This document shows, one piece after another, positions 1 through 64,000 of a DNA stretch of 64,000 nt (position 1 is its first letter; the number at the start of each line of letters is the position of its first letter). Under the pieces are notes generated by a model. It saw nothing but the letters and a program-made list of their open reading frames with translations. It had not been told where the DNA came from and did no database searches. This stretch comes from an uncultured delta proteobacterium (GTDB lineage: Bacteria > Desulfobacterota > Desulfomonilia > Desulfomonilales > Desulfomonilaceae). Made by a program: the position numbers and the translations under genes. Where the stretch lies: positions 448,001 through 512,000 of the forward strand of contig CAWBKB010000007.1 in NCBI GenBank assembly GCA_963789265.1. Direction: 5' to 3'.

Positions 1-362
1 TTGGGGATTTCCGCGGGGCAGTCGTCCACACACTTACTTGTAGCGGTGCGGTCCTCCACATACCTAGGTGAAACCCTGATGGTTGCGGTATAGTTGCCCG
101 GTTTTCCAGTAATATTTTCTACTTCCGACAAGGTATACACGGCAATATCGGGATTCCTTCTTATTCTTCTGAAATTGATTTCCAGGCCGCATGTGGGAGG
201 ACACAGCTTCGGAAAATACTTGTTCATCCGGGCTACCCGGCCTCCGAGATAGGGCAACTTTTCGACCAGGATCGCCTTGCAGCCGGCTTCCGCGGCTTCA
301 ACCGCGGCCGTAATACCGCTAATACCGCCCCCGACGACCAGTACGGTTTTGTTTCCAGCCAT
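1..362 (-). CDS. qmoA: QmoA (HdrA-like FAD subunit), 5' part; runs off the window edge
   Basis: Manual translation from ATG at 362: MAGNKTVLVVGGGISGITAAVEAAEAGCKAILVEKLPYLGGRVARMNKYFPKLCPPTCGLEINFRRI. Shows the GxGxxG FAD motif and the KYFPKLCPPxCG signature; lies directly downstream of aprA. Not in the ORF track. Confidence 0.92.
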   Translation of the reverse strand, partial: MAGNKTVLVVGGGISGITAAVEAAEAGCKAILVEKLPYLGGRVARMNKYFPKLCPPTCGLEINFRRIRRNPDIAVYTLSEVENITGKPGNYTATIRVSPRYVEDRTATSKCVDDCPAEIP

Positions 363-384
363 GCTTCCTCCCTGAAAAGGACTA

Positions 385-410
385 TGAGGGGGCAAAAAAA
401 TGCCCCCTCA
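385..410. terminator. GC-rich hairpin between aprA and qmoA
   Basis: tgagggggca-aaaaaa-tgccccctca, perfect 10-bp inverted repeat. Confidence 0.5.
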
Positions 411-429
411 TCAGCTTGTGTCGCAATCG

Positions 430-466
430 AACAAAACTCCGGGCACCTCAAGAAGCACCCGGAGTT
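430..466 (-). terminator. Probable intrinsic terminator/attenuator after aprA
   Basis: aactccggg...cccggagtt stem followed by a T-rich tail on the - strand. Confidence 0.6.
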
Positions 467-487
467 CTGAAGGTTAGTCGTTATTAG

Positions 488-2362
488 TTAAACTATGGTA
501 ATAACAGGAACTTTCTTCATTTCCCATTCGCCGTTCTTGTAAGTGGCGTTTGCGAACACCTTCCAGTTGGCCTCATCCATCGTCGGGAAATCGTTCCGGA
601 AGTAGTAGCCCGGCCAGCGGGTCTCTTCGCGGAAGAGAATCGTCCTGACGTGGACTTCCGCCTGCCACATTCTCTGGATGTTCTCATGGCAGCGCATCAG
701 CTCGTGCAGGCTCGAAGCAGCCAGCTTGTCGGAGTCTTCGTTGAGCCAGTTAAGGAGTTCAAGCGCCCTTTCCAGCTTCGGCTTGTTGGTCTTGAAGCCG
801 GCGGTGACCCCTGCCGCGTACTCGTCCATAATCTTCTGCAGACGGAACATGAACATCTTGGGTTTCATGAACTCCGGGTTGATGTCCGGATCGCTGGATT
901 TGGCTGCATGCTCGGTATATAGGTCCAGAGGCTTCAAGATCTGCTTCTTCAACGCCTCTACTTTAGCCGCGTCGACGTTCGGCAGGTTGTTATTGTCGAG
1001 CACGAAACGTACTATCGACTTACCGGCCGCACGACCTTCAGCATGAGATCCCGAAGAGAACTTATGGCTGGATGCGCCGGACGCGTCACCCGCGGAGAAG
1101 AGACCCTTCACTGTGGACATATATTCATAGCCCCAGAAGTACTCTTTTGGAGCCAGATCTTTGGGACCGCTCACCCACGCACCGGAGGCACCGGAGTGTG
1201 AACCGATGAAGTAAGGCTCAGAGGCTGCGATCTCGGAGGACTTCTCCTCGGGCTGGACGTTGGTGCCGGCCCAGAGAATGGCCTGGGCAATGGTCATGTC
1301 GAGGAAGTCTTCCCATGCCTCGGTTTCGAGTTCCTTCATCTTCTTCTTGTAAGCCTTCGGATCATCCTTGAGGGCCTCTGCGATCTTCTGAATGGCTTCT
1401 TCCGTTCTCATGTAGATCGGACCCTTGCCCTCGAACTCATCGAGCATGCCCAAGTAGTTACGCAAGTTGGCTGGGATCGGCTTCACTTTGCCGTAGGAGC
1501 CCCAGTTGTCCAACTCTGCCTTGCGCTCCACCATGTACTCGCCGCCGAACGCGTTGGTCGCACGGGACTTGAACAGGAGGAACCACGCGCCGACCGGGCC
1601 GTAACCGTCTTTGAAGCGGACGGGGATGAAACGCACTTCCTGGCAGGTCAGCTCCGCGCCGGCCATAAGGGTGAAGTACGTGCTGGAGCCCGAGTTCCAC
1701 GGCGGATACCACGCACGGCCAAGACCTTCACCTACGCTTCTCGGCTTGAATACGTGAACCGCGCCGCCCATGGCCGCGAGGACAGCTTTGGCCTTGAACA
1801 CGTAGAATTTTTCTTCACGAGTGCTGAAACCGACGGCGCCGGCAATGCGGTCCCCGTCCATGAGGGGAGTAGTGATGAAAACGCGCTCAAAGTACTCACC
1901 GCCGCGCTGGCTGAGAGCAGTCTTGGCCGCCTCGGCCACGATGACTTTGTAGGACTCGCCGTTGATCATGAGCTGCCAACGACCCTCATGAACAAAGTTG
2001 CCCTGCTCGTCCTTCCAGATGGGAAGACCCCATTTTTCAAAGAGATGAACAGAAGAGTCCACGTGACGGGCAATGTCATAGACCAGGTCTTCACGGGTGA
2101 TGCCCATGAGGTCGTTACGGACGTAGTTGACGTAGTCAACAACCGTGTTGTTGCCGCTGTTGATGTCCACGTACTCGTTGATGGCCGAAAGGCCCATGGC
2201 TACTGCGCCGGAACGGTCCATGGCAGCCTTATCCACCAAGGTGACCTTCAGACCGTTCTTGTTGGCCCAATAGGAGGCCTCGACTGCTGCGCCGCATGCC
2301 GCCATACCGCCGCCGCAGATCAGAATATCAGTGGTTACTTCGACGGTTTCAAAATTCGCCAT
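488..2362 (-). CDS. aprA: Adenylylsulfate reductase alpha subunit
   Basis: Motifs DRSGAVAMGLSAIN, WQLMINGESYK, GRAWYPPWNSGS, HKFSSGSHAEG, REETRWPGYY; 624 aa. Confidence 0.98.
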   Translation of the reverse strand: MANFETVEVTTDILICGGGMAACGAAVEASYWANKNGLKVTLVDKAAMDRSGAVAMGLSAINEYVDINSGNNTVVDYVNYVRNDLMGITREDLVYDIARHVDSSVHLFEKWGLPIWKDEQGNFVHEGRWQLMINGESYKVIVAEAAKTALSQRGGEYFERVFITTPLMDGDRIAGAVGFSTREEKFYVFKAKAVLAAMGGAVHVFKPRSVGEGLGRAWYPPWNSGSSTYFTLMAGAELTCQEVRFIPVRFKDGYGPVGAWFLLFKSRATNAFGGEYMVERKAELDNWGSYGKVKPIPANLRNYLGMLDEFEGKGPIYMRTEEAIQKIAEALKDDPKAYKKKMKELETEAWEDFLDMTIAQAILWAGTNVQPEEKSSEIAASEPYFIGSHSGASGAWVSGPKDLAPKEYFWGYEYMSTVKGLFSAGDASGASSHKFSSGSHAEGRAAGKSIVRFVLDNNNLPNVDAAKVEALKKQILKPLDLYTEHAAKSSDPDINPEFMKPKMFMFRLQKIMDEYAAGVTAGFKTNKPKLERALELLNWLNEDSDKLAASSLHELMRCHENIQRMWQAEVHVRTILFREETRWPGYYFRNDFPTMDEANWKVFANATYKNGEWEMKKVPVITIV

Positions 2363-2382
2363 ATCTTGGTACCTCCTAATGA

Positions 2383-2826
2383 TTACTTCTTAATTGTAGG
2401 CAGCTCTTTGAGCCGCAGAGCCTCAGGCTCATTGTACAGGCACTGGCTGGCCAGGTCTGTGGTGACTTCACCAAACCCGCCATCAGGCTTGACCTGACCT
2501 TCTGGAACCTTTCGGATGGGGAATTTGAACCGCTTCACCTGGCCGCTGCGGAACTTGACCGTCCACATGATGTCTTCGGAACCCCTCAGGGGCACCACCG
2601 ACGCTCCCATCGGAACGAAGTCGGCATAACCTCTGACGTCTATCGCCTGCTGCGGGCAAATTTTCACGCAGTTGTAGCACTCCCAGCACATTTCGGGTTC
2701 CATGTTCCAGGCTTTCATTTTTTCTTTGTCCAGAACCATCAAGTCATTAGGGCAGATGTACATGCAAGCGGTCTTGTCCTGGCCCTTGCATCCATCACAT
2801 TTTTCCATGATAACGAAACTTGGCAT
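2383..2826 (-). CDS. aprB: Adenylylsulfate reductase beta subunit (2x[4Fe-4S])
   Basis: MPSFV..KCDGCKGQDKTACMYICPNDLM and CWECYNCVKICPQQAI; SD aggagg upstream. Confidence 0.98.
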   Translation of the reverse strand: MPSFVIMEKCDGCKGQDKTACMYICPNDLMVLDKEKMKAWNMEPEMCWECYNCVKICPQQAIDVRGYADFVPMGASVVPLRGSEDIMWTVKFRSGQVKRFKFPIRKVPEGQVKPDGGFGEVTTDLASQCLYNEPEALRLKELPTIKK

Positions 2827-3197
2827 GAACCAACCTCCTAGTTAGTTTGAGCTTTTTTAGAGTCGTGTAACTCCTGTTGTTACGCGGCGCGTACGGCCGC
2901 CGAGTCTGTGAAGGCTCCTCCTTTCTATACGTGGTCGCTGCAGCCCCACAGGTAATGTTCATGGCGTGGGAGACGTTCACCAGCCAGCCCGGTATTTGCG
3001 TTCCTGTCGCGTTCCTCCCCCACCATCGGAACGATTTTCGCGCAGTGTCGGGTACGAAAAAGGGGCCGCAATCGCATAGACCTTCCAACAAAACTCTCAG
3101 AATTCCAACCTATCACGGAGATTTACAATATTCTGCAGTATTAAACCGGAGGTCCGGCGCAACCCCCAGCACCGCCGAAGCAGCTAAGGAATAAGGG

Positions 3198-3226
3198 ATT
3201 CAATCAAATCTTGGTCTGGTTGTCAA
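3198..3226 (-). promoter_or_regulatory. Candidate sigma-70 promoter for aprBA
   Basis: - strand TTGACA-17 nt-TTGAAT (weak -10), about 370 nt upstream of aprB. Confidence 0.4.
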
Positions 3227-3345
3227 GATTTTTTTCAGTGGAGAAGCCGTGAACTTGTTACTCCCTCCGCAGGGAACGCTCTTGCCACGAAAAGCGCCGT
3301 ATGCTAGTTTAATAAGTTCAGATTCGGGCGGCAAAAGGAACTCAA

Positions 3346-4314
3346 ATGACCCATCCGGGAAGAAACGATCCATGCCCATGCGGGAGTGGACTAAAATACA
3401 AGAAATGCTGCCTCGCCGGAGAAGCCACTAAACACGATCCGGACGGAGTTCAGGGCCTGCGGGCAAAGGCCTTCAAGAATATGTCCGAGCAAAAATGGAT
3501 GGAAGCCATAGAGGGATTCAAATCTATCCTGGACCGAGTCTCGGACCCGCATGCCGCGCTCGATGCGATCGCCGCCTGTTATGACGGTCTCGAGAATTAT
3601 CTCATGGCTGCGGAATTCTACGAGAAGGCTCTCGCTGTGTGTCCGGAATCACGAAGCTTCGACCTGCATTACCGGCTCGGCGTCTCCAGAGCCTGCGCGG
3701 AACGTATTGAAAAAGCTATCGATGCCTTTCAGCACTGCCTGGCGCTTCAAAGCGACACGGCATACGAACAGCGGTTGCTCGGTATACTTGAAGATCTGAA
3801 CGCGATTCTCCGGGATGAGAAGCCTCGTAGCCTTTTCCGTGTGCAAGTCCAGCTTCAGCGCGCATTTTCGGACATGGACGACAAAAATTATGAGTCCGCG
3901 GCTGCCCGACTCGAACGTATTGCCACGGATGACCCTCAAAATCCGGCGATCTTTTACAATCTCGGAGTTGCCAACTTTTTCCTAAAGAGAGAGGAAGAAG
4001 CAATTACTGAATTTGAAAGATGTGTCGCACTGAATTCCGGTTATGTTGAAGCTTGGTACAATATGGGACAAATTTATATGCTGAAACAGAAGGACTTTTC
4101 TCGAGCCCTCCACTGCTTTGACCGGGCTGCAGCAATCCGCCCGGATTACATAGGCGCACACCACCAGCGTGGGGTCGCGTACGAGCTACTTGGCAACCCT
4201 GTGAGAGCGCTGAAATGCTGGGAAAGAACGTTGGAATTGGACCCTGAGAACAAGCAGGCCAGAGAGAATATCAAGAGATTGGGCGACTCCATTGCAAACC
4301 AGCCTTGCCGGTGA
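3346..4314 (+). CDS. SEC-C motif + TPR repeat protein
   Basis: N-terminal GRNDPCPCGSGLKYKKCC followed by several TPRs (FYNLGVA, WYNMGQIY, HHQRGVAY). Confidence 0.9.
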   Translation: MTHPGRNDPCPCGSGLKYKKCCLAGEATKHDPDGVQGLRAKAFKNMSEQKWMEAIEGFKSILDRVSDPHAALDAIAACYDGLENYLMAAEFYEKALAVCPESRSFDLHYRLGVSRACAERIEKAIDAFQHCLALQSDTAYEQRLLGILEDLNAILRDEKPRSLFRVQVQLQRAFSDMDDKNYESAAARLERIATDDPQNPAIFYNLGVANFFLKREEEAITEFERCVALNSGYVEAWYNMGQIYMLKQKDFSRALHCFDRAAAIRPDYIGAHHQRGVAYELLGNPVRALKCWERTLELDPENKQARENIKRLGDSIANQPCR

Positions 4315-4333
4315 GCGCCCTTGAAAGGACTGA

Positions 4334-5119
4334 TTGATGAAACTAAAAACCTCCCCATGTGAGCTCGAGCGCTTAATGACCTGGGATGACTCCTTCTCTT
4401 TTCGGTGTCATCCGGCTATTGACTGCTTCAACTCATGTTGCAAAGACGTGACTATATTTCTTACCTCCCTAGATGTCATCAGGCTTAGAAAAGCGCTGGA
4501 GATATCTTCCACCAATTTTCTCGAGACACATACCCATCGGCTGATCTCTCAGACCACGGGTCTGCCCGCTGTAGCCCTCAAAATGAGTCAGGATGAGGCG
4601 AAAACCTGTCCGTTTGTGAGCGCGACAGGTTGCTCCGTTTACAACGATCGGCCTTATTCCTGCCGACTCTACCCCCTGGACACCGAGCAAGGAGTGGAAT
4701 ATAAATTCGTTGTGGACGAAGGCGTGTGCCACGGGCTAAGAGAATCCCGAGAATGGACGGTCGAGACGTGGAGAAAGGATCAGGGCCTTTATGCGTACGA
4801 CGATCTCGATCACCAGCTCAAGGATGTAATGGCCGCAGATCAGGTTTTGGAAAGCAAGATTCAGGATCCGAGAATGCAGGACATGTGTCTCATGACTTTG
4901 TACGATCCTGACCGGTTTCGAGAGTTCATATTTAAGAGCAGCTTTCTTCAGAAGTTCCACGTGGATGATGACATAATGGAGAAGATAAGGGACGACGACG
5001 TCGCTCTTCTGTATTTTGCAAGCCAGTGGCTCCGTTTTGCTCTATTTGGCCAAAAAGGATTCCTGAAAATCGATCGCGATTACCTTGAACTTAAGAAACG
5101 AGAAGTTCTGGGCGGATGA
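4334..5119 (+). CDS. YkgJ-family cysteine-cluster protein
   Basis: FRCHPAIDCFNSCC ... CPFV..GCSVYNDRPYSCRLYPL ... CHG. Confidence 0.88.
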   Translation: MMKLKTSPCELERLMTWDDSFSFRCHPAIDCFNSCCKDVTIFLTSLDVIRLRKALEISSTNFLETHTHRLISQTTGLPAVALKMSQDEAKTCPFVSATGCSVYNDRPYSCRLYPLDTEQGVEYKFVVDEGVCHGLRESREWTVETWRKDQGLYAYDDLDHQLKDVMAADQVLESKIQDPRMQDMCLMTLYDPDRFREFIFKSSFLQKFHVDDDIMEKIRDDDVALLYFASQWLRFALFGQKGFLKIDRDYLELKKREVLGG

Positions 5120-6558
5120 AGGCAGGAAAGATGAAACGATTTGCATGGTTCGTAGTGGCGCTCCTACTAAGCGTGATGGTTGGAAGCGCACTGGCCGCGG
5201 AATCGGCCATCGACAGACACATTAAAGATCTTAAAAGTGATAAGCCCGAAGTTCGAGCCAAGGCGGCTTTCGACCTGGGATGCGGCTGACACAAGTCGCC
5301 GAGGGCGGTTCCGCCTCTCATTGAAGCTCTGAAAGACCCGGACGCCAAAGTGCGCAGCGCCGCTACCGAATCACTCGGCTTTTTCTCGAGTCAGGCTTCA
5401 CAGATAATCCCCAAGGTGCTGGAACGCTTATCCGATGATAAAGTAGAAGTTCGACGAGCGGCAATTCAGTCGCTAGGACGACTCGGCAAGGGGAACCACA
5501 ACGTGGAGCAGGCCCTCCGCAAGTTCCTTGACGATCCGGACACGCTTACCAAGCTCAACACTATAATCGCACTCGCATCAGTGGGTAAAGTGGATGATTC
5601 GGTTATTCCCACGTTGCTCACGGCCATTAGCAATAAAGATCGGACAACTGCCAAAGCCGCCGGGCGTGTGCTGAGTCAGCTAGCTCCCGCCAAGCCGGAC
5701 AAGGTTCTACCCGGACTTACCGAGTTGCTGGACAAGAACCAGGAGCCTGGGGTCTCTAACGCATTGAAAGTATTGCGGTTTATGAAGGCGGCGGGATCAC
5801 CGGCTTTGCCCAAGATATCCACCTTGTATGATAAGGCGGACGCTCATGTTCGTTTGGAAATTTTGGGAGCTCTTTCCTCCATTGACAGTAAAGGGGATCA
5901 GGCCCTCCCTGTGCTCATTAAGGCGCTCAAGGCCCACGATATCATGGTTAAGAAAGAAGCGCTCCTCGGGGTTATACGATATAGATCCAAAGCGGATCTG
6001 TTTCTGGAACCTCTGGCCGAATCCATGAAGACAGGAGAATTGGAGAATCGCCTGTTGGCCATCGGTATCGTCCGGGGGCTGGGGCAACAAGGCTTAAAGG
6101 CGGTGCCGACGTTGATAGCCCTGACAGACGACCCGAATGTGCGTGTTCGCTCGGCCGCGATTGGCGCTCTTGCCGGTTTCAGGCCTGCACCGCCGGAAGT
6201 CCTCGAAACACTCGGCCGCAAGCTTAAAGACTTTCAGCCCGCTGTGAGGCTGGCTGCCGTGGGCGCGCTACGACAAAACGGCTACAAATATCCTGAAAAG
6301 GTGGCTGGACTATTGGAATCAGCACTGAAAGACGAAAAGAATGAGTTCACTCGACGTGCAATGGCGGCAACACTAGCCGGCATCAGGAAGGTGAAGCCGA
6401 GTACCGCTGCTGCACAATCGACGACGTCGGAAAACGTGAAGCCGAGTACCAACACCGACAAGGCGAAATCGGCCAAGTCGGAAAACTTGAAGCCGGGCAC
6501 CGCTACGGCAGAATCATCGAAATCGGACAAGGATAATCCCAAACAGGTGACCAAATAG
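5116..6558 (+). CDS. Exported HEAT-repeat protein with in-frame UGA at 5287-5289 (candidate selenoprotein)
   Basis: ATG 5116 overlaps the upstream stop (ATGA); alternative ATG 5131. Signal peptide MKRFAWFVVALLLSVMVGSALA. First HEAT repeat continues across the TGA (PEVRAKAAFDLGCG*HKSPRAVPPLIEALKDPDAKVRSAA), in frame with ORF 5350..6558. Confidence 0.8.
5290..5319 (+). promoter_or_regulatory. Bacterial SECIS-like hairpin
   Basis: UGA, 11-nt spacer, then GAG-GGCG-[GUUC]-CGCC-U-CUC: bulged U and an apical loop starting GU. Confidence 0.65.
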
Positions 6559-6656
6559 CCTAACCTTTTCGCAGAACCGGCTAACGGATCCCAGAAGGCG
6601 AGATGGAAAGTGGGAAGCGGAAGCCGATACTCTCCGCTGCCTTTGGTCGCGGGCAT

Positions 6657-7061
6657 TCATAGCCAAAACATTCTTGGCACTTGAAAATCTACGTTGTAGA
6701 ATCTAATCACTTCATCCAGACTGATGCGAAAAACGTGACCCGCGCGCTGTGCTTTGGTCCGAAAGTTACTATTGCGGAACAGAAGTCGCAGGAGTGGAGG
6801 GATTCGAGGTACATCTTTATCGAGAACATTAAAGCAAACGATACAGAAGCGCCGATCAGCTCGTATCTTGTTCCAAAAATGATTGACATTGATGGTTATA
6901 AAGGCTGGATGTCGCTGTCGACAAAGGAGCGACGGAATAGCGTCATCTTTTATTATTGTCGCCGGTCGCAAGTCGTTCACTAGGCGGACTGCACCGTGAT
7001 ACCATTGAGCGATAGTCTGTTCTAGTTGCCGACCTCCTAGTTGCTCGTCGAGTACAATCAC
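6657..7061 (-). CDS. PIN-like (DUF5615/VapC45-type) toxin candidate
   Basis: MIVLDEQL start, I..DD..I and FITIN motifs; translationally coupled to the upstream DUF433 gene. Confidence 0.65.
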   Translation of the reverse strand: MIVLDEQLGGRQLEQTIAQWYHGAVRLVNDLRPATIIKDDAIPSLLCRQRHPAFITINVNHFWNKIRADRRFCIVCFNVLDKDVPRIPPLLRLLFRNSNFRTKAQRAGHVFRISLDEVIRFYNVDFQVPRMFWL

Positions 7062-7351
7062 TAGGCCGCAGCACGCTTGGACAGTTTCTTATTAAGTTTT
7101 TTGCCAAGCTTGCTCGCGATCTGCATTGCTTCAGAGATGGCCTCCCTTGGCACTCGACCGCCATAACCTTCCACAATGTAGTCGACACTCTCTCCGGCAT
7201 CGATCCGTGACAAGGTCCCCGCAACCTCAATCCGTGTATATTTGAAGGTGGGCCGCCCCCCGCAAACGCCCTTGGCGCGCACAACATGCTCTCCTAGCGG
7301 GTAATACTCATAGGGTTCACCGCCCACGATTTCGGTGACCAGTTTTGGCAT
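7061..7351 (-). CDS. DUF433 antitoxin-like protein
   Basis: GVCGGRPTFKYTRIEV..AGESVDYIVEGY signature. Confidence 0.85.
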   Translation of the reverse strand: MPKLVTEIVGGEPYEYYPLGEHVVRAKGVCGGRPTFKYTRIEVAGTLSRIDAGESVDYIVEGYGGRVPREAISEAMQIASKLGKKLNKKLSKRAAA

Positions 7352-7444
7352 GCTGAGCCCCTCCTTGGTCTCTGTCTATTTAACACTAGCTGAGAATTGA
7401 CAGCTTTGTCAACTGCTGCATTGTGCAAGCTGATCTGTCAGCCA

Positions 7445-7486
7445 GCAGGGCGGACCGTTCCCAGCGGCGGCCATGAGCCGCCCTAC
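7445..7486. repeat. REP-like palindrome
   Basis: gcagggcgg...ggcggccatgagccgccctac. Confidence 0.5.
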
Positions 7487-7567
7487 CCAAGCTAACTCAA
7501 CCACCGACGTCAGATAGCGCGTACAGGGAGGAGTATGGTAACCGATGCACCGGAGAATGGTGCATCT

Positions 7568-9472
7568 TCAAATATCCAGCTCCTGCACTTCTTGCGCATG
7601 CTCTTTGATAAAAGAGAATCGCTTCCTGACGTCTTTACCCATTAACGTATCAAATATCTCATTGGTCTTTTCGTCATCGTCCACGCGGATTCTCAGGATA
7701 GTACGGGTGGATGGATCCATGGTCGTGCTTTTCAATGTTTCCGAATCCATCTCGCCAAGACCTTTGAATCTTTGAATTTCTATCTCCTTGCCGTTTTTTT
7801 GCTTCAGAAGCTTCTCCTTTTCTTCATCTGAAAAAACGTACCGAATAGCTGCTCTTTTACCCGATCCTATCCGAATCTTGTACAGAGGTGGCACGGCCAG
7901 GAATACATGGCCTCGTCGCACCAATTCGGGGAGGAAACGGTAGAAGAATGTGAGCAGCAAAGTGGCAATGTGATGGCCGTCAACGTCGGCATCTGTGTTG
8001 ATGATGACCTTGCCGTATCGCAGTCGGGAATAATTAAATGCGGGGCCGGTCCCGGTTCCGATGCTCTGAACCAGATCCTGGATCTCCCGGTTGGCTTTGA
8101 GTTTTTCCGCGGAGGCCTGCTCGACGTTCAAGATCTTGCCTCGCAGCGGGAGAATGGCTTGGAACCTTCTGTCTCTGGCTTGTTTTGACGAGCCGCCGGC
8201 GCTGTCGCCTTCGACGATAAATAGTTCGGTCCCGTCTCGCGACGTAGATGAACAGTCTGCTAATTTGCCTGGCAGCGTCAGTCGGCGCGTTGCGGCCTTG
8301 CGATTCACCTCATCGCGTGCCGCTCGTGAAGCTGAGCGTGCTTGAGCGGCCAGAACGATGCGATTAGTTACTGCCGCTGCCTGTGTGGGATTTTGGTGGA
8401 GCCAGGTCTCAAAGGCATTTCGAACTACGGGTTCGATTTGCAACGCTGTGCGGCTGTTGAGGCGTTCCTTGGTCTGCCCCTGAAATTCCAGATTCTCATG
8501 AAGGTAAACCGAGAGGATCGCAACAAGGCCTTCGCGCACGTCTTCCGCGGAAACGCTCTTGATCCCTTTCGGAAGGCCGTTGCGCTTCTCGATGTATGTC
8601 CTGAGCGCGCGAGCTATTCCATTCTTGAACCCGGTTTCGTGAGTGCCGCCGGCCGGCGTGGGTATGGAATTGACGAACGATAGTATCCGAGTAGAGGTCT
8701 CGGATGTCCAGGCCATTACAAGTTCCAGCCGCAAATCGTTGTCGTGATGGTAATAAAATGGCTGGGCATCGACCAGAGGACGATCCGTCACCAGCTTTCG
8801 GAGGAAATCCATGATTCCACCCGGATAGACGAAGGTCTCTACTGTCCCTGCCGTCTCATCGCTCAGTCTGATCTTCAGTCCCGCTATGAGAAAAGCTTTG
8901 CTCTCCAGCCGTTCTCGTATCAGATCCTTCGAAAATGCCCTGTCCGGGAAGATCGTGGCATCAGGCAGAAACGTTACCTTAGTCCCCGTGTGTTTCGATT
9001 CTTCCATCTTCCGTAAAGGTGACACGGCTTTTCCGCGTCGGAATTCTTGGATATAGCGCGAGCCGTTACGCCAGACTTCCACGGCAAGTCTTTCGCTCAG
9101 AGCGTTCACCACTGCCGCACCCACTCCATGAAGGCCGCCGGCTACTTTATATGTGTCGTCATCGAATTTTCCACCCGCATGCAGGTTGCAGAAGATAGTC
9201 TCCACCGTGTTCTTTCCGGTGGTCGGGTGTTTTTCCACCGGGATGCCCCGTCCTTGGTCTTCGACCGAGATGCTCCCATCTGAAGTCAGGACCACGTCGA
9301 TGAAAGCACAGTGTCCGTTGAGCGCTTCGTCAACGCTATTGTCCAGGACCTCCCACACTAGCTGATGCAGTCCTTCCCGTCCCGTTCCGCCTATGTACAT
9401 GCCGGGTCGCTTCCGTACCGCCTCGAGCCCTTTCAGTACTTGTATGTCTTTTACCGTATAAGAATCACTCAT
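7568..9472 (-). CDS. parE: Type IIA topoisomerase B subunit, ParE-like
   Basis: GHKL motifs EVLDNSVDE and [32 protein letters not shown]; 634 aa. parE rather than gyrB is inferred from the partner lacking a GyrA-box. Confidence 0.75.
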
Positions 9473-11910
9473 TTATCTTGACCTTTGTCACTCCTCTGCA
9501 AAACCATTTCCAAGATTGAAGCACAAACGCTCTTGCCGCTGCCGGCCCGATTTCTCAACGGGATGTCCTTGATTTGCACGTTTTTGTCTTTGCCCCTTTT
9601 GGGTTTGATCTGCAAGCAATCGCCGGGATTCACTAGTTCCATAGCAATCACCTGAAATCCGGAAGTCACCTTCATCATCCGTGCCCCGCGTGCCGGACCG
9701 GCCAGGATTGGGACTTGATCCACGGGAAACACGAGAATGTTACCGGAATCCGTTGCGACGGCGACAAATTCCCCATCCTCCGGCTTCACCGTAATGACCT
9801 CGTCATCTCCTTCCAGGTTCACCAGACGCCTACCCATACGTTTGGTGGGCTCTCGAAGAATGGAATAATCGAATCGGAAGCCTTTTCCCAGGCGGGTTGT
9901 CAGCACGCCTCTCGAGCACAAGGATACTTCAGAGCTTGCCGCCGTTTCAGGCGTGCTGCTCGGCTGGTCGAAGAGGTACTCCTGGGATGGGGGATGGCCA
10001 TTGTTGTCGGGTTCGACCGCTATTACCTCTTCTTGGCCGGCCACATGTCCCCCGCCGATCCCGGCGTTCGTGGCAGGATCGGGGGCTATAAAGCCCACAA
10101 CAAACTCGCCGTCCACAAAGTTAAACAGGCTTCCGATAGGCTCTCCGAAGCCCGGTGTCGCGGGGATATCCAGAGCTCTCACCACATAAACTTTCCCCAG
10201 GTTCGATAAGATCGCCACGGTCTTGCCTGTGTTCACCCTTGCCAAACCGAAGAGGCTGTCACCTTCACGGAATTTCAAAGAAGCCTCTTCTCCGACTTCA
10301 CTCTTGATGCGTCGAATCCATCCTTGCCTGGACAGGATAACGGTCGAGTCCGCGTGTTCCACGAATTCCTCGGGGTCATATTCCAGCGCGGCCGCCTCCT
10401 GTTCACCCACAATTCGCGTACGCCTCTTGTCGCCGAACTTCGCCGCGACATCGGCCAGTTCACGGTCGATGATGTTCCAGAGCCGCTCGGAACCGGCCAA
10501 GTCTCGTGATATTTCCTCAGCCTCCTTTTTCTTGGCCGCACGTTCGTCCAGAAGCTTACCGATTTCCATGCCTACGAGCTTGTACAGCCGCGTCTCGAGG
10601 ATGGCCTCGATTTGCTCGTCGTCCAAAGGGAATTTCTCTCTCAGACCCTGCTCCGCTTCGTGTCGACTCCTGGCCGAACGGATTATTCGCAGGACTTCGT
10701 CAAGATCGCGAAAGACTAGAGCGAAGCCGTCAAGCACGTGAATCCGCTTTTGAAGAATCTCCAATGTGTGATTTAGTCTGCGAACGGTCTTGTCGTATCT
10801 GAAGTCAAGGAAATACCTGATAATAGCGGCAAGCCCGAGCCTCTCGGGTACTCCTTCGGGCGTGATAGCGATAAAGTTTAGTGGAAAATTGATCTGTAAG
10901 TCCGTATGCTTGTAAAGAAAGGCCATTACGGAATCGGGCTTGACGCCTACTCCTCGCAGTTCCAGAACTATCCGCACATCTTTGGTACTTTCGTCCCTTA
11001 CATCTTGGACGTATTTGAGTTTCTTGTCCCCGATCAGTTGCGCTATGCGCTCTATAAGTCGGGACTTGTTGACTGAATATGGAATGGACGTAACAATCAA
11101 ATTGGTACGCCCGTGCATCGCACTCTCCACCTCGTAAGTGCCGCGGACTCTGACGGCACCGTGGCCGGCCTTGTAAATGTCCGCCAGGTGATCCGAGTGC
11201 TCCAGGATTTCTCCACCTGTGGGAAAATCAGGGCCTTTGATGTGCGTCAGGAGATCTCCGGTTTTCAGATCGCTACGCTTGATTGCCGCTCGACACGCCG
11301 CAACAACCTCGCCCATGTTGTGGGGCGGAAAAGAGCAGCTCATGCCGACCGCTATGCCGGATGAGCCGTTGAGTAGGAGATTTGGCACGGCTGAAGGCAG
11401 CACGTCGGGTTCTTCACCTATGGCATCGTAGGTGGGCCTGAAATCGGTGGTACCTCGATCAATATCTCTTAGAAGCGCTCCCGCGAAAGTGCTCAGTCTG
11501 GTTTCCGTGTATCGCATCGCGGCCGGCGAGTCGCCGTCGATTGAACCAAAGTTCCCCGAACCGTCGATAAGGGGATATCTCAGGCTGAAATCCTGAGCCA
11601 TTCGAACGAGCGCGTCGTAGGCAGCCTGATCTCCGTGAGGGTGATATTTTCCAATAACCTCGCCCACAACCGCTGCGGACTTTCTCATTTTTGCCGCGTC
11701 GCTTAGCCGCATTGAATGCATGGCGTAGAGTATCCGACGGTGTACGGGCTTGAGCCCATCCCGAACGTCAGGTAATGCCCGGGACACAATGGTGGAGAGC
11801 GCATAGGCAAGATAACGTTTTTCGACTTCCAGGTGTATTGAGGCCTGAGTCTCGCCTCCGCCCTTTTCACGTTTTGGAATCTGCACGTTGTTATTTCCTT
11901 TGGTTCGCAT
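9469..11910 (-). CDS. parC: Type IIA topoisomerase A subunit, ParC-like
   Basis: [22 protein letters not shown], catalytic [15 protein letters not shown]; no canonical QxRGGKG GyrA-box; reduced C-terminal pinwheel. Confidence 0.75.
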
Positions 11911-12047
11911 GCTCGCTTACCCCAACCTATCTTCCGCTTCGCGGACCGGGAACACAACATAGCCGAGGGGAAATTTATATCAATACAAAAAAACGGCAAG
12001 AGCTAAAGAGGATCATGATCGAGGTGAGACAAGTGGGCAAACGGATC

Positions 12048-12299
12048 GAAACTGTCCCAAAAGTGCGGATCTGGTGGAGACCGTGCCACGATTCTTGGCA
12101 TCAAAATAGTTTTGATGCTCGGAATCGTGGCACGATGGCAGCCCGGCACTAAAGTACCGGTCTACTCTCAATCGCCCCAATGGGGCTCAAATACTGGCGT
12201 CCCGTGGGGACCGGAGACAGTAGCCCGGTAAATCATTGCCGGGGAAAAGGGTCATTCGTGGTACGATTTCGTCCAGTTCAAGGGTTTTGAGGCACTTTC
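12048..12299. mobile_element. MITE-family composite copy (no perfect target duplication)
   Basis: Ends GAAACTGTCCCAAAA ... TTTTGAGGCACTTTC; subterminal sequence shared with copies at 35258, 37509 and 45201. Confidence 0.7.
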
Positions 12300-12346
12300 A
12301 GATGCCTGTCCCACCAATGGGATTGCTTCGCTTCGCTCGCAATGAC
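12300..12346. repeat. REP remnant plus GTCATTGCGAG-family repeat arm
   Basis: agatgcctgtcccacc and gattgcttcgcttcgctcgcaatgac, matching repeats at 28627-28753 and 62228-62283. Confidence 0.7.
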
Positions 12347-12642
12347 AACCCTTCGTCGCGCGCAAGTGAATGCTTACAACCACCGAGAGCATTTCATTGA
12401 CTTTGACACCGCGTTATGTTAGCGTTATCACACAAAAAATATAGCCCCATTGCCTCTGGTCTTTCCTCCATGACTGTATCGAATATCATGGCTGGCTCTC
12501 GCGGATTCGGCCCGAGTCGTGACGACCGGACCTCTCTTACCGGTCAATATCGAAGCCTGCTCCACGAGCCCCACAGACCTTTTCCCACAATGCCGGATTA
12601 CCGACCGGATCAACGAATCTCCAAATCAGCGCAGGAATCGGC

Positions 12643-14037
12643 ATGGCCAAAGTCAAAGTAGACGCAAAGCAGGCCCTGGACGACATTCGAGCAGGGATGA
12701 GCGATTCTGACTTGATGGACAAGTACAAGATCTCAGCTAAAGGGCTCCAGAGCCTCTTCGATAAGTTGTTGACGGCCCGACTGGTCACTCAAGCAGAACT
12801 CGACGAAAGGGTGCTTTTGACTGAGAAGACTGTGGAGCTTACGATCTATAGATGTCCAGCCTGCGGTATGCCGCAGTTCATGGAATTTGACGAATGTCCC
12901 CAGTGCGGAATCATAGTGTCCAAATTCAAGAAGAGACGTGCAGACCGCCCTTCCGAAGCGAAAGACAAAAGCGCTCATGGAGCCGAGTCTATCGGCGCAG
13001 ATGCCAAGGGACGGGAAGACGTCATATTTCGTTCCAATCTGCGGCGCACCGGCTTCTATGACACCAGGGGAGTCACCAAACTCACCCAACTGAAGTGGAA
13101 GTTCAAGACAGGCGGATGGGTGTCTTCTTCCCCTGCTGTAGCGCAGGACGGGGTCTATTTTGGGAGTCTCGACGGCAGCTTTTATGCTGTAGATAAGGAA
13201 ACAGCCAAGGAGAAATGGAAGTTTAAGACGGGGGGCTCAATATACTCTTCCTGTGCAATAGTGGGATCGACAGTCTTTTTTGGCAGCCTCGACGGCGCAG
13301 TATACGGTTTGGACCGCCTGAAGGGAGGTCCGCAATTCAAATTCGTGACCGCCGGACCGGTCTATTCTTCCCCGGCAGCAGCCGACGGATATGTCTATTT
13401 TGGGAGTCTCGACGGCTATCTTTATGCTGTTGATCTCACGACACAAACCGAGCGGTGGAAGTTCAAGACCGGCGGGCCCGTATATTCCACGCCTGCAATG
13501 GGCGAGGGGATTGTTTACTTTGGAAGCCTGGATGGGAATCTTTATGGTGTGGAGGTCCTTTCCGGCAAGCAAGTGTGGAAGTTCAAGACATCAGGACCGG
13601 TATCAACCGCCGCGGCCATAGACAAGGGCACGGTATATTTTGGGAGTGGCGATCGAAGTCTCTATGCTGTTGACACGGGCACTGGCCAGGAAAAATGGCA
13701 TTTCAGGGCTGGAGACAAGATATCGTCCTCGCCGGCGGTTGCGCATGGTGTCGTCTACTTCGGTAGCGCCGATCGGCGCGTATACGCGGTGGATCTTAAA
13801 ACGTGCCTCGAAAAATGGAAGTTCGAAACAGGCGGTGCGGTCTATTCTTCCCCGACGGTCGCCGGTGCAATGGTATATTTTGGCAGCATAGACAGTACCT
13901 TGTACGCATTGGACCTGAACGCGGGGCAGAAGATTTGGACGTTCAAGACCGAAAGCCCGGTGTATTCGTCGCCGGCGATAGCCGACGGCGTTATATACTT
14001 CGGAAGCGATGACGGGCATTTGTACGCAATTCGGTGA
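12643..14037 (+). CDS. HTH-like domain + Zn ribbon + 8-bladed PQQ-type beta-propeller
   Basis: CPACG..CPQCG; eight 40-aa repeats W-K-F-K-T-G-G-x-V-Y-S-S-P-A...V-Y-F-G-S-x-D; no signal peptide. Confidence 0.88.
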   Translation: MAKVKVDAKQALDDIRAGMSDSDLMDKYKISAKGLQSLFDKLLTARLVTQAELDERVLLTEKTVELTIYRCPACGMPQFMEFDECPQCGIIVSKFKKRRADRPSEAKDKSAHGAESIGADAKGREDVIFRSNLRRTGFYDTRGVTKLTQLKWKFKTGGWVSSSPAVAQDGVYFGSLDGSFYAVDKETAKEKWKFKTGGSIYSSCAIVGSTVFFGSLDGAVYGLDRLKGGPQFKFVTAGPVYSSPAAADGYVYFGSLDGYLYAVDLTTQTERWKFKTGGPVYSTPAMGEGIVYFGSLDGNLYGVEVLSGKQVWKFKTSGPVSTAAAIDKGTVYFGSGDRSLYAVDTGTGQEKWHFRAGDKISSSPAVAHGVVYFGSADRRVYAVDLKTCLEKWKFETGGAVYSSPTVAGAMVYFGSIDSTLYALDLNAGQKIWTFKTESPVYSSPAIADGVIYFGSDDGHLYAIR

Positions 14038-14113
14038 AGCACGCTTCTTGCCGCAAACATTGACTATACTTACGCCAATTCAAAAATGTTGTGAGCGCTC
14101 ACTGTGAACCTTG

Positions 14114-14173
14114 TAACCGGCACAGAGGCCGGTCCTCCTATGATCCCGGTAGGACCGGCCTCTGTGCCGGTTA
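14114..14173. repeat. Perfect 23-bp inverted repeat (REP pair or terminator)
   Basis: taaccggcacagaggccggtcct (14114-14136) / aggaccggcctctgtgccggtta (14151-14173). Confidence 0.85.
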
Positions 14174-14434
14174 AGCCTGACAGCCCGTGAACCCCTTTTC
14201 GCTGAATGGTTACGAAATATTATAGTGAGCTGCATCGAGATTCACTCTTTTCCTCAAACTTGAAGCAGGCGCATCATGCTGTATGTTATGTAAAGGCACC
14301 GTATGCCGTGCCTGGGAGTGAATTGCTGTTTGCTGACAGTTCACTGCGGTATCGCTAACAGCGCGTTTGTCTGGAAGGCCAAACGGCCGCCAAAGCCTGC
14401 CATTGCAAGGGGGAGTAGTACTGAGGAACTTTGA

Positions 14435-15160
14435 ATGGAAAAAAGGAAGATTACGGCAAGAGAGGTGCTTAGAGATATCAGGTCCGGAGTAAACGATCAG
14501 GAACTTATGAAGAAATACTCCCTATCGGCTCAAGGCATTCAGAGCGTTTTTAACAAAATGGTGAGCGCGCGAGTGATTACCCAGGCCGAGTTGGATGACA
14601 GGATCCCTCTCACCGAAAGAACAGTGGACCTGGGGCTCTTTATATGCCCTGCGTGCGGGAACATTCAGGGGAAAGAATTTTCTGTGTGTCCTCGCTGCGG
14701 CTTTACAGCTCCCGGGAAGGCTAAAGCTGCTCAAGACAACCGAACAGGGATAAGCCGAGAAAAAAGCGCTTCCGCTCCGGTGCACCCTCAGAAAGCCGGT
14801 ACCCAGGTCAGCCCGCGGGCCGTGCCTCTCCCCAAAATTGAGGAAGAGACGGAAGCAGAGAGGGCCGGGGACACGTTTTCGGACTTGAGAAAAACTCTGA
14901 CCTATTGTCGGGTACTTGGAATCGCGGCTTTGGTCTCATACGTCTTAATCGTCGCAGGCATTTTCGTCATCCTCCCGGCGGGTCAACTTTCCGGTGGTTC
15001 ATTCCTTCTTCAATCTTTGCTCTCCCTCGCAATGCTGGCCATTCCCGCAATAGCGTTCGCACTCATCGTATTGATGACATTGCGCACGCTGACCGACGCG
15101 ATGAAGATCTTCGCCAATGTGGCCGGTCCTATGATGCGGAAACGACCACCGCAGGGATAA
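14435..15160 (+). CDS. Membrane protein with the same HTH-like + Zn-ribbon N-terminus as 12643
   Basis: DIRSGVNDQELMKKYSLSAQGIQSVFNKM..QAELDDR..CPACG..CPRCG; two C-terminal TM helices. Confidence 0.85.
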   Translation: MEKRKITAREVLRDIRSGVNDQELMKKYSLSAQGIQSVFNKMVSARVITQAELDDRIPLTERTVDLGLFICPACGNIQGKEFSVCPRCGFTAPGKAKAAQDNRTGISREKSASAPVHPQKAGTQVSPRAVPLPKIEEETEAERAGDTFSDLRKTLTYCRVLGIAALVSYVLIVAGIFVILPAGQLSGGSFLLQSLLSLAMLAIPAIAFALIVLMTLRTLTDAMKIFANVAGPMMRKRPPQG

Positions 15161-15189
15161 AGTCCACGACATTGTGTCCGCGGCCCGCT

Positions 15190-15723
15190 TCATGCGCCGT
15201 CCAATACGTGGTGTTCCTTCTCGATGAACCAGGATTCAGGATTGGTAAAATACAGTTTCAGGTCTTCCAGGGCCACAAAGTGTCTACGCTCTTCCGTTAT
15301 CATGTGTTTCACGAAATCTTGTTCCAAAGGTTCGACGGCCTTTCTTAGCTGCTCTTCATAGAAGGTTATGGCACCCTGTTCCATTTGGACGCCTATTTCG
15401 AGTGCTTCGAGGTCGCCGGATTCCGCTTTCACTTTCGGTCCGAGCTCGGCGACTCTCTCTTTCATGAGCTTATTTAGATCTTCGTTCTCTACGCGGCACG
15501 CCTTCCAGTCTTCGGACCAGGCCCTTTCTTTACGCATCTGTTCGCGGATCTGCTTCAAACGCTGGATATGAACCGCCTCTTCTGCCATCAGCGTGCGGAA
15601 AGTCTCTTTTCCGAGCTCATTAGTACACGTAGCTACCGCGTCCTTGTAAAAATCCCTCCCCTTCTCTTCCTTTTCAATTGCAGTGGCCAACATTTGTAGC
15701 GTCTTGTCGCACCAATCTTCCAT
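15190..15723 (-). CDS. Ferritin-like / rubrerythrin-family di-iron protein
   Basis: AIEKEEKGRDFY, EEAVH, MEQGAITFY, EERRH; SD aaggag before ATG 15723. Confidence 0.85.
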   Translation of the reverse strand: MEDWCDKTLQMLATAIEKEEKGRDFYKDAVATCTNELGKETFRTLMAEEAVHIQRLKQIREQMRKERAWSEDWKACRVENEDLNKLMKERVAELGPKVKAESGDLEALEIGVQMEQGAITFYEEQLRKAVEPLEQDFVKHMITEERRHFVALEDLKLYFTNPESWFIEKEHHVLDGA

Positions 15724-15827
15724 TTTCCGGTCTCCTTGCATTAAGTTGATTGATTGTCACATACTATCGGCACAAAGCCCCAATGCCCGTTCGCAGTCAA
15801 AGAAATGACAATCTTGGCAAAGGCGCG

Positions 15828-15914
15828 GTGGAACAGGCTTCCAGCCTGTGGCTGACGGACGGGCAGGATGCCCATCCCCACTGCAACCCCGCGTTTCGTG
15901 CGGGGCGTCCCCAC
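15828..15914. repeat. GTGG-type REP mosaic
   Basis: gtggaacaggcttccagcctgt...gggcaggatgcccatccccac followed by a mini-palindrome. Confidence 0.65.
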
Positions 15915-16038
15915 CAAATCATTTTCATTCCGGGATTACTTTTGGGAATCACTATATATCCCGCTTTCCCAGCAAAAACGGACAATCCGCCGGAAACAGG
16001 GCCTGACCTATTTAAGAGCACATAAGCATCAATTGTTT

Positions 16039-16079
16039 TCTGATTCCCAGTCCCGCGAGACGCGGGATTGGGAACCAGA
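16039..16079. repeat. Palindromic repeat with an internal TCCCGCG-aga-CGCGGGA unit
   Basis: tctgattcccag-tcccgcgagacgcggga-ttgggaaccaga. Confidence 0.7.
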
Positions 16080-16241
16080 ACTCTAACGACTTTCGTGTCA
16101 CGATCTCGACCCGGTCCGCACTGTTGAAACAGCCTCCACGCTGCGCCCAGGGCACCGCATCCGGTGCCCCTACCGCCGCTGGATTCGCGAGATTGATATC
16201 TTTATACCGTGACGGAAACCTCGTATCAATTTTTGTTCCGG

Positions 16242-16760
16242 CTATTTCGCAGTCAGTTCCGCCGGCATAGTAAAGACCCGCGTTGCCAGTTCCGCATCTA
16301 TCATGAAAAGTGCAGCCCCCTGGTTCCCTGCAAGTTTTAGCTTCTGAACTACCGCATCCGCGGAAGCTTCTTCTTCCACCTGCTCGGTGACAAACCACTG
16401 CAAAAAAGTGCCGGCAGCGTGATCCTTTTCCAGCAATGCGAGGTCCACGAGATTGTTTATCAGACCTGTTACCTTTTGTTCGTGCAGATACGCATCCTCG
16501 AATGCGCTCAAAGGCGAATCCCATTTGGTAGGAGGTCCCTCTACCGGCGACAGAACCACCCTGCCGCCGCGATCGTTGATGAAATTATAGAACTTCATTA
16601 CGTGGACCATTTCTTCCTGAGCCTGGCAACGCATCCAGTTCGCAAAACCCTTCAGATTGATCGCTTCGAAATAAGCCGACATGGAGAGGTAAAGGTAAGC
16701 TGAATAAAGCTCGGCGTTGAGCTGGCCGTTAAATGCATCTTGAACATCCTGGCTGATCAT
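16242..16760 (-). CDS. ftnA: Non-heme ferritin
   Basis: QLNAELYSAYLYLSMS, QAQEEMVH, HEQKVT, FLQWFVTEQVEEE. Confidence 0.95.
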   Translation of the reverse strand: MISQDVQDAFNGQLNAELYSAYLYLSMSAYFEAINLKGFANWMRCQAQEEMVHVMKFYNFINDRGGRVVLSPVEGPPTKWDSPLSAFEDAYLHEQKVTGLINNLVDLALLEKDHAAGTFLQWFVTEQVEEEASADAVVQKLKLAGNQGAALFMIDAELATRVFTMPAELTAK

Positions 16761-16871
16761 CTTGGCGCCTCCTTATATAGCCTCTGTGTGCTTTAGGGTA
16801 TACATTTCCGTCGATGTTCGCAACCTGGTACGCGAACCGACTGGGGGCACCGGGCACGGCCCTTGGATAGG

Positions 16872-19800
16872 TTATGATTGTGCGGACTTCTCCCGAGTCT
16901 TCCTGCCGTAGATCAAATAATAAATTATAGGTACAACAAGTAAAGTGAAGGCTGTTGAAGCAAAAATACCGAAAATAAAGGACCACGCCAAACCTGAAAA
17001 GACCGGGTCTAAAGTGATGATCCAAGATCCGAAAATAGCCGCGCCCACGGTGAGCAGGATTGGGGTGAACCTGACCGCGCCGGATTCAACGATCGCATCT
17101 TTGAGGTTCTCACCCGCGCGAGTTCGGATATGGATAAAATCTATTAGTATTATGGAATTTCTCACCACAATGCCGGCGAGAGCTATCATCCCGATCATCC
17201 CGGTGGCCGTGAAGAAGATCGAATTCCGATAATGACCTATGGTCTGGGCAAACAATGCGTTGAGCAGGGCAAAGCCGGGCATGATGCCGATCATGGTCAG
17301 AGGAATAGCCACCATGATGACCAACGGAATGGCAAAAGACTCGGTCTGCTGCACCAGTAGTATATAGATAAGTATAAGGGCCCCGGCAAATGCGAGACCA
17401 AGGTCTCGGAAGACTTCAAGAGTGATCTTCCATTCCCCCTCCCCTGCCCAGTTCACTCTGAAGCCTTCGCGCAGAGGGTGCTTTCGCATTGACTCTTGTA
17501 GATCGAATATCGCATTCACGGGGCTGCGGCCGGCCATCTCGCCCGTCACAAAAACCAACCGCTCCATATTCTTGCGGTATATGGTCTGGTCTATGACGGT
17601 CTCCTTGAGTTGGCCAAGTTCGTTGAATGGAACCATCGAGCCGTCGGGTGCTTTGATTCTTATCGGCCCCATGTCTTCGGGGCGGGATCTCAACGATCTC
17701 GGAAGCCGCAGGTTCACCTCGAGTGGGGATCGCTCGGTACCCTGATGAACAATCGTCGGAGATTCTCCGCCCAGAAATATCTTTGCCGACTTGGCTATGT
17801 CCTCGACAGTGATCCCGTGCAGGCCGGCCTTCACGCGGTCAACGATGAAATTGTACTGAACCTGCGGCGCGTCAACGGAATCATCCACGTCCACAACCTT
17901 CGGTGTACGTTCCATTGCTCGCCGGACCTTGTGAGATTCGGCTATAATATCTTTGTAAGAAGCGCTGGGCGGTCCGTATACCTCGCCAACAACCGTCGAA
18001 AAAACCGGTGGACCGGGGGGCACCTCCACAATCTTCACATTGGCTCCGTACTTTTGCCCGATCTTCTGAATATCGGGTCTGATTCTCAGGACGAGCGCAT
18101 GGCTTTGAAATCCCCGGTCGTACTTTTCAAGGAGGTTCACGCGCAGATCTGCCAGGTTACTCCCCTTGCGCAGGTAGTATTGCCGCACCATCCCATTGAA
18201 ATCTATGGGAGAAGCTATCCCCACGTAGGATTCCAGGTCTCGAACTTCATTCACCGTCGACAAATAGCGCTCCAGGGCAGTCGCTACTTCGTCCGTTCGT
18301 TCCAGAGTGGTTCCTTTCGGCATATCCACGAGCATCAGGAACTCATTCTTGTTATCAAACGGCAGCATCTTAACCGGGACCAACTTCAAAACCACGAGAG
18401 ACACGGAGAGCATCAGGGCAACCACAACGCCGCCCAGAAAGAGATAGCTCTTTCTGCGGCTCTCCAAAAACGGAGTAATAATTCTGCGGTATATGCGATA
18501 GACACCTCCTTCCTTGAAATCGTAGGGCTTCTCTACTTTGTCGTACTCCTTCTTAAGCGCGTGGTAAGTAGTCCACGGAGTGACCGTGAACGCGATAGCC
18601 AGAGACATAAGCATCGCGATAGGCACGTTCAGAGCCATAGGACGCATGTAAGGCCCCATCATGCCCGTAATGAAAAAGAGAGGGACAAACGAAGCTATAA
18701 CAGCCAGAGTAGCCAGTATGGTTGGGGGCCGCACTTCGTCGACAGCCAGCAGAGTCGAATCCAGAGGCGGATGCTTTTTGAGCCTGAAATGGCGGTGGAT
18801 GTTTTCCACATCCACAATGGGGTCATCTACGAGCAGCCCGAGGGACAAAATCAGGGCGAACAGGGTGACACGATTTATCGTGTATCCCACGAGCAGGTTT
18901 GCAAGGAGCGTGACGGACAAAGTCATGGGCACGGCAAGGGCAACAATCAACGCCTCGCGCCAACCCAAAATAACCGTGAGAAGAGCCACTATGCTGAGGA
19001 CGGCAATCCCCAGGTGCTTGACCAACTCATTGACTTTCTCGTCGGCTGTCTTGCCGTAATTTCTCGTGACCAGAACCCCTATGTCGGACGGAATCACGGT
19101 TTTTTGGAGTTCTTTTACCTTCTCGATCAAACCTTCGGCCACTCGGACCGCATTGGTCCCCTTCCTCTTGGCAACCGCGATGGTGACCTGGTTATAAGGC
19201 TTGCCCTGTTCTTCCTTGATCTTCTTTGTATCCGGGTCGCGAATCGCACCGGGGCCGAATGTGAGCCGAGTGTAAGACGAAATCTCTTCAGGTCCGTCGA
19301 CAATCCGAGCAACATCGCGCAAGTACACCGGCTTGCCGTCGTGGACACCTAAGACAAGCCCTCTTATCTCTTCGGGTCTCTTGATGAACGGGCCGGAATC
19401 AACAACAATCTCCTGGTTCATGCGGTCCATGGTTCCCGCCCGGAGATTGACGTTGGCTCCCTTCAGGGCGCGCTCGATGTCGAGTACGGACACCTGCCGG
19501 GAGGCCATCTTTTCGGGCTGCAGAAGCAACCTTATCTGGCGCGTGCGCCCCCCCACGACGTATGCTCGACCGGTATCCTGAATTCTCTGCATCCGGTGGA
19601 GTATCTCGTCGGCCACACGTCTCAGTTCGAAATCAGAATACAACGAGCTGTATAGCGAGAAGGTCACGATTGGGACGTCGTCGATCTCGACGGGTCTGAC
19701 GACCCAGCCGGTGACACCCGGCGGAACCTGGTCCACGTAAGACATAATCTTGCTATGGACCTTGAGGATGCTCTGCTCCAGGTTCTGCCCCACGTAAAAA

Positions 19801-20114
19801 CGCACTGTGACAACAGCGGAACCAGGGTGGGAAGATGAATAGATGTACTCCACCCCGTCGATCTCCCACAACTTGCGCTCAAGATTTATGGTTACGAGAT
19901 TCTCTACCTCCTGAGCGGAAGCGCCCGGAAAGTTGATCATCACGTCCACCACCGGGACTACGATTTGGGGCTCTTCTTCACGAGGGGTGAGCGTCAGGGC
20001 CGCCGCCCCGGCCAACAGAGAAGCGATGATGAAAATGATCGGGAGCTTGGAAAGCAGAAAGGCTTCCACGATCCTGCCGGTAATTCCCAAATTGTATTTC
20101 TTGGAAAGGCTCAT
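16872..20114 (-). CDS. RND efflux transporter permease (AcrB/CzcA superfamily)
   Basis: 1080 aa; GLLVDDPIVDVENI, GIVVRNSIILIDFI, RFTPILLT. Confidence 0.93.
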   Translation of the reverse strand: MSLSKKYNLGITGRIVEAFLLSKLPIIFIIASLLAGAAALTLTPREEEPQIVVPVVDVMINFPGASAQEVENLVTINLERKLWEIDGVEYIYSSSHPGSAVVTVRFYVGQNLEQSILKVHSKIMSYVDQVPPGVTGWVVRPVEIDDVPIVTFSLYSSLYSDFELRRVADEILHRMQRIQDTGRAYVVGGRTRQIRLLLQPEKMASRQVSVLDIERALKGANVNLRAGTMDRMNQEIVVDSGPFIKRPEEIRGLVLGVHDGKPVYLRDVARIVDGPEEISSYTRLTFGPGAIRDPDTKKIKEEQGKPYNQVTIAVAKRKGTNAVRVAEGLIEKVKELQKTVIPSDIGVLVTRNYGKTADEKVNELVKHLGIAVLSIVALLTVILGWREALIVALAVPMTLSVTLLANLLVGYTINRVTLFALILSLGLLVDDPIVDVENIHRHFRLKKHPPLDSTLLAVDEVRPPTILATLAVIASFVPLFFITGMMGPYMRPMALNVPIAMLMSLAIAFTVTPWTTYHALKKEYDKVEKPYDFKEGGVYRIYRRIITPFLESRRKSYLFLGGVVVALMLSVSLVVLKLVPVKMLPFDNKNEFLMLVDMPKGTTLERTDEVATALERYLSTVNEVRDLESYVGIASPIDFNGMVRQYYLRKGSNLADLRVNLLEKYDRGFQSHALVLRIRPDIQKIGQKYGANVKIVEVPPGPPVFSTVVGEVYGPPSASYKDIIAESHKVRRAMERTPKVVDVDDSVDAPQVQYNFIVDRVKAGLHGITVEDIAKSAKIFLGGESPTIVHQGTERSPLEVNLRLPRSLRSRPEDMGPIRIKAPDGSMVPFNELGQLKETVIDQTIYRKNMERLVFVTGEMAGRSPVNAIFDLQESMRKHPLREGFRVNWAGEGEWKITLEVFRDLGLAFAGALILIYILLVQQTESFAIPLVIMVAIPLTMIGIMPGFALLNALFAQTIGHYRNSIFFTATGMIGMIALAGIVVRNSIILIDFIHIRTRAGENLKDAIVESGAVRFTPILLTVGAAIFGSWIITLDPVFSGLAWSFIFGIFASTAFTLLVVPIIYYLIYGRKTREKSAQS

Positions 20115-20434
20115 GAGCGTAAGTTGTTGATGTCTATGATGTAGAGGTTCGCTATGTCAACCGCCTTCGGGATGCAACTGCGCTACCCTCTTCACCCGGC
20201 CACACATTCCTCCGGCTGAACAAGGCACCGGAATTGAACAGACAGCGCAAGGTTATTAGAATAGCATTACGAGGGGGCCGACTTCGAACGAATTTTGTTT
20301 CTTGTAACCGGCAATAAGCATCATTAAGTTTTGAATTGCGAAAGCCTACCATTGAGGTCACGCTGCGTCAATTAAACATTGCAAAAAGCCTGTCTTGACA
20401 CCGGCCACCCTAATCTGTTAATGACTTATACTTC

Positions 20435-20671
20435 GTGAAGAAGACTAGCACAACCTGGAAACTGGTGGGTGACGCCCTGCAATTGGGTGCGTCAATAGTC
20501 TTCGCCATATTTATTGGCTTCGGGCTGGGACTCTGGCTTGACAGCAGACTTGGCTCTTCTCCTTATCTGACCATCATTTTTTTCTTTTTCGGAGTGGCTG
20601 CAGCAGGCAAGCTTGTCTGGACTGAGGTTCGGAAGCAGTTGCAGGCTGATGAGGACAAGAAGTCGAAATGA
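20435..20671 (+). CDS. atpZ: AtpZ/AtpI-family small ATP synthase accessory protein
   Basis: Two TMs with GLGLWLDSRLGSSPY; first gene of the F0 operon. Confidence 0.8.
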   Translation: MKKTSTTWKLVGDALQLGASIVFAIFIGFGLGLWLDSRLGSSPYLTIIFFFFGVAAAGKLVWTEVRKQLQADEDKKSK

Positions 20672-21051
20672 ACTTCGAGAAGATTCCGGGAATATGGTTC
20701 GTCCTTTCAGGGTTGGTTTACCTCATTGGTCTCCTTGCCTGTATTGCCTCGGCTCCCCGTGACTTTGCGCTTGGATTTGCCGCGGGTGGGGCTCTCGTCC
20801 TCGGCAATGCATGGGTTTCGGCGCGAAGAGTCAAGAAAGCCGGATTCCTGGACAAGAACGGCGTAATGGCGGTGCTGCTCGGAGGCTTTTACGCGCGGTT
20901 GATTTTGCTGGGCATTTGTTTGTACGGATTGATCAAGTTTTTCCAAGTAGACCCTGTGGGTCTGATAATCGGCCTGTCGGTAGTCCCTGCGGGACTCTTT
21001 GTCATGCTGGCTCTGATTTACATTGCGAACAGAAGGCCAGAGGAGGTCTGA
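20668..21051 (+). CDS. atpI: ATP synthase subunit I
   Basis: Four-TM hydrophobic protein, DPVGLIIGLSVV; between atpZ and atpB. Confidence 0.8.
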   Translation: MNFEKIPGIWFVLSGLVYLIGLLACIASAPRDFALGFAAGGALVLGNAWVSARRVKKAGFLDKNGVMAVLLGGFYARLILLGICLYGLIKFFQVDPVGLIIGLSVVPAGLFVMLALIYIANRRPEEV

Positions 21052-21054
21052 TAC

Positions 21055-21777
21055 ATGGCTGCGGATATTCATCCACCCAACTTGAGCGACATTATTGCGA
21101 TCCCCGCGTACCACTCGATGGAGCCTTTCTGGCAAAAATGGGGGATACAGCATTCGGACTTGAACAACGTCCTCAATACCTGGATCGTCATGATCATTTT
21201 GATCGTGGCCGCGGTTCTGGTGAAGAACAGATTACAGATGGTTCCTAAGGGTTCCCAAAACTTCTGGGAAGTGGTCGTGTCAACGCTGGAAGACATTGTG
21301 GTCGAGACCATGGGAGAGCAAGGCCGGCCTTACTTTGCCCTGGTTGCGTCGCTGGGGCTTTTTATTCTTATGTGCAACCTGATTGGGATCATACCCGGGT
21401 TTGACTCATCTACGAACAATTTGAATACTACGCTGGCGCTGGCGCTGGTATCGTTTGTCACAACCCACTTTGTGGGTATCAGGACTCACGGCGTGAAATA
21501 TGTGAAACACTTTTTAGGGCCGGTACCCTGGCTCATTCCACTTATGTTGCCAATAGAGATCATCGGGCACCTCAGCCGCATACTCTCGTTAAGCTTCCGT
21601 CTGTTCGGGAATATTATGGGAGAGGATCTGGCAGTTATCATACTTACTCTCCTCGTGCCGTACCTAGTTCCATTGCCAATGATATTATTGATGGTGTTCA
21701 CCTCTTTCATTCAGACCCTCGTCTTCATCATGCTGACCATGATGTACATCGTTGGATCTCTTGAAGAGGCTCACTGA
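21055..21777 (+). CDS. atpB: ATP synthase F0 subunit a
   Basis: [34 protein letters not shown]. Confidence 0.97.
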
Positions 21778-21803
21778 TACCAGATCAAGGAGGTCTCAGA
21801 TCC

Positions 21804-22136
21804 ATGAAGAGAGCATTTATCGCCGGACTGATCATGCTGGCCATCACCCTGTTCGCGGGGTTGGCCTTCGCAGCGGAAATTAACACAACCAACGCAGGAG
21901 TCTTCCAGTGGACCATGCTCGCAGCAGGGCTGGCCATCGGACTCGGGGCCATCGGTAGCGGCATCGGAATGGGAACCGCTATCGGAGGCGCCTGCGAAGG
22001 AACCTCAAGGAACCCGGAGGCGGGTGGTCGAATCCTTACAACCATGATCATCGGTCTGGCTATGATCGAATCTCTCACCATTTACGCGCTGGTTGTAGCG
22101 CTCATCCTGCTGTTCGGTAACCCCTACCTGAAGTAG
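21804..22136 (+). CDS. atpE: ATP synthase F0 subunit c
   Basis: GxGxGxG helix, SRNPEA loop, [11 protein letters not shown]. Confidence 0.97.
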
Positions 22137-22162
22137 AATTTTCACCGCTGAATAGCTTTACT

Positions 22163-22192
22163 CCCTCTGCCCGGCCGTTACCGGGCGGAGGG
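22163..22192 (+). terminator. Terminator-like hairpin after atpE
   Basis: ccctctgcccgg-ccgtta-ccgggcggaggg. Confidence 0.65.
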
Positions 22193-22226
22193 ATTCCCTC
22201 AACAGCATGAATCCGCCGCTCAGAGA

Positions 22227-22254
22227 TTGACTTTGCCGGGGATTCTGGTACTAT
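22227..22254 (+). promoter_or_regulatory. Sigma-70 promoter
   Basis: TTGACT-16 nt-TACTAT with a TG extension. Confidence 0.55.
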
Positions 22255-22359
22255 TCCCTTGTGTTGTGGCCGACGGTTAGAACCGATCGAGCTGCAATCC
22301 CGACGTTTACTAGAGCGCTGAAACTGGGCCGATACTGGCGCTTCATCAAAGGAGTGGCC

Positions 22360-22906
22360 GTGAAGTTTACTGATGTCGGTAAGCCGAAAGGACTTGCGGG
22401 TCCCATACAAAGGGCAGAGAGAATTGATAATCATCCGGAAGGGCCGGCCCCTGATTATCAGATTAACGGGACAACTCTTAGCGCGCCGACCAATGACTCC
22501 GAGAAACAACCATCCTTATGGACGCCCTTATCCTGTCAGAGACCAGGGCTCACTCGACCCGGCGAATTATCGGAGCGCACCGCCGGATAAGGATTTCAAT
22601 CGATTCCAGGATCGACTGAGAATGGGCAAGGTTAAGCTCTGCGACGGCTGCGGAGGCGTAATGAGCAAGTCGTCGCGAATGATCCTTTCGCCTCTATCCG
22701 GTTTTGTGTTGGTGGTCTTTGGAGCGATCCTTATGACCATGTACGGATTGGCTACGAATTTCTACCAACCTCCCTGGTTCATGAAGTTTGCTCTTCCGGC
22801 CGCTTATTACCTGGGGTCAATATTCATCGGAGTTGGAACTCTGTTCTTTTTTATTAGGGAAAAAGTGTGGACCTGCCCCAGGTGCAAAGAAATACGGAAA
22901 AGATAA
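22360..22906 (+). CDS. Hypothetical membrane protein (CxxC, two TMs, CxxC); start uncertain, possible frameshift near 22490
   Basis: CDGCG and CPRCK flank two TMs; the best SD (aaaggag) + GTG at 22360 is in a different frame from the C-terminal ORF. Confidence 0.6.
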
Positions 22907-22912
22907 ACGCGG

Positions 22913-22941
22913 TTGCAAACCGGGCAACCTTGTTGTAAGAT
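22913..22941 (+). promoter_or_regulatory. Sigma-70 promoter of the rpsF operon
   Basis: TTGCAA-17 nt-TAAGAT. Confidence 0.6.
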
Positions 22942-22956
22942 GCCTTTTTTCACTCG

Positions 22957-22993
22957 ACTCCTTGCCCTAAAGGGCTTGACACCCGAAAGGAGA
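22957..22993 (+). promoter_or_regulatory. S6:S18-type autogenous leader RNA (candidate)
   Basis: actccttgccc-taaa-gggc...ccc-gaaaggag: ctcctt pairs with the SD aaggag and a CCC sits next to it, directly upstream of rpsF. Confidence 0.6.
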
Positions 22994-22997
22994 TGCC

Positions 22998-23642
22998 GTG
23001 AGACGCTATGAGTCCGTAGTCATCCTGGACCCTGAAATGCCGGATGACGACATCCGAAGCTTTACCGAGAAATACAGCCAACTTATCAAGACCAACGGCG
23101 GGGAAATCATCAAAATCGAGGACTGGGGATTCAAGAGGCTCGCCTACCTCGTCAAGAAGAGGGAGAGGGGGCGATACATCCTCTTTGATTTCGTGGGACT
23201 CCCTGCGCTGATTACCGAAATGGAGCGGCAGTTCAAGATCTCCGAAGAAGTGATGAAGTTCCTCAGCGTCAAGCTCGACGACGACGTCGATCTTGAAGCC
23301 TTCAAAGCCGAGGCGGAAGAGAAGGCAGCGGCAGCAGCGGCAGCCGCGAAGCCGGCCGAACCTGCCCCAGCGGAACCTGCGGCTCAGAAGCCGGTTGAAC
23401 CTACCCCACTGGAACCGGCAGCTCAGAAGCCGGTTGAGCCCGCGGCAGTGGAACCTGCGGCTCCAGCCGTGACAGAAGAAGCTTCAGAGCCAACTGAGGA
23501 ACCCGCTGTAACTTCAAATCAAGAGGCGAAGCCTGTGGGCGCAGAAGAAGCCGCGCCACGGCCTGAGACCGAAGCGGAACCTGCCCCCGCTGCCACCCCA
23601 ACTGCGGAGCCGCCGGTTTCCGAAGAGAAGGAGGGAGTATAA
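22998..23642 (+). CDS. rpsF: 30S ribosomal protein S6 with long Ala/Pro/Glu-rich tail
   Basis: [23 protein letters not shown]; followed by rpsR. Confidence 0.96.
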
Positions 23643-23644
23643 CC

Positions 23645-23887
23645 ATGCCTAGACCTCCACGTAGACGTCCCTTCCCCCGCAGCAAAGTCTGCCGCTTTTG
23701 TGCGGATACATCGCTTCGAATGGATTACAAGGAGCCCAATATCCTCAGAGTTTTCATCACGGAGCGCGGTAAAATTATACCCAGAAGAATTTCCGGCAAT
23801 TGCGCCAAGCATCAGAGACAATTGACCGCGGCCATTAAAAGGGCCAGAAATATTGCCCTTCTACCCTTCACTGTGCCCAGGCGATAA
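23645..23887 (+). CDS. rpsR: 30S ribosomal protein S18 (Cys-containing type)
   Basis: [29 protein letters not shown]. Confidence 0.98.
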
Positions 23888-23909
23888 AAGAATTTGCGGA
23901 GTAGCGACA

Positions 23910-24383
23910 ATGGATATAATCCTTCTCGAACATATCGACGATCTGGGAACTGTTGGGCAGACGGTGAAAGTTAAGCCGGGGTACACGCGCAACTATTTGT
24001 TCCCTCGGAAGCTGGCTTGTCCGGCCACAGAGAAGAACCTCAATTTCTATCGTGGCCTGATCGAGGCAAAACAGAAGAAGCAGGCAAAGGCAAAAGGAGC
24101 CGCGGAACTCCAAGCTCAGAAACTGTCCGCCCTTGCCCTGACTTTTGTCAGAAAGTCCAGAGGTCAGGATGCCCGGCTCTTCGGTTCGGTTACCAACATT
24201 GACGTAGCCGAAGCCCTGGAACAGCAAGGGTACGAGATAGACAGGAAGAAAATCACTCTGTCCGAGCCCATCAAGAAGCTAGGTGAATACGTTGCGAGTG
24301 TCCGCATCCATCCTGACGTAACAGCCACTGTGCCGGTTGTGGTGAAGTCGGAGGAAGAACCCGAGGATGTCGCAGGAGAATAG
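23910..24383 (+). CDS. rplI: 50S ribosomal protein L9
   Basis: MDIILLE..LGTVGQTVKVKPGYTRNYL, RLFGSVT, PIKKLGEY. Confidence 0.97.
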   Translation: MDIILLEHIDDLGTVGQTVKVKPGYTRNYLFPRKLACPATEKNLNFYRGLIEAKQKKQAKAKGAAELQAQKLSALALTFVRKSRGQDARLFGSVTNIDVAEALEQQGYEIDRKKITLSEPIKKLGEYVASVRIHPDVTATVPVVVKSEEEPEDVAGE

Positions 24384-25752
24384 CACTGAGATCAGGTTAC
24401 CCCCCCAGTTCCTGGAAGGTGAACGCGCTATCCTCGGGGGCTTGCTGATCGACAACGACGCCTTGCCAAAGGTGTTGGCGACTCTTTCGGCCGACGATTT
24501 CTACAGGGAAGCGCATCGCAACGTATACAAGGCTGTTACAGACCTGTTCAACCGCAATGAACCGGTGGATTGGGTTACACTTACGGCAGCCCTGAAGGAA
24601 GCCGGTCTCCTGGAAAATATCGGCGGGCCCGCCTTTTTGGCCGAACTGGTGGATGCCGTTCCCAGCGCGGCCAATATCGAGCATTACACGCGAGTAGTTA
24701 AGGAAAAAGCGGTGCTCAGGCAATTGATCTCCGCGTCCACCGAGATCAGCACGCGATGCTACGAAGAACACGGCAGTATCGACGAATTTGTAGACCAGTG
24801 CGAAGAATTGATCTTCAAGGTCGGAGAGGCGAGAATCAAATCAGGATTCGTACACGTCAAAGACCTCATGAAGGTCAGTTTCGAGACTGTTGAAAGCCTT
24901 TATGAGCGCAAAGAGAATATAACAGGAGTCGCGTCGGGCTTCGCGGACCTCGACGGCCTTACTGCCGGCTTCCAGCGATCCGACCTCGTCATTATTGCGG
25001 GCCGTCCGTCGATGGGCAAGACGTCGTTTGCACTGAATGTCGCGATGAATGCAGCAATAGACGGAGGAGTTCCAACCGCTGTTTTCTCCCTGGAGATGAG
25101 CAAAGAGCAGATCGCTCTGAGGATACTTTGCGCCAAGGCAAAGGTGAACTTGAAGAGCCTCCGTACCGGGTACCTCATTCAGGAGGACTGGGGGCGACTG
25201 ACCCAGGCAGTCGGGAGCATCTCCGACTCGCCGCTTTACGTGGACGACACACCCGCGATCAATACTCTGGAAATTCGTGCAAAAGCCCGCCGATTAAAGA
25301 AGGAGAGAGACCTCGGTCTGATCGTCGTCGATTATCTTCAGTTGATGCGAGGCGCGACAAAATCTGATTCCCGGGAAAAAGAGATCTCCGAGATCTCTCG
25401 GTCTTTGAAAGCATTGGCCAAGGAACTCAATTTACCGGTGATAGCTCTTTCTCAGCTTAACCGCAAGGTCGAGGAGCGCCCTAACAAGAGGCCGCAACTG
25501 GCTGACTTGAGGGAATCCGGCGCCATCGAGCAGGATGCGGACGTTATACTCTTCATCTACAGAGACGAGGTTTATAACAAGAGCGAGGACAATCCGAAGA
25601 AAGGCGAAGCTGAGATCATCGTGGGCAAGCAGCGCAACGGCCCCATCGGCTTGGTTACAGCAGTATTTGACTCAAGATTTTCTACTTTCCTCCCCCACGC
25701 GCGCCGGGACGAGCCCCCAGAGGACGATTCAGCCATTCTCTCGAATTTATAG
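24367..25752 (+). CDS. dnaB: Replicative DNA helicase
   Basis: AGRPSMGKT, VVDYLQLM, LSQLNR, DLRESGAIEQDAD, KQRNGP. Confidence 0.98.
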   Translation: MSQENSTEIRLPPQFLEGERAILGGLLIDNDALPKVLATLSADDFYREAHRNVYKAVTDLFNRNEPVDWVTLTAALKEAGLLENIGGPAFLAELVDAVPSAANIEHYTRVVKEKAVLRQLISASTEISTRCYEEHGSIDEFVDQCEELIFKVGEARIKSGFVHVKDLMKVSFETVESLYERKENITGVASGFADLDGLTAGFQRSDLVIIAGRPSMGKTSFALNVAMNAAIDGGVPTAVFSLEMSKEQIALRILCAKAKVNLKSLRTGYLIQEDWGRLTQAVGSISDSPLYVDDTPAINTLEIRAKARRLKKERDLGLIVVDYLQLMRGATKSDSREKEISEISRSLKALAKELNLPVIALSQLNRKVEERPNKRPQLADLRESGAIEQDADVILFIYRDEVYNKSEDNPKKGEAEIIVGKQRNGPIGLVTAVFDSRFSTFLPHARRDEPPEDDSAILSNL

Positions 25753-25818
25753 GTTTTTTCCGGGCAGATCCTAGATCCTCGCCACAGTATATACCCCCCC
25801 TTTGAGCAGATTCCTACC

Positions 25819-27243
25819 TCAACGCTTCAACCGCTGCCTGAGAGCCAAGGCAAATAGAGCGAACAAGAGAGGGCCAAAGATGCTTTGCAGCATATTGACC
25901 AAATTACCGCAGAACCCATTCGGTATAAAGTCGCTAGGTCTGAGCAGAGTCATGACTCGGAGGCTGTAGAGACCGACACTGTACCAATGGAGGACAGGGT
26001 CTGCGATCGGGCCTTTAGTATTAAGGTGCAGCAAACTCCAGTTAAGATAACAGCATGTGGATGCCAAAAGTAAACCGGCTGCCCACAGGAATGGACACAG
26101 GGCGCTTTCGCCGTATCCACTCACACAACGGTACACACTAAGCAAGATCCAGAGACCCCACCCTGAATTCCTCCGACGCATCTCCTTCTCACCATAATGA
26201 AAGTGCCGAGCGTGCTCGTAATCCCGCCTGTCTTCGTAGTTTTGTTTGAGCTGGCGATAAAGATGCTCAATGACAGGCCAGGAGCGTGTTTCACCCTTTC
26301 GTAATCCGACATCCTCATCGTGGACCCTGAAGCGGCCGCCTTTGCAGGGCCACTTCACGTCAGTGAATTCGGCTTTGCGCATATCCGTAAATAGGAAACG
26401 ACACTTCTGCAGGTCAGCGCTTCGAAAAATGACGGCGTCGAGAGGACTGATGATCACCTGGCTGAAGTCAATGTCTGCCCCGGAAAAAATTGGGTTAATC
26501 TCATCCTCTGAGGCAAAGAGCGTTGTCCCTAGGAACGCTGTACCGACGAAGGCAGCACTCGTAGCAAAGCACGCACCGGAGAAGGTAGCTCCTTCCTTGA
26601 AACTGGCACGGGAAAAGTTGGCACCTCCCCCGAACTTCGCGTCGTCGAAATTAGCCCACTTGCTAAACTTGGCATACTGGAAGATGACTTTCTCGCCGTC
26701 AATAACGGAGCCGGCGCAAAAGCTGTCGGCCCCCTCGGCCGCATCATTGAACTTAGCACGGGAAAAGTTGGCCACGTTGCCGAACCCGGCCAGTGTGAAG
26801 TTGGCGCCTCGGATGAACGTGGCAGCGCAAAAATTTGCCTCTTCAGCGAACGCGGCACAAGAGAAATTGGCACTCTTGGTGAACTCGGCAGCGGCGAAGT
26901 ACGCCAACCCTCCGAACGAGGCACGCCTGAATTCAGCACCCTCGGAGAAGTTAGTTTCCTCGAAATCGGCCCCGTTAGCGAAGCATGCATCGAAGAAGTC
27001 GGCGCCCTCTGTGAAGTGGGCCTCTGAGAAGTTGGCCTCCTCATGAAACGTTTCGCCCCGGAAGTTGGCAGGCCCTGGAAAAACAAAGTGTTGGAAATTG
27101 TTTCCGTCTTTCTCGCGATGCGCAGCTAAAGCTCTCTCGAAGGCATCTCTGTCCTTTCCGGGAACTTGAGAGTGCAAAATGCAGAACTCTCCGTCAGCAT
27201 CAGCATCCAGGCCGCAGACTTCATGGTGTTTGCACTTGGGCAT
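25819..27243 (-). CDS. Pentapeptide-repeat protein with C-terminal two-TM channel-like domain
   Basis: Start MPKCKHHEVC..FCILH; many A(N/D)F-x-x-A-x-F repeats; LKQNYE..GYGES; two TMs. Confidence 0.85.
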   Translation of the reverse strand: MPKCKHHEVCGLDADADGEFCILHSQVPGKDRDAFERALAAHREKDGNNFQHFVFPGPANFRGETFHEEANFSEAHFTEGADFFDACFANGADFEETNFSEGAEFRRASFGGLAYFAAAEFTKSANFSCAAFAEEANFCAATFIRGANFTLAGFGNVANFSRAKFNDAAEGADSFCAGSVIDGEKVIFQYAKFSKWANFDDAKFGGGANFSRASFKEGATFSGACFATSAAFVGTAFLGTTLFASEDEINPIFSGADIDFSQVIISPLDAVIFRSADLQKCRFLFTDMRKAEFTDVKWPCKGGRFRVHDEDVGLRKGETRSWPVIEHLYRQLKQNYEDRRDYEHARHFHYGEKEMRRRNSGWGLWILLSVYRCVSGYGESALCPFLWAAGLLLASTCCYLNWSLLHLNTKGPIADPVLHWYSVGLYSLRVMTLLRPSDFIPNGFCGNLVNMLQSIFGPLLFALFALALRQRLKR

Positions 27244-27268
27244 TTTCCCCCTTTGGGAGTAGTGTAAC

Positions 27269-27496
27269 TCACGTCGGCGTTCGCCCCTCCTCCCGCGGCG
27301 AACTGAGCACTTCCTGATACGAGAACTCCTGCAACTGCGCGTTAGAGCGCGCATGCTCGATCGTCATGCTGACCAGGTTGCCCTGCATATCGAGGTCCAC
27401 GTAAATGTTCTCGCTGATCTCTTTTGTCTCGGCAACTTTATTGTCCGCGAACTCCACCAGCGCGGTGTCAGTGTCTGAAAAATATTTAAGCCTCAT
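27269..27496 (-). CDS. DUF2283 antitoxin-like protein (orphan)
   Basis: MRLKYFSDTDTALVEF..IYVDLD..GNLVSMTIEHA. Confidence 0.85.
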   Translation of the reverse strand: MRLKYFSDTDTALVEFADNKVAETKEISENIYVDLDMQGNLVSMTIEHARSNAQLQEFSYQEVLSSPREEGRTPT

Positions 27497-27587
27497 GCGT
27501 CGTCTACTCGTTGAACTATTTCCAGGATTGAAGAGCGGCTTGAGCCTCGGCGGGCACGGCCCGCCCTACCAGGCTCAAACGCCTTTT

Positions 27588-27833
27588 TCACGCGACGGCG
27601 ATTTTCTTTTCATTTTGAACAATGATTCTGGGATCGCGGTTGACTGGCGGGACTGGAAGCCCACGCTCATCCAGGAGCTGAATATGCTCCTTCATGCCCC
27701 ATTTGGCCTTGCATATACAGTCCTCCACCGAATGGCCGATACCGGAGAAGCCTTCTAGTTCAGGAGAGTAGAACCCGAAGTAGTCCGGTTCATCAGTGGC
27801 TTCGATCACAAGGGAGTACGGCAAATCGATCAT
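27588..27833 (-). CDS. hicB: HicB-family antitoxin
   Basis: YSLVIEA..FYSPELEGFSGIGHSVEDCI..GLPVP. Confidence 0.85.
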   Translation of the reverse strand: MIDLPYSLVIEATDEPDYFGFYSPELEGFSGIGHSVEDCICKAKWGMKEHIQLLDERGLPVPPVNRDPRIIVQNEKKIAVA

Positions 27834-27844
27834 CGTGAATTCTC

Positions 27845-27970
27845 CTAAGGACGTTTAAGTCCCGCTGCCCTCAGTATGGCGTGACAAGTCCCGGAAGGAA
27901 CTTCCTTTGCACCATGATAGTCCACCCGAACCAATTTGTCCCATCCCGGCTTGCCATAATACCTTATTGA
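27845..27970 (-). pseudogene. hicA: 5'-truncated HicA toxin
   Basis: SIRYYGKPGWDKLVRVDYHGAKEVPSGTCHAILRAAGL is a HicA C-terminal part; no plausible N-terminal helix or start codon upstream. Confidence 0.7.
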
Positions 27971-27977
27971 GATCCTG

Positions 27978-28006
27978 ATCGTATTGTAGAGCGATTCTGA
28001 AAGCAA
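27978..28006 (-). promoter_or_regulatory. Sigma-70 promoter abutting the hicA remnant
   Basis: - strand TTGCTT-17 nt-TACGAT. Confidence 0.5.
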
Positions 28007-28056
28007 TCGCTGATGCCGCAAGAAGCCAGGCTGGAGGGAAATCAGCAGGCATAACA

Positions 28057-28144
28057 GTAGGGTGGGCATCTTGCCCGCCGACTGAACATTGGACGCGCCA
28101 TTTCGCCTGTGATCAAGAATCGACGGCCGAGACGCTCATCCTAC
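28057..28144. repeat. GTAG-type REP pair
   Basis: gtagggtgggcatcttgccc ... gacgctcatcctac. Confidence 0.6.
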
Positions 28145-28161
28145 TGGTCCCCAATTCCCTC

Positions 28162-28554
28162 TCACTTAAGCACCGCAATGACCTCAATCTCCACTCGTGC
28201 GCCCAGTGCAAGCCCGTTTGCACCTAACGCACTCCGGGCCGGGAAATGTTTGGGAAAATAGGTCGCATAAACCTCGTTCATCGCGGGCCATTCGCTTATG
28301 TCCGCCAGCATCGCCGTGACCTTCACGACATGGTCAAGCGAAGAGCCGTACCGCTCCAGTGTGGCCTTAATGTTCTCCATTGTTTGCCGAGTTTCCGCTG
28401 CAATTCCACCCGGGACCATCTTGCCGGATGCATCTCTCCCCAACTGCCCGGACAAGTACAGCATGTTTCCCACGCGTACCGCTTCGGAAAACGGAAATCC
28501 TTTCATGCTTTCGGAAGTCAGATATTCGACTTCCGATCTGCTTTCAGCGCTCAT
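28162..28554 (-). CDS. RidA/YjgF/UK114 family protein
   Basis: PFSEAV..LYLSGQLG, MNEVYATYF..PARSA, VEIEVIA; SD ggagg before ATG 28554. Confidence 0.92.
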   Translation of the reverse strand: MSAESRSEVEYLTSESMKGFPFSEAVRVGNMLYLSGQLGRDASGKMVPGGIAAETRQTMENIKATLERYGSSLDHVVKVTAMLADISEWPAMNEVYATYFPKHFPARSALGANGLALGARVEIEVIAVLK

Positions 28555-28626
28555 GGCAACCCTCCATAAGAAATTTGATCCGAAGTATGGTTTCGATAAT
28601 CCTTCATCTGCGTTCGTCGGAAGATT

Positions 28627-28753
28627 GTCATTGCGAGCGGAGCGAAGCAATCTCCATTGGTGGAACAGGCTCCAGCCTGTCTATTAGAATGACCGGCAAG
28701 ATGCCGGTCCCACCGAAGATGAGATTGCTTCGGGCTAGGGCCCTCGCAATGAC
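28627..28753. repeat. Composite repeat: GTCATTGCGAG arms enclosing a GTGG-REP pair
   Basis: gtcattgcgagcggagcgaagcaatct-[ggtggaacaggc...gatgccggtcccacc]-agattgcttcg...ctcgcaatgac. Confidence 0.8.
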
Positions 28754-28857
28754 ATATTCGTAGCCCCCCGTCTCCTCAAACGGAGCTAAAGGCATGATCC
28801 TTTGAAGAAATACCAGTTCCGTCCCTCTTTTCTTTGCCCTGTTGGAGCTGCGCAAAT

Positions 28858-30576
28858 TCATTGCTGCTTCTTCCGCATGGGCCGGACAAGTGCCAGTGAT
28901 TCGTCGGACCACACAACCTCCGCGCGTGAGGACGATGCCAGTGCAGGCTTGACGGAAGAATCAAAGACCAGGTAGTCCGCGCCCAACTCCCGGGTCAGAA
29001 CTAGCAGCCTCGCGAGTCTGGTCTTTTTGTCTTTTATGGCGCAGGCACTATCCATCTCCTTTCGGACTTTTTCCCATTTCAGGAGCGCTTCAAGGTTTGT
29101 GTCCGCAAATATACCTCCATCCTTGTAAGCGTATACCAGCGGCCTTAACGCACAATACCTGATCTCCAAAGCCAGGACAGTGGAAAGGATCCTCGACCCC
29201 GGGGGCGTTAGGCGTCGCACCGCATTCAATGCCTCAATTCCGGATGTTTCAACTCGTGATATCGGAGGGGTCAAGGAGCCTTTTGACCAGGCCCTTGCCG
29301 CATCCAGGAACATCTTTGGAGGATGTCCCCAGGCCCAGCCCGTAACAAGCAGGGCACCTGCAAGCATTACCAGCGCTCGGCTGAGAGAGCAAGGCTGCAT
29401 CCTGCGAGAAATCTCAGCCAGAGGCCACAAGCACAATATCAAAATCAACGGTACTATGTATTTGATTCCCCTTATGGAATCCATCTGGATACGTTTGAGG
29501 TCATAGATCCTACAAATTGTCTGCTCAACAAATGTCAGCCCTACCGCAACAAACAATATTCCCACTGCCCAGATCGCGAGGAGCAATATATCTCTTCTTC
29601 TCTCGGGATAGATGCGAAGAACCGCTACCGAGGCGCAAACAGCCCATGAAACATAAAGCCATACCGGCCACGACGACAGTTCCGTCCCCCACATCCTCAG
29701 AGCCAGCCCGACGTCCAGGAGTTCCTCGCCGATGCGCTGCCCGATGATGCCGACAACTTCACGGTATTGAACCGCTTCGGACGCGGCTCGATCATGAACG
29801 AACAAAAAGTTGGATGCCCAGGGCAAGACCGCGGCAACAAAGATCAGGCCCAACATCAGCATATATGAGATTTTTCGGAACCAGCTCCACGTAGCCGGGA
29901 GGAAAGCCCAAATTCCCAACCAGATCGCAAAAGCCCAGTGAGGCGCACTTGGCGGATGCGTGTAAAACATGAGGCCCACGGCTACCATAAGCCAGGGCCA
30001 GATTCGTCTTTCGGTCTTCCTGTGAATTGCGGCCGCGAGCACGTACGGCAGGCACGCGTGAAAGAGAGATCGCGGCAACGGATCGTCATAGATTCCCCAA
30101 AACTCCCTTACAGGCAGGGCAATCGGGCATGCTGCCAGGACGCTCAGTAGAAACGCCCAATATCTATTACGGAAAAGCACCATCCCCAGCAGGTAAAACC
30201 CTGCACATTGGAGGAAGACGGTAAGAAGCAGCAAGGATATATATGATGTCCCGTAATCACTGAGTATTTTGTTCAACGCGTAAATCAATACGGGATGGAG
30301 CGCCAAGTAATATCTGAAATTAGTGAAGTCACCGAGAAGCGGGTCCAGTTTAAACAGGCCCGGATGCTGGTACGCAGCCACAAAGCTGGATACAATTCCC
30401 GCATCGCTTCCGAGATACACGAAAGGCTGCATACCCTTCCAGCGGCCAAGAAAAGTCCCCACGGCAAAGATTGCGAACGCAGCCAATACAATGCCATCTA
30501 CCCACGTGAACCGCACGGTCGGCGATGCACTATTGCCGGAGTCGCCTGTTGAGAAGCTTTCTGGGGGGGAAAACAT
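28858..30576 (-). CDS. Multi-pass membrane protein, possibly GT-C-like glycosyltransferase
   Basis: About 12 hydrophobic segments, N-terminal loop HPGLFKLDPLLGD, C-terminal ADYLV; function inferred only. Confidence 0.6.
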   Translation of the reverse strand: MFSPPESFSTGDSGNSASPTVRFTWVDGIVLAAFAIFAVGTFLGRWKGMQPFVYLGSDAGIVSSFVAAYQHPGLFKLDPLLGDFTNFRYYLALHPVLIYALNKILSDYGTSYISLLLLTVFLQCAGFYLLGMVLFRNRYWAFLLSVLAACPIALPVREFWGIYDDPLPRSLFHACLPYVLAAAIHRKTERRIWPWLMVAVGLMFYTHPPSAPHWAFAIWLGIWAFLPATWSWFRKISYMLMLGLIFVAAVLPWASNFLFVHDRAASEAVQYREVVGIIGQRIGEELLDVGLALRMWGTELSSWPVWLYVSWAVCASVAVLRIYPERRRDILLLAIWAVGILFVAVGLTFVEQTICRIYDLKRIQMDSIRGIKYIVPLILILCLWPLAEISRRMQPCSLSRALVMLAGALLVTGWAWGHPPKMFLDAARAWSKGSLTPPISRVETSGIEALNAVRRLTPPGSRILSTVLALEIRYCALRPLVYAYKDGGIFADTNLEALLKWEKVRKEMDSACAIKDKKTRLARLLVLTRELGADYLVFDSSVKPALASSSRAEVVWSDESLALVRPMRKKQQ

Positions 30577-30585
30577 CTATATTGT

Positions 30586-32256
30586 CTATGAAAGGTGCTT
30601 AGGCACGTAAGTGAAACCGTCCAACACAGTCAACTTCCCTGCGGTATTGATCGTATGGGTGCCAAGTATCCCCTTTCTCCACGTCGGGTCAATTCGGGCC
30701 ACGCTTTCCTCTTTGAAATCTTCGGGCGTTAAGCGCATGATACGGTTCATTACTATTGCTCCGCCCATTCTGACCGAACAATCCTGTGACGGCCGGTAAA
30801 GATTGCCATCCCTGACGAACAGTCGGCCGGCAGGCCTGGCGCATCTGACGTCCGATTTCACAGGATTGAGCTTGTGTGGAGTCCACGGACCAAAAGGCGT
30901 CTTCGCGTAGAAGAGATGCAGTTCATCATTAGATGAAAAGTCTCGGCCTCCGATGTTGCAAAAGAGCCACCATATTCCGTCCACCTCGTGCAAAGTGGCA
31001 TCCACTGCCTGCACATCATCCATTATGACTCTGTCGAATTCCCACGTCAGAGGGAATTCCGTACAACGATAGAGTTCGATTGTCCCGTTGCGCTTGGTTT
31101 CCGGCATCATGTACAGTTGCCCATCCCAATGGAACAGAAAGGGATAGGAGAGATGGTAATCTCTCTCAAGCACTTTCACGGGATGCTTCCATCTTTCGTC
31201 AGCGTCCATTTCGATGACCGAAATATGCGCTTTCATGATGCTGTACAGGAATTCTTCGATAAAGATGTAGTACTTGCCTTCCAATTCCATAGGGAAGGGA
31301 TCAGCCCAAAATTTGCCCGCGAGCGGTTCCATGTAATTGAGATTTTCAACTATCGAGTCAGGGCCTCCCGCCTCTCCCAAATTGAAAGCCAAGAACCACC
31401 GTTCCAGGCGCCTGGAATCCAGCAGTCTCCTTTCCAGCCTCCTCTTGCCTATCTTGAAGAGGAAAGCCAGCATCTCCCTACTGGTAGGGTCTGAATGGCA
31501 AGGGCCGGCGGAGGTCAGGTCTCCGGGGATTGCACCCTCCCCGTCCAAAGACGACGCGCCCCACTCGAATAGATCGCGAAGTTGGCGTACTACCGCAACC
31601 GCAGATTTCCAATATAATTTGCTTCGGGTACCTTTTACTGAATACAGGTCCGTGGACGTGTACGACCTGTAGGGGACTCTTTCGGGGTTTCCGTCTCCGG
31701 TCGTAACACGCAATGTGAACTCGGCAGTCGTTTCTCCCCTCATGACTTCCCAGAATCCCGGTGGACCCCCCCGACTCGCACCGTTGAAAGTGATGCCCGG
31801 AAACCAGATACCGTATCTCGCCATTCCCGGCGGTGCCCCGCCAACCGGCCGTTTCCCAAGATCGAGAGCCACATCAATGTTATATGAAGATATTCTCGAG
31901 ATGTCCTCGTCAGCCAGATGTTCTTCTTGGCCGTCGCGGGATGGTCGGACTTCGAGAATAGGCCAACCATGGCCTGTAGGATCTATATTGACCTGTTCAA
32001 AAGGATCAGGATAAGGAGACATGGCGAGGTCATCGAATTTCGAGCACCAGGACCAGAACAGCTTGCCGTCTCTAGAAAAGATCTTCCGTAAGGGGCGCCC
32101 CGAATTAGACTCGGGTGCATCCTTTCTTACGATCAACACTATGTCCGCGAAATCCGAACCACAGATGTCTTCAACAATTCTTTTCACCCATTGCGGCTGA
32201 TGATATGAATCCAACAGGAGAGCAATGCGCAATTTCTTCTTATCGTCTTGGACCAT
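30586..32256 (-). CDS. Formyltransferase-like N-terminus + beta-propeller (GINT1-N / glycoside-hydrolase-like)
   Basis: RYGIW..RGGPPGFWEV; FWADPF, HLSYPFLF, YMMPET, WTPHKLNPVKSD..ARPAG, YRPSQDC, GTHTIN. Confidence 0.7.
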   Translation of the reverse strand: MVQDDKKKLRIALLLDSYHQPQWVKRIVEDICGSDFADIVLIVRKDAPESNSGRPLRKIFSRDGKLFWSWCSKFDDLAMSPYPDPFEQVNIDPTGHGWPILEVRPSRDGQEEHLADEDISRISSYNIDVALDLGKRPVGGAPPGMARYGIWFPGITFNGASRGGPPGFWEVMRGETTAEFTLRVTTGDGNPERVPYRSYTSTDLYSVKGTRSKLYWKSAVAVVRQLRDLFEWGASSLDGEGAIPGDLTSAGPCHSDPTSREMLAFLFKIGKRRLERRLLDSRRLERWFLAFNLGEAGGPDSIVENLNYMEPLAGKFWADPFPMELEGKYYIFIEEFLYSIMKAHISVIEMDADERWKHPVKVLERDYHLSYPFLFHWDGQLYMMPETKRNGTIELYRCTEFPLTWEFDRVIMDDVQAVDATLHEVDGIWWLFCNIGGRDFSSNDELHLFYAKTPFGPWTPHKLNPVKSDVRCARPAGRLFVRDGNLYRPSQDCSVRMGGAIVMNRIMRLTPEDFKEESVARIDPTWRKGILGTHTINTAGKLTVLDGFTYVPKHLS

Positions 32257-32452
32257 TCACCACTTCTCCCCTCCGGATTCTTCGCGTAGCATAGTCGACT
32301 GAACGTCATTTATTGGCAATTCCCAGGTACGGCGCGCATGGGGCACGGTTCCGCATCAGCCTAAATCGTAATTCCCGGCCTTAATTTGCGCCAAATCACT
32401 TCGTCGTCGGGCGCGATAACCTGCGAAAATATCATCGATGCCAAAGGCCAAA

Positions 32453-32707
32453 CTATTTCGGTTCGATTTTCTCCTTCGCGACTTCTTCGCTCTGGCTCTT
32501 CTGCTGAGAAGGTGCCTGAGTCGGGGGTGGCGCAGGCGTTTGGGTCGGAATGGTGGGGGTGGTCTCTTCCCCCTCCATAGCTTTCTTGAAGCTCTTGATG
32601 CCTTTCCCAAGGCCGTCCATAATCTCGGGAATCTTCTTACTCCCGAAGAGCATGACGACTATGAGAAGTATGAGGATAAGTTCAGTTGGACCTGGTAACA
32701 TTGGCAT
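32453..32707 (-). CDS. tatA: Twin-arginine translocase TatA/E
   Basis: [37 protein letters not shown]. Confidence 0.95.
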
Positions 32708-33112
32708 TCTCCTGTTCGAGGGAAACAGTTTACTGTTGAACGAGTTGGTCTTGAGCTGGCTGTCAACATGTAATGGCGGGAAAATCCGAGGTTCCCTCGG
32801 CTGAAAGTAACAACTAGTGCAAGCGATGTCAACCGACTCCCTTGCCCGACGCTCTCATTTGATTGGTACAAAGGTCGTTCCGAAACAGCCATTGGGAAAG
32901 CCCCGGCAACTGTCTTTTCTATTATGCGGAGACAGGCTGCACGTCAGACGACCCATCGAAGCAAAAAAGACATGACAAACCGCTAACCCGAAGTTTACGA
33001 TGCTCTATCATGCACAGAAGAGTCGTTCGGCGGATGAACCACGACATCCGGTAAAAAGGTCTGACACAAGTCCTCGGCTTTCGTCGGTCCTCGATCACAA
33101 GGAGAAGACTTA

Positions 33113-34168
33113 GTGGAAAGCAGCCCTCTTACAGCCTGCGGTGAGAACGGTGATAAATTCGAACCAACCATGAGCTTATCACAGCGAGAACATTTCAGGG
33201 CCAATTTCAGAGTTATGTTGGTTGCTTTCCTCGTGGGCGCAGGACTCATGGGGTTGAAATTTTATGGGTTCTGGATAACCGGCTCCTCGGCCATTCTATC
33301 GGACGCTCTGGAACAGATAATCAATGTTGTTGCCAGCGGTTTCGGGCTGGTAAGCATTTGGATTTCCGCGATGCCCACGGATGAAAGCCACCCGTACGGG
33401 CATGGAAAGATCGAATACTTTTCAGCAGGCTTCGAAGGAGCCCTGATACTCCTTGCCGCGGGAGGAATTTTTGTTGAAGGCCTAAAGCAGATCTTGAACC
33501 CCCAGGAGCTTCCAAACCTGGAAAAGGGGCTCTTTTTCCTTCTGACCACAGGTCTTGGCAATCTGGCGCTTGGGTTGACATTGCTACGAGTTGGCCGCCG
33601 TACGAGATCGCTCGTGCTGGAAGCGGACGGGAAGCATTTGCTGACTGATGTATATACTTCCGGTGCGGTCCTCATTGGCGTGGGTGTGGTTTATTTCAGC
33701 GGTTGGTTCCGATTCGACGGAATAATTGCCTGTATAGCCGCAGCCAACATCATCTTTTGGGGAAGTGGCCTGGTGAGACAGGCATTCGGTGGACTTATGC
33801 ACGCGTCGGATCCTGAACTGCTGGATGAAATTTGTGAACTTCTCACCCGCCACAAAAATGATTTGTGGATAGATGTTCACCGGCTGAGAGCCTGGAAGTC
33901 CGGAAGCCTGGTCCATGTTGACTTCCATCTGATCCTGCCGAGAGATCTTCCGCTGGAAGAAGGCCACAGGGAGGTTAAGGGACTGGAGGTAATTTTCAAC
34001 GAGCACTTCGGGGGCGCGTCCGATCTCCTCATTCATTTGGACCCTTGTCTCGAACCGGAATGTCCCGTGTGCGGCCACACCCCTTGCGACCTTCGCCAGG
34101 GGCAGAGGACTCACAAGAAGATTTGGAGCAGACAAGCGCTTACGAGTGAGATAGGTAATAATCGGTGA
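33113..34168 (+). CDS. Cation diffusion facilitator (FieF-like)
   Basis: GSSAILSDALE, HPYGHGKIEYF, ADGKHLLTD, VDFHL, IHLDPC; Cys-rich tail. Confidence 0.93.
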   Translation: MESSPLTACGENGDKFEPTMSLSQREHFRANFRVMLVAFLVGAGLMGLKFYGFWITGSSAILSDALEQIINVVASGFGLVSIWISAMPTDESHPYGHGKIEYFSAGFEGALILLAAGGIFVEGLKQILNPQELPNLEKGLFFLLTTGLGNLALGLTLLRVGRRTRSLVLEADGKHLLTDVYTSGAVLIGVGVVYFSGWFRFDGIIACIAAANIIFWGSGLVRQAFGGLMHASDPELLDEICELLTRHKNDLWIDVHRLRAWKSGSLVHVDFHLILPRDLPLEEGHREVKGLEVIFNEHFGGASDLLIHLDPCLEPECPVCGHTPCDLRQGQRTHKKIWSRQALTSEIGNNR

Positions 34169-34223
34169 ACGGCGGCCGCGCTGAGAAGCAAGAGAGGACT
34201 GGTCCCTGCTCATCCCATGTTAG

Positions 34224-34790
34224 TTACCAACACGTCACAAGATAAGTACAAGATTCAGCCCCTTGTCTCCTACACGGGCTCTCATCGTCGTGCCTGACGA
34301 GAACCTCTTTGTAATCGCGGCTTCCGAATCGTTGTGCGAGTCCTTGCAAATAACCGGCGGTTAGAGCACAGGGATAAGGAGTCGAATCGCTCACGCGAAA
34401 CCGCTTCAGTCCTGCTTCAGTTATTTCTTCCTTGACGTCGTTGCCGCCTATGTCTCCGCCTCGATGAAATCTATTCAGCGTTGGATTCAGAGCAAACAGA
34501 CACGCGCGCAGCGAATTTATTTCAGGAGGTATAGGAGCGTGCACAGCCGCTTGCTCACCCACTTCTCGCATCAAGTAATGGCCAAATCGGTCTTCAATTT
34601 CTTTCAATGCATCCAAAACCGGTTGGACGGGATACCAGTTGTCAGCGACGAGTTCTTTTATACCGTGGTTGGCGAGGACTTCGTGGACGATTGCCCGGTA
34701 GCCTTCGGGAAAAGCATCCCAAAGAGAAAAAACCATTGCGCCTAGTAATTCGGCGTTAGGAGAAGTGACCTTGTTCCTGTACTCTGCCAT
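34224..34790 (-). CDS. Hypothetical protein, V4R/HNOB-like ligand-binding fold
   Basis: WYP..L.AL, TPYPC..GYL.G, VRHD..CRRQGAESCTYLV; SD aaggagg. Confidence 0.65.
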   Translation of the reverse strand: MAEYRNKVTSPNAELLGAMVFSLWDAFPEGYRAIVHEVLANHGIKELVADNWYPVQPVLDALKEIEDRFGHYLMREVGEQAAVHAPIPPEINSLRACLFALNPTLNRFHRGGDIGGNDVKEEITEAGLKRFRVSDSTPYPCALTAGYLQGLAQRFGSRDYKEVLVRHDDESPCRRQGAESCTYLVTCW

Positions 34791-35257
34791 GTGGCCTCCT
34801 TATCGTATCTGCTACCAACCGTCCGAAAGATGAAATTCGCGTAAAATGGAGGAATTGGTTTCATGACCTCGCAAAACTCCTCCACATATTGCCGAATTCG
34901 ATCCCGTTGCCGGGCCCTTTGGCCGGTGGTCAGTGGTTCGTGGCTCCCTCCACTGTCAGGAGCCGCGGTGTTAGTTCTATAGCCCTTAAAGAGGGCATAA
35001 CAAAACTCATATTTGCAACAATGGGAGAGAATGCTAGAAGTCCATATTAACCTCTGACGATTCCCTTGTCAAAGAGATTTTTCACTGCTGCTCTTGGTTT
35101 CAGCCCAAGTTGACTCGAGCTGAAACTTCGATTACACCCGCTTTCCGGTTTGCTCTTTTTATGGGGAATCGGCACTGTCCAATCCGGCAAGAGGCGGAAT
35201 CCCTTAGTACAGCGTTTCATAAATACAGTGCCAACTGCACGGTAGCGCTGGCGTCCC

Positions 35258-35467
35258 GAAACTGTCTCAGAAACTTTTGAACGGGACAAAATCGTAACAC
35301 GAAATCCCCTCACCTGACCCTTTTCCAAAGGGCGCTGGGACCCCACCAGGCGCTTTGGTACGGCTCCCTCTCACTCTGGGAGAGGGTGGGGGTGAGGGCA
35401 ACAACCATACGAATAAGACCCAATCGTGCCACGATGCTAGGCATCAACATAGTTTTGAGACACTTTC
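35258..35467. mobile_element. MITE (210 bp), divergent copy in opposite orientation, TSD TCCC
   Basis: tccc|GAAACTGTCTCAGAAA...TTTTGAGACACTTTC|tccc. Confidence 0.85.
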
Positions 35468-35866
35468 TCCCTGCCGGCGTTTTGCGAACAACCCCGCGTC
35501 CCCCGGGGAGGCCGGTCTGACTAACAACCGGCAAGATGCCGGTCCTACTGTCTCGGGAAACGCGGGAACGCGTACGCCGGAATGACGACTATGGTATCAG
35601 AATACGAGGCCGTATTTGCGAAGAGGAGTACTTAGTGCCACAGATTCCCTAGACAAGGTCGAACCGCCGTTTGCAGGAAGTGCAATTCTCTTAACGACAG
35701 ACCGGTCCTTGTAGCCGACCGGCATTTATGCCAATCCAAAATCAATGACGTCCTGCCGCAAGTATGCTATTCATAGACTTTGCAGACATTTCCCGGACCG
35801 CATGAACATACACCCTCGTCTCATCGATTCGCCATTGGTAAGCATTCTTGTGGAAGGAAAGAACCT

Positions 35867-36868
35867 ATGGATCAAAAAACCTTTAGAGCAATGGTAGTTA
35901 AGGAATTTTCGGACAACAAGTTCGTGAGGGAAATCTCCCACAAATCCGTGGACGAACTGCCCAAGGGCGATGTTTTGATCAGGGTCAAGTACTCTTCACT
36001 GAACTATAAGGACGCACTTTCAGCCATCGGAAATAGAGGCGTCACTAAGAATTACCCTCATACACCAGGTGTGGATGCCGCGGGAGTCGTGGAGGAAAGC
36101 ACGGTCGCCGAATTTCAACCTGGTGACGAGGTCATCGTCACGGGCTACGATTTGGGAATGAATACTTCAGGCGGGTACGGCGAATACATACGCGTGCCGG
36201 CGACCTGGCTGGTAAGGCGTCCGGAAAATTTGTCCTTGCGCGAAAGCATGGCATACGGCACGGCTGGTTTCACCGGTTCTTTGTCTGTTTTCAAGCTCAT
36301 GGGAAACGGCGTGACCCCGGATCAGGGAGAGGTGCTGGTCAGTGGCGCTCCCGGCGGTGTAGGGAGCATTGCTCTCTCTATTCTGGCCAAATCGGGCTAT
36401 CAGGTTGTTGCAGTGAATGGGCTTGTGGATGAAAAAGAGTACCTTACGAGCCTCGGGGCAAAAGAAGTGATCAGCATCGACGAAGCCACGGACAAAAGCG
36501 GAAAACCCCTACTCAAAGCAAGGTGGGCCGGTGCGATCGACACTCTTGGCGGAGATATCCTTGCAACGGCAATCAAGTCCGTCAAATACGGCGGAACCGT
36601 AACGTGTTGTGGCAATGCGGCCTCTCCTGACTTGCCGCTCAATGTGTATCCGTTCATTCTGCGCGGCATCAGCCTTCTGGGAATTGATTCGGTAAATTGC
36701 CCTCCGGATGTCCGGACAGAAATCTGGCAGAAGCTTTCCAACGAATGGAAACTGGAACACCTCGATCGTATCTCCACTGAGATTTCTTTGGACGAGTTAG
36801 ACAGGGAAATAGACCTCATTCTAAAAGGAAAACACAAAGGAAGAGCTATCGTAAACTTGACCAAGTGA
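35867..36868 (+). CDS. YhdH/YhfP (AcuI-like) NADPH-dependent oxidoreductase
   Basis: YSSLNYKDAL, YPHTPGVDAAG, GTAGFT, PFILRGISLLGIDSV. Confidence 0.92.
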   Translation: MDQKTFRAMVVKEFSDNKFVREISHKSVDELPKGDVLIRVKYSSLNYKDALSAIGNRGVTKNYPHTPGVDAAGVVEESTVAEFQPGDEVIVTGYDLGMNTSGGYGEYIRVPATWLVRRPENLSLRESMAYGTAGFTGSLSVFKLMGNGVTPDQGEVLVSGAPGGVGSIALSILAKSGYQVVAVNGLVDEKEYLTSLGAKEVISIDEATDKSGKPLLKARWAGAIDTLGGDILATAIKSVKYGGTVTCCGNAASPDLPLNVYPFILRGISLLGIDSVNCPPDVRTEIWQKLSNEWKLEHLDRISTEISLDELDREIDLILKGKHKGRAIVNLTK

Positions 36869-37368
36869 GCAGGCCCCGCATGGGTACATGGAAATCGCCG
36901 CCCAAGGCAAAGATATACGAGGCTCTGAGCGCCGTTGCTGACGGCAGGATAACAATGACGGGCGCCGGAAAAGCTGAAGTTATATCGTCAGACGGGACCA
37001 AGAAGTATACGGTCGAATGGTCTTATGATTTGAGCAAATTCACTTCTAACGATAACGCTTCGTACTGGCAGGGATACATGGGCTATCCGATTATTGCCGT
37101 TTTAATGGTCCTGGGTAGATTGGACTACGAGACCGAGACGGCCAAACTGTTAGCGGGAGTGCCCTGGAAGCAGCTTAATCTGCGATATCGCGGCGATTAT
37201 GCCAAGGCAATCAACTCGGTCCTCAATACTTTGGACCAGAGAGGCTCGTCACCGCAAGTCGTAATCGATGAGGTTGAGCGGATAATGGCAAAAATCGAAA
37301 ACATGGAGTTTGAAAAACTCCCCCGCCGAAAGCGACCGCCCAAGGCCGGTGCTACACCGAAACACTAA
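36865..37368 (+). CDS. Conserved hypothetical protein
   Basis: WKSPPKAKIYEALSAVADGRI..SNDNASYWQGYMGYP; overlaps the upstream stop (GTGA). Confidence 0.75.
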   Translation: MSRPRMGTWKSPPKAKIYEALSAVADGRITMTGAGKAEVISSDGTKKYTVEWSYDLSKFTSNDNASYWQGYMGYPIIAVLMVLGRLDYETETAKLLAGVPWKQLNLRYRGDYAKAINSVLNTLDQRGSSPQVVIDEVERIMAKIENMEFEKLPRRKRPPKAGATPKH

Positions 37369-37508
37369 CCCAGGCGCAGGCGGACTGATGAAAGCTTTCT
37401 CTCCAGGCAATCCCGCGTTCCGTGCGGGACTGGGCTACTATCTTTCGTCCCTCCAGGACGCTTGCGTTTGAGCCCCATCGGGGCGATAGAAAGTAGACCG
37501 GTGCTTCA

Positions 37509-37717
37509 GAAACTGTCTCAAAACTATTTTGATGACCAGAATCGTGCCACAATTCAGGCTCATTCGTATAGTCGTCGCCCTCACCCCAACCCTCTCCCAG
37601 AGGGAGAGGGAGCAGATCCAGGGCAGTTTTGCACTTCCCTCGCCCTCTGGGAGAGGGACACAGGGTGAGGGATTCGTGCTACGATTCCGACCGCTTCATT
37701 GTTTTTGAGACAGTTTC
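37509..37717. mobile_element. MITE (209 bp), TSD TTCA
   Basis: ttca|GAAACTGTCTCAAAA...TTTTGAGACAGTTTC|ttca; near-identical to 45201-45409. Confidence 0.92.
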
Positions 37718-37802
37718 TTCAGCGCCGGACCGCCATCGTGGCACGATTCTGACCGGCAACACAGTCTGTGGCCTAAAAAACTGAACTTAGAGGCAACATT
37801 AC

Positions 37803-39227
37803 ATGACTCGCCCCAGAGATCGAATCCTCATCGTAGATGACGAAAAAGATATCTGCGACATTCTCTTTCGGCTGCTTCAAAAAGAAGGATACACGCCTCT
37901 GGTGGCTCATGACGGTGAAGCTGCCCTGGAAATGATTCGTCTGGGCATGCCTAAAGCTGTGGTGTCAGACGTCATGATGCCCGGCATAGGCGGAATGCAG
38001 CTACTGAGAGAAACCAAGCAGTTTGACCCGACTCTGCCGGTTCTCATGATCACGGGCTACGGAGGAATAGAGGGTGCTGTCGAAGCAATCAAGCAAGGAG
38101 CGTACGACTATCTTGCAAAGCCGCTCAACAGCCAGGAACTTCTCGACAAGTTAAAGCAAGCTCTTGAGGGCCGCCGTCCTCCCTCGAAAGAAACTGACGT
38201 TCAGGACACAAGTCACGGTGCGGCGATTTCCAGGCTTCGAGAAATGATGGGTCCGAGTGAAGCTGTCATACGGATCTGCTCGGATGTTGCACTTGTGGCC
38301 CCCTCCAACTTCAGCGTAGTAATCTATGGAGAAACGGGGACGGGAAAAGAGCTGGTGGCAAGAGCAATCCACGAAGCAAGCTTGAGATCGGAAGCCCATG
38401 TAACGCCTGTTGACTGCGGGGCAATTCCCGAAACCCTCTTCGAAAGCGAGCTGTTCGGGTACGAAAAAGGCGCGTTCACGGGTGCGGGATCCGGAAGCCC
38501 CGGGAAGTTCGAACTGGCTGATCATGGAACCTTGTTTCTGGATGAGATCGGGAATATGCCGCTGTCCTCCCAGATCAAGCTCCTCCGTGCAATCCAGGAA
38601 CGCAGCTTCTTTCGAGTTGGCGGAAGGAAGCCGGTAACAGTCGATCTCCGTCTGCTTGTGGCAACTAATCAGGATTTGAATACAGCAGTCGCCACAGGCT
38701 CGTTCAGTAGAGATCTGTTCTACCGGTTGAGCGAGTTTACCATTGATATTCCGCCGATCCGAGAGCGTAAGGACGATATCGTTCATCTCGCCGACCGTTT
38801 CCTGAAAGCAACGAATGTGGAATTGGCAAAGAACGTAAGGGAATTTTCTCAGTCAGCTACTGACGTGCTGCTCAACTACCACTGGCCGGGAAATGTCAGG
38901 CAGATAATGACAGTAGTTCGTCGAGCTGTGCTCCAGGCGGACGAGGTCATAACGCCTGACCATTTAGTGTTGGGAGAGGCCCCTGCTGGGCCTACCAAAG
39001 TCGAATCGCCTGTCAGAGAATTCAAGTGGGAGGGGCTTCCGCTCAAAGAAGCGGTGCGGCAGAGCACCAGTGAAGTTGAAAAGGCTTGTCTTATGCAGGC
39101 CCTCAGGAAGAGCGGCGGCAACAAGGCAAAGGCGGCACGCTTGCTCCAAATTGACCGCAAGACGCTTCACACGAAGTTACATCAGTATGGGCTGAACACC
39201 CATGAAGACGATCAGGATGACTCGTAG
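37803..39227 (+). CDS. NtrC-family sigma-54-dependent response regulator
   Basis: REC domain, GETGTGKE, ESELFGYEKGAFTGA, WPGNVRQ, Fis-type HTH; no adjacent kinase. Confidence 0.95.
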   Translation: MTRPRDRILIVDDEKDICDILFRLLQKEGYTPLVAHDGEAALEMIRLGMPKAVVSDVMMPGIGGMQLLRETKQFDPTLPVLMITGYGGIEGAVEAIKQGAYDYLAKPLNSQELLDKLKQALEGRRPPSKETDVQDTSHGAAISRLREMMGPSEAVIRICSDVALVAPSNFSVVIYGETGTGKELVARAIHEASLRSEAHVTPVDCGAIPETLFESELFGYEKGAFTGAGSGSPGKFELADHGTLFLDEIGNMPLSSQIKLLRAIQERSFFRVGGRKPVTVDLRLLVATNQDLNTAVATGSFSRDLFYRLSEFTIDIPPIRERKDDIVHLADRFLKATNVELAKNVREFSQSATDVLLNYHWPGNVRQIMTVVRRAVLQADEVITPDHLVLGEAPAGPTKVESPVREFKWEGLPLKEAVRQSTSEVEKACLMQALRKSGGNKAKAARLLQIDRKTLHTKLHQYGLNTHEDDQDDS

Positions 39228-39265
39228 AGTAACTATTCAGTTATGCGAGGGACCTTCCGCACCTT

Positions 39266-39356
39266 GTCATTGCGAGGAGTGCATGGTGGGACAGGCTTCC
39301 AGCCTGTCTATTAGGGATGACGGGCAGCCCCGCGTTCCACGCGGGACTACCCCACC
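39266..39356. repeat. Composite REP mosaic
   Basis: gtcattgcgagg + ggtgggacaggcttccagcctgtc + mini-palindrome + ccccacc. Confidence 0.7.
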
Positions 39357-39412
39357 ATATCCTGTCTAGCATTGTCACTTCTTTGACAGCGCATTGGCAT
39401 CTCGTAATACAG

Positions 39413-40024
39413 CTAATACATCTTGACCACCACGTTGGTTATGATGTTTGCTGCGTCGTCTACCCTATCTGCACTCCTATTGAAGTGCCTGTAAATTTCC
39501 CGAAGGCTTAACATCAGGCCGGGATCGCGGCCCGAAAACAGTTGCTTGAGCGCGGTGAGGTACCTGTCATTCATCTCATTCTCCACGCGCTTCGCCTTCA
39601 CTGCGTACTCCACCGCTACATTCGGGTGCTTCTTGAGATGCCGCATGGCGCCTACAAGCTGCTCCGCGCCTTTTTGCAATAGTTCCGCCATTTGGCACAG
39701 ATGCTCGTTGCTTTCCACCTCAAATATTTCCATCTCCTTCACGGTGTTCAGAGCGTGGTCGATGACGTCGTCGATGGCGCGAGAGAGTGCGAAGATGTCT
39801 TCTCGATCTATGGGAGTAATGAACGTCTGATTCAATTCGTCGACCAGGATCCGACGAATGTCGTCCGCTTCCTGTTCCAAGCGCCTGATATCTCCCGGAT
39901 CGCCGTCCCCCTCAAGGAACTTCAAAAGCGCCTGACACCCCGCACTGGTTTTTTCAGCTTGATCCAGCAACAAGCCAAAAAAATCCGCCTCTCTTTTCGA
40001 ACGGAAATGTTTCCAGAAAGTCAT
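39413..40024 (-). CDS. DUF47 (PhoU-like) phosphate transport regulator
   Basis: LEQEADDIRR..TFITPIDREDIFALSRAIDDVID; adjacent to a PiT gene. Confidence 0.93.
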   Translation of the reverse strand: MTFWKHFRSKREADFFGLLLDQAEKTSAGCQALLKFLEGDGDPGDIRRLEQEADDIRRILVDELNQTFITPIDREDIFALSRAIDDVIDHALNTVKEMEIFEVESNEHLCQMAELLQKGAEQLVGAMRHLKKHPNVAVEYAVKAKRVENEMNDRYLTALKQLFSGRDPGLMLSLREIYRHFNRSADRVDDAANIITNVVVKMY

Positions 40025-40040
40025 GAGACTCCCCCTTCCG

Positions 40041-41072
40041 TCACTCGACTATTATATGCGTCAAGAGCCGGAAGATCCCGGCTCCAAGGCCCGCGGCCAC
40101 TGGTGCGGTCAGGAGCCAGGCCCACGCGATGTGGGCGGCGGCAGCCCATCGTACCCCGCTAACGCGGCGGGACGCACCCACCCCCATGACTGATGATGCC
40201 ACCACCTGGGCAGCGCTGACAGGAGCACCGAGTACCGAGGCCGCCAACACGAGGGAAGCCCCCGTAAACTGAGAAGCGAATGAATGAACTGGCTCCAGAC
40301 GACAAATGCCGTACCCCACGCTTTTTACGATACGCCAACCGCCGGTGGCCAATCCAAGAGCAAGGGCCCCTGCGCAGCTAATCACCACCCACTGCGGCAG
40401 ATATGGGGCTTCGTGCATCCGGCCGCTGCCGGCGGCGAGGATTAGGGCGATGACCCCCATAGACTTTTGCGCTTCATTGGAACTGCAACTAGCGGCCAAA
40501 ATGATCATGATGGGCTTCTGCATGGTGGCGAAAGATCGCCCTACCCGCCGGTTCGCCCGGTGAAACAAAGTTCGGATCACTGCAAAAACGAAAGAACCCA
40601 GCGCAAACCCGAGGATGGGCGAAACCAACAGAGGTAGCACAACGTCTTTAGCCACCGTTTCGCCTGAGACACCTTCGGTCCCCATCGCGGCAAGCCCGGC
40701 TCCGACGAGACCGCCTAGCAGAGCGTGAGAGCCGCTGGAGGGTAACCCTAACAACCATGTCGGGAGCTTCCAGGCTAATGCGCCCCCTACGCCGGAGATG
40801 ATCGTAAGATAGATGGTTGCGGTGCTGAGATGTTCAAGCGAGTCGGGCTTCAGTATGCTCGTGGCAATAGTGCGTGCAACTGCGGTCCCGAGCACCAGTG
40901 GACCGATAAACATAGCTATCATAGCCCAGACAAGGGCTGTAAAGGGTCGCATGGACCTTGAGCAGATGACGGTGGCAATAACATTGCCTCCATCATGAAG
41001 GCCGTTGACAAAGGCAAAACAGAGGGTGATCCCGATGGAGGCGTAAAGCAGTTCGTTCAACGGCCGGGCCAA
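40041..41072 (-). CDS. PiT-family inorganic phosphate transporter (start uncertain)
   Basis: FVNGLHDGGN, GLPSSGSHALLGG, GGWRIVKSVG, GAPVS. Confidence 0.92.
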   Translation of the reverse strand: MARPLNELLYASIGITLCFAFVNGLHDGGNVIATVICSRSMRPFTALVWAMIAMFIGPLVLGTAVARTIATSILKPDSLEHLSTATIYLTIISGVGGALAWKLPTWLLGLPSSGSHALLGGLVGAGLAAMGTEGVSGETVAKDVVLPLLVSPILGFALGSFVFAVIRTLFHRANRRVGRSFATMQKPIMIILAASCSSNEAQKSMGVIALILAAGSGRMHEAPYLPQWVVISCAGALALGLATGGWRIVKSVGYGICRLEPVHSFASQFTGASLVLAASVLGAPVSAAQVVASSVMGVGASRRVSGVRWAAAAHIAWAWLLTAPVAAGLGAGIFRLLTHIIVE

Positions 41073-41216
41073 CAGATCGAAGCGTTCGATCGGGAGAAAG
41101 TGCGAGTGTTCCGCCTGAGAGTATTGCCGGGAGAAAGACGTTTCCTGCTGGAATCATATTCCGGTCATTCTCTCTCGGCAACACAATTTTTTCAAGGATA
41201 CCGGCTGTCGGTCGGA

Positions 41217-42273
41217 TCACAGAAAGGGCCCGAAAGCCAATGATACACTTCCACCAATCATGTAGACTGTGCGGTTAAGGTCCGCGTCGTAAGTCTGGGT
41301 CACCTGTGTACCGTCACTCCCAGTAGAAGTAAAGTCCCCTTCGGCATGACTCCATAGAGAATTCACCGTTGCAAAAGCCCCCACGCTGCACAAGGGTGAC
41401 ATGCGAAGAAACGTAGTGCAAAGAGAGTTCCTCAAAAATCGCACGCTTTGAGACCGCGTCCATGCCATCCCTTACTACTGGGGTAGAACCACCGAAAGTC
41501 ATTCCAAAAATCGTCCTGGTGCTTGCCCAGGGAGAACCGATACCCCTGAGTATCAGAGCGCTGCGGCATCCGGCCCATGCAGCTTCAAAGCCGACATAGG
41601 GCTGTATGGAGCTTATGGTCAAATCCGACTCGTCGAAAATTGTTGAAAATCCCGGAATTGTGGGGGGATTCTGCATGAGGAGATAGAAAGAGTCCCAACG
41701 CAACCCACCCATTACCGAAAGCCACGGCGCACAATTGACCCCGACGGCTCCATCTATGAGGCCCCACCGATATTTTGTGCACGCCGACCAATCGCGGCTG
41801 ATAAAGAGAGGAGGTGTTGCACAAATCGCAGTCTGGCTGGTGGCGGTCTCTGACGAGGGGATGAGGTATCTGCTTTCTGCCCGAGCGTAGAGGCATTCAC
41901 CAAGCGGAACACGTGCCGAGCCGCCTACCCACACTCCATTCACTTTGTTGAACTGGATGAAAGTGGTTTCTTCACCAATCACTCCGCTCGTTCCTTCGGT
42001 GGAGAACTTGATCTTTCCGGCATCATCATTGACCTGCCACGCCGCGTAAGAGCCGAACAACACCGGTGGCTTAAGACAAGGGGGATAGGGCTGACACAGC
42101 GATGCACCGCAACCGGGGCCACCTTGCAACGGCCCCACACCTGGAACTCCGACGCCTGGAGGTCCTCCCGGAACAGGACCCGGCACGCCGGCGGGCCACA
42201 TTTGAGCGCCCGCAATAGTTGCACCGGCGCAAAGGATTAAGAGGCAAGAGGCCATGAGGACGAGTCGTTTCAT
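41217..42273 (-). CDS. Secreted / outer-membrane beta-barrel-like protein, frameshifted near 41410
   Basis: Signal peptide MKRLVLMASCLLILCAGATIAGA, Pro/Gly/Cys linker, amphipathic strands; the C-terminus continues in ORF 41217..41468 (YMIGGSVSLAF). Confidence 0.6.
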
Positions 42274-42318
42274 ATCAACCTCCACGGGTCAGTGGTGGAT
42301 CCTTCGGCATACACAATT

Positions 42319-42406
42319 GATAATTTCCTGATGTCAATTCAGAAAATTATCTGCATTCTTTATACCAAATTATGACTTAAATGTCAATCTATAGATTAGT
42401 AATCTA
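42319..42406 (-). promoter_or_regulatory. Sigma-70 promoter with two operator-like palindromes
   Basis: - strand TTGACA(42382-87)-17 nt-TATAAA; gataatttcctga-N7-tcagaaaattatc (42319-42351); tagatta-g-taatcta (42392-42406). Confidence 0.6.
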
Positions 42407-42688
42407 ATATAACATATTAATTATATAAATGTTATTATTGGAAAATCGTTCGGTCTCGTTCCCTTTGGGGTAGCTCTGGGCACTGAATCCCCATTACAGC
42501 GAACGTGAGCGATAATTCCCCACGCGCTGAGGACCAAGTTGCCTTAAGGACAATCTTTTTTATGGTGCGGGCCTTTTACACCCAAGCAAGTCCCGCTTGT
42601 AATGATTGTTGGTTGGTCTTCCCTAGTAGCTCCATAGGATAATCGCCTGAAATGACCGGTCATTATTTTTTGCCCGCCATGATTACGT

Positions 42689-42705
42689 TTGGCATGAAAT
42701 GTGCA
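42689..42705 (+). promoter_or_regulatory. Sigma-54 promoter
   Basis: TTGGCATGAAATGTGCA (GG-N10-GC). Confidence 0.6.
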
Positions 42706-42915
42706 TTTACCAAGCGGTGGGGACGGCGTGGTTTTCGTGTCGCTACGCCAAAACACTCCACAAATTTGCGCTCATACAAGTGGGGGGACGGGCCGAAGGG
42801 GCTCCGACAAATCGAAGTTTGGTCGCTATTTTAATTTCGGTGCGTGCTCCCTTTTTATAATGGTGCGCGGGCAGTTGCGGGCAGGGTGCACATGCCAACA
42901 TGCTTCAAAAAGGGA

Positions 42916-43869
42916 ATGATCATGTTGAATCAGATGAGGTTGATGCGCGCTGCTGAGTCGGGGAGTCTCGAACGGATAGAGATATTGGTTGCCAAGGGGA
43001 CGGACATTGACGGCAGGGACCAATATGGCGCCACCGCATTGATGAAGAGCAGCCTATGGGGGGAACTGGCTACAGCAGAACTGCTCCTGGATTTTGGCGC
43101 AGAAGTAAATGCCCGGGAGACGGTATTCGGGTCTACTGCATTGATATTTGCTTCGCTGGCAGGTCATACCGAGGTAGTGCGGCTTCTCCTCAAACGTGGA
43201 GCAGAAGTGAATTCGGCCACCCGAGTAGGCGGAACAGCGTTGATGGCAGCAGCCAGAGAAGGGCACGGAGAAGTGGTCGAAATGCTCCTCGAAAATGGAG
43301 CAGAGGTTGGTTGCCGAGATAAAAGGGGCTTTTCTGCACTGACCGAAGCCTCGAGAGAAGGGCACCTGAGTGTAGTGCAGATGCTTATTGCGGCGTCCGC
43401 CGATCCGCACACTGCGGACCGCGATGGCCGAACGTCATTGTTCTGGGCGTGTTACAAAGGCCATGCGGCGGTTGCCAGGCTGCTATTGGACTCGGGAGCC
43501 ATGCCCGATCGCAAAGACCGACACGACAACACACCACTGGTCTGGGCCTGCTTCAAGAACCACATGGCTGTGGCCGAGATGCTGCTGGACCATGGTGCTG
43601 ACGTCAACTACGAGACGAGAACGGGCTATTCCCCTTTGCTGATAGCTTCCGCGGCAGGTCACAGACGAATGGTGAACTTGCTCTTGGAAAGGGGCGCAGA
43701 TATTAATTCGGCCAATTATAGGGGCTATACGGCCTTATTTGTGGCTTGTGCCGCGTGGCGTGCCGACGTAATAAAAGCGCTAGTACTCAGGCATTTAAGC
43801 CAGGGAAGAGCTATTGTTTCTTCTCAACATAAGCTTGCACCATCCCGCAATGATGAGGAAATAAGTTAA
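42916..43869 (+). CDS. Ankyrin repeat protein
   Basis: About eight repeats G-x-T-A-L..A...GH..VV.LLL..GA.VN. Confidence 0.93.
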   Translation: MIMLNQMRLMRAAESGSLERIEILVAKGTDIDGRDQYGATALMKSSLWGELATAELLLDFGAEVNARETVFGSTALIFASLAGHTEVVRLLLKRGAEVNSATRVGGTALMAAAREGHGEVVEMLLENGAEVGCRDKRGFSALTEASREGHLSVVQMLIAASADPHTADRDGRTSLFWACYKGHAAVARLLLDSGAMPDRKDRHDNTPLVWACFKNHMAVAEMLLDHGADVNYETRTGYSPLLIASAAGHRRMVNLLLERGADINSANYRGYTALFVACAAWRADVIKALVLRHLSQGRAIVSSQHKLAPSRNDEEIS

Positions 43870-43965
43870 CCGACTTGCATGTCGGACAAGCGCGAATGAA
43901 ATTAAAGCAAGAAGGGGGGCAAGTTGCTAATTGAGACGCGTTGCTATGGATCGAGGGAGACAACT

Positions 43966-44244
43966 ATGAACAAAAACAAAGTGAAGGCAAAAGGGTCTGT
44001 TGAACTCCAAGAGGCGATCGGATACTTGGAAAATATACTGCAAGGCATGAAAGACGGCAGGGTTGTTGTGAACCGGGGAGATCAATCTGTTACGTTTCAG
44101 CCTGCGGACGCCATGGACATGGAAATTGAGGCAAAGCATAAGGACGGCGAGCAGGAGCTTTCTCTAGAATTGAAAAGGCGAGAGCGCCGGCATGTTGGCG
44201 AGATGGAGGGACTGACCATATCGTCGCAAGAGGGAAGTGCTTAA
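43966..44244 (+). CDS. Amphi-Trp domain-like small protein
   Basis: EAIGYLENILQGMKDGRVVV...DMEIEAKHK...ELSLELK; SD gaggga. Confidence 0.7.
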   Translation: MNKNKVKAKGSVELQEAIGYLENILQGMKDGRVVVNRGDQSVTFQPADAMDMEIEAKHKDGEQELSLELKRRERRHVGEMEGLTISSQEGSA

Positions 44245-44286
44245 GCATCAAATGATGTTTCAGCGTGCAAAAACAGCATGTTTAGC

Positions 44287-44624
44287 GTAACGGCCCGGCC
44301 GGCCTTGACTTCAGATCCCCGGTTTTGGCGAAAGAGTCGAGGCCGGAAGGGCGTTACCTCTAGGAAATTATATCCATTTTTCTCGTTCCCACGCTCTGCA
44401 TGGGAATGCGTGTCAGCGAGGCTCTGCCTCGACCATTGTAGTTTAACAAAGGCAGTTCGCGGGCAGAGCCCGCAAGGTATGGGTTCCCAGGCGGAGCTTG
44501 GGAACCAGAAAAAGATGCCCGTCCTACGGATCAGATTGCACTCCTTACTATCTGGCTCGTGGCGCAGACTTTCCAGTCTGCGGTTTCTCATCTCAGGTTT
44601 GGCGGACTGGAAAGTCCGCCCCAC
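44287..44624. repeat. REP mosaic (three palindrome families)
   Basis: gtaacg..ccggccttgact/agtcgaggccgg..cgttac; tctcgttcccacgctctgcatgggaatgc..gggaaccaga; gtggcgcagactttccagtctgcg..ggcggactggaaagtccgccccac. Confidence 0.75.
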
Positions 44625-44685
44625 GGCGCAATGACAGTCGTTTACCGCTCGTAACTTAATGATTACGACCAGTTATTCATTTTTG

Positions 44686-44714
44686 TTGACAAGTGAATAC
44701 TGCTACTCTAAAGT
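44686..44714 (+). promoter_or_regulatory. Sigma-70 promoter
   Basis: TTGACA-17 nt-TAAAGT. Confidence 0.6.
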
Positions 44715-44782
44715 AATTTTAGTATAGTTTATGTGCAGGCGTGTCGAGTATTTGCTTCGCCGGGTAATCGCCAACCGGGGTT

Positions 44783-45187
44783 ATGGGGGAAGCCATGTAT
44801 TCCGGGAAGAGTCTTGACGACTTGATAGAGGCAGGGTGGCATGTAATAGACACGGAATTTGACGCGGGGGCCTTCTATTACTGGAAGAAAAAAGCTCTGG
44901 ATTTTCTAACGGATTTTGTTGGGCCTGACCACGAGTCCACCCGGAGTTTCAAGAACTGCATTGAACAAACCAAAGGATTTGATCCTCTCGATCACAGGAG
45001 TATTCTCACGGCTGCGTCGAAGGACACTTGTGCGATCGAAGAGGAAGGCGAGCGCCTGTTTCTAGCATCGTCTGAATGTCCGACAGCAATTCACTTTCGA
45101 GCAAATGAGACCGTGTCTCTTGTGGAGGCGAGTTTCAAACCCGCCCTCACATGTCGTCATGCCCGTGTACGCAAGAATCCATTGTAG
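44783..45187 (+). CDS. Hypothetical protein; 3' end runs into a REP
   Basis: LDDLIEAGWHVIDTEFD..YWKKKALDFL..VGPDH; promoter upstream. Confidence 0.55.
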   Translation: MGEAMYSGKSLDDLIEAGWHVIDTEFDAGAFYYWKKKALDFLTDFVGPDHESTRSFKNCIEQTKGFDPLDHRSILTAASKDTCAIEEEGERLFLASSECPTAIHFRANETVSLVEASFKPALTCRHARVRKNPL

Positions 45188-45200
45188 GGGGAGACCTGCG

Positions 45201-45409
45201 GAAACTGTCTCAAAACTATTTTGATGCCCAGAATCGTGCCACGATTCAGGCTCATTCGTATAGTCGTCGCCCTCACCCCAACCCTCTCCCTCTGGGAGAG
45301 GGCGCAGATCCAGGGCAGTTTTGCACTTCCCTCGCCCTCTGGGAGAGGGACACAGGGTGAGGGATTCGTGCTACGATTCCGACCGCTTCATTGTTTTTGA
45401 GACAGTTTC
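45201..45409. mobile_element. MITE (209 bp), TSD TGCG
   Basis: tgcg|GAAACTGTCTCAAAA...TTTTGAGACAGTTTC|tgcg. Confidence 0.92.
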
Positions 45410-45673
45410 TGCGTGCCTGCCCTGGACGGACACACTGGTCCGCCCCTTCATCCCTCGGATATGACACCTTGCCTTTTCCGCATACCGTCAGATCTTCTCA
45501 TACACCTCAGTCTCGTGATATGGTGCCCGTGGACTTGGCCGTGAAAGCGTGCTGAGGTGGTCCACCGTAGCTGCAAAGGTAGGGTAAACAGGTGGTTCCA
45601 TTTCAAAGAAGGCACCGTGGCAGAGGTTCATACGTCGTTGTATTGCCTGAATATTGTGTAGAGGTGGCGGTAG

Positions 45674-46882
45674 ATGGTTCGGCCGGCCATTATAGATCGG
45701 TATGTCTTTCGGGAGGTGGTTGTTACCGTTTCTCTTTTGTTTTGCCGTTTTCCTCGCTGCCGGTCTTATCGCGGGTTTTCTCCCGCTTCTTCAGAAAGGT
45801 ATGGAAGCCGGCCTTGGGCTGACTCTAATTCTGTTTCAAGTCTTGATTAGCGCCCTTCCGGCCACGCTGGTGACAGTGCTGCCGCTGTCTCTGATGATCG
45901 GTATCCTGCTTGGGCTCGGGCGTATGGCAGCAGACAATGAGGTTGCAGCCATAAAATCAGCGGGCGTCTCCGTACTGCGTCTGCTTCCGCCAGTCCTATT
46001 CCTCGGTCTGATTGCCTTCATTCTCAGCCTTGTCTGCACTCTAAGTCTCATTCCCAAAGGTGTTTCGGCAGAGCGCAGGCTCATGCAAGAAGCCGTTACC
46101 CAGCGGGCCGACGCGGGAATCGAGGAACGAACGTTTCTTTGATTCGCTCAAAAACCTCATACTTTACGTCGAGGAGATTGACTCCGCTACCGGCGTGATG
46201 AGCCGAGTATTTATCAGGGAGTCTTCACAGCCGGATGAAGTCACCACAATCCTTGCCCAAAAAGGAAAAGTGATTCCCGATCCCGCGGGAAAGGCGTTCA
46301 TTTTGAACTTGCGTAACGGCACCGTTCTCAAAGAGGACAAGAGCGGCGGCTCAACCGGCAGTCTTGCTTTTGAGAGCTATATCTATCGGTACCCGCTGGC
46401 GCATGCGGGTGCGGCTAACCCCACAAAATCATTTGAGGAGATGTCCATTGCTGGAGTGCGCGGTCGAGTGCGGGCTGTTATGGCTAAGGAAACCACAGGG
46501 AATCCCGCAGAAATAGCGTATATTCATAGAGTTGACAACTTCGCCCGTATTCTCATAGCGCAACGATTCATTCATCCGCTTGCGTGCATTGCTTTGGCAC
46601 TCATAGCCTTCCCCCTGGGTGTGTTGAACATCGGGCGGAGCAGGCTGAACAACGTACCCCTGGGGTTGGTGATGATCTTCATTTATTACGCCTTTACACT
46701 TGCAACAGAACGAATGGCCCGTTCCGGCTTGGCGCCGCCGGAACTTGTGCTGCCGCTCCCACCTCTGGTTTTCATAGTCATTGCGGCTTACTTTATTCGA
46801 TGCGTTCAAATGGAGCGAATCCCGCGGCTGGCTCGTTTCTCTCCAGACCCTAATGTTGCAGGTACGGCGGAACAGGATATGA
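45674..46882 (+). CDS. lptF: LptF/LptG family LPS export permease, with apparent +1 frameshifts (~45718, ~46135, probably ~46840)
   Basis: MVRPAIIDRYVFREV / LPLSLMIGILLGLGRMAADNEVAAIKSAGVS / FDSLKNLILYVEE..RFIHPLACIALALIAFPLG, spread over shifting frames. Confidence 0.8.
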
Positions 46883-46891
46883 TTTTGTATG

Positions 46892-47113
46892 TCATTTTCT
46901 TTTCTCTATCCTGCTCTGAAGTTCCTCGAAAGAGAGGAGGTCTCCAGGATGAGCCTCATAGCTCTTAATTCTTTTGTCCAATTCGTCCAAATGGCTCTGA
47001 GGTACAGGCACGCCGGTCTCATCTGAAGCAATGCCGTCCCACAGGTTTTCCACCAACAGGATCTTTTCCGGCGCACTTAGCCGCGCAATTTCGGGAATGT
47101 GACTTACACGCAT
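46892..47113 (-). CDS. Addiction-module antitoxin component (orphan)
   Basis: LSAPEKILLVENLWDGI..ELDKRI..YEAHP. Confidence 0.85.
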   Translation of the reverse strand: MRVSHIPEIARLSAPEKILLVENLWDGIASDETGVPVPQSHLDELDKRIKSYEAHPGDLLSFEELQSRIEKRK

Positions 47114-47166
47114 CCTGTTTCTTCTCCCTTGCTGTGCAAGCAATAGTGCATGTGCGTAAAGGTTGT

Positions 47167-49062
47167 TTATTGTTCCCGGTATTTCTTCGTCAATGCACGG
47201 ATGTCCGTCTCGGTAAACTCCACACCGTGCTCTTCCATGAGCTCCGTCTCCACTTTGAGAAGTTCTTCCAGCCTGATGTCCGCGCCGAATACCCCGATCA
47301 TCTTACCCTGTTTGTCTCTTAGGGGAGCAGAGACAGTGATGCATAAGGCTCCGGTGATTCGCGACGTAAACGGGCCTACCACATGAATCTTGCCGTCCTT
47401 GACCGGCCTGATGAACCAGGGCCGATCGGAAAAGTCTTCGTGCGGCTTGAACGCTACATATTTTGCCCGCTCGGTGATGTCGGTAATATTTTCGGTGACC
47501 TTCTTCCCCTCCATGTCCGCGACATAGCAGTATTGAATGAAGGGATACCTGCTCAGGAATTCGGTCATGGCCTTTTCCATAGTCTTTGGCTTGCTGGATC
47601 TCATCGCGGTCGTTTCGGTAAAGCGCTCCACAATCTTGAAGGCCATCTCCCCGGCAATGAGCTTCATGCGATCCCAGTCCGAGATGAAAAGTTCGGGCAT
47701 ATACCGCTTGACCAGTGCTGTGATCTCCTTGTCGGACATTGCAGTCACACGCCCGGCGTCGTATAGCTCGGTAACAATGTCATAGATCTTGGAAATGGCC
47801 GGATGGCTTTTTTCGACCTTTTCCTCCATAGGCACATCCATTTTGGTATTGATCCAATGCGCAATGCCGGCCATACCGGACTTGTCGGTAATATTGACTA
47901 CAGGCGCCTTGCCCAGAATCTTCGTGGTATCGAAGACATTATAGATTTCCTCATTCTTAAGCGCACCGTCCACATGAACGCCTGCGCTGGTCGCATTGAA
48001 GGATTTGCCCAGCAAGGGATAATTTTCAGGAATGTGGTGTCCCAACTCACGCTCGAAATATTCCGCGACCTCGGTTATGGCCAGAGTGTTCATGCCGTCG
48101 GCCTGCCCTCGAATCGACATGTATTCGATCATAAGCGCTTCAATAGGAGTGTTTCCGGTTCTCTCGCCGATGCCGAGGAGAGTGCCGTTCACGCCCGAGC
48201 ACCCGTAGAGCCATGCGTAGACCGCGTTGGTCAGAGATTTGTGAAAATCATTGTGCCCGTGCCATTCGAGCAAGTCTTCGGGGACATTGGCATCATCAAT
48301 CATGGCCCGTATGAGCTTGGGCACGCTCCGAGGCAGCGCGGCCCCCGGATAGGTGACTCCAAAGCCCATGGTATCGCAAAGTCGTATCTTGATGTCCACT
48401 CCCGATTCTTCACGGATTTCCATGAGCTTCTGGGCAAGTGGCACACAGAAACCGTAAATGTCCGCCCTGGTCACATCCTCAAAGTGGCATCTGGGCAGTA
48501 TTCCCTTTTCGAGAGTGACTCGGACCATGTCCACATATTTGTCCATTGCCTTCTTGCGATCCAATCCCATTTTGAGGAAGATATGGTAATCCGAGACCGA
48601 CGTTAAAATCCCGGTCTCTGTAAGACCCGCTGCCCTTAAATAGGACAGGTCTTTCTTGTGCGCTCTTATCCAGCCGGTAATTGAAGGGTATTGATAACCT
48701 TTGCTCCGGCAGCGCTCCAGAGCTTCGCGGTCCTTCTTCGTGTACACGAAGAACTCCGACTGCCGAATGATGCCGCGGGGGCCGGAGAGCTTATGGAGGA
48801 AATCAAAAAGTGCGGACATCTGATCCACGGTGAATGGTGGCCTGGCCTGCTGCCCGTCGCGGAACGTGGTATCGGTAATAAGGAAATTCCTGGCCGGATT
48901 AATCGGCAGTATCGCAAAATCGAAGTCTACTTTGGGCACTTCAGAGTACGGGAAAATATTTCGCAATAGGTTCGGTTCGCTCACCTCGCGGAGGGACCTC
49001 TCCTTATGAAACTTGTTGAACTCGTGATACAGAACTCCTCTTTTAGGATCCCAACTGGCCAT
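47167..49062 (-). CDS. Re-citrate-synthase-like DRE-TIM enzyme with C-terminal Cache/PDC domain
   Basis: ITDTTFRDGQQ, RCHFEDVTRADIYGF, EWHGHNDF, GIGERTGN; C-terminal DFSDRPWF..SRITGALCITVSAP..GVFGADI. Confidence 0.85.
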   Translation of the reverse strand: MASWDPKRGVLYHEFNKFHKERSLREVSEPNLLRNIFPYSEVPKVDFDFAILPINPARNFLITDTTFRDGQQARPPFTVDQMSALFDFLHKLSGPRGIIRQSEFFVYTKKDREALERCRSKGYQYPSITGWIRAHKKDLSYLRAAGLTETGILTSVSDYHIFLKMGLDRKKAMDKYVDMVRVTLEKGILPRCHFEDVTRADIYGFCVPLAQKLMEIREESGVDIKIRLCDTMGFGVTYPGAALPRSVPKLIRAMIDDANVPEDLLEWHGHNDFHKSLTNAVYAWLYGCSGVNGTLLGIGERTGNTPIEALMIEYMSIRGQADGMNTLAITEVAEYFERELGHHIPENYPLLGKSFNATSAGVHVDGALKNEEIYNVFDTTKILGKAPVVNITDKSGMAGIAHWINTKMDVPMEEKVEKSHPAISKIYDIVTELYDAGRVTAMSDKEITALVKRYMPELFISDWDRMKLIAGEMAFKIVERFTETTAMRSSKPKTMEKAMTEFLSRYPFIQYCYVADMEGKKVTENITDITERAKYVAFKPHEDFSDRPWFIRPVKDGKIHVVGPFTSRITGALCITVSAPLRDKQGKMIGVFGADIRLEELLKVETELMEEHGVEFTETDIRALTKKYREQ

Positions 49063-49080
49063 ACTCGGCCTCCACTTTTG

Positions 49081-50874
49081 TTATTTCTTGATCTTCACTT
49101 TCAGGCCCAACTCTTTGAGCTGTTCCGGACTCACCGGAGCAGGGGCTCCAGTAAGCGGGCAAGTCGCCTTCTGTGTCTTGGGGAACGCAATCACCTCGCG
49201 GATCGACTCTGAGCCCGTGAGAATTGCCAGCATCCTGTCTACCCCCAGAGCTATTCCTCCGTGAGGAGGGGCTCCGTATTGGAGTGCTTCCAGGAGGAAG
49301 CCGAACTTTTCCTCGGCCTGTTCCGGACTGATCTGCAGAGCAGAAAACACCTTTTGCTGAACGTCGTTCCTGTGGATTCTCATGCTTCCTCCGCCGACCT
49401 CCGTGCCGTTGAGAACCAGATCGTACGCTCTGGCGCGGACCTTCAGAGGATCTGTTTCCAGCAAAGCCAGGTCTTCCTCTCTAGGAGAGGTGAAAGGGTG
49501 ATGCATGGCCTTAAAACGTTTTTCTTCCTCATCATACTCGAACATGGGGAAGTCGGTGATCCAAAGAAATTCAAGTGTTCCCTGCGGAATTTCGCCGAGC
49601 TTTTCGGCCAAGCTATTTCTCAAATTTCCAAGTACGTCGTTCACGACTCGAACCGAGTCCGCAGCAAAGAGTATGACATCACCGGCATTCGCTTGCATTT
49701 TGTCGTAAATGGCGAAACGTTCCTCCGGACTGAGAAACTTGGCGATAGGGGATTGCCATGCACCTGCCTCCTTGATGCGGGTGTACGCGACCCCTTTTCC
49801 ACCGTAAATCGCTGCAAAATCGCGAAGATCGTCAAGATCTTTTCTGGAAAGCCTTTCCCCTCGTTCCGCTTTGAGGGCTTTTACGATCCCGCCGGCTTCC
49901 AGGGCAGATCGGAACACACCGAACTTCGTGTCTCTTACGATATCCGTAAGATCTACAAGTTCCATTCTGAAGCGGATATCAGGCTTGTCAACACCATACC
50001 GTGAAACCGCTTCGTCATACGTGAGCGCCGGGAACGGAAGAGTGAGATGAATTCCGAGAATCTCCTTGAATATCCCGGCCATCATGCGTTCGACAATGTC
50101 GAAAAGCCGATCTTCCTCAATAAACGAGGTTTCGATGTCCAACTGAGTGAATTCAGGCTGGCGATCTGCGCGAAGATCCTCGTCGCGAAAACAGCGGACA
50201 ATCTGATAATAGCGTTCAAAACCGGCAATCATGAGAATCTGCTTGAATAGCTGAGGCGACTGAGGAAGCGCGTAAAAGCTACCGGGAGAAATCCGGCTCG
50301 GAACGAGGTAGTCTCTTGCTCCCTCCGGCGTGCTGGTCGTAAGGAACGGAGTCTCAATGTCCGTGAAATCTTCATTGTTAAGGAAATTTCTAACAACCGC
50401 CATGAACCGATGTCGGATCAGCAGGTTGTTCCGGGCTCCCGCGGCCCTTCTAAGATCGAGGTAGCGATAACGATACCGCACCGCATCGGTGGGGACAGTA
50501 TCGTCATCCAGCGGGAATGGTGGCGGCTCCGATCGGTTGAGAATCTTCACTTCATCGACAAATACCTCTATGGTTCCTGTCGGCATATCAGGATTCAAGG
50601 ATTCTTCCGGACGACGGCGAACCAAACCTTTTGCTGCCAACACCCATTCGGGTCTCAGAAAATGCGCGCGAGCGTGCGCGTCATGAGAGTATTCCGGGTT
50701 AAACACGAGTTGGACGATTCCGCGGCGGTCCCTGAGATCGACGAAAATCACTCCGCCGTGGTCCCGGCGCCGCAGGGCCCAACCCATGACGACAACCTGA
50801 GTGTCTACATCTTGGTCAGTAATATCGGTTGACAGATGTGTCCTTTCCCATCCGTCCAACGCGTCGAGTTTCAA
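49081..50874 (-). CDS. aspS: Aspartate--tRNA ligase
   Basis: RRDHGGVIFVDLRD, STPEGARDYLVPSR, CFRDEDLRADRQPEFTQLD, YGAPPHGG. Confidence 0.98.
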   Translation of the reverse strand: MKLDALDGWERTHLSTDITDQDVDTQVVVMGWALRRRDHGGVIFVDLRDRRGIVQLVFNPEYSHDAHARAHFLRPEWVLAAKGLVRRRPEESLNPDMPTGTIEVFVDEVKILNRSEPPPFPLDDDTVPTDAVRYRYRYLDLRRAAGARNNLLIRHRFMAVVRNFLNNEDFTDIETPFLTTSTPEGARDYLVPSRISPGSFYALPQSPQLFKQILMIAGFERYYQIVRCFRDEDLRADRQPEFTQLDIETSFIEEDRLFDIVERMMAGIFKEILGIHLTLPFPALTYDEAVSRYGVDKPDIRFRMELVDLTDIVRDTKFGVFRSALEAGGIVKALKAERGERLSRKDLDDLRDFAAIYGGKGVAYTRIKEAGAWQSPIAKFLSPEERFAIYDKMQANAGDVILFAADSVRVVNDVLGNLRNSLAEKLGEIPQGTLEFLWITDFPMFEYDEEEKRFKAMHHPFTSPREEDLALLETDPLKVRARAYDLVLNGTEVGGGSMRIHRNDVQQKVFSALQISPEQAEEKFGFLLEALQYGAPPHGGIALGVDRMLAILTGSESIREVIAFPKTQKATCPLTGAPAPVSPEQLKELGLKVKIKK

Positions 50875-52127
50875 GATTTATCTCCTTGAAGGTAACTTAC
50901 GAGGGCGTCGAGCCTCACGGAGACCTGCTCTCGGGTCTTCATGTCGCGAACGGTAACTTCTTGGCGGTTAAGCTCTTCCTCGCCTATCATTATGACTTTT
51001 CTCGCTCCGACACGGTCGGCGACTTTCATATGTGCCTTCAGGCTCGTGGAAGAGTAACGCGCCCTCCGCCGAAATTCCGGAGGTTCTAAGCAGGTTGACC
51101 AGACTGAAAGCGGTCTGACGAGCACTCTCTCCCACTGGCGCAACGTAAGCGTCTATTGACCGAGCAAAGCGTCCGTTATCGTCCGGAATGCCCATCGAAA
51201 GGCGTTCCAAACCTATGGCAAAGCCTATACCTGACGCATCCGGACCGCCCAATTCCTTCAGAAGGCTGTCGTACCGGCCTCCTCCTCCGACTGCTTTAGA
51301 CCTCCCAAGTTCGCTGTGAATGATCTCGAACGCTGTGCGGGTATAGTAATCGAGCCCGCGCACCATTCTCGGTTCCAGCCTGTAAGGGATTTGCAGGGCG
51401 TCCAGTCCATTCTGCACCGCCTGGAAATGCTCGCGGCAAGGCGCGTCCAGACTGTCGAGGATGACCGGAGCGTCTTTGGCTATTTCCGAGCATCTCGGCA
51501 CCTTGCAATCGAGTATCCTTAACGGGTTTAAATCGTACCTTCGTCGACAATCCGCACACAGGTCATCGAGGTATTTCGAAAAGTATTCTCGGAGCCGTTG
51601 TCTATATAACGGTCTACAAACCGAGCATCCCACCGAATTAATCTCCATCATCAGTCCGGAAGCTCCGATGCTCGTCATGATCGCATACGCAGCAGCAATG
51701 GTTTCGGCATCCGTATACGGGGAATCGTCCCCCAGCACTTCAGCATCGATCTGAAAGAAACTGTCGGAATCTGCCTTTCGACGGTCTTTCCCGGCGGAAC
51801 ATCGGTCCAATGGTGTAAAGCTTCAAGATGGAATCGCGGCGCAACAGCGAATGCTCGACAACCGCACGCAAGATTCCCGCAGTCAGCCTCCGGCCTGAGG
51901 CTGAGAGATTCCCCACCGCGGTCCTCGAAAGTGTACATTTCCTTTTCAACTATGTCTGTGACCTGGCCGATGCCCCGTTCAAAGAGTTCGGTACGTTCCA
52001 TAATCGGCGCTATGATCTCCCGGAACCCGAACCGCTGGAGGCAGGCCCGAGCCGTATCCACGAGGAATGCCCACTTCGTAGTTTCCTCCGGAAGGATATC
52101 GTGGAACCCTTTGACAAGCCTGATCAT
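50871..52127 (-). CDS. hisS: Histidine--tRNA ligase, split by three apparent +1 insertions
   Basis: [22 protein letters not shown] / [16 protein letters not shown] / QIDAE..VRGLDYY..GGGRYD..GLERL / ADRVGA..IGEEEL. Confidence 0.93.
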
Positions 52128-52435
52128 CGGAAAAGTCCTTACTGCAACAGTGGCAGGAAAGTGCCCTCAACCAAATTTTTTATACTAAGTCCACCTTGTA
52201 TCGTCAGTCAAGTTCTGGACGCGTGTAACGTGACCATTCAGTCTTGTGCGGCAGTCCCGCGAGGCGCGGGACAGCCTGTCGGGGAAAACTCTTTTCCGTG
52301 GCGGGCTAGAAAGCCCACCCCACGAAGCCATCCGCTACTTCCGGCTGTAACTGAATGCTTACCGTGCAACGGCAATCATTTGATCGCGTGAGGAGTTGCC
52401 AGTTGCCTGTTATTGTGCTGGTGGGACAGGCAGGA

Positions 52436-52987
52436 TGCCTGCTCCACTACGCTTTGTCCCGCCACCTTCATATCAAGACTCTTCGTGCCCCGGAAGTTGG
52501 GTGCAACTGACCTGAGGGCCACCATGGCACCAGGTCAGTGCAGTTTTGTTGCCGACGGATTCTTAATTCCGGTACGGATCTGACGAAGCCTCCCGCGGGA
52601 GGCGGGATGGCACCCGCCTAAGTACTCCTGTTCGCAAATACCGTGACGTTAAGACCCCTGTACGGAAGAAAATTGCTTTCATGCGAGGCGCGGGACTCGC
52701 AATTACAGCAAATGGGAATGTCATTGCGAGGAGTGCAACGACGAAGCAATCTCGACTGGGACATACGTGACCGAAGTTATGAGACATCGTACTTAGGCAG
52801 GCATCTTGCCTGCTCCACTACGCTTTGTCCAGCCACCTTCATATCAGGACTCTGCGCGGCCCGGAAGTTGGGTGCCACTGACCTGTATGCCATGATGGCA
52901 CCACGTCAGTGCAGTTTCTTCGTCAACGGACACTCAAATCCGGCAAGGATCTGACAAAGCCTCCCGCGGGACGCGGGATAGCACCCG
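52436..52987. repeat. Two diverged 181-bp direct repeats (52436-52616, 52807-52987) within a REP mosaic
   Basis: Both start tgcctgctccactacgctttgtcc and end gcacccg, with constant offset 371. Confidence 0.88.
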
Positions 52988-53023
52988 GCGGCGGCGCAAG
53001 AAGGCACTAGTCCTTCAGAAGTC

Positions 53024-54716
53024 CTACGAGCGGGCAGCAGTGACAGGTTCTTTTGGCATTTCCCAGTTGCAGATAATCGTTAAGGCTTCTTCGGGGCTCT
53101 CGACCGAAGTCAGGCTCTGGACCAATTGGCGGTTTTGCGCTGCACGGCTGACCGCAGCCAGAATGTTAACCTGGACAGAAGGTGCGTCAGCAGGCGAAAG
53201 TATCAGGAAGACGAGTTCAGTGGGCTTTACAACAGATTCAACGAGCACGCCTTGGCATGTCAATCCCAGCGCCACTACCGGAGCGGAAATTCCGTCCATC
53301 CGAGCATGAGGAAACGCCACCCCTTCATTAAAGAAAGTTGACCCTTGTTCTTCCCGCCGTAGCACGGCCTTCAAAATTTCCTCAGCGTCGATTCCTTCAA
53401 CATCCTTTTGAGCGACTTCCACCAACGTCCGAAGAACCGATTCCTTCTCGACCGGCTGGTCCCAAATAACAATTCGGCGACTCGACAACAAGCTGCTCAG
53501 AACAAGTGGCCCCGCGCCAGATGGATGGCTCTTTCACAGGCTTCTTGGGTTCAGGAACTTCAGCCTCGACTCTTTCTTCAGGGGTCCGCTTGCTGCTTGT
53601 ATCGAGAACCACTATTGTAATTCCGCCGGCATTCATGATAAGGCGATCAACGACATTCTTACTCCCCAAGAGCCTTTTCCAGAAAGGGACCTCAGCGGGA
53701 CTCCCGATCACAATGTGGCCGACTCGATATTCCTTTGCAAAGTGCAGAATAGTGTCTGCTATGTCCTCACCCTTGTAAGTGAAGACCATTGCGCCCAATT
53801 GTTTTGCCAGGGTAAGGGTGCTTGACAGAATCCGCTGCGTCTGGGCATCTATCACAGTCGGTTCTTCCGAGGGAGTCTGGACGTACACCGCATACCAGTT
53901 CCGATTAAGTCGCCCGGCAAGCCGGGAAGCGTAGCGCAACAGCATCTCGCTGTTGGGGCCGCGGGAACTCAGGCAGACCATCACCTGATCCGGAGTGGCA
54001 TCGTTTCCATCTCTGGAGCTTTCACGCATCCTCAAATCGATCTGAGAGGCAAGCTCGCGAAGCGTAAGCTCCCGAAGTTTCTCCAGGTTAGAAGCCTTGA
54101 AGAAATTCGCAAGGGCTGTTTCAACACGTTCCGGAGGATAGATTTTGCCTTCCCGCAAACGTTCCTGAAGGTCTTCAGTGGTGAGATCCACGTTCACGAT
54201 CTCGTCCGCTTCGGCAATTACCGTGTCGGGCAGGCGTTCCCGGACCTTCACGTGAACGGTCTTCTCCACAGTATCGTACAGGCTCTCCAAATGCTGAACG
54301 TTCAGAGTGGTGATGACGTGTATCCCCGCGGCTAAAATATCTTGAACATCCTGATAGCGTTTGGCATTCCGGCTGCCGGGGACATTGGTGTGGGCCAGTT
54401 CATCAATCAGCGCGACCTCAGGTTTGCGAGCCAATATGGCATCAACATCCATCTCTTCTAGAATGTGGCCTCGGTATTCCTGCTTTTTCCTGGGGACAAC
54501 TTCCAGGCCGTCGATTAGTTTGGCTGTTTCGATGCGGCCGTGAGTCTCTATTAATCCCGCGATAACGTCTATGCCCTCACCCTTGAGCCGTTGTCCCTCC
54601 AGGAGCATTTGATAGGTCTTTCCCACGCCAGCGCCATAGCCAAGATAAATCTTTAGCCTGCCGCGTCGAGAGCGGCGGATCATACGCAAGAAAGTGCTGG
54701 CTCTATCTTCTGCCAT
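53024..54716 (-). CDS. kdpD: Soluble KdpD N-terminal + Usp domain, apparently fused (across a +1 frameshift near 53525) to a PTS EIIA domain
   Basis: RGRLKIYLGYGAGVGKTY, DELAHTN, TTLNVQHLESL, LRELTLR, then Usp; the other frame reads SGAGPLVLSSLLSSRRIVIW..REEQGSTFFNEGVAFPHAR. No TM or kinase domain. Confidence 0.85.
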
Positions 54717-54851
54717 AGTGACCGGTCTACACTTTGCATCAGAGTCATAGAGTCTGTGTCGCTACACTTGAATTTGGTTCTCGCATTATCCGAGTGAGCC
54801 GATATTCAGAGAAAACGTAGCCGCAGCCGGCCTGAAAAATCCAGCCGGCCG

Positions 54852-55877
54852 CTATCCCAGGGGTTCTCCATATCGCTTGCGAAGTTCGAGGTTGACTTCA
54901 AGCACGTTCACGAACTCTTCACCCGCCAGACCATACCATGGGGCTGATGCGTTTTGTTGCAAGATCTGCTCGATTTCTTTTCGAATTCCGGCCGGATCGC
55001 GGTTGAGATTCGCGGCCCATTTCGAGGCAACCCGATCAAGCTGAAATTGAGCATTCTGAAGTGTGATATGAGGATCGAGCCCTGAAGCCGAAGCCATTAC
55101 CAGATCGCCGGGGACCTTTTCAAAGTCGGCATCAGGATGGTCTTCTCGCCACATCAAACAGAAGGTAGACTGAATATCAGTGCCCGCAGCAACTGGCCCA
55201 ATCTTAGAGACAGTCTTGCCGTCAGGTCCAGTCTGAGTGATAGCGGCCGGGAATTTGCCAGGGTTTTCGTTGGAGAAATTCTCAAAGAACAGTACCGCCA
55301 AATCTGCTGCCTTAGGTTCGGGGGTGTCGGGATTCTCCTTGATCCACTTGGCCACCACGTCCGGATGCGCCTTCGCCCAAGCGTCAACGTACGCGGCATG
55401 AGTCGGGTCACTCGTGACCCATGACTGCGCAAGGGAATTGTGAAGGTCTACCCACTGAGCCACAATATGCGGTTTGCCCTGATAAATATCCTTTTGAAAC
55501 CAGCTCTCGATATCGGGTGCCACGGCCTTTCCGGCGTTGGGACCGCTTCGGTACTTCATGATAGGACCGAGTGTGCGGGCAACTCGGTCGCGCAGTTGGT
55601 AATTGGACGCAGCCAAAGCAGACGAGGATGAAGCGGAAGCGTCGTAGGAGGCTGCTGAAGGACGGGGTTGAAAGTATTCGTCCCTGGTGAATGGTTGCGC
55701 AATGAGTAGAGATCCCACCGGCTTGCCATCAGGGCCTTTCAGAATGCTGCCGTTGGCCTGAAACGGAAACACGGTCTGTCCGATTCCCCATAAAACCAAT
55801 GGATAAATCACGCAACTGATGACCACCAGCACGAACAACAGTAAAACGCTCTTGGAAAGATATCGCAACATGTTCAT
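54852..55877 (-). CDS. kdpC: K+-transporting ATPase subunit C, with large insertion
   Basis: FPFQANGS, YFQPRPSA, DLVMASASGLDPHI, VNVLEVNL; 341 aa. Confidence 0.92.
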   Translation of the reverse strand: MNMLRYLSKSVLLLFVLVVISCVIYPLVLWGIGQTVFPFQANGSILKGPDGKPVGSLLIAQPFTRDEYFQPRPSAASYDASASSSSALAASNYQLRDRVARTLGPIMKYRSGPNAGKAVAPDIESWFQKDIYQGKPHIVAQWVDLHNSLAQSWVTSDPTHAAYVDAWAKAHPDVVAKWIKENPDTPEPKAADLAVLFFENFSNENPGKFPAAITQTGPDGKTVSKIGPVAAGTDIQSTFCLMWREDHPDADFEKVPGDLVMASASGLDPHITLQNAQFQLDRVASKWAANLNRDPAGIRKEIEQILQQNASAPWYGLAGEEFVNVLEVNLELRKRYGEPLG

Positions 55878-55899
55878 GTCTCCCTAACTCACCGAAACC

Positions 55900-58131
55900 T
55901 TAGCTAACCATACCTAAGCTTACTATTACCAGGTCGATCAGTTTGATGCCTATAAATGGCAGTACTACCCCTCCCAATCCCCAGATCAGCAGATTCCTGC
56001 GCAACAGAGCTTCAGCGCCCAGAGCCTGGTAACGAACTCCCTTGAGGGCGACCGGGATCAGGGCAGGGATGATGAGAGCGTTAAAGATCACAGCAGACAA
56101 AATGGCCGAGGTCGGTGAATGCAGATGCATAATGTCGACGACCTTCAGCCAAGGTAGAGTTCCGGCGAAAAGCGCGGGAATTATCGCGAAATATTTTGCC
56201 ACGTCGTTTGCTACGGAAAAGGTGGTCAAGGAACCGCGCGTTATCAAAAGCTGCTTCCCGATTTCTACAACCTCGATTAGCTTGGTGGGATCACTGTCTA
56301 AATCCACCATGTTGGCAGCTTCTTTGGCCGCTTGTGTCCCGGCGTTCATGGCCAGTGCTACGTCAGCCTGGGCTAAGGCTGGGGCGTCGTTGGTGCCGTC
56401 GCCCATCATTGCCACCATTTTCCCGCCCGCCTGCTCCTTGCGGATGTAAGCGAGTTTGGTCTCAGGGGTGGCCTGAGCGAGGAAATCGTCTACTCCCGCC
56501 CGTTTGGCGATTGTCGCAGCCGTGAGGGGGTTGTCACCGGTGATCATGACGGTACGAAGCCCCATCTTTCTCAGTCGCTCGAATCGTTCGTTCATGTTGG
56601 GCTTCAAAATGTCTTCAAGGACAATCACGCCGGCGATGGTGTTGTCTTCGGCAACGACCAAGGGGGTCGCTCCATCGGATGCTGCGCCATCTACAAGCTT
56701 GTTCAGTTCCTCACCCGGAACAGAGCCGCCGTTACCCCCAACAAATTTCATCACCGCGTCCGGGGCCCCTTTTCGTATTCGTCGTCCGTCAGGAAGGTCT
56801 ATGCCACTCATGCGCGTCTCCGCTGTAAACGGCACGAAGTGAGCGTCCTCCGGCACAACTACTGAACTTCCAGCTTGCTTCTCGAACAATCTTACGATGC
56901 TCTTCCCCTCCGGGGTCGCATCTGCCGCTGACGCCAGCGCAGCCAGCCCACCCACGTCGTCGGACGAATACTTTCCGACCGGCAAGAATGTTGTCGCGTT
57001 TCTGTTGCCTATCGTGATTGTGCCGGTCTTATCCAGCAGCACCACATCGATGTCACCAGCCAACTCCACGGCTTTGCCGCTCTTGGATATAATGTTGGCC
57101 TGTAGCGCCCGATCCATGCCTGCTATACCGATGGCGGCAAGCAAAGCTCCGATGGTGGTAGGGATGAGACATACTAAGAGCGCAATGAGAGTGGGGACAT
57201 CTGTGCCGAGGCTCTTGACAGGCTCTTGAATGCCCAAGAAACTCATCATGTATTGCTCGGCATTCCAGGCCATCGCCCAAAGGGGAATTACCACAATTAG
57301 GAAAACCAAGGTGAAAGCCGAAAGCACGAGAGTGAGAGCGATCTCGTTCGGGCTTCGCTGACGTATGGCGCCTTCGACTAGACCGATCATCTTGTCGAGG
57401 AACGATTCTCCGGCGCCGCTGGTGATCTCGACTTCAATTTGATCGGAGAGTAATACAGTACCCCCTGTCACACCTGATCGGTCTCCTCCTGCTTCTCGAA
57501 TCACCGGGGCAGACTCCCCGGTGATCGCAGACTCGTCGACAGAAGCGACCCCTTTGATGATGTCGCCATCACCGGGAATGGTTTGTCCCGCTTTCACGAT
57601 CACCCGATCGCCCACTTTCAAAGCTGTTGATGAAACCTCCTCGATGCCACCGGCAGCAGTTACGCGATGGGCCACAGTATCTTGACGAGTTTTTCTCAGC
57701 GACTCTGCCTGTGCCTTGCCACGGGCTTCCGCAAGGGCCGTGGCGAAGTTCGCAAAGAGCACGGTCAAGAAAAGCCACGCATCAACCCAAATAAAATAGC
57801 TTAGCGGCGCGACGCTCGCTTTTTGTCCCCATGCAGCCTCAATGATATACAAAAGCGTCAAGAAGGCCCCAACCTCGACTACGAACATCACAGGATTCTT
57901 CCACTGGGTGTCGGGTCGAAGCATTACAAATGCCTGCTTCAGAGCGGCCACCGCTGTCTCTTTCTCCAACAATGCTTTCGGCTTGACACGACGCTGCGGC
58001 CGAGGTGTCTCTAAAGATAAAGGAATCTCGTGCATAGTATCGGTGGTACCCCGTAATCTATTCATGTCGCACCCCTTTGAGCACTTGCTCCATTTCATGG
58101 TCCCTGCTTCGGACTTTAATGAGTTTTTCAT
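55900..58131 (-). CDS. kdpB: K+-transporting ATPase subunit B (start may be further downstream)
   Basis: [43 protein letters not shown]. Confidence 0.97.
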
Positions 58132-58145
58132 AAGTGATCATCTAG

Positions 58146-59973
58146 TCAGCCCCCGAATGGAATAGGTCCGAAATGCTCTGCCACCGGTCCCAATGCTGCA
58201 ACCGGCAGAAAAAGCAGGGCTCCGACAATAATGATCGTTCCGAGTAACAGGATTCCAAAGGTGAGGGTGTCGGTAGGCAAAGTTCCCAAGCCAAACGGGC
58301 TTGATTTCTTTTCCCCGAGATATGCAGCCATGGCGATCGGGGCAACAATGGGCAAATAGCGACTAAATAACATCACTAGACCCGCTGCAATATTCCAAGG
58401 AATGGCCTCCGGATTGGGATTAGGGTTGTTTGCCAAACCGTAGACCACCTGCAGTCCATCAAAAGCCGAACCATTATTCGCAGACGCCGAAGAGAAGTTA
58501 TACAGCATCTGCGAAAAGCCATGGGCGCCGGGATTGCTGACGGCTTTAAGCCCCAAGGCGGTCGCAGCGAAGAGCCCTGTGGGGAAAAGAATCATGAACG
58601 GATGGACCAATAGCGCGATCGTGGCAAGCTTCATTTCGCGAGCACCGATTTTCTTGCCCAAGTACTCAGGCGTCCGCCCGACCATCATGCCGGCCACGAA
58701 AATTGCAATAATCACGTAGATCAACATGTTGATCATGCCGACGCCTTTGCCGCCGTAGATGCAGTTCAGCCACATTCCAGTCATGGGCGACAAGGCGGCA
58801 ATCGGGTTGAGGCTATCGGCCTCCGCGTTCACGGCTCCGCATGTCACGTCTACTGTAACGGCCGCATAAGTGGCCCCTGCGGACGTCCCGAAGCGCATTT
58901 CTTTTCCTTCAAGGTTACCCAGATGCTGGTCCACCGGCAGGGACGGAACCGGCTGCTGTGACACTACCCGTTTACCGCCTGGTGCGGTCGCGCTGGGGAT
59001 TGCAAATGTTCGGGCCGGATGACTCCTCAATCCCGGGTTCGGTTTCAGCGTGTCAAAATAGACGCTCCAGAATATGGTGCCGATCATCAATATCATCATG
59101 ACCGCAAAAACCACCAAGGCATGACGCAGCCGATGGAGCATCCGCCCGTACATCAACACCAACGCGAATGGGAAAATCATCATGCACAGAGTGTTTACAA
59201 AGTTCGAAAACCCGGTAGGATTCTCGAAAGGGTGCGCTGCATTCATCCCGGTGAATCCACCCCCATTGGTGCCAAGCATCTTCATGGATTCCCAGGCCGC
59301 GATCGGTCCGACCGTTATGGTCTGCTGCTTCACCTCACCTGTGTCCGTGGTTCCCATTGCTGCCGGTTCGAGAGTCGAAACCGAGACCGTGGATTGGTAG
59401 GTCATCGGACTCCCTTGCTGAATAAAAACGAGGCTTACAATAAGAGCAACGGGAACGAACATGTAAACCACAGTCCGCCACATATCCACAAAGTAATTGC
59501 CGATCAAGGAGTCACCACGCAAAGCACGGATAATCGCAGTCAGTGCGCACAGACCTACCGCAGCAGAAATGAAAAGCATGGCAATGCCAAAGAAAATCTG
59601 GCTAAAATTCGACAGAACCTGCTCGCCCGAATAATGCTGGAGGTCAGTATTGGTCATGAACGATGTTACGGCTTGGAATATGGTGCTGGGGAAAATCAAC
59701 CCCTTACCACCAGGATTCAGCGGCATCCACGGCTGGATTGCCAAAACCACATAGCCGTAAACGAACAGCAGAAACGTTAAAGACGAGCAATGAAACGGTA
59801 TATTGCTTCCAGTTTTGAGGGCCGCTGTCCAGGCGTTTTTCTATCCAACCAAAGACCGGCAAAGGCCGGTACTTTCCTTCCATGATCCAGGTCATGTAGC
59901 GACTCAATGGGAATGCCACCAGCGTCGCCGTGACAAGAATCGCCAATGGAAGAATCCATGTCTGTATGAGCAT
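58146..59973 (-). CDS. kdpA: K+-transporting ATPase subunit A, +1 frameshift in the homopolymer at 59772-59774
   Basis: QNWKQY..LLVFNV / LLFVYGYVVLAIQ..TNTDLQHYSGE, LGTNGGG, EGKEMRFG, GRTPEYLGKKI, NNGSAF. Confidence 0.95.
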
Positions 59974-60016
59974 TGTGTGAGTCCTTTCAGTATTTCAATT
60001 CCAGCCCACCCCTTGC

Positions 60017-60100
60017 TCAAAACCATTCCGGACGCACAAGGGTCACGACTAGATAAACGAACACAAAAGCCGCCACGGCCGCCGTCACATAGGTCAACAT
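60017..60100 (-). CDS. kdpF: KdpF small subunit
   Basis: MLTYVTAAVAAFVFVYLVVTLVRPEWF (YL...L.RPE.F signature), upstream of kdpA. Confidence 0.92.
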   Translation of the reverse strand: MLTYVTAAVAAFVFVYLVVTLVRPEWF

Positions 60101-60117
60101 TCGTCTCACCCCCAGCT

Positions 60118-60213
60118 TTATATTTTCTCGCATGCTTTCAGAAACAAGAATATAAGCCCCATTGATGCGAGGCCCAAAAGAAATGTCGCTAGTAGCCAAA
60201 TTTCAAGATTCAT
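60118..60213 (-). CDS. 31-aa single-TM peptide upstream of kdpF
   Basis: MNLEIWLLATFLLGLASMGLIFLFLKACEKI; SD GAGGAGG; start overlaps the kinase 3' end; below the ORF-track cutoff. Confidence 0.75.
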   Translation of the reverse strand: MNLEIWLLATFLLGLASMGLIFLFLKACEKI

Positions 60214-62053
60214 TTAAGGCTTCCTCCTCGAAAATACGATCGGCGCGTTTGAGAGAAAAGGTAAAGGTGCTTCCTTGAGTTTCCCGGCTTTCGGCAGTAA
60301 TTGATCCGCCATGCGCCTCCACGATCTCTTTTGCAATAGCAAGTCCCAAACCGATACCCGATTGAGTGTCCTGGTCGGGAATCCTAAAAAATTGCTCGAA
60401 AATTGTTTGGAGATAGCGTTCCGGTATGCCCTTGCCGGTGTCGGACACAGAAAAATAAACATATTTTTCGTCAGCCTTCGCGGAGAGAGTCATCATACCG
60501 CCCGGGTCGGTGTACTTCAAAGCATTGGAAAAGAGATTCGCAAAAACATGCGTCACACGCGTCTGATCGGCCCAGACTTCAGGCAAATCGTCAGGCAGCT
60601 CCATATTTAAGCTTACACCGCAATCCTGGCACCCACTTCGGAAAGGTTCTACCGCGTCCAAGGCCATGTCGTGAGTAGACACCGTTCGGAAATCCATGTG
60701 TGCCTTTCCCGCTTCGATCCTGCCTATATCCAACAAGTCTTCCAGGATCCTGTGCAGCCGTTCGGCATCTTCTTCAGCCGCAATCAGCACCTCAGCCTGC
60801 TTTTCACTCAATTCCCCTAAATCCTCTTCAAGAAGCAAGTGAATCGCCATCCGGACCGACGTGAGGGGGGTTTTTAACTGATGAGACACTGTGGAAATTA
60901 CCCCTCGCTTCAAATCTTCCTGCTGTCGTTGCTGGGTTATGTCTGATAGTATGATCATAACAGCCATTGCTATTTTTTCTCTGTCCAAAATGGGCACAGC
61001 CTTTGGCCGGAAATATCGTTCATCCCCGTTAATGAAATGTTGAATGGGAGGCTGGTTCCCGTTCGGTTCGACCGGCACACCGTTCTTGAGGGCTTTGTTG
61101 AACAGGCTCATTAGCCAATCAAGCGAGAGGCTCTGAATGTCAGTATTGCGTCTGAGGCCAAAAGCGCTTGCAGCTATCTCGGTAGCAACCTGCACCCGTC
61201 CATTTCGGTCCACTACTGCTACAGCGTCCGGCAGATTATTGAACGCCTGCTGCACGCTATACTGGATTTGAGCCAATCTGGCCTCTCGAGTGCGTCGGAC
61301 CTGACGAAGGCTCTCTGCCATGGAGTTGAAGGCCTCCGACAGTTGGCCAATCTCGTCCCTCGAATCAGTCTTGACAACCAGGTCCAGATTTCCCGCTTTG
61401 ATGTCGTTTGCCGACTCGATGAGACGGGTGATCGGTTTGAGAATCCATCGTCCCGTGAAAAATATGAAGCCGCCGGCCATAACAGCCCCGATCACCAGTA
61501 GAAAATACATTTGCCGTTTGGCTGAGGCTGCGCGATGCCGCGCACGATTGTTGGCCCCCCACATATTCTTCTGGTTCATTTGAAGGATGTAGTCAGCCGT
61601 AGTGTTGATGTCATCGAACAGAGGAAGCAGTTCGGTGGAATAACTCTCGAACCTTGCGTCGACGGTCAAATTTGCATTTGTCGCATCCTGGATCTTCGAT
61701 TTATATTGTGTGAAGAGATCTTGGAGGTGGTGTGCTTTATCACCTTCTCCAGGAACACTAATATTGTTCAGCTCCACTTCAAGGGCCTTTTCGAAGTCCG
61801 ATTCGCTAGCGCGAATTTGCTTCATCCCTTCCTGATCGTGCCCAAGCAGCCGGAACAATACTCCGTTATTTATACGCTCCAGCGCTTCTTTCATTTGCTG
61901 GCATGCGATCACGCTGCGATAGTTCTCTCGCAGAATAACATCAATGGAATCCCCCAGTTGGGAAAGAAGACTCACGCTCTGCATGCCGACAAGAACCATG
62001 ATGACCAGCAGAGCCCCGAATCCCAACGAGAGTTTTTGCCGAAGACTGAGCAC
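60203..62053 (-). CDS. Membrane sensor histidine kinase (helical sensor, HAMP, PAS, HisKA, HATPase; KinB-like)
   Basis: ENYRSVIACQQMKEAL, DEIGQLSEAFNSMA, SHQLKTPLTS, NLFSNALKYT, DTGKGI, GLGLAI. Confidence 0.93.
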   Translation of the reverse strand: MLSLRQKLSLGFGALLVIMVLVGMQSVSLLSQLGDSIDVILRENYRSVIACQQMKEALERINNGVLFRLLGHDQEGMKQIRASESDFEKALEVELNNISVPGEGDKAHHLQDLFTQYKSKIQDATNANLTVDARFESYSTELLPLFDDINTTADYILQMNQKNMWGANNRARHRAASAKRQMYFLLVIGAVMAGGFIFFTGRWILKPITRLIESANDIKAGNLDLVVKTDSRDEIGQLSEAFNSMAESLRQVRRTREARLAQIQYSVQQAFNNLPDAVAVVDRNGRVQVATEIAASAFGLRRNTDIQSLSLDWLMSLFNKALKNGVPVEPNGNQPPIQHFINGDERYFRPKAVPILDREKIAMAVMIILSDITQQRQQEDLKRGVISTVSHQLKTPLTSVRMAIHLLLEEDLGELSEKQAEVLIAAEEDAERLHRILEDLLDIGRIEAGKAHMDFRTVSTHDMALDAVEPFRSGCQDCGVSLNMELPDDLPEVWADQTRVTHVFANLFSNALKYTDPGGMMTLSAKADEKYVYFSVSDTGKGIPERYLQTIFEQFFRIPDQDTQSGIGLGLAIAKEIVEAHGGSITAESRETQGSTFTFSLKRADRIFEEEALNES

Positions 62054-62080
62054 TTTTTCTTCCTCGCCTACATATTATAG

Positions 62081-62097
62081 AGCAACCTCCATGCCAA
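62081..62097 (-). promoter_or_regulatory. Sigma-54 promoter for the kinase-kdp operon
   Basis: - strand TTGGCATGGAGGTTGCT (GG-N10-GC), 27 nt upstream of the kinase start. Confidence 0.85.
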
Positions 62098-62227
62098 AGC
62101 TGCAGAGGCCTAACCCCCTATAATTACGATAAGCAGCAAAAGGTCGGTAGGGCAGAGCCTTGTCCTTGGCAAGGTGGGCGCGGAAACTGCCTTGCATATT
62201 GCAAGGCCGGATGGAATACCTTTGGGA

Positions 62228-62283
62228 GTAGGACAGGCATCTTGCCTGTCTATTAAAATGACAGGCAAGATGCCTGTCCCACC
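62228..62283. repeat. GTAG/GTGG REP pair
   Basis: gtaggacaggcatcttgcctgtc-tattaaaat-gacaggcaagatgcctgtcccacc. Confidence 0.85.
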
Positions 62284-62352
62284 AAGACGGTACTCTCTCC
62301 TTGCCTCGAATCGAGGAATACCTGATTGCCCCCATGCCCGATTCGTATTCAG

Positions 62353-63711
62353 TCAAATCCTGTATTGCTTACGCCTGCGCCAAAGCGTGGCCTGGTCTAT
62401 TCCAAGTATTTCCGCAGCTTCCTGTAGAGATTTCGTCGAGGCCAACACACGCCTAATGTGCTCCTCCTCAATTTTTGCCAGATTGACAGGATCTCCGAGT
62501 TTAACAGCGGCAGTGCTTTGAGAAATTCTCTCTGGCAAATATTCAACACCAACGCGATCTGTCCTGCACAATATGGCTGCCCGTTCGACAACATTGCTTA
62601 ATTCCCTGACATTCCCCGGCCATTCGTATGCCCTGAGCGTTTCCAGGGCATCCTCCGCGAACCCTTGGAAGTCTCGACGGTTCTTTCGGCCAAAGAAAGC
62701 CAGGAACCGCTCCGCCAAAAGGGATACATCCTCCGTCCTCTCGCGTAAAGGAGGAATCTCAATCTGGATGACGTTCAATCTATACAGCAGATCTTCTCGG
62801 AAACGCCCCTCCCGTACCGCATTTTCCAAGTCTATGTTGGTGGCTGTTATGATCCGGACATCGGCTTTTCGTGTAATCGTATCGCCCACGCGCCCGTATT
62901 CACAATCTTGAACGAAGCGTAGAAGTTTGGGTTGAAGCGGCAATGGCAAATCGCCGATCTCATCCAAAAAGAGAGTTCCTCCCTCACACATTGCTATGCG
63001 TCCGGGATAATCTCGAATTGCCCCGGTGAATGCGCCCTTGGCGTGTCCGAAAAGCTCACTTTCCAACAACTCCAATGGAAGAGTCGGGCACGAAATGACC
63101 CCCATAGGTTTTTCAGACCGATTGCTCCAATAATGAATGGCTCGCGCCAGTGCGGTCTTGCCTGTACCGCTCTCGCCTCGGAGCATGACTCTGGCATCGG
63201 AGGTCGCAACTTCGCGCGCAAGATTCACTACTCGCTGCATTGCCGGGCTGTTGCTGGAGAAATCCGCTTCCGGGATTGACCTGCCCAGTTCGTCCTGGAG
63301 GGCGGTAACCTTCTGTTCCAATCGTCGAACTGCCGCCACTTTACCAACAACCAGATTCACCTGGGCTGGTGTAAAGGGCTTTGGAATATAGTCCGTAGCT
63401 CCGCGACGCATAGCTTCCACCGCGGTGCCAATCGAGGAGTAGGCCGTTATCACCACCACTTTGAGCCACGGGGCTGAGGCTAGCAGCGAGGGAATCAAAT
63501 CCAAGCCGTCTTCGGAACCGAGCCGGAGATCGACGAAAGCCAAGTCAAAAGAGCGACGTGCAGCTTCCGCTACGGCATCCTGAAAATTACTGACTGCAAT
63601 GACCGTGTGGCCTCTGGTTTCGAGACAAACGGTTAAGGTTTTACGAATGTTCACCTCGTCATCCACAATCAGGATGCTGAGGGGTGGTGATGTGATCTTC
63701 GGTTCAATCAT
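62353..63711 (-). CDS. Sigma-54-dependent response regulator (AlgB-like)
   Basis: REC (DLRLG.EDGL, KPFTP), GESGTGKT, ESELFGHAKGAFTGA, WPGNVREL, ILGIDQATLWRRRK. Confidence 0.95.
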   Translation of the reverse strand: MIEPKITSPPLSILIVDDEVNIRKTLTVCLETRGHTVIAVSNFQDAVAEAARRSFDLAFVDLRLGSEDGLDLIPSLLASAPWLKVVVITAYSSIGTAVEAMRRGATDYIPKPFTPAQVNLVVGKVAAVRRLEQKVTALQDELGRSIPEADFSSNSPAMQRVVNLAREVATSDARVMLRGESGTGKTALARAIHYWSNRSEKPMGVISCPTLPLELLESELFGHAKGAFTGAIRDYPGRIAMCEGGTLFLDEIGDLPLPLQPKLLRFVQDCEYGRVGDTITRKADVRIITATNIDLENAVREGRFREDLLYRLNVIQIEIPPLRERTEDVSLLAERFLAFFGRKNRRDFQGFAEDALETLRAYEWPGNVRELSNVVERAAILCRTDRVGVEYLPERISQSTAAVKLGDPVNLAKIEEEHIRRVLASTKSLQEAAEILGIDQATLWRRRKQYRI

Positions 63712-64000
63712 GGATTAGCCGATCCTGAGTCACCTGAGAATGAGATTTCGCCTCAGGTGGAGATCATTTCGTCTGCCATGGCGGCAAGAGTTTGCCAATT
63801 TAGAGTTCACTTCGTAACATTGTTTCGAAAACATTGCAAAAGGCCCCAGCAGTAAATGAACAGGTCATCGCCTCGAGAAGATTCCCCAAAACCGTCTTTG
63901 CCTGTCGCTGAGTCAAGAGCATGCAACGCCGTTCGAATTTCAATCACTTGACACTTCGTCTAAGGATTGTTATTTCAAAACCGATGATTCTTTTGCCGCC

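Follow-up and report, generated by a model that had tools for sequence, protein, structure and literature searches.

The window, by which we mean the whole 64,000-nucleotide stretch of DNA analysed, very probably carries at positions 5131–6558 of its forward strand a single selenoprotein gene whose UGA at 5287–5289 is recoded as selenocysteine (Sec). This high confidence, drawn from sequence comparison, concerns the recoding only and not the function of the product. The initial annotation had read the locus as a candidate for an unrecognised selenoprotein gene, and its reading is supported by a conserved TGA, Cys forms of the protein, a hairpin and the Sec machinery of the genome.

Reading frame and conservation of the UGA codon

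In the ORF list, a 57-residue ORF with a hydrophobic N-terminus (5116–5289) shares its frame with a 402-residue ORF that begins at a GTG (5350–6558). Translation across 5116–6558 meets a single TGA and yields a read-through product of 480 residues, in which the arrangement described earlier, a signal-peptide ORF running from 5116 or 5131 to the TGA and on in frame into the 402-residue HEAT ORF, can be seen directly. From the read-through translation, the alignment and Pfam, we place the coding sequence of the HEAT-repeat selenoprotein at 5131–6558 (475 codons including Sec, followed by TAG). ATG 5116, five codons before 5131, is the other possible start; the second Met, equivalent to 5131, is the start in most orthologues outside the genus, and an AGGA lies a few nucleotides 5′ of 5131. 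Direct reading of the window locates TGC-GGC-TGA at 5281–5289. The predicted Sec is residue 53 counted from Met 5131, and the Cys two residues before it is C51 (codon 5281–5283, forward strand), giving C-G-U.

In an alignment of 18 orthologues, invariant residues flank the TGA on either side within a single frame, and purifying selection is clear over the remainder of the gene. ORF finders pick the GTG at 5350–5352 (forward strand) as the start of the 402-residue ORF, but this codon (reference position 79) varies among orthologues, being GTG in 4 of 20 and GTA, GTT or GTC in the other 16; the earlier remark that this ORF lacks a good start of its own thus held up. From the TGA to 5350 the same frame holds 20 codons whose amino acids are conserved while the codons vary synonymously (for example at positions 71–74). 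Judged by these sequence patterns, GTG 5350 is not a real start. All public gene predictions examined are nevertheless shortened at the UGA. The family-level matches (n = 43) are 290–392 residues long and cover 60–78% of the query, and 28 of 29 single-stretch family matches start after the Sec column in an HMM search of 1.84 billion representatives, a search dominated by giant multi-repeat HEAT proteins and informative only on shortened members and one Cys form. Because the shortened predictions lack both the signal peptide and the residue that is probably active, annotation pipelines and surveys of the Desulfobacterota selenoproteome miss the gene.

The orthologous column is TGA in 20/20 loci from relatives and in 49/49 loci from metagenome-assembled genomes named Desulfomonilaceae, Desulfomonile or 'Syntrophaceae' (37–86% identity), two overlapping sets from one common species collection. 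Inspection covered 61 of 80 loci and left out the 19 weakest, from other phyla (L106, L108–L110, L112–L114, L117–L122 and L124–L129). The protein was matched in 23 of 24 same-family relatives, with one in-frame TGA in full-length matches, and ten paralogues also have TGA at the Sec column. Three homologues carry Cys there, namely L036/L138 (GTCC), L040/L134 (QTC) and P0120 (GACC), and are uninterrupted at the column; in a quick tree, in which long-branch paralogues are unreliably placed, the pair L138 and P0120 is sister of a Sec-type paralogue. No Trp or Gly was seen at this column among the family members examined. The search proposed earlier for a conserved TGA or Cys in related genomes therefore came out in favour of recoding, and the outcomes named beforehand as refuting it, namely Trp, Arg or Gly at the column, a missing hairpin or missing Sec machinery, did not occur. 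The motif LGC[GSTA]U is present in 49/49 orthologous loci and C51 is invariant in the main orthologue group, whereas most paralogues lack the Cys before Sec and have GGU, SQU, KGU or SGU instead. The CxU proposed in the initial annotation thus stands for the window and its main orthologue group, but a C-x-U redox pair is no family-wide feature.

The Sec machinery that the initial annotation had asked for is all in the window's genome: selA (507 bits), selB (386 bits) and selD (360 bits) each score above their curated cut-offs, ARAGORN identified a gene for tRNA-Sec, and selD itself contains its own TGA. In the mechanism established for bacteria, SelB loaded with Sec-tRNA(Sec) would bind a hairpin 11 nt past the UGA while the ribosome stands on that codon; Sec would be inserted, and translation would run on into the HEAT repeats.

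The hairpin downstream of the UGA

The putative SECIS hairpin occupies 5301–5319 of the forward strand and has 7 bp, one unpaired U (5316) and the apical loop GUUC (5308–5311). An 11-nt spacer (5290–5300) is followed by GAGGGCG (5301–5307), GTTC (5308–5311), CGCC (5312–5315), T (5316) and CTC (5317–5319), and the placement of TGC-GGC-TGA with a hairpin exactly 11 nt on, noted earlier, was confirmed base by base. The distance from UGA to loop is 18 nt, and the stem consists of a 4-bp upper part and three further pairs. In folding, the hairpin is the minimum free energy (MFE) structure, at −10.5 kcal/mol.

The 66-nt stretch has a z-score of −1.0 relative to shuffles, 30 of 200 of which fold equally well. 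Since this fold is ordinary, the window's sequence alone cannot prove a hairpin beyond chance; the comparative sequence data, as set out below, show one. In 53 of 59 genes, a 26-nt segment beginning 9 nt past the TGA folds better than 95% of equally long segments of that gene, and in 30 of 59 better than 99%; in this energy control the paralogues L034, L038 and L044 rank at just 24–27%. The bSECIS criteria published in PMC13188914 comprise an apical loop of 3–9 nt with G in its first two positions, an upper stem of at least 4 bp, a spacing of 16–37 nt and an MFE of −7.5 kcal/mol or lower. The window's hairpin lies within all four, as do, on a strict count, 45 of the 56 distinct sequences in the family, or 54 once pairs past a bulge are included; two of the 56, both among these three paralogues, fall short of −7.5 kcal/mol. 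All 56 have a G in the first two loop positions, 17–18 nt from the UGA.

Codon usage within the hairpin is nearly frozen. Among 110 amino-acid-conserved columns only three use a single codon, and all three lie in the hairpin: Arg AGG (19/19), Pro CCG (19/19) and Leu CTC (20/20). Two more are close to it (Pro CCT, 18/19; Ala GCG, 17/20), and in total six hairpin codons are nearly frozen at synonymous sites, compared with codon entropies of 1.1–2.45 bits at other Arg, Leu and Pro columns. Since the hairpin also codes for the conserved peptide RAVPPL, its conservation is partly protein-level; on the codon comparison, the freeze at synonymous sites is the non-protein part. The locus thereby offers a clean example of frozen synonymous codons revealing an RNA signal within a coding region.

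Substitutions within the family also bear on the structure. In a Lys clade of eight sequences, the Arg codon AGG has become Lys AAG and the Leu codon CTC has become TTG, which together give a bulge-free 7-bp stem; the four members placed in the quick tree form one clade. Paralogues with different peptides (RSGRSL, RSVRP) still have a hairpin at the same distance. In 4 of 50 sequences the unpaired base is A or C rather than U, and the Lys subclade lacks it altogether. Across the alignment 88.3% of cells are paired, a level reached by none of 500 shuffles, and slid controls give 45–69%. Formal covariation support is weak. Changes on both sides occur in only one of seven pairs (8 cells, probably one event), and neither the number of pairs with a change on both sides nor that of further pair types exceeds that in shuffles, 444 and 499 of 500 of which reach the respective values. 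The covariation score is higher when the 3′ partners are slid by −2 (0.264) than in the proper register (0.100), probably owing to a register shift in the pairing of the paralogues. RNAalifold found no consensus structure for a 60-sequence alignment. Of the hairpin covariation suggested as a check, conservation at the RNA level was thus borne out by codon freeze and pairing, and covariation in the formal sense hardly was.

The SECIS of E. coli fdhF has an 11-nt spacer, a bulged U on the 5′ strand of the upper stem and a GU in the apical loop. The likeness to it stressed in the initial annotation extends to the spacer and the loop GU, but not to the unpaired U, which here (5316) is on the 3′ strand. 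More generally, the locus shares with bacterial genes that carry a SECIS within the ORF, for which E. coli formate dehydrogenase is the prototype, an in-frame UGA with a stem-loop, a small loop with an early G(U), the 18-nt spacing, an MFE below −7.5 kcal/mol, Sec machinery in the genome and Cys homologues. It differs from the prototypes in that its hairpin is short (7 bp) and its protein family is absent from the lists examined.

Were the TGA a true stop, the locus would encode an exported peptide of 52–57 residues and a separate, leaderless cytoplasmic HEAT protein translated from an internal start such as GTG 5350. The public gene predictions examined read it this way, and TGA is the commonest stop codon of the genome (1282 of the 2368 ORFs with 300 or more residues end in it). 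However, the downstream start is unconserved and gene callers choose varying ones, the stretch from the TGA to 5350 keeps its amino-acid sequence in that frame, the stop would split the first HEAT repeat, the three Cys-column homologues run uninterrupted, and nothing would account for the positioned hairpin and its frozen synonymous sites; we regard a true stop as highly improbable. Pseudogenisation, a nonsense mutation or faulty assembly in the window's genome could be argued from the sole DNA run with this stretch, whose two contigs cover 4900–5168 and 5427–5786 and leave out 5172–5426, hence 5287, and from frameshifts in two orthologues (L008 and L098). The gap in coverage is itself neutral as to the codon at 5287, and no RNA run with the stretch was listed. 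The same-column TGA in 49/49 independent assemblies of other species as well as in paralogues, together with the purifying selection on the rest of the gene, effectively refutes such a reading at the level of sequence comparison and reduces it to a negligible chance.

Readthrough without Sec, in which Trp, Cys or Gly would enter by near-cognate or suppressor decoding and the hairpin would do no more than stimulate it, has in its favour that stem-loops 3′ of stop codons are able to stimulate readthrough in other systems. It is made very improbable by a hairpin whose spacing and loop G fit the SelB-type SECIS model, by the full Sec machinery of a genome whose selD uses TGA likewise, as does the selenoprotein MccSep in relatives, and by the finding of no Trp or Gly at the column among family members. 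The alternation of Sec and Cys is moreover described in PMC13188914 as the usual selenoprotein signature. Recoding of UGA 5287 as Sec remains the reading that we adopt below.

Export, fold and family of the predicted protein

From its sequence, we infer the product to be an exported alpha-solenoid of ~475 residues. Residues encoded by 5131–5196 (forward strand) form a predicted Sec-type signal peptide with a basic n-region, a hydrophobic core and A-L-A before the likely cleavage site. All full-length orthologue N-termini have this layout, with small residues at −3/−1, and a twin-arginine motif is not conserved among them. The signal peptide would route the unfolded chain through the Sec translocon, leaving a mature alpha-solenoid of ~450 residues in the periplasm. 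Pfam HEAT_2 (PF13646) matches in seven stretches (173.6 bits, gathering threshold 27.7; E = 1e-51), the first repeat being the one split by the TGA, and the AF2 model has helical pairs throughout (mean pLDDT 85.9). The predicted Sec, as part of a C-x-U motif, lies in the first loop between repeats, and one selenol with Cys51 beside it would thus occupy an exposed loop between repeats 1 and 2. Foldseek searches against the PDB returned alphaRep 6fsq as the best match and PP2A-A among the others; these are generic alpha-solenoids and provide no functional lead.

In repeat sequence and fold, the protein matches the HEAT_2/PBS-lyase HEAT-like proteins, which include CpcE/CpcF, NblB and the alphaRep scaffolds designed from the repeat. 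Ordinary HEAT_2 members (L100–L116) have the canonical inter-repeat turn LG-x-IG-D, of which Sec takes one position here. It differs from CpcE/CpcF and NblB by its signal peptide and predicted Sec, and it lacks a bilin-related context. Scores against the phycobilin lyases CpcE, CpcF and CpeY and against NblB (51.2 vs 300, 37.3 vs 330, 29.9 vs 220 and 36.9 vs 600 bits) are far below cut-off, and NCBIfam assignments to fumarate-reductase C-terminal repeats, a 'putative lyase', NblB or the DVU0298 family were rejected on the same ground. NCBIfam holds no model specific to the protein.

To our knowledge, bacterial selenoproteins are nearly all redox enzymes of well-known folds. No HEAT selenoprotein was found in the literature searched (main texts, exclusive of the BSepDB family list): the word 'HEAT' does not occur in the main texts of PMC13188914, PMC9312934, PMC12013277, PMC13326102 and bioRxiv 10.1101/2022.07.06.499078, and 'repeat' occurs once in the last and never in the other four. 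The CU/CC selenoproteins in the main text of bioRxiv 10.1101/2022.07.06.499078 share with the present family database shortening at the Sec codon, a Sec near a Cys and Cys-Cys homologues, but they belong to other families and have other folds, and that text makes no mention of HEAT. A secreted repeat scaffold with one Sec across a family of sulfate and sulfur reducers suggests an undescribed use of selenium.

Gene neighbourhood and possible function

The gene is the last of three in an operon on the forward strand. The operon begins with a repeat protein that has an N-terminal SEC-C zinc motif and TPR units (3346–4314; Pfam SEC-C, TPR), followed by a YkgJ-type CxxCxxCC cysteine-cluster protein (4334–5119; PF03692, E = 8.8e-9) that ends 11 nt before Met 5131. 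Divergent from the operon on the reverse strand are aprB (2383–2826; APS reductase beta subunit; TIGR02060, 213 bits against a cut-off of 135.65) and aprA (488–2362; alpha subunit; TIGR02061, 868.5 against 641.75). Immediately 5′ and on the same strand, the CxxCxxCC gene is present in 49/49 orthologous loci (64–90% identity). The SEC-C/TPR gene keeps its position in 45 of 49, the remaining four having short upstream flanks; aprB is in the same relative place in 41, the eight others being exactly those with a truncated upstream flank; and the aprA N-terminus is found at the locus edge in 38. All 41 loci with a full upstream flank have the operon opposite aprBA. Its other two products appear cytoplasmic, and synteny inside one bacterial family may be simple inheritance.

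The ten paralogue loci differ in content. A membrane-anchored rhodanese-like gene lies upstream in eight, MauE/DoxX membrane proteins are encoded in five and Thioredoxin_3 in three, and an ArsR-family regulator, a DGC-domain protein or Thioredoxin_3 marks some neighbourhoods. In three of the ten, a multihaem selenoprotein of the MccSep type (AGH-x-IPDG-U-P) is directly downstream; MccSep is described in PMC13510729 as a periplasmic five-haem selenoprotein polysulfide reductase. Like the HEAT protein it is an exported Desulfobacterota selenoprotein split at the UGA in databases; it is, however, a haem enzyme of unrelated sequence and fold, and the HEAT protein has no cofactor motif. A strict link between the two was rejected, since among 15 MccSep-bearing relatives MccSep adjoins a HEAT paralogue in two and lies apart in 13. 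The window's genome (95.6% complete) has no match to MccSep. A literature search for MauE, rhodanese and HEAT repeat together returned nothing relevant.

The rhodanese-like, MauE/DoxX and thioredoxin-like neighbours of the paralogues, at times with MccSep, and the aprBA genes facing the operon point to periplasmic sulfur or thiol chemistry. Reasoning from gene context only, we tentatively propose, as a possibility well short of an even chance, that the selenol serves as reactive group in a periplasmic carrier that handles sulfur or thiols. It would bind sulfane sulfur or polysulfide as an Se-S adduct, or cycle via a Cys51-Sec53 selenenylsulfide, and the solenoid surface would dock partner proteins of dissimilatory sulfur metabolism. 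The missing MccSep match, the two adjacencies in 15, the cytoplasmic-looking operon partners and a synteny that could be inherited all count against a sulfur carrier. With orthologues by aprBA and some paralogues by MccSep, the protein is a concrete and testable candidate for a so far unknown part of sulfur handling in the periplasm. A more elaborate and rather doubtful version would make it the first alpha-solenoid selenoprotein, a non-enzymatic periplasmic docking scaffold whose selenol, on a flexible loop, shuttles sulfane sulfur, polysulfide or selenium between the membrane thiol machinery of rhodanese and MauE/DoxX on one side and respiratory sulfur reductases, MccSep among them, on the other; if true, selenium would serve substrate trafficking and not catalysis in dissimilatory sulfur metabolism.

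The same motif lends itself to other activities, each of which we hold to be unlikely. As a binder of soft metals or metalloids (Hg, Cu(I), As(III) or selenium), the protein would chelate an ion through C-x-U or, in the Cys forms, Cys-Cys, and the solenoid would pass it to a partner. The vicinal Cys-Cys of Cys-type homologues (GTCC, GACC), the ArsR-family, DGC-domain and Thioredoxin_3 genes near some paralogues and the organometallic chemistry proposed for CU/CC-motif selenoproteins in bioRxiv 10.1101/2022.07.06.499078 are in keeping with this, but most paralogues have no second thiol, an argument against two-point chelation as the function of the whole family, the commonest neighbours are rhodanese and MauE/DoxX genes (aprBA for orthologues), and no metal transporter or resistance gene was seen beside the window's gene. 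The lack of a resolving Cys in most paralogues also weighs against a thiol:disulfide-type oxidoreductase, in which a Cys51-Sec53 selenenylsulfide would reduce or isomerise disulfides of periplasmic clients held on the HEAT surface. The invariant C-x-U of the main orthologue group, the CGC-motif MauE/DoxX and thioredoxin-like proteins adjoining paralogues and the redox nature of most bacterial selenoproteins (according to the reviews PMC9312934 and PMC13188914) favour such an enzyme; no thioredoxin fold was found, Foldseek giving only generic alpha-solenoids.

The proposed sulfur carrier has a parallel in principle. It would resemble periplasmic sulfur carriers only in relying on one reactive chalcogen in a soluble protein that hands sulfane sulfur to a respiratory reductase. 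Among such carriers are the polysulfide-sulfur transferase Sud of Wolinella and the rhodanese-type persulfide carriers. Their fold is unrelated, selenium would replace sulfur at the reactive residue, and the carrier role is suggested here by gene context. Among the neighbours of the paralogues, rhodanese-like genes are the commonest (8/10).

The in-frame TGA and its conservation

The HEAT gene (5131-6558, plus strand) carries the codons TGC-GGC-TGA at 5281-5289 (+), read as Cys-Gly-Sec. A 57-aa ORF with a hydrophobic N-terminus runs from 5116 to the TGA (+), and a 402-aa ORF listed from GTG 5350 onward (+) shares its frame; translation of 5116-6558 yields 480 residues interrupted by a single TGA. 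The hairpin begins 11 nt after the TGA and consists of GAGGGCG (5301-5307), GTTC (5308-5311), CGCC (5312-5315), an unpaired T (5316) and CTC (5317-5319), all on the plus strand. Re-reading of the window sequence showed that the initial annotation had placed the TGA, the hairpin and the ORFs accurately to the base. Its further claim that the 402-aa ORF has no good start of its own also held, as the presumed GTG start codon is present in only 4 of 20 orthologues. In alignment A1 of 18 orthologues, invariant residues lie both upstream of the TGA (D28, I31, L34, K35, R42, A43 and C51) and downstream in the same frame (A59, V60, L63, L67, D69, V74 and R75). Among the 20 orthologues, the Ala, Leu, Lys and Asp codons right after the hairpin vary freely at synonymous sites with the amino acid kept. 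These comparisons indicate that the two sides of the TGA belong to one gene, not two. ATG 5131 is the likely start, favored by an AGGA just upstream and by the same start in orthologues outside the genus; ATG 5116 may be an alternative.

A six-frame search of 40 related genomes with the read-through protein found it in 23 of 24 same-family genomes and 18 of 19 genera, the 24th genome being 73% complete. Every full-length same-family match (39-88% identity) contains an in-frame TGA, which in all 20 excised loci occupies one alignment column within the motif E/D-L-G-C-[GST]-U-x-[KR]-x-x-R-A-V-P-P-L. A second scan, of one genome per prokaryotic species, recovered 49 orthologous loci (37-86% identity), all from MAGs named Desulfomonilaceae, Desulfomonile, Desulfomonilales or, in older taxonomy, Syntrophaceae/delta proteobacterium. 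The conserved TGA that the initial annotation had proposed to look for was thus present at the same column in 20/20 and 49/49 loci; the two sets share a source species collection and overlap, and are therefore not independent counts. Eleven generic HEAT proteins of other phyla from the same scan, counted without 19 weaker loci, show no stop at this column and have the usual L-G-x-I-G-D turn. Searched against 401 genomes sampled evenly across the phylum, the family profile matched (E <= 1e-25) only eight, namely the window's genome and 7/7 relatives from its own family; the other 393, which span 110 further families, gave no match.

Public predictions of the gene are all truncated at the TGA. 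The 43 family-level predictions in a collection of 5.8 billion proteins are 290-392 aa long (60-78% of the read-through length) and bear only the names 'HEAT repeat protein' or 'HEAT repeat domain-containing protein'; in the representative library, the start lies past the Sec column in 28 of 29 single-stretch family matches. In two orthologues part of the sequence is out of frame: L008 (genome G003) contains a garbled out-of-frame segment of ~40 residues, and L098 is out of frame with many stops past residue ~100. Either assembly indels in the MAGs or real decay could account for both. The look at sequencing reads over 5287 suggested by the initial annotation found none that span the TGA.

Selenocysteine machinery and the hairpin

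The initial annotation had made its proposal dependent on selA, selB, selC and selD, and all are present in the window's genome: selA (507 bits), selB (386 bits, cut-off 242), the tRNA-Sec gene and selD (360 bits; G000:C7:193442-194362, locus L030). The last lies on the window's contig, outside the window, and has one in-frame TGA; it would encode a Sec-type selenophosphate synthetase and be a second selenoprotein gene on the contig. TGA terminates 1282 of the 2368 ORFs of at least 300 aa in this genome; as the main stop codon, it is not reassigned.

In folding energy the 66-nt stretch around the window hairpin does not stand out from shuffles (z -1.0; 30 of 200 equal it), so the window sequence alone proves little. 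A 2026 review (PMC13188914) sets four limits for the consensus bacterial SECIS: the apical loop measures 3-9 nt and caps an upper stem of 4 bp or more, loop position 1 or 2 is G, the loop lies 16-37 nt from the UGA, and the MFE is no higher than -7.5 kcal/mol. The bacterial SECIS search suggested by the initial annotation gave a positive answer, the window element (loop GUUC, 4+3 base pairs, spacing 18 nt, -10.5 kcal/mol) falling within all four limits. Among 56 distinct sequences from 50 orthologues and 10 paralogues (duplicates merged), 45 do so strictly and 54 if pairs beyond a bulge count; the energy limit is missed by two, both paralogues, and all 56 have the loop G at position 1 or 2, 17-18 nt from the UGA. 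When the 26-nt segment starting 9 nt past the UGA was compared with equal-length segments of the same gene, it beat 95% of them in 53 of 59 genes and 99% in 30 of 59, the exceptions being three paralogues (24-27%) and three orthologues (5-7%).

Codon usage is the strongest RNA-level evidence for the hairpin. Among 110 columns with an amino acid common to at least 17 of 20 orthologues, only three use a single codon, and all three lie in the hairpin (Arg AGG 19/19, Pro CCG 19/19 and Leu CTC 20/20); adjacent hairpin codons are near-fixed (Pro CCT 18/19, Ala GCG 17/20). Codon entropy of Arg, Leu and Pro columns outside the hairpin is 1.1-2.45 bits. In a clade of eight sequences, Arg AGG changes to Lys AAG together with Leu CTC to TTG, resulting in a perfect 7-bp stem without the bulge; because the four of them placed in a quick tree (L076, L085, L089 and L092) group as one clade, this compensatory change is probably one event. 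Paralogues that encode other peptides over these codons still form the hairpin at equal distance.

The fixed seven-pair structure pairs in 88.3% of cells, a value reached by 0 of 500 shuffles and compared with 45-69% in slid controls. The conserved pairing and frozen codons bear out the hairpin of the initial annotation; the covariation it had proposed to look for is thin. Only one of the seven pairs shows changes on both sides, two covariation measures are not above shuffles (444/500 and 499/500 shuffles reach them), and RNAalifold found no consensus structure in a 60-sequence alignment. A -2 slide even scores higher for covariation than the fixed structure, which we attribute to the shifted register of the paralogues. 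Judged by these comparisons, support for the hairpin comes from conservation, frozen synonymous sites and one compensatory event, not from broad covariation.

The predicted protein and its homologues

A Sec-type signal peptide seems to occupy residues 1-22, with Lys-Arg, then a hydrophobic core and Ala-Leu-Ala; every full-length orthologue has the same layout. The remainder matches HEAT_2 repeats (Pfam, E 1e-51). In an AlphaFold model (18-sequence alignment, Cys substituted for Sec; mean pLDDT 85.9), helical pairs stack without a break up to residue ~420; beyond them comes a disordered tail rich in Lys, Ser, Thr and Pro, which is absent from other genera. Cys51-Gly52-Sec53 lies in loop 51-56 between helices 39-50 and 57-66; beyond the N-terminal signal region, this loop is the lowest-confidence part of the folded solenoid (block mean 81 versus 94-97). 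Foldseek retrieved only designed alphaRep proteins, PP2A-A, importins and catenins. The ~480-aa exported alpha-solenoid of the initial annotation is thus in line with the model, the repeats and the signal peptide, but its redox or metal-binding CxU is not family-wide: C51 is invariant in the A1 orthologues, and the upstream Cys is missing from the paralogues. The latter, second or third copies in several genomes (29-42% identity), have TGA at the same column within GGU, SQU, KGU, SGU or C-G-G-U. Three uninterrupted homologues have Cys at the Sec column, as vicinal Cys-Cys in L036/L138 and the library protein P0120 and as Q-T-C in L040/L134. A quick tree groups the two Cys-Cys homologues as sisters of a Sec-type paralogue (SH-aLRT 90), although its placement of long-branch paralogues is unreliable.

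Four points we regard as established or strongly supported: conservation of the UGA, a positioned hairpin of SECIS type, completeness of the Sec machinery and alternation with Cys. By the established bacterial mechanism, SelB with Sec-tRNA(Sec) would bind the hairpin and decode the UGA; the protein would then be exported via the Sec translocon, and its sequence predicts a mature periplasmic solenoid bearing one exposed selenol. The HEAT gene resembles ordinary bacterial selenoprotein genes in its mechanism of synthesis and differs from them in protein family; what is unusual is that it encodes a scaffold fold rather than an enzyme, with predicted export by the Sec pathway, and is confined to one family. 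The initial annotation had called HEAT scaffolds no classical selenoprotein family, and full-text searches of open literature found no HEAT-repeat selenoprotein; an earlier description may exist elsewhere. The word 'HEAT' is absent (0 occurrences) from the main text of two selenoprotein reviews, the deep-Sep paper, the BSepDB paper and the 'eight unexpected families' preprint, and NCBIfam has no model for this family.

Gene neighborhoods and possible function

The HEAT gene is the last of three closely spaced same-strand genes, preceded by genes assigned through domain families to a SEC-C-motif/TPR protein (3346-4314, +) and a CxxCxxCC protein (PF03692; 4334-5119, +). The CxxCxxCC gene is immediately upstream in 49/49 loci and the TPR gene is present in 45, the remaining four having short flanks. 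Diverging from this operon across ~520 nt (2827-3345) are aprB and aprA, both above curated cut-offs, with an HdrA/QmoA-like gene at the window edge (within 1-2826, -). aprB holds this relative position in 41 of 49 loci; in each of the other eight, and in these alone, the upstream flank is truncated, so every locus able to show the gene has it (41/41). A convergent gyrB-like gene follows the HEAT gene in 33/49 loci. In the window, a 134-aa ORF without a family match (6657-7061, -) lies between the two, its start overlapped by the stop of a DUF433 gene (7061-7351, -); the pair occurs in just 3/49 loci and resembles a two-gene cassette that has been inserted. Gene order shared within a single family may reflect descent and not function.

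At 8 of 10 paralogue loci examined, a rhodanese-like gene with an N-terminal hydrophobic segment lies just upstream. These neighbors (L131:7703-8347 (-), L134:3969-4463 (+) and six more) share the loop L-Y-C-Y-G-P-E-C-D-M-A-E with two active-site-loop Cys. At five of the eight, a MauE/DoxX membrane protein with a C-G-C motif is encoded between the rhodanese and HEAT genes or adjoining them. Thioredoxin_3 proteins occur at 3/10 loci and NrfD-type membrane subunits at 2/10. A baeRF-family gene lies upstream of the rhodanese/MauE/HEAT-Sec cluster at 4/10 (L133, L135, L136 and L140), beside a DUF72 gene in L135 and L136; a release-factor-like protein near a UGA-recoded gene is curious.

All that we say of the function of the HEAT protein we infer. 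Gene context tentatively suggests a selenol that acts on sulfur species or thiols of the cell envelope. It may carry sulfane sulfur or polysulfide in Se-S linkage, or work by way of a selenenylsulfide between Cys51 and Sec53; partners would dock on the solenoid surface. Binding of a soft metal or metalloid seems rather unlikely, and we are equally doubtful of client-specific disulfide reduction. A second thiol is absent from most paralogues; this speaks against either chelation or a mechanism with a resolving Cys as the ancestral function and favors a lone nucleophilic selenol.

Directly downstream of the HEAT paralogue, on the same strand, 3/10 loci carry a five-heme cytochrome gene (L131:3336-4547 (-); L132 from 6353 (+); L139 up to 4592 (-)). 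Reading past its own TGA adds ~100 residues (404 aa in total in L131) and gives A-G-H-R-I-P-D-G-U-P, a Sec peptide matching that of MccSep, which PMC13510729 describes as a polysulfide reductase in the periplasm of Geobacter sulfurreducens. Of 24 same-family relatives, 15 have an MccSep homologue with one TGA, but only 2 of these 15 have it adjoining a HEAT paralogue, and we rejected a strict link between the two. The window's genome (95.6% complete) gave no MccSep match. The single MauE gene of the window's genome is on another contig with no HEAT neighbor (L141, G000:C1:2373649-2377041), where it adjoins an ankyrin-repeat ORF, an ArsR-like ORF and an NrfD-like membrane protein.

Follow-up and report, generated by a model that had tools for sequence, protein, structure and literature searches.

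A KdpD–Usp–PTS EIIA gene at the end of a bacterial kdp operon and its possible role as a regulated kinase of KdpB

Two overlapping open reading frames that lie last in a kdp operon of the analyzed stretch of bacterial DNA (64,000 nucleotides, hereafter the window) are, as judged from comparison with related sequences, one gene, predicted to encode a soluble protein of about 563 residues with three domains: KdpD N-terminal (KdpD_N), Usp and PTS EIIA. Our main reading, to which we assign a probability of roughly 0.55, is that this single gene belongs to a sigma-54 operon, that the extra base by which its two parts are separated is an error, and that its product would be a KdpB serine kinase gated by the PTS. 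The KdpD–Usp–EIIA gene is widespread but undescribed, since no published description of a KdpD–EIIA fusion was found in the literature searched, which covered subscription journals in part and included term checks in PMC11018627 and PMC13104625.

Two reading frames and their single-frame relatives

The upstream frame (53397..54716, minus strand, 439 codons) encodes the KdpD_N domain, the Usp domain and the start of a linker, and ends in a tail of about 40 out-of-frame codons that runs to the stop at 53397. The EIIA domain (PTS_EIIA_2, PtsN-like, with a Pfam PF00359 match) is encoded on the same strand by a frame spanning 53024..53533, which is +1 relative to the KdpD frame. From its nominal TTG, the EIIA ORF covers 53024-53491 (155 aa, minus strand), contains the sequence RREEQGSTFFNEGVAFPHAR and shares 95 bases with the ORF 53397-54716. 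The initial annotation had claimed that the EIIA frame is open upstream of this nominal start, and indeed 14 open codons precede the TTG at 53491, reaching 53533, where they are bounded by the stop TGA at 53534-53536; no recognisable ribosome-binding site could be read from the sequence ahead of the TTG. A scripted deletion of any single base in 53505..53530 (minus strand), a zone inside the variable linker that includes the GGGG run 53510-53513, produced one frame of 563 codons, as many as in the closest intact homologue (P0001), and the repaired product is identical to the latter at 524-527 of 563 residues. In the closest relative (L003), whose DNA is 92% identical over 232 bases, exactly one base is missing from 53510-53522. 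Together with the deletion script, this places the extra base, annotated near 53525, correctly to about 10 bases.

The arrangement KdpD_N–Usp–EIIA in one frame of about 550-600 codons was found across several phyla. Among the best database hits, 114 of 120 were proteins of 521-576 aa that matched both PF02702 and PF00359, and an uninterrupted full-length frame was present in 15 of 40 relatives, including five of the six that belong to the same genus. With the EIIA part as the query, 67 of the best 80 loci had one frame that extended from residues 1-5 of P0001 to at least residue 551; six others ended at a contig edge, and seven were frame-broken at differing places, the N-terminal part being always contiguous upstream in the latter. 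The fusion is carried by at least 217 species-level genomes from several phyla, and the genes directly upstream of it were kdp genes in 66 of the 80 loci and a histidine kinase (HK) in three. The name given by NCBI to members of the family is 'PTS sugar transporter subunit IIA'. A search for single-ORF homologues, proposed in the initial annotation, thus returned many of them. The finding that was said to speak against a fusion was orthologues made of two genes with an independent EIIA start; the orthologues are mostly one frame instead, and therefore the fusion is real. Since the three domain matches are strong and recur in hundreds of genomes, the arrangement goes beyond chance.

A profile of the EIIA part compared with 1.84 billion representatives of a 50%-identity library gave 59 hits (E up to 1e-30), the best of which were mostly 100-390 aa long; this library holds sequences without genomic context and cannot show whether stand-alone EIIA forms exist. 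Of the ten short representatives examined, seven begin within Usp sequence or have linker or other residues in front of the EIIA domain, so that they resemble fragments or split forms. The remaining three (P0130, P0136 and P0137; 153-164 aa) have no Usp remnant.

The extra base is probably a homopolymer-type assembly error rather than a real mutation; the GGGG run in the break zone and the repair to 563 codons by a single deletion agree with this. In this assembly, the genome's only hisS gene is split in two pieces and lptF/G and kdpA are also frame-broken in the window, all of which would be intolerable to a living cell, and all covering runs, including the near-identical X1, lack the window bases at 54720 and 59772. 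The read check on the break itself gave a divided answer: the X1 contig over 52950-53555 is one letter short (605 letters for 606 positions, with the single gap somewhere in that stretch), but X1 has no deletion at 53520 and 53522 (0 of depth 4.1). Likewise, X1 has no deletion at the hisS sites 51064, 51761 and 51885 (depth 2-3.1). As X1 may be the assembly's own source, it does not count as independent evidence. The other runs come from relatives that are 90-95% alike and in frame, and X2 contigs of relatives have one base fewer at 53520 or 53522. When metagenome contigs were scanned for the linker flanks separated by a gap of variable length, 0 matches were obtained, so these contigs hold no independent copy of the linker.

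It is improbable that the break is real in the strain, in which case a recent +1 insertion in the linker would have left either a KdpD_N–Usp protein with a junk tail plus an EIIA protein started from TTG 53491, or a pseudogene. Such a view could draw on the extra base in the window sequence as given, on the X1 contigs without a deletion at 53520 or 53522, on the three EIIA representatives without Usp remnant, and on the recurrence of linker frame breaks in other assemblies (L094, L100 and L116). Linker breaks are over-represented, since the window, these three loci and one of the two breaks of L047 account for about 5 of roughly 13 breaks, which could mean that split forms are tolerated. Against such tolerance, L116 requires two shifts within 60 bases, and no convincing EIIA start codon was found among the loci with linker breaks. 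What tells against a real break is the lack of a ribosome-binding site before the TTG, the intact gene in five of six genomes of the same genus, the fragment-like appearance of seven of the ten short representatives, and the company of the extra bases at 54720 and 59772 and of the split hisS, lptF/G and kdpA in the same assembly. A programmed +1 ribosomal frameshift, which would yield a short and a long product, is far less credible still: only the geometry fits, in that a +1 shift is needed and the frames overlap, whereas the closest relative shows no frame break here, the linker sequence varies among relatives, 67 of the 80 loci are single-frame, the breaks of other assemblies lie at different places and no shifty motif is conserved. 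This explanation already fails the test of conservation.

Domains, conserved residues and genomic setting

The KdpD domain (PF02702) occupies residues 17-226 and matches profile positions 1-210 of 210 with 309.5 bits (cut-off 26.1), the Usp domain (PF00582) occupies residues 245-360 with 27.1 bits (cut-off 24), and the EIIA domain (PF00359) matches profile positions 4-141 of 144 with 76.9 bits (cut-off 27); a variable linker of about 30 residues lies between the Usp and EIIA domains. In agreement with the initial annotation, which had described KdpD and Usp domains without TM, GAF or kinase parts, the Pfam matches are strong and no TM, GAF, HisKA or HATPase match was obtained with Pfam for the ORF 53397-54716. 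The KdpD part matched PDB entry 2r8r, the KdpD N-terminal region, with an E value of 1.7e-67, and it is the only strong PF02702 match in the genome. The full-length KdpD profile (NF007793) gave 364.3 bits, below its cut-off of 1123, with a match confined to positions 12-383 of 895, and the profile of the KdpD-like non-kinase potassium sensor (NF038185) gave 368.7 bits, below its cut-off of 550, over positions 8-342 of 373. Similarly, the EIIA part scored far below the PtsN equivalog cut-offs (TIGR01419/NF008145; 52.3 vs 138.7 bits and 42 vs 221), while the best PDB matches of the EIIA family profile were PtsN structures (1a6j, E 6.3e-15; mannitol IIA, 2.9e-5).

The residues expected of an active KdpD_N domain are retained in 46 full-length members of the family. 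The Walker A-like motif G26-x5-G32 K33 T34, followed by Y35 (54615..54641, minus strand), has G26, G30, V31, G32, K33 and T34 invariant and Y35 conserved in at least 90%; with an offset of 4, which is our own mapping, it corresponds to E. coli G36/K37/T38, and Y35 to W39, so that the aromatic partner of the adenine pair is Tyr here in place of the E. coli Trp. The Walker B pair D105-E106 (54399..54404, minus strand; E. coli D109/E110) is invariant in 46/46 sequences, as is the adenine-pair arginine R186 (E. coli R190). In the EIIA part, the putative phospho-accepting His (codon 53306..53308, minus strand) is H62 of the 155-aa ORF and H470 of the 563-aa protein; it lies within the motif GVAFPH, which aligns with the EIIA_2 active site, and is invariant in 14/14 and 46/46 sequences. 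With the PF00359 score given above, this bears out the annotated EIIA domain with an intact active-site His.

The genes of the operon are all on the minus strand, in the order HK, small ORF, kdpF, kdpABC and, last, the fusion. Ahead of them, on the same strand, stands an NtrC-type sigma-54-dependent response regulator (RR; 62353..63711, with REC, AAA+ sigma-54 interaction and HTH_8 domains), which is followed by a sigma-54 promoter-like site, TGGCAT-N5-TTGCT (62081..62096), some 30 bases ahead of the start of the kinase gene. The kinase is a membrane HK (60203..62053; 4HB_MCP, HAMP, PAS, HisKA, HATPase_c) that is not of the KdpD type, having no KdpD-like TM or GAF part. Its stop codon is overlapped by a hydrophobic 31-codon ORF (60118..60213), after which come a kdpF-like 27-codon ORF (60017..60100) assigned by position and hydrophobic sequence, kdpA (58146..59973), which is frame-broken near 59772, with its N-terminal piece at 59704-59973 and a profile match that starts at position 75, kdpB (55900..58131), and an unusually long kdpC (54852..55877, 341 aa) with KdpC profile matches in two stretches. 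The serine codon of the KdpB TGES motif, equivalent to E. coli Ser162, is at 57511-57513, and the longer motif ITGESAPV was found in the window and in 14/14 related loci. Among the related loci long enough to show it, the HK immediately precedes kdpA in 12 of 13 and the RR lies upstream of the HK in 11 of 11. A sigma-54 match with at most two mismatches occurs at the same relative place in all 12 RR–HK intergenic regions (the window and 11 loci), and a conserved sigma-54 promoter is predicted to drive the kdp–fusion operon. Two other promoter positions were considered and rejected: between the HK and kdpA, one weak sigma-54 hit was obtained in 14 regions, and upstream of the RR gene, two weak hits in 11 regions. 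Scans of 44.8-53.1 kb for tRNA and Rfam families found nothing.

Elsewhere in the genome, there is one EI gene (611 aa, without a GAF domain), which an HPr gene adjoins, an HprK gene, and a separate canonical PtsN gene (C5:67914-68342) in the arrangement rpoN-hpf-ptsN; the genome, 95.6% complete, yielded no EIIC. Two diadenylate cyclase genes are also present. The c-di-AMP-binding motif of KdpD Usp domains is (A/G/C)-x-S-x-S-x2-N-(Y/F) (PMC8214093), and the family reads C-L-S-S-R-G-P-N-S at this place, which by our own mapping fits three of the five specified positions.

Proposed function

In E. coli, the N-terminal domain of KdpD acts as an atypical serine kinase: its target is Ser162 of KdpB, and this phosphorylation shuts KdpFABC off; the Walker A/B positions, W39 and R190 are essential, and D109/E110 are needed for KdpB phosphorylation (PMC11018627). 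This enzymatic nature of the domain was missed by the initial annotation. Because the essential E. coli positions are kept in the 46 sequences and the TGES motif of KdpB is conserved, we read the fused protein as a probable serine kinase of KdpB, a reading that we infer to be more direct than the annotated idea of a protein linking PTS phosphorylation to a separate kinase. A PTS input is suggested by the invariant EIIA His and by the presence of EI, HPr and HprK in a genome in which EIIC was not found.

According to the proposed mechanism, the HK/regulator pair would set transcription of the operon, whereas the fused protein would set the activity of the pump post-translationally, by phosphorylating KdpB at its TGES serine. 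Phosphate from PEP would reach the EIIA domain by way of EI and HPr, this domain would gate the serine kinase, and a nucleotide input may come from the Usp domain, so potassium uptake would be tied to PEP and to the carbon and nitrogen state of the cell. The narrower proposal that the phosphorylation state of the EIIA His directly gates phosphorylation of the TGES serine, a PTS–serine kinase coupling within one chain that would switch a P-type ATPase off, is made tentatively. An AlphaFold2 model of the whole 563-aa protein (46 aligned sequences) had a pLDDT of 66 and a pTM of 0.35, with only the EIIA part being confident, and at these poor values it is uninformative on a contact between the EIIA and kinase domains.

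A different and, to us, somewhat doubtful assumption is that the fused protein serves chiefly as an accessory sensor for the kinase 60203-62053 in a three-component system. Its KdpD_N–Usp part, its EIIA domain or both would then bind the kinase and modulate phosphorylation of the sigma-54 regulator, so that the PTS would control kdp transcription, as PtsN does via KdpD in E. coli; such a role can coexist with that of a serine kinase. The steady company of the HK and RR next to the kdp genes and the fusion (12/13 and 11/11 loci) agrees with this assumption, as do the three of 80 loci in which an HK is directly upstream of the fusion and a short KdpD_N–Usp paralogue from another genus (g36; L117-L119) that lies between an HK and an RR, with no kdp genes in the stretch analyzed. 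The HK/RR linkage and this paralogue are at least as well explained by a role in transcription as by one directed at the pump. Moreover, the co-operonic kinase has a HisKA domain, and in E. coli it is the HisKA region of KdpD to which PtsN binds (PMC9239096). Rajeev et al. (2011, PMC3333781) interpreted the Desulfovibrio vulgaris counterpart, DVU3336 and DVU3335, as a single kinase divided between two ORFs. On the other hand, a pure scaffold needs neither an invariant Walker B pair nor an adenine-binding arginine, and since the co-operonic kinase is not KdpD-type, lacking KdpD-like TM or GAF parts, the known PtsN–KdpD contacts are not simply transferable to it. Because that kinase is conserved in the operon, the idea of a separate kinase as the partner stays a live rival of the serine-kinase reading.

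The way in which the nitrogen-related PTS controls potassium homeostasis is under debate, with discrepant models (2026 review, PMC13104625). That KdpD acts as a serine kinase became known only in 2024, and a regulator of the short soluble forms is known in one case, c-di-AMP (PMC11018627). A conserved kinase–EIIA fusion in so many species-level genomes points to a second regulatory input that is testable in vitro. If the serine-kinase reading is true, PTS control of potassium uptake gains a post-translational branch via the KdpD N-terminal kinase, which would stand beside the known transcriptional one. The classification of short KdpD proteins is also corrected by the fusion: in the supplement of PMC11018627, the proteins of two fusion-carrying lineages, Desulfomonile tiedjei (551 aa) and Syntrophorhabdus aromaticivorans (581 aa), are filed merely as 'KdpD domain, Usp domain', the entries accessible to us carrying no mention of EIIA and being matched here by length and lineage rather than by C-terminal sequence. 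These cultured carriers would, if the reading is true, provide a ready biochemical and structural model. For the window itself the practical lesson is more modest: an assembly error, among several in this region, is the likeliest cause of the split.

Comparison with known systems

The initial annotation saw in the fusion a Rosetta stone, that is, the known EIIA–KdpD contact encoded in one soluble protein. The fusion itself has stood up, with its single-frame homologues, but the contact has not: PtsN contacts the HisKA/transmitter domain of KdpD in E. coli and the GAF domain in Sinorhizobium fredii (PMC9239096, PMC13104625), and these sites are absent here. Because HisKA and GAF lie in the C-terminal half of KdpD, which is missing from the fused protein, this is not a strict Rosetta stone; the fusion shows that a PTS EIIA domain and Kdp are functionally linked, but it does not encode the known contact in one chain. 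Common to the E. coli and rhizobial systems and the fused protein are an EIIA-Ntr-type domain tied to Kdp and the conserved deciding His. There, PtsN is free and KdpD is a separate, full-length membrane partner, whereas in the fused protein the N-terminal half of KdpD and the EIIA domain share one chain. With PtsN (TIGR01419/NF008145; PDB 1a6j, 3urr, 4gqx and 2a0j, the best matches of its profile among solved structures), the EIIA part shares the fold family and the active-site motif, but it is far under the equivalog cut-offs, and the genome's own PtsN is encoded beside rpoN and hpf.

For D. vulgaris Hildenborough, we take the regulator DVU3334 to be sigma-54-dependent and presumably the last gene of the kdp operon, whereas here the regulator comes first, ahead of the sigma-54 site. 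DVU3334-3339 resembles the operon described here in combining kdp genes with a separate K+-sensor/UspA protein (DVU3336), a separate HK (DVU3335) and an RR (DVU3334), the latter regulating its own kdp operon (Rajeev et al. 2011, PMC3333781). It differs in that no EIIA domain on DVU3336 is mentioned in the accessible parts of that report (PMC3333781).

The Deinococcus geothermalis protein DgKdpD is likewise soluble, with Walker A/B motifs and a Usp domain, without TM, GAF or HK parts, and is encoded with kdp genes (PMC11018627); this short KdpD/Usp protein phosphorylates KdpB in vitro (Silberberg et al. 2024, PMC11018627), and its catalytic residues are also conserved in the fused protein. DgKdpD is stimulated by c-di-AMP, whereas the fused family fits the motif only in part, and in contrast to DgKdpD, the fused protein continues, after a flexible linker, into a C-terminal EIIA domain.

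Domain organization and distribution of the fused gene

On the minus strand of the window, the KdpD_N-Usp-EIIA gene is read as two overlapping frames. The upstream ORF (53397-54716, minus; 439 codons) matched the Pfam families KdpD (309.5 bits over residues 17-226) and Usp (27.1 bits over residues 245-360), and a Pfam scan of it revealed no membrane, GAF or histidine-kinase part. The downstream ORF (53024-53491, minus; 155 codons, TTG start) matched PTS_EIIA_2 with 76.9 bits over profile positions 4-141 of 144. Its frame is shifted by +1 base relative to that of the KdpD-Usp ORF, overlaps it by 95 bases and is open for 14 codons 5' of the TTG, ahead of which inspection of the sequence indicated no ribosome-binding site. 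The initial annotation had described the sequence correctly in terms of its domains, the extra base and the EIIA frame open ahead of its nominal start.

A homologue search with the KdpD-Usp ORF scored 8000 candidates and returned 8000 relatives, the best 120 of which were examined. Proteins of 521-576 residues with both PF02702 and PF00359 made up 114 of these 120, and the closest was P0001, an intact homologue (563 aa, 97% identical). An unbroken full-length fused frame was present in 15 of 40 related genomes, including five of the six from the same genus, while in the sixth (G002) the gene is broken into three pieces. We then searched one genome per species with only the EIIA part (alignment A1) and kept the best 80 of the 217 relatives obtained. 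The single-ORF KdpD-Usp-PTS_EIIA_2 homologues for which a search had been proposed were found here, as 67 of these best 80 loci contain one frame that begins at residues 1-5 of P0001 and extends to residue 551 or beyond; six are truncated by a contig end, and seven are frame-broken at varying sites, with the KdpD_N-Usp part always contiguous upstream. Throughout the 80 loci, this type of EIIA either follows closely on a KdpD_N-Usp part or lies at the end of a contig. According to genome-record names, the carriers include Desulfomonile, 'delta proteobacterium' MAGs, Aminicenantes, Syntrophorhabdus (including the isolate S. aromaticivorans UI), Krumholzibacteriia, Deferrimicrobiaceae, Terriglobales and Hydrogenedentes. 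When 300 genomes were sampled evenly across the phylum, 23 rows gave a full-length match (seven of them flagged with 1-2 stops), and other genomes of this sample carried short KdpD_N-Usp forms and full-length KdpD. The KdpD_N-Usp-EIIA fusion is real, widespread and conserved, and its architecture is already present in public databases under automatic names.

Origin of the frame break

We assume, with a probability of about 0.8, that the break in the window is an assembly error, because of the orthologous sequences and the general error burden of this stretch; the public contigs do not prove it at this site. The DNA of the closest relative has one base fewer within 53510-53522, where the linker is locally divergent, and any single-base deletion in 53505-53530 yields a 563-codon frame. 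A GGGG run (53510-53513) lies in the break zone. The read check of the extra base, advised by the initial annotation, was divided: in the public run X2, contigs of relatives have one base fewer at 53520 or 53522, whereas the near-identical run X1, with a depth of only 2-5, has no deletion at these positions or at the hisS sites. The X1 contig across 52950-53555 contains one gap at an unspecified place, and X1 may be the source of the assembly itself. Linker breaks recur in three other assemblies (L094, L100 and L116, the last needing two shifts within 60 bases to restore the frame), none of which offers the EIIA part a start codon with a ribosome-binding site, and we infer that these are errors in a homopolymer-rich linker rather than natural splits.

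As to the wider error burden, every covering public run, including X1, lacks window bases 54720 and 59772. The former, four bases 5' of the fused gene's start codon, is missing in all three covering runs; the latter, missing in all four runs compared, lies near the break in kdpA, whose N-terminus is out of frame (pieces 59704-59973 and 58146-59750, minus). The genome's sole histidyl-tRNA synthetase gene, hisS (50968-52127, minus), is divided between overlapping frames that cover profile positions 1-70 and 103-308, probably also by assembly error; single bases at 51064, 51761 and 51885 are absent from a relative's contigs. Likewise, lptF/G, encoding an LptF/LptG permease (45702-46968, plus), is broken into overlapping ORFs, one matching profile positions 6-145 and the other 135-351, and relatives' contigs lack a base at 46134 and at 46836.

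Just 3' of the fused gene lies a 190-base direct repeat (52427-52616 and 52798-52987, 85% identical) built of 40-57-base modules, with 59 blastn matches across the genome, and with depth spikes and many loose ends in unrelated metagenomes. A similar hotspot occurs at 45190-45320 (92 matches). Scanning 44.8-53.1 kb gave no tRNA or Rfam match.

Operon structure and neighbourhood

The gene order on the minus strand begins with an NtrC-type response regulator (62353-63711), followed by a sigma-54 promoter-like site (TGGCAT-N5-TTGCT, 62096-62081, minus) and a histidine kinase (60203-62053) that combines 4HB_MCP, HAMP, PAS, HisKA and HATPase domains. A hydrophobic 31-codon ORF (60118-60213, minus), which overlaps the kinase stop codon and may encode a second small membrane peptide of the kdp operon, is followed by a kdpF-like ORF, kdpA, kdpB, kdpC and the fused gene. 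Of 14 related loci, 13 extend far enough to show the gene 5' of kdpA, which is the kinase in 12 of them; in all 11 that extend further, the regulator precedes the kinase. With at most two mismatches, the sigma-54 site recurs at an equivalent position in each of the 12 regulator-kinase spacers compared; only one weak match was found in 14 kinase-kdpA spacers and only two in 11 regions 5' of the regulator. Furthermore, kdp genes directly precede the fused gene in 66 of the best 80 loci, from several phyla.

KdpC (54852-55877, minus; 341 aa) exceeds the usual length by about 150 aa. The relatives (L021-L034) fall into two groups with very different KdpABC sets: the identity of KdpA to that of the window is 87-98% in L021, L024 and L028 and 35-39% in ten further loci, L034 ending within kdpB. 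Since KdpA diverges while the fused gene, kinase and regulator stay similar across all these loci, the sequences suggest that the pump cassette has been exchanged. Elsewhere in the window, a 631-aa ORF (47167-49062, minus) unusually pairs an HMGL-like (aldolase/synthase) domain with a C-terminal Cache/PDC sensor-like domain, and AprB (APS reductase beta subunit) is encoded beside a 624-aa flavoprotein, presumed AprA (488-2826, minus), which suggests that the host is a sulfate reducer or sulfur oxidiser.

Proposed function and comparison with known systems

Silberberg et al. 2024 (PMC11018627) showed that the N-terminal domain of KdpD acts as an atypical serine kinase, active when isolated, that phosphorylates KdpB Ser162 and inhibits the pump, and that a short KdpD/Usp protein of Deinococcus geothermalis performs the same phosphorylation, stimulated by c-di-AMP. 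Across 46 full-length members of the family there is no variation in the Walker A residues, the Walker B pair D105/E106 or R186, and almost none at Y35 (W39 in E. coli); the KdpB of the window and that of all 14 related loci keep the TGES motif. The EIIA histidine and RE..ST motif are invariant in family alignments, and the best solved-structure matches of the EIIA profile are PtsN proteins, with the domain scoring far under PtsN equivalog cut-offs. The Usp domain fits the published c-di-AMP motif at three of five positions, and the genome encodes two diadenylate cyclases. It also has a single EI lacking a GAF domain, with HPr adjacent, HprK, and a canonical PtsN adjoining rpoN and hpf, while no EIIC was found at 95.6% completeness; its PTS is therefore probably purely regulatory. 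At the EI locus (L016, G000:C5:686119-689493), HPr and EI are encoded by overlapping genes of one operon, directly downstream of a DDE transposase fragment.

We infer that the fused protein is a soluble serine kinase of KdpB and that its own EIIA domain acts as the gate. It would phosphorylate KdpB with an activity set by the EIIA phosphorylation state, the Usp domain possibly serving as a second input, and the kinase/regulator pair would control transcription separately via sigma-54. The whole-protein structure model was poor (pLDDT 66, pTM 0.35). A role as accessory sensor of the co-operonic histidine kinase also fits: the fused gene is tightly linked to the kinase/regulator pair and, in another genus, a short KdpD_N-Usp paralogue without EIIA (about 70% identical; L117-L119, in G048, G125 and G089) lies between a kinase gene and a sigma-54-type regulator gene. 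On other contigs, G089 also carries the fusion, and G125 a match of the full-length KdpD type. The serine-kinase and accessory-sensor roles may coexist, just as E. coli KdpD combines both.

No description of a KdpD-EIIA fusion was found in the accessible parts of the literature, including a 2024 KdpD paper and a 2026 PTS-Ntr review; 'PTS' does not occur in the main text of PMC11018627, nor 'fused' or 'fusion' in the available text of PMC13104625. A supplementary table of PMC11018627 files the proteins of D. tiedjei (551 aa) and S. aromaticivorans (581 aa) under 'KdpD domain, Usp domain', their C-termini not being visible there, and the fusion is apparently unstudied so far. In Desulfovibrio vulgaris, a response regulator controls its own kdp operon, and the 'K+ sensor/UspA' protein and the kinase are separate proteins (PMC3333781); unlike the fused protein, this sensor is presented in the accessible text without mention of an EIIA domain. 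PtsN contacts KdpD through HisKA in E. coli and GAF in Sinorhizobium fredii (PMC9239096), and the fused protein has neither domain. Hence, the claim of a 'Rosetta-stone fusion' does not hold for the known PtsN-KdpD interface, which is not encoded here, but the fusion does support a functional link between the PTS and Kdp.
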